Source: a virus. Taken from it: a stretch of 5,301 nt of DNA. Of this stretch, positions 1-5,301 are shown one piece after another. Within the stretch, counting starts at the first letter, position 1. Every line of letters starts with the position of its first letter. The notes beneath the pieces are model-generated. The model did not search any database, was not told where the DNA came from, and was given only the letters and a program-made list of their open reading frames with translations. The position numbers were made by a program, and so were the translations under genes. The stretch is taken from the IMG/VR virus record IMGVR_UViG_3300017782_003020. The stretch is one strand, 5' to 3'.

Positions 1-123
1 CGCTTTAGCGTCTCTTTTAGCTTGTATGCTTCCTTCAACTTTACTCATTGCTTCTGTTGCTATTTCCCATCGATCTGTCCTAATATTATAAGCACTTTTT
101 ACCCCTTCTTTACGTTCCGTAAA
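1..123. repeat. Terminal direct repeat, copy 1. It is identical to 5179..5301 and is the overlap of a circular assembly, not a biological repeat.
   Basis: Base-by-base reading shows that 1..123 (cgctttagcgtctcttttagcttgtatgc...tacgttccgtaaa) recurs exactly from 5179 to the window end. The period is 5178 nt. Confidence 0.95.
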
Positions 124-255
124 TATCTCGGGCGCCCCATCACTTATAGGCTCTTTATTACTTACAATTCTTTCTATTTTCCATTCAATAGGTTCTCCTT
201 CCACACATTCGACACTTGTTAATGTGCTCTTATTCATTTTTCTATATTTATACAT
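1..255 (-). CDS. 5' portion of a junction-spanning ORF encoding a hypothetical small charged protein. It is a possible scaffolding or other virion-associated protein. The start is ATG at 255 (115 aa) or 237 (109 aa), and the ORF continues over the circle junction.
   Basis: Manual minus-strand translation from 237 gives MNKSTLTSVECVEGEPIEWKIERIVSNKEPISDGAPEIFTERKEGVKSAYNIRTDRWEIATEAMSKVEGSIQAKRDAKA with no stop down to base 1. An in-frame upstream ATG lies at 255..253, preceded by an in-frame TAG at 264..262. The ORF begins 10-28 nt after the capsid gene stop (266..268), on the same strand as all other genes. Its composition is not low-complexity. Confidence 0.7.
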   Translation of the reverse strand, partial: MYKYRKMNKSTLTSVECVEGEPIEWKIERIVSNKEPISDGAPEIFTERKEGVKSAYNIRTDRWEIATEAMSKVEGSIQAKRDAKA

Positions 256-265
256 CTTTTTCTAT

Positions 266-2323
266 TTATAGGTTAGGTATTACTTTAGCACTCATTTTTC
301 TTCTAGCAATAATTTTATTACTTATCTGTACCCAAAAATTTTGACTATCTAACGCCGTTTGTGCAAATATGTTATTAAACTTACTCGGATCTATATACGT
401 TGTTAAATCTTCAATTCCATTGCTTCCTTGTTCATATCTTCTGTTTAATGTCATAAACATACTATCGCCTCCCGTTTCACTTTCTGCAAAACTTCCTCTT
501 GTCTGATTCACATTTGTCATGTAATTTATCCATGCTGGTTGTTTTCCTGCTGTACTATATGTTAGTTCCTCTGTACTTGGGTCTATTACTGTGTCAAACC
601 ACGCCATTTGATCTGTTATTAAATCTTGATATCCTATTGCATCTAAAGCAGGCTTATGTAAATCATTCATTGTTTTTAGGTTTGTATCCCACTTATTACC
701 TTGACTATAATCAATTCTTGGCGTTAAACTCACTATTCCTATTATATAACTAGGCTCATCTACTTTAATTTTAATTTTTCCACCTTTGTTTTTACCTGTC
801 AATCTTCCTCTTCCTGCTAATGTTCCCAATGGTTGCTCTACTGATAATTTTCCACTTGAATCTGGTGTTTTTGTGTCTGCATTACTTACTACTTCTTCAA
901 ATCCTAGCTCTTTTATTAATGACCCGTGATATATCGGATTCTCACAACTTTTTGCTCTTTCATGCGTATACACTGCATCTAACCAATCATCATAACTTCC
1001 TCCACTTATCGCAATTCTATTAAGCATATTATACACCTTATTTGCTAAGTTTAAACTGTCTATTGTAAATTCATCTCCTGCCGTACTTACTGCTGTTACT
1101 TCATTTATTCCATTACTTCCATCAATCCATTCCGTACTAATCCAATTATTAAATAAATCACTTTGATATGTTTTAATCCCTAGTCCTTCCTGACTTGATA
1201 ACTTGTAAAATCTAGCTGTATCTCCTGCTAAATTTCCTTCCCATCCTAAACCTAATCCATACGGTGCCACTGTTGACTCATTTAACGTAAACGCTGTTGT
1301 ATCTCTTACCGCTTCTAGTATATCCATTCTCATGTCATCGATATTATCTAACGGAAATTCTGTTAACTGAGGTTCTCCTTCTCCTTGATTTTCTATATTT
1401 CCTACTACTGCTGACACTATAGCCCATGATGCTGATTGTGCTACTCCTATAAAATCTGTGAATTGTACTGTCCATATTCCATTATTATTTACTGATGTCA
1501 CATTTTCAAATATATCTGTTGCTTTTGTGTTACTTCCTCCAATATTGATTTCTATACTTTCTGGGTCTGGTTCTCCATACTGTGCCCCTGCATTATCCCA
1601 TACTATCGTAAATGTTGCTATTACTGTTGGCTGACTTGAATTTTGTGTACTTGTATCTATTGTTGCTGTACTCCAAATATCTGTTGTTGTATCACTTGTT
1701 GGCCCTGCTACTTGTACTTGTGCTGAACCTACTCCATTAATTTTAAAATTGTTATCTAAATCTTCTGCATGTATTACAAATCCTCTTTCTTCTTGTTTAT
1801 TTGCATAGTAATTTTTATATATATCCCAATATCCTAAATAGGGGATAGCATTAAACATTCTTACTGCATATCCTGATGTTACACTTCCTAAACCTCTTTG
1901 GTTTAAATAACTATATATACTACTTGAATTTATTTGTTGATTATCTCCACCATTTACATCGTAATACGCTACTTGTTGCATTTGAGGCAATAATATTTGG
2001 CTCATATCCATTCCTATATTCAACATATTCATGTGTAATTTTCCATTATATAATCTTATTGGACATTGGAATACATCCATTTGTACCTTATAACTTCCAA
2101 ATAATGGTCCTACTGTTGGCAATGTTTTTACATCACAATCCAAATCTATATCGAAACTATCGCCAGGTAACGCCACCTCACTCATAAAGGGTACTAGTGT
2201 ACCTGATGCCATACTTGATCTCCATATATACCCTAGATCATGCGTTGACCTTTCATAGTTTCTTAAACTTACTTCTTGTTTATTTCCTGAGCCGAGTCTA
2301 TCGCCTCCTATTTCTGTTTTCAT
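266..2323 (-). CDS. VP1: Major capsid protein (Microviridae F/VP1 family), 685 aa.
   Basis: The N-terminal region THDLGYIWRSSMASGTLVPFMSEVALPGDSFDIDL...LPTVGPLFGSYKVQMDVFQCPIRLY follows the pattern I recall for microvirus capsid proteins (HDLS..G.L.P...EV.PGD.F ... FFVP.RL). Later blocks also match: PYLGYWDIYKNYY, LNRIAISGGSYDDWLDAVY, GTLAGRG, GIVSLTPRIDYSQG and a C-terminal FWVQISNKIIARRKMSAKVIPNL. It is the largest ORF. Its ATG overlaps the stop of the upstream ORF (ATGA at 2323..2320). Confidence 0.95.
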   Translation of the reverse strand: MKTEIGGDRLGSGNKQEVSLRNYERSTHDLGYIWRSSMASGTLVPFMSEVALPGDSFDIDLDCDVKTLPTVGPLFGSYKVQMDVFQCPIRLYNGKLHMNMLNIGMDMSQILLPQMQQVAYYDVNGGDNQQINSSSIYSYLNQRGLGSVTSGYAVRMFNAIPYLGYWDIYKNYYANKQEERGFVIHAEDLDNNFKINGVGSAQVQVAGPTSDTTTDIWSTATIDTSTQNSSQPTVIATFTIVWDNAGAQYGEPDPESIEINIGGSNTKATDIFENVTSVNNNGIWTVQFTDFIGVAQSASWAIVSAVVGNIENQGEGEPQLTEFPLDNIDDMRMDILEAVRDTTAFTLNESTVAPYGLGLGWEGNLAGDTARFYKLSSQEGLGIKTYQSDLFNNWISTEWIDGSNGINEVTAVSTAGDEFTIDSLNLANKVYNMLNRIAISGGSYDDWLDAVYTHERAKSCENPIYHGSLIKELGFEEVVSNADTKTPDSSGKLSVEQPLGTLAGRGRLTGKNKGGKIKIKVDEPSYIIGIVSLTPRIDYSQGNKWDTNLKTMNDLHKPALDAIGYQDLITDQMAWFDTVIDPSTEELTYSTAGKQPAWINYMTNVNQTRGSFAESETGGDSMFMTLNRRYEQGSNGIEDLTTYIDPSKFNNIFAQTALDSQNFWVQISNKIIARRKMSAKVIPNL

Positions 2324-2625
2324 ACTTCTTCTTTTATTTTTTTATTAATTTTACTTTTTACTTCATCTAATAACATTATTACTTGTACTATTCGATTCCA
2401 TGTTATTTTTTTTAATTCTTCTTTTACTTTTCTCGCGCTATTTGATTTTTCCGTTAATCTATAATCGCCCATAACCCCGAAGCTTTGACCTTCAATAGTT
2501 ATTACATGAAAAGGGCTATCTTTAATTTCTTCCCTTTTTATTGTTTCATTCTTAGAAGTCCCAGAGTCTTTGTTGTGGGCTTTTTCTACATTCGCTTGTG
2601 ATTGTTTTAATTCTGTATTTTTCAT
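2320..2625 (-). CDS. Hypothetical protein, 101 aa, translationally coupled to the capsid gene. Function unknown; it could be a scaffolding or packaging accessory protein.
   Basis: The ORF is on the coding strand with non-repetitive, charged composition (..PFHVITIEGQSFGVMGDYRLTEKSNSARKVKEELKK..). Its stop TGA shares 4 nt with the VP1 ATG. Its frame is closed upstream by TAA at 2652..2650, so the ATG at 2625 is the only long-ORF start. Confidence 0.6.
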   Translation of the reverse strand: MKNTELKQSQANVEKAHNKDSGTSKNETIKREEIKDSPFHVITIEGQSFGVMGDYRLTEKSNSARKVKEELKKITWNRIVQVIMLLDEVKSKINKKIKEEV

Positions 2626-2812
2626 CGTTTTTGTATTTAGTTGAACTTTTTAATTTAATGTACTCACCGTTTTCTAATCTTCTTTTTAATATTATTTCAC
2701 CTGTTTCCGTATCTACATACATACTCTCTGTTTTATAGATCGGTTTTTCATATTTCCTCCTTTCCTTTTTCCATCTTTGTAAATGTTCATATTGTTGTTT
2801 GTTGTAACTCAT
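2552..2812 (-). CDS. Hypothetical small basic protein, 86 aa. It overlaps the next ORF by 74 nt in a different frame.
   Basis: The ORF is on the coding strand and is the first one after the 2813..2947 gap. Its N-terminus is Lys/Arg-rich (MSYNKQQYEHLQRWKKERRKYEKPIYK). I recognise no family motif. The C-terminal 24 codons overlap the start of ORF 2320..2625. Confidence 0.5.
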   Translation of the reverse strand: MSYNKQQYEHLQRWKKERRKYEKPIYKTESMYVDTETGEIILKRRLENGEYIKLKSSTKYKNDEKYRIKTITSECRKSPQQRLWDF

Positions 2813-2843
2813 AATTTGTATATTTATGTTAACGTTCTAATAT

Positions 2844-2892
2844 TGTTATATCTATAACATTTTGTACCTCTATTTGAACTATAATTTATAGT
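2844..2892. other. Two AT-rich palindromes in the Rep-to-ORF86 gap: tgttata-tc-tataaca at 2844..2859 and actataa-t-ttatagt at 2878..2892.
   Basis: Read directly from the sequence. The arms are 7+7 nt, with 2-nt and 1-nt centres. They lie 30-80 nt upstream of the ATG at 2812. In DNA this AT-rich they may occur by chance. Confidence 0.3.
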
Positions 2893-2947
2893 ATGATAAA
2901 CCCAATTTTTCACTAATATACATTTTTTTTTTAAATGTCCAAATCTT

Positions 2948-3910
2948 CTACCCTACCCCACCTGTAAGCTTCTTTATTCTTTCTAATTTTTTTATATATC
3001 TTCTTCTATTCTCATATCTTTTAAGTTCCCAATTTTTTTCATCATCACCATACCCTAATCTCTTATTTTTTTGTCTCATCATATTTAATAACTTAAAATA
3101 CTCATCTTCTCCTTTACTTATATCCACTTTTACACCACATACATACCTCTCTTCCTTATCTAATTTTTCTAACCATAAAGCTTCTCTCTGATCCTCATTA
3201 TATATTTTATTTCTATAATATATTGGCAACGCCATTTCTAATCCTGTTTTTGTTTTATAAGTTTCTATTGTCTTATCCTTTTTATATATATTTCTTTTAC
3301 TATCTACTCTTTCTAAATATTGTTTTCCTATTCCTTTACTTACAAATATTTTACTATTATATTCTTTATGTTTTTCATCTGCTTTATTTACATATTTCAC
3401 GATATAATTTATCGTTTTCGCATTCACATAATCCCCTATCCATACTTTCCCATATTTCCAAATCTTCTTTATATCCTTCACATTTTCCGTCCATACGAGC
3501 CCATGAATATGCACTCTCTCTGTCCTTTCTTGTCCCAATTCTGTTACTAACCAATGCCTCAATGTTTTTCCATATTTTTTCCTCCATCTTTCTGTATACC
3601 TTCTTATTGCTAACCTACATATTTCATTATCTCTATCATATCCACTTAATCCTTTTATTTCATTATCTAATTTCTGTAATTCGATTTCTGTGAACGTTAA
3701 AGTTACAAACTTCGAGTTCGCATTAAATCTAATATCTTCCTGCAGTCTTACTTGCCAATTCCTTGCTCTTTGTTTTTTACACTCTATACATTTCCCACAC
3801 CCTACGGGTACCATTAACACCCTTCGATCCATAATAGGGGGGATGTCCCCCCCATTTTTCTTATTCTTTATGTACTTCCTGTTCTGTATTAATCTCGGAT
3901 ACAAACACAT
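2948..3910 (-). CDS. VP4: Replication initiation protein, an HUH rolling-circle endonuclease (Microviridae VP4 / gene A-like), 320 aa.
   Basis: Motif 1 is FVTLTF (aa 68-73). The HUH motif is VHIHGLVW, with HIH at 3503..3511, verified as CAT ATT CAT on the minus strand. The two-tyrosine motif is YIVKYVNK (aa 169-176, 3383..3406). The N-terminus reads MCLYP...VGCGKCIECKKQRARNW, the Cys-rich start I recall in non-phiX microvirus Rep proteins. The ATG overlaps the VP2 stop (TAATG, sharing base 3910). An AGGA lies 5 nt upstream of the ATG. Confidence 0.93.
   Translation of the reverse strand: MCLYPRLIQNRKYIKNKKNGGDIPPIMDRRVLMVPVGCGKCIECKKQRARNWQVRLQEDIRFNANSKFVTLTFTEIELQKLDNEIKGLSGYDRDNEICRLAIRRYTERWRKKYGKTLRHWLVTELGQERTERVHIHGLVWTENVKDIKKIWKYGKVWIGDYVNAKTINYIVKYVNKADEKHKEYNSKIFVSKGIGKQYLERVDSKRNIYKKDKTIETYKTKTGLEMALPIYYRNKIYNEDQREALWLEKLDKEERYVCGVKVDISKGEDEYFKLLNMMRQKNKRLGYGDDEKNWELKRYENRRRYIKKLERIKKLTGGVG
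3837..3853 (-). other. Strong G/C stem-loop inside Rep codons 20-25. On the coding strand it reads GGGGGGG-ACAT-CCCCCC. It is a candidate replication or regulatory structure.
   Basis: The plus strand reads gggggg(3837-3842) atgt(3843-3846) ccccccc(3847-3853), giving a 6-bp all-G:C stem with a 4-nt loop. It encodes GGDIPP. It lies within the 13-mer aataggggggatg (3833..3845), which is repeated at 5049..5061. Confidence 0.6.
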
Positions 3911-4947
3911 TATTGTCCTACATGCATTACCTTATTTGGCATTGCTTTACTTGCTAATCCAAATATTCCATTTAATATATTTCCAATTAGGTTAAATACT
4001 TGTCCTCTTTTTTGTGCACCTACTCTTAGATTATTCATTTCTACTTCTAACTTTTTCAACATTTCTTGTACTTTTAAATTCTTTTCTGCCGTTGTTGCAT
4101 TTCTACTCTCATTTACTTCTTTCACTGCATTTAATGAAATTCTACTCGCCATTTCATCCATTTCTTTTCCAAATTTCTCTTGTATAACACCTTCAGTTTG
4201 TCCTTTTAGTTTTATTAATCCTGTTTCTTTTCTTGTTTTAGCTCTTAAATCTACTTTTAGACCTACTTCCTCAATCATTAATTTTACTTGATCTTGAAAT
4301 GTTTCTTCTGTTATATCATTATTCAATCGTAATTCTCTTATTTTTTCTCCTGCTAGTCTTAAATCTGTTGATATTATTTCTTGTGCGTTTTCTCCTTCAA
4401 TCTTTCTTAGTATTCCAGTATATTCATCTAATAATGTTTTTGCTTTTGTTCCTTCAATACCTGTTTTTATTTCCTCTAATCTCAAAATATTCATATCTAT
4501 TCTACTTTCTGCTTCTTTAGTATCTACTCCACCAGCTTTTTGCGCATGTGTATTATCTAAATTCGCTTTTGCTTTTAATGCCTCTATTTGAGCCCCCATC
4601 ATTAAGTTACTCATATCCATTACTTTTCCCTGTTGACTACTTCCCATGCTTGCACTTCCACCTGTCTGGCTTCCTGTTGTTCCACCTGCTCCTGCACCTT
4701 TATACATTAACGCTGGATTCAATCCTGCATTTTTCATGTGTTCTACTTGTGCCCCATAATTTGTCTTGTTCCACATATCCATTTGTAAATCATGTCCTTG
4801 TCTATTCAATCCTAATTGATTGCTAAATTGCTGATGCATCAAATTCCTTTGATTTCTATAATTTCTTCTCTCTGCTTGATGTCCACCAATCATTCCTAAT
4901 AATTGACTTCCAAATCCTGCTCCAACTCCGTTCATTCCATTTCCCAT
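3910..4947 (-). CDS. VP2: Minor capsid / DNA pilot protein (Microviridae VP2, H-like), 345 aa.
   Basis: The N-terminus is Gly-rich and hydrophobic (GVGAGFGSQLLGMIGG). The block MKNAGLNPALMY resembles the AGLNP.L.Y motif I recall from VP2 proteins of non-phiX microviruses. A Gly/Ser/Thr linker follows, then a long heptad-like charged region (about aa 120-320), consistent with a coiled-coil pilot protein. The position immediately upstream of Rep also fits. Confidence 0.85.
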   Translation of the reverse strand: MGNGMNGVGAGFGSQLLGMIGGHQAERRNYRNQRNLMHQQFSNQLGLNRQGHDLQMDMWNKTNYGAQVEHMKNAGLNPALMYKGAGAGGTTGSQTGGSASMGSSQQGKVMDMSNLMMGAQIEALKAKANLDNTHAQKAGGVDTKEAESRIDMNILRLEEIKTGIEGTKAKTLLDEYTGILRKIEGENAQEIISTDLRLAGEKIRELRLNNDITEETFQDQVKLMIEEVGLKVDLRAKTRKETGLIKLKGQTEGVIQEKFGKEMDEMASRISLNAVKEVNESRNATTAEKNLKVQEMLKKLEVEMNNLRVGAQKRGQVFNLIGNILNGIFGLASKAMPNKVMHVGQ

Positions 4948-4985
4948 AATTTCTATTTTTTAATTTTTAATTTTATTTTATTTCG

Positions 4986-5000
4986 CGCTTTTTCAAAGCG
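4986..5000. other. Small stem-loop cgcttt-ttc-aaagcg upstream of the VP2 start. Function unknown.
   Basis: It has a 6-bp inverted repeat (4986-4991 / 4995-5000) and a 3-nt loop. It is embedded in an extremely A/T-rich leader about 40 nt upstream of the VP2 ATG. It overlaps a TTGAAA / TTTG element on the coding strand. Confidence 0.35.
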
Positions 5001-5051
5001 ATCTTAACCCCTTGATATATAAGAACAGATGCGTACTACACCTATCTAAAT

Positions 5052-5081
5052 AGGGGGGATGCTCTATTTAAACACCCCCCT
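5052..5081 (-). other. G6/C6 stem-loop in the non-coding gap, directly after the stop of the junction-spanning ORF. It is a candidate terminator and/or replication origin element.
   Basis: Plus-strand a5052-gggggg(5053-5058) pairs with cccccc(5075-5080)-t5081, giving 7 bp and a 16-nt loop. On the coding strand it reads TAA-gata-A-GGGGGG-tgtttaaatagagcat-CCCCCC-T-atttag. It carries the same 13-mer as the Rep-internal hairpin. Confidence 0.55.
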
Positions 5082-5085
5082 TATC

Positions 5086-5301
5086 TTAGTTTCCCGTGCC
5101 TTCTGTTGACTTAGCTCCGCTATCTTTTTTCTCCACTTTTAACTCTATTACCTTTGTATCATCTTTTTTCTGTAATTTCGCTTTAGCGTCTCTTTTAGCT
5201 TGTATGCTTCCTTCAACTTTACTCATTGCTTCTGTTGCTATTTCCCATCGATCTGTCCTAATATTATAAGCACTTTTTACCCCTTCTTTACGTTCCGTAA
5301 A
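5086..5301 (-). CDS. 3' portion of the same junction-spanning ORF. Bases 5179..5301 duplicate codons already seen in 1..123, and the stop codon TAA is at 5088..5086.
   Basis: Continuing the frame across 1->5178 gives KLQKKDDTKVIELKVEKKDSGAKSTEGTGN followed by a stop. The stretch 5086..5301 is 216 nt and open in frame. The total on the circle is 330 nt from the ATG at 237, which is 109 aa plus the stop. Confidence 0.7.
   Translation of the reverse strand, partial: FTERKEGVKSAYNIRTDRWEIATEAMSKVEGSIQAKRDAKAKLQKKDDTKVIELKVEKKDSGAKSTEGTGN
5179..5301. repeat. Terminal direct repeat, copy 2 (identical to 1..123).
   Basis: Same comparison as copy 1. The repeat runs to the last base of the window, as expected for a circular genome read past its start. 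Confidence 0.95.

Follow-up and report, generated by a model that had tools for sequence, protein, structure and literature searches.

Why does an AT-rich virus genome carry a hairpin of G and C runs inside the 5' end of its replication initiator gene, and a second hairpin sharing part of the same sequence in a non-coding gap? The DNA analysed here (the window, 5,301 nt; IMG/VR record IMGVR_UViG_3300017782_003020) holds a circular microvirus genome unit of 5178 nt, window positions 1-123 being the same as 5179-5301. All genes lie on the minus strand of the window, referred to below as the coding or sense strand. They include the VP1 major capsid gene (266-2323), a Rep/VP4 gene (2948-3910) encoding a 320-residue HUH rolling-circle initiator with the motifs HIHGL and YIVKYVNK, the latter close to YVAKYVNK of phiX174 A, and a VP2-like pilot-protein gene (3910-4947), whose counterparts in relatives are annotated as DNA pilot protein. 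The VP2 stop codon TAA overlaps the ATG of Rep (TAATG). An ORF of 115 residues starts at window position 255 and crosses the circular junction, with its 3' part at 5086-5301 (minus strand); relatives carry homologous ORFs of 106-138 residues. Judged from CRISPR spacers, this small ssDNA phage belongs to a lineage linked to Bacteroidales, and its host group is Bacteroidota. The related uncultured microviruses form a sizeable lineage, from marine, gut and other samples. A search of a collection of genome contigs with Rep peptide patterns, for prophages and hosts, gave no match.

The Rep-embedded hairpin (3833-3856, minus strand), delineated by folding, rare codons, synonymous resampling and covariation, covers Rep codons 19-26, which read AAT GGG GGG GAC ATC CCC CCT ATT on the coding strand. 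It begins 54 nt downstream of the VP2 stop, within the overlapping Rep ORF, and is made up of a 5' arm AATGGGGGGG (3856-3847), the loop ACAT (3846-3843) and a 3' arm CCCCCCTATT (3842-3833). The original prediction described a 6-bp stem of pure G:C pairs; the G6/C6 core is indeed present, but the length was underestimated, since the RNA folds as AAUGGGGGGG/ACAU/CCCCCCUAUU into a stem of 10 pairs, one of them G.U (-18 kcal/mol). The DNA form of this hairpin has a folding energy of -8 kcal/mol. The intergenic hairpin (5048-5086, minus strand) has a coding-strand G6 run at 5080-5075, a C6 run at 5058-5053 and a nominal loop of 16 nt, but as sense RNA its G.U pairs extend the stem to 11 pairs and shorten the loop to 5 nt, within an outer helix of A/U pairs (-21.3 kcal/mol). 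It begins 5 nt past the stop codon of the 115-residue ORF and has the 3' tail TATTTAGA.

The two hairpins are joined by a 13-mer, AATAGGGGGGATG, found on the plus strand at 3833-3845 and 5049-5061; as predicted, the match is exact, and there is no further match in the window even at two mismatches. On the coding strand the first copy reads CATCCCCCCTATT, which is three loop bases plus the complete 3' arm, and the second has the same make-up within the intergenic hairpin. Each copy is thus an arm of a G6/C6 hairpin, as had been claimed, and ten of these 13 bases, which on the coding strand read CCCCCCTATT, form the 3' arm of one and the same extended stem. With a genome GC content of 33% and only 9.8% C on the coding strand, the two hairpin arms hold the only C-runs of at least five on the coding strand of the 5178-nt unit. 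For matches to the 13-mer the expected number is 0.24, and at least two were seen in 6 of 200 shuffles. The z-scores of the hairpins against dinucleotide shuffles are modest (-2.2 and -2.9), because such shuffles retain the GG and CC dinucleotides. Rfam covariance models, run on both strands of the window, matched nothing at E<=1. That the pair of hairpins is not a chance product nevertheless holds, and the decisive evidence comes from comparison with relatives.

Elsewhere in these genomes GGG makes up 9.2% of Gly codons and CCC 2.2% of Pro codons, yet the Rep stem uses both. When Rep codons 13-34 were folded and compared with 300 synonymous resamples, 66 of the 81 distinct relatives were found to keep the hairpin (p<=0.003), with p=0.000 in the window itself. 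Relatives with Rep identities as low as 47% still have it, once with another peptide (GGFIDYEAM), and its register moves by no more than 3 nt; it is absent from some relatives (the L029-31, L063-L074 clade, L015 and L027/28). Across the stem 81.5% of cells are paired, compared with 48-64% in slid registers, and double-sided changes number 38 against 6.4 in shuffles (reached in none of 500), although these counts come from phylogenetically related genomes and the independent events are far fewer than the cells. At pair 15-34 the combinations are CG (29), UA (24) and UG (15), that is, AAC..GTT versus AAT..ATT; at pair 18-31 they are GC (47) and CG (8), the latter as GGC..GCC (GGCGGG/CCCGCC) at the price of a Pro-to-Ala change. 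Other variants likewise alter the protein, with AGGGGG/CCCCCT replacing Gly by Arg and GGGGGA/TCCCCC replacing Pro by Gln; AGGGA/TCCCT also occurs. Codon 26 is ATT in all 30 cases in which it encodes Ile (23% expected) and GTT in 20 of the 29 in which it encodes Val (9% expected).

The peptide NKKNGG..IP is well conserved in Rep, but constraint on the peptide alone is ruled out by the rare codons and by the amino-acid changes that track the pairing. Relatives keep the stem while the peptide changes, and do not retain the peptide with the stem destroyed, so the distinction between structure and peptide that the prediction had called for falls on the side of structure. From these comparisons we conclude that the Rep hairpin is under strong selection, at the nucleotide level, as a structure; it is a clear example of a nucleic-acid stem being maintained at the cost of the protein sequence. 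An additional outer helix from codons 15-16 and 26-27 (AGTAAC/GTTACT, GCCAAT/ATTGGC) pairs in 60% of cells family-wide and is clade-specific at best. Concerted evolution beyond the stem was also rejected, by inspection and hence weakly, as the sequence immediately 5' of the C-run is shared over roughly equal lengths within and between genomes.

The strand on which the structure acts can be read from its wobble pairs. In the Rep stem, 42 cells are G.U and 15 are A.C, the latter being register artefacts. When sense and antisense RNA were compared, the sense form was the more stable one for 27 of 32 Rep hairpins (by 2.1 kcal/mol on average) and for 60 of 63 intergenic hairpins (3.0 kcal/mol). The G.U pairs indicate that the structure belongs to the sense strand. 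In a scan for consensus terminators the Rep hairpin was flagged on the antisense (plus) strand only, because of the Lys/Asn A-run upstream of it. A terminator for antisense transcripts was rejected at this site: the G.U pairs would turn into A.C mismatches on the plus strand, and the upstream A's are no commoner than codon usage predicts.

Hairpins of the same kind recur outside Rep. Among relatives there are one to three copies per genome, and their position varies, some lying behind VP1, some behind the small ORF and some within Rep. Strong hairpins thereby punctuate the genomes behind VP1, the small ORF or VP2, and exactly two of them are present in about 41 of 45 fully scorable genomes. 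In one sister clade a G/C hairpin lies directly 3' of the VP1 stop codon. The intergenic copies lie outside ORFs in 66 of 67 cases, at a median of 7 nt from the preceding stop codon (no more than 15 nt in 48 of 59), and where they have tetraloops these are GNRA in 24 of 29, a loop type that, like the G.U pairs, is present on the sense strand only. At least five T in 8 nt are found in the sense tails of 24 of 66 intergenic copies (background 1.4%) and at least four T in 40 of 66 (background 7.4%); many tails carry just 3-4 T in 8 nt. Loops range from 3 nt (AAA) to 17 nt and, like the 3' flanks, vary freely. The two copies share 13-15-mers in the subclade of the window, and outside this closest subclade the two copies of a genome have only the G and C runs in common. 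Two relatives whose Rep is 84-85% identical to that of the window (L059 and L062) have kept the Rep hairpin and have no intergenic G/C hairpin; the equivalent intergenic place is taken by a long GC stem of unrelated sequence with a T-run behind it (TAATTTTTT). At the intergenic site, these two genomes suggest, structure matters and sequence does not, and the intergenic hairpin looks like an intrinsic terminator.

The selected structure, its sense-strand specificity, the positions of the copies and the terminator hallmarks of the intergenic ones are established by these comparisons. Like Rho-independent terminators, the hairpins are GC-rich stem-loops of the sense transcript at gene or operon ends, and they are most likely leaky transcription stops rather than a replication origin. 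We put at roughly one half the probability that both are 3'-end structures of sense RNA, the Rep copy attenuating Rep downstream of VP2. The original prediction had mentioned, as an alternative, that attenuation or termination within the gene might keep Rep expression below that of VP2; this is now the best-supported mechanism.

We propose that both hairpins would make or protect mRNA 3' ends, as leaky Rho-independent terminators, as barriers to 3'-exonucleases, or as both. The intergenic hairpin would close the late transcription unit right behind the stop of the 115-residue ORF, as its sister-clade equivalent would right behind VP1. The second hairpin would have to act immediately downstream of VP2, where the overlap of VP2 and Rep (TAATG) leaves no intercistronic space; for this reason it would have been placed in codons 19-26 of Rep (N-G-G-x-I-P-P-I/V), the first part of the gene to tolerate it. 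Full-length Rep would then be encoded only by read-through transcripts, or by an unprotected fraction, and its level would therefore fall below that of the pilot protein VP2. Both the formation of RNA 3' ends at the hairpins and the lowered Rep dosage are what we infer from the comparison. Were termination inside Rep efficient, the downstream late genes would need a promoter of their own; a conserved motif, a putative promoter, lies in the gap between Rep and ORF86.

The sense tail of the Rep hairpin reads UAUUAUGG in the window, its first four bases belonging to the extended stem, and GUAACUGA in another clade; the U-tract is weak, with TATTATGG in the window and GTAACTGA elsewhere. This weak U-tract, the antisense-only flag of the terminator scan and the sparse T in many intergenic tails count against the proposed role in RNA, as does the fact that the same hairpins are energetically allowed in ssDNA.

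This last point leads to the strongest alternative, which we regard as possible but improbable: in packaged ssDNA the hairpins would be signals for the origin of the complementary (minus) strand, and could double as terminators. GC hairpins would stay folded in AT-rich DNA coated with SSB and recruit a host primase or polymerase, and several copies would be tolerated; the observed one to three per genome are compatible with such a role. As ssDNA the hairpins fold at -7 to -10 kcal/mol even with the G.T pair included, so energetics permit folding in DNA, and no other local structure of this 33% GC genome comes near them in GC content. Known minus origins (G4 ori-c, the phiX174 PriA site, M13, ssoA), however, are longer, compound structures, and the present hairpins are short and simple. 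Nor does a minus origin give any reason for starts 5-11 nt past stop codons, T-enriched tails or a preference for GNRA loops. The sense-strand specificity would fit the viral strand if the coding strand is the one packaged, as in known microviruses, but 4-fold sites on the coding strand are 71% A and their composition is the mirror image of that in phiX174, SpV4 and Chp2, so the coding strand need not be the packaged one. Polarised substitutions gave no signal as to the packaged strand (C>T 81 versus G>A 77 per 1000 bases), the sequences being too divergent. Precedent exists in the conserved intergenic hairpins of roodoodoo- and reekeekeeviruses (Olo Ndela et al. 2022, PMC9865509), small microviruses for which minus-strand priming has been proposed, and in the T_F terminator of phiX174, which overlaps ori(-) and the PriA site (preprint 10.64898/2026.07.25.740675). 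It is conceivable, though we think it improbable, that the paired G/C hairpins have a dual use, as initiation signals for the complementary strand in ssDNA and as terminators or attenuators of transcripts. They would then be the sole landmarks of an AT-rich genome to withstand SSB and the long-sought signals of Bacteroidota microviruses, and it would be explained why about two hairpins are kept and moved between gene ends and the Rep coding sequence.

Leaky stops on the sense transcript also account better for the Rep copy than an effect on translation or on the protein (ribosome slowing, an internal start, a frameshift or the GGxIPP peptide), with the intergenic copy as an unrelated terminator. 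Such an effect we consider very unlikely. The conservation of NKKNGG..IP would fit it, but rare codons and pairing-tracked replacements exclude a peptide-only constraint, and the same hairpin architecture recurs at non-coding positions. At 54 nt into the ORF the hairpin presumably cannot occlude initiation. At first sight the A-run with a hairpin behind it looks like a -1 frameshift signal, with A AAA AAC in one clade, but such a signal needs a slippery heptamer and a spacer of 5-9 nt, whereas the clade of the window has G AAA AAT, no slippery heptamer and a spacer of 0 nt, and the arrangement is not conserved. An ATG lies 3' of the hairpin in the window, but an A*-like internal start was rejected because this Met27 is replaced by K, Q, S, T or N in relatives.

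More doubtful still is that Rep nicks or binds the shared 13-mer hairpin, with one copy as the plus-strand origin and the other as a second Rep site for termination or autoregulation. The phiX174 origin lies within gene A, the catalytic motif of Rep is near that of phiX174 A, and HUH enzymes often cut at hairpins; in the subclade of the window, moreover, the two copies have 13-15-mers in common and the distance from the end of the intergenic hairpin to an invariant block is 28-32 nt. A plus-strand origin is, however, a single copy per replicon with a nick-site sequence conserved among relatives that have this Rep, and the hairpins offer neither, the window itself having two similar copies in direct orientation. 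No loop or flank is conserved in a way fit for a nick site, loops running from AAA to 17 nt, and outside the closest subclade the copies share G and C runs only. The intergenic G/C copy is lacking in L059 and L062 and the Rep copy in the relatives named above, and the L034/L039 clade has an ORF between the hairpin and the invariant block. A rolling-circle genome with two cleavable origins in direct orientation would also be split into subgenomic circles. A Rep-internal plus-strand origin at the 13-mer copies, the favoured idea of the prediction, thus finds no support, as copy number and position vary and the loops are not conserved.

A better candidate for the origin appears to be the almost invariant intergenic module apart from the hairpins (4981-5037, minus strand), an origin or promoter candidate which reads GTACGCATCTGTT CTTATATATCAAG (5036-5011), N10 and CGCTTTGAAAAAGCGCGAAA (4981-5000, read from 5000) on the coding strand. 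It contains an invariant block of 27 nt (5011-5037), naturally comparable to the origin of 30 nt that phiX-like phages conserve, and a CRISPR spacer matches it in the relative L047. The 71% A at 4-fold sites of the coding strand raises the possibility that this lineage packages the antisense strand, in which case this block (CTTGATAT.. on the antisense strand) would be its origin. A likeness of the block, on its antisense strand, to the phiX174 origin was rejected as not significant (local alignment score 12, shuffle mean 12.1).

A dif/Xer recombination site, as reported for some gokushovirus prophages at or close to the N-terminus of VP4 (PMC7062461), is dismissed here: such a site resembles the host dif site and spans 28 bp, a fixed spacer of 6 bp separating its two arms of 11 bp, whereas the present arms are G/C runs spaced 3-17 nt apart, and no prophage copy was found in the genome contigs searched.

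To our knowledge, no cis-acting element (origin, minus-strand start, promoter or terminator) has been mapped in microviruses outside the phiX174 group, and we found neither an origin nor a Rep-internal hairpin described for non-phiX microviruses in the literature. An uncultured microvirus lineage gains testable elements here: two structure-selected hairpins, an almost invariant block as the better origin candidate, and a CRISPR link to Bacteroidales. Should the Rep hairpin indeed be an attenuator, a 5-kb genome would set the ratio of pilot protein to Rep despite overlapping genes and without intergenic space. Annotators should be cautious, as the hairpin is probably not the origin.

Among known systems, bacterial operons have intercistronic hairpins that stabilise mRNA, as well as intragenic attenuators; examples are the hairpin of the Rhodobacter puf operon and REP elements. 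They keep the steady-state level of the upstream message above that of the downstream one. The Rep hairpin is likewise a stem-loop downstream of one cistron, with the same relation proposed for VP2 and Rep, but the puf hairpin and REP elements sit between genes, whereas here the genes overlap and the element lies within the downstream ORF. Like the phiX174 plus-strand origin in gene A, it is a cis element within the Rep gene that constrains synonymous sites; that origin, however, is a single-copy, 30-nt, non-hairpin element invariant among relatives, and the Rep hairpin drifts in sequence, varies in copy number and is lost in some clades. The hairpins of roodoodoo- and reekeekeeviruses also show compensatory substitutions, with minus-strand priming among their proposed roles, but are purely intergenic, with no coding-embedded twin described (PMC9865509). 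Closest are the four leaky Rho-independent terminators of phiX174, T_J, T_F, T_G and T_H, which follow genes J, F, G and H (preprint 10.64898/2026.07.25.740675). In both phages all genes are on one strand and hairpins stand directly after structural genes; the phiX174 terminators punctuate transcription and set relative mRNA doses, and the same is proposed here. They differ in that the present stems are homopolymeric G/C runs, that the U-tract of the Rep copy is weak, and that one hairpin lies inside the Rep coding sequence, held there by codon choice and amino-acid covariation.

The window represents a microvirus genome in circularly permuted form. Its first 123 bases are identical to 5179-5301, and this 123-nt terminal redundancy indicates a circular assembly with a unit of 5178 nt. 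Every gene lies on the minus strand, here the coding strand: the VP1 capsid gene (266-2323, Pfam Phage_F), Rep/VP4 (2948-3910, Pfam REP_ORF2-G2P, containing HIHGL and YIVKYVNK), a VP2-like pilot gene (3910-4947) that ends in a TAA overlapping the start codon (ATG) of Rep, a 115-aa ORF and two further small ORFs. The 115-aa ORF spans the circular junction (255..1 joined to 5178..5086, with its stop end at 5086) and for this reason appears as a mere 46-aa fragment in the ORF listing of the window. The coding strand is 44% A and 9.8% C. A GenBank search at the DNA level found no close relative of the window. Relatives were taken from two IMG/VR scans, which gave 92 loci with Rep identities of 59-88% in nearly all, and six added GenBank genomes extended this range down to 47%. 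The IMG/VR contigs are assemblies of uncultured viruses; one of them, L013 (8288 nt), exceeds one genome unit, has hairpins of slightly different sequence at 3072, 7005 and 7915 (two Rep-type and one intergenic), and probably joins two related genomes as a chimera or concatemer.

The original prediction placed the same G-rich 13-mer at 3833-3845, within Rep, and at 5049-5061, in the intergenic region. Both copies were confirmed, with no third site even when two mismatches were allowed. A partial match inside VP1, ATCCTAAATAGGGG (1831-1844, repeat family D7), was judged to be chance because no complementary C-run lies nearby; C-runs of at least 5 occur in the genome only as the two hairpin arms. 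The Rep hairpin (3833-3856, minus strand) occupies codons 19-26, which read AAT GGG GGG GAC ATC CCC CCT ATT, and as RNA it forms a 10-pair stem, AAUGGGGGGG/CCCCCCUAUU, with an ACAU loop (-18 kcal/mol). The intergenic hairpin (5048-5086, minus strand) forms 11 pairs plus an A/U outer helix (-21.3 kcal/mol as RNA), and folded as DNA both elements reach about -8 kcal/mol. Ten of the 13 shared bases are thus accounted for by the 3' arm of the same stem.

Comparison with the relatives, the check by which the original prediction could have been refuted, instead favours a selected structure at the Rep site, on the combined evidence of codon bias, resampling and covariation; the stem is kept through compensatory and amino-acid changes. 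Across the relatives' three large genes GGG makes up 9.2% of Gly codons and CCC 2.2% of Pro codons, and the Rep site uses both. When the fold of codons 13-34 was compared with that of 300 synonymous resamples encoding the same peptide, p was ≤0.003 for 66 of 81 distinct Rep sequences. When 87 sequences were aligned without gaps, 81.5% of cells were paired, against 48-64% when the partner column was slid by 1-3 positions, and there were 38 double-sided changes against 6.4 in shuffles, a value reached by none of 500 shuffles, although counts of cells exaggerate how many independent events there were, because the sequences are related. Codon 26 is ATT for every Ile (expected 23%) and GTT for 20 of 29 Val (expected 9%); Asn19 AAT pairs with Ile26 ATT, and AAC with Val26 GTT (pair 15-34: CG 29, UA 24, UG 15). 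A flipped pair is retained in GGC GGG .. CCY GCC at the price of a Pro-to-Ala change, a Gly-to-Arg change in AGG GGG .. CCC CCT is matched by a synonymous C-to-T change, the GGGGGA/TCCCCC variant has Gln in place of Pro25, and AGGGA/TCCCT has 5 pairs. From clade to clade the stem moves by as much as 3 nt relative to the reading frame. A hairpin also stands at this place in distant GenBank relatives (for example AATGGCGGG/CCCGCCATT and ACGGGGGGC/GCCCCCCGT), in one of them with a wholly different peptide; it has been lost from one clade reading ..IVPEV.. and from a few indel variants.

The intergenic hairpins were collected as 67 distinct G5/C5 hairpins, with annotated Rep sites left out. All but one (66 of 67) lie outside ORFs, the exception being the Rep-internal hairpin of the GenBank relative L098. 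They start a median of 7 nt past a stop codon (≤15 nt in 48 of 59), the preceding gene being VP1 or an ORF of 106-138 aa, and 24 of 29 tetraloops are GNRA. Of 66 stems, 24 have at least 5 T in the 8 nt on their 3' side and 40 have at least 4 T, the background rates being 1.4% and 7.4% respectively. On sequence grounds these features are hallmarks of an intrinsic terminator. Two relatives, L059 (about 1585-1640) and L062 (about 450-505), whose Reps are 84-85% identical to that of the window and which retain the Rep hairpin, carry at the intergenic position, in place of the G/C hairpin, a long GC stem of 15 pairs that is unrelated to it, GGGCAGAGCTTCAGG..CCTGGAGCTTTACCC, with TAATTTTTT after it. 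They are in effect natural swap mutants, and show that recognition specific to the G/C-runs is not needed. A strong hairpin stands after VP1 or after the small ORF, hardly ever after both; the sole clade with both is without the Rep hairpin, and exactly two hairpins are present in about 41 of the 45 genomes that could be scored in full. This compensation is suggestive only, since a single evolutionary event underlies it.

Hairpin-bearing Rep sequences contain 42 G.U cells against 15 A.C cells, the latter all from sequences with a shifted register, and in 27 of 32 Rep and 60 of 63 intergenic hairpins the sense RNA has a better fold than the antisense RNA. The structure therefore acts on the coding strand, as mRNA or coding-sense ssDNA, and the same counts and folds rule out a duplex palindrome or action on the antisense strand.

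The proposal that the Rep hairpin is a replication origin is contradicted by copy number, by the absence of a conserved loop or flank, by the L059/L062 replacement and by the losses noted above. A much better candidate is an almost invariant non-coding module (4981-5037, minus strand) upstream of VP2, found once per genome in L001-L096. Its coding-strand sequence is GGTACGCATnTRTT CTTATATATCAAG, N9-12, CGCTTT-loop-AAAGCG CGAAA; 75 of 92 loci share an identical 13-mer core, about 8 have the variant ..ATGAAC, and one clade has the core flanked by a 7-bp inverted repeat, GCGGTAC..GTACCGC. Read antisense the core is CTTGATAT, the phiX174/pC194 nick core, a likeness not significant on its own. The module is a candidate plus-strand origin and/or promoter. 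In the clade of the window the intergenic hairpin ends 28-32 nt upstream of it; the hairpin is not integral to the module, because an ORF separates the two in the L034/L039 clade. In L023, L036 and L052 the 3' half of the hairpin (GTCCCCCTTTAAT) is present ~30 nt upstream of the module and the G-run arm is missing, which reflects either natural loss of the hairpin or a breakpoint there, due to recombination or assembly.

When the module was used for an exact-pattern scan, one bacterial record matched, a Bacteroidales MAG (L103, JBOFUP010000001.1), at a spacer of a 91-repeat CRISPR array (repeat about GTTTCAATTCCTTATGGTACAATTAAAAG) that is 32/32 identical to the module of L047; two further spacers match other genes of this microvirus lineage. 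The matching spacers (4838-4872, 3419-3456 and 1556-1590, one being the L047 module) point to a Bacteroidales host. No Shine-Dalgarno sequences were seen before the genes of the window on reading of the sequence, which fits this link, as Bacteroidota translation is associated with their absence.

The main rival to a role in transcript 3' ends is that the hairpins are complementary-strand initiation signals in viral ssDNA, possibly also terminators, a combination for which phiX174 T_F is a precedent. Fold energies do not discriminate RNA from ssDNA, and polarised substitution counts were uninformative on the packaged strand. This strand is made more uncertain by the composition of 4-fold degenerate sites on the coding strand (VP1, VP2 and Rep). 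In the window A accounts for 71% of them, T for 11%, G for 16% and C for 2%, and in relatives A accounts for 60-78%, so that either the identity of the packaged strand or a strong bias specific to the host comes into question. The mirror image is seen in phiX174, SpV4 and Chp2, where such sites are T-rich (58%, 65% and 52% T, respectively), whereas those of phiMH2K are likewise A-rich (45% A).

The most economical reading of the sequence comparisons is that both hairpins make or protect the 3' ends of sense transcripts. The intergenic hairpin would close the late transcription unit, and the Rep hairpin, which follows the VP2 stop as closely as is compatible with conservation of the Rep N-terminus, would reduce full-length Rep message; the poor sense-strand U-tract of the Rep copy is a weak point. 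Another conserved motif in non-coding sequence, (C/G)TATAAATTATAG(G/T)(A/T)CAAAT, at about 2840-2890 in the Rep-ORF86 gap (2813-2947, minus strand), gives no more than a hint of a late-gene promoter downstream of the Rep hairpin. This motif is near-palindromic, is common to the otherwise divergent L003, L004, L014, L021, L030, L063, L065 and L070, and may be a late promoter or operator. As 3'-end elements of sense transcripts, the two hairpins would resemble the leaky terminators of phiX174, which grade the transcripts of that phage.
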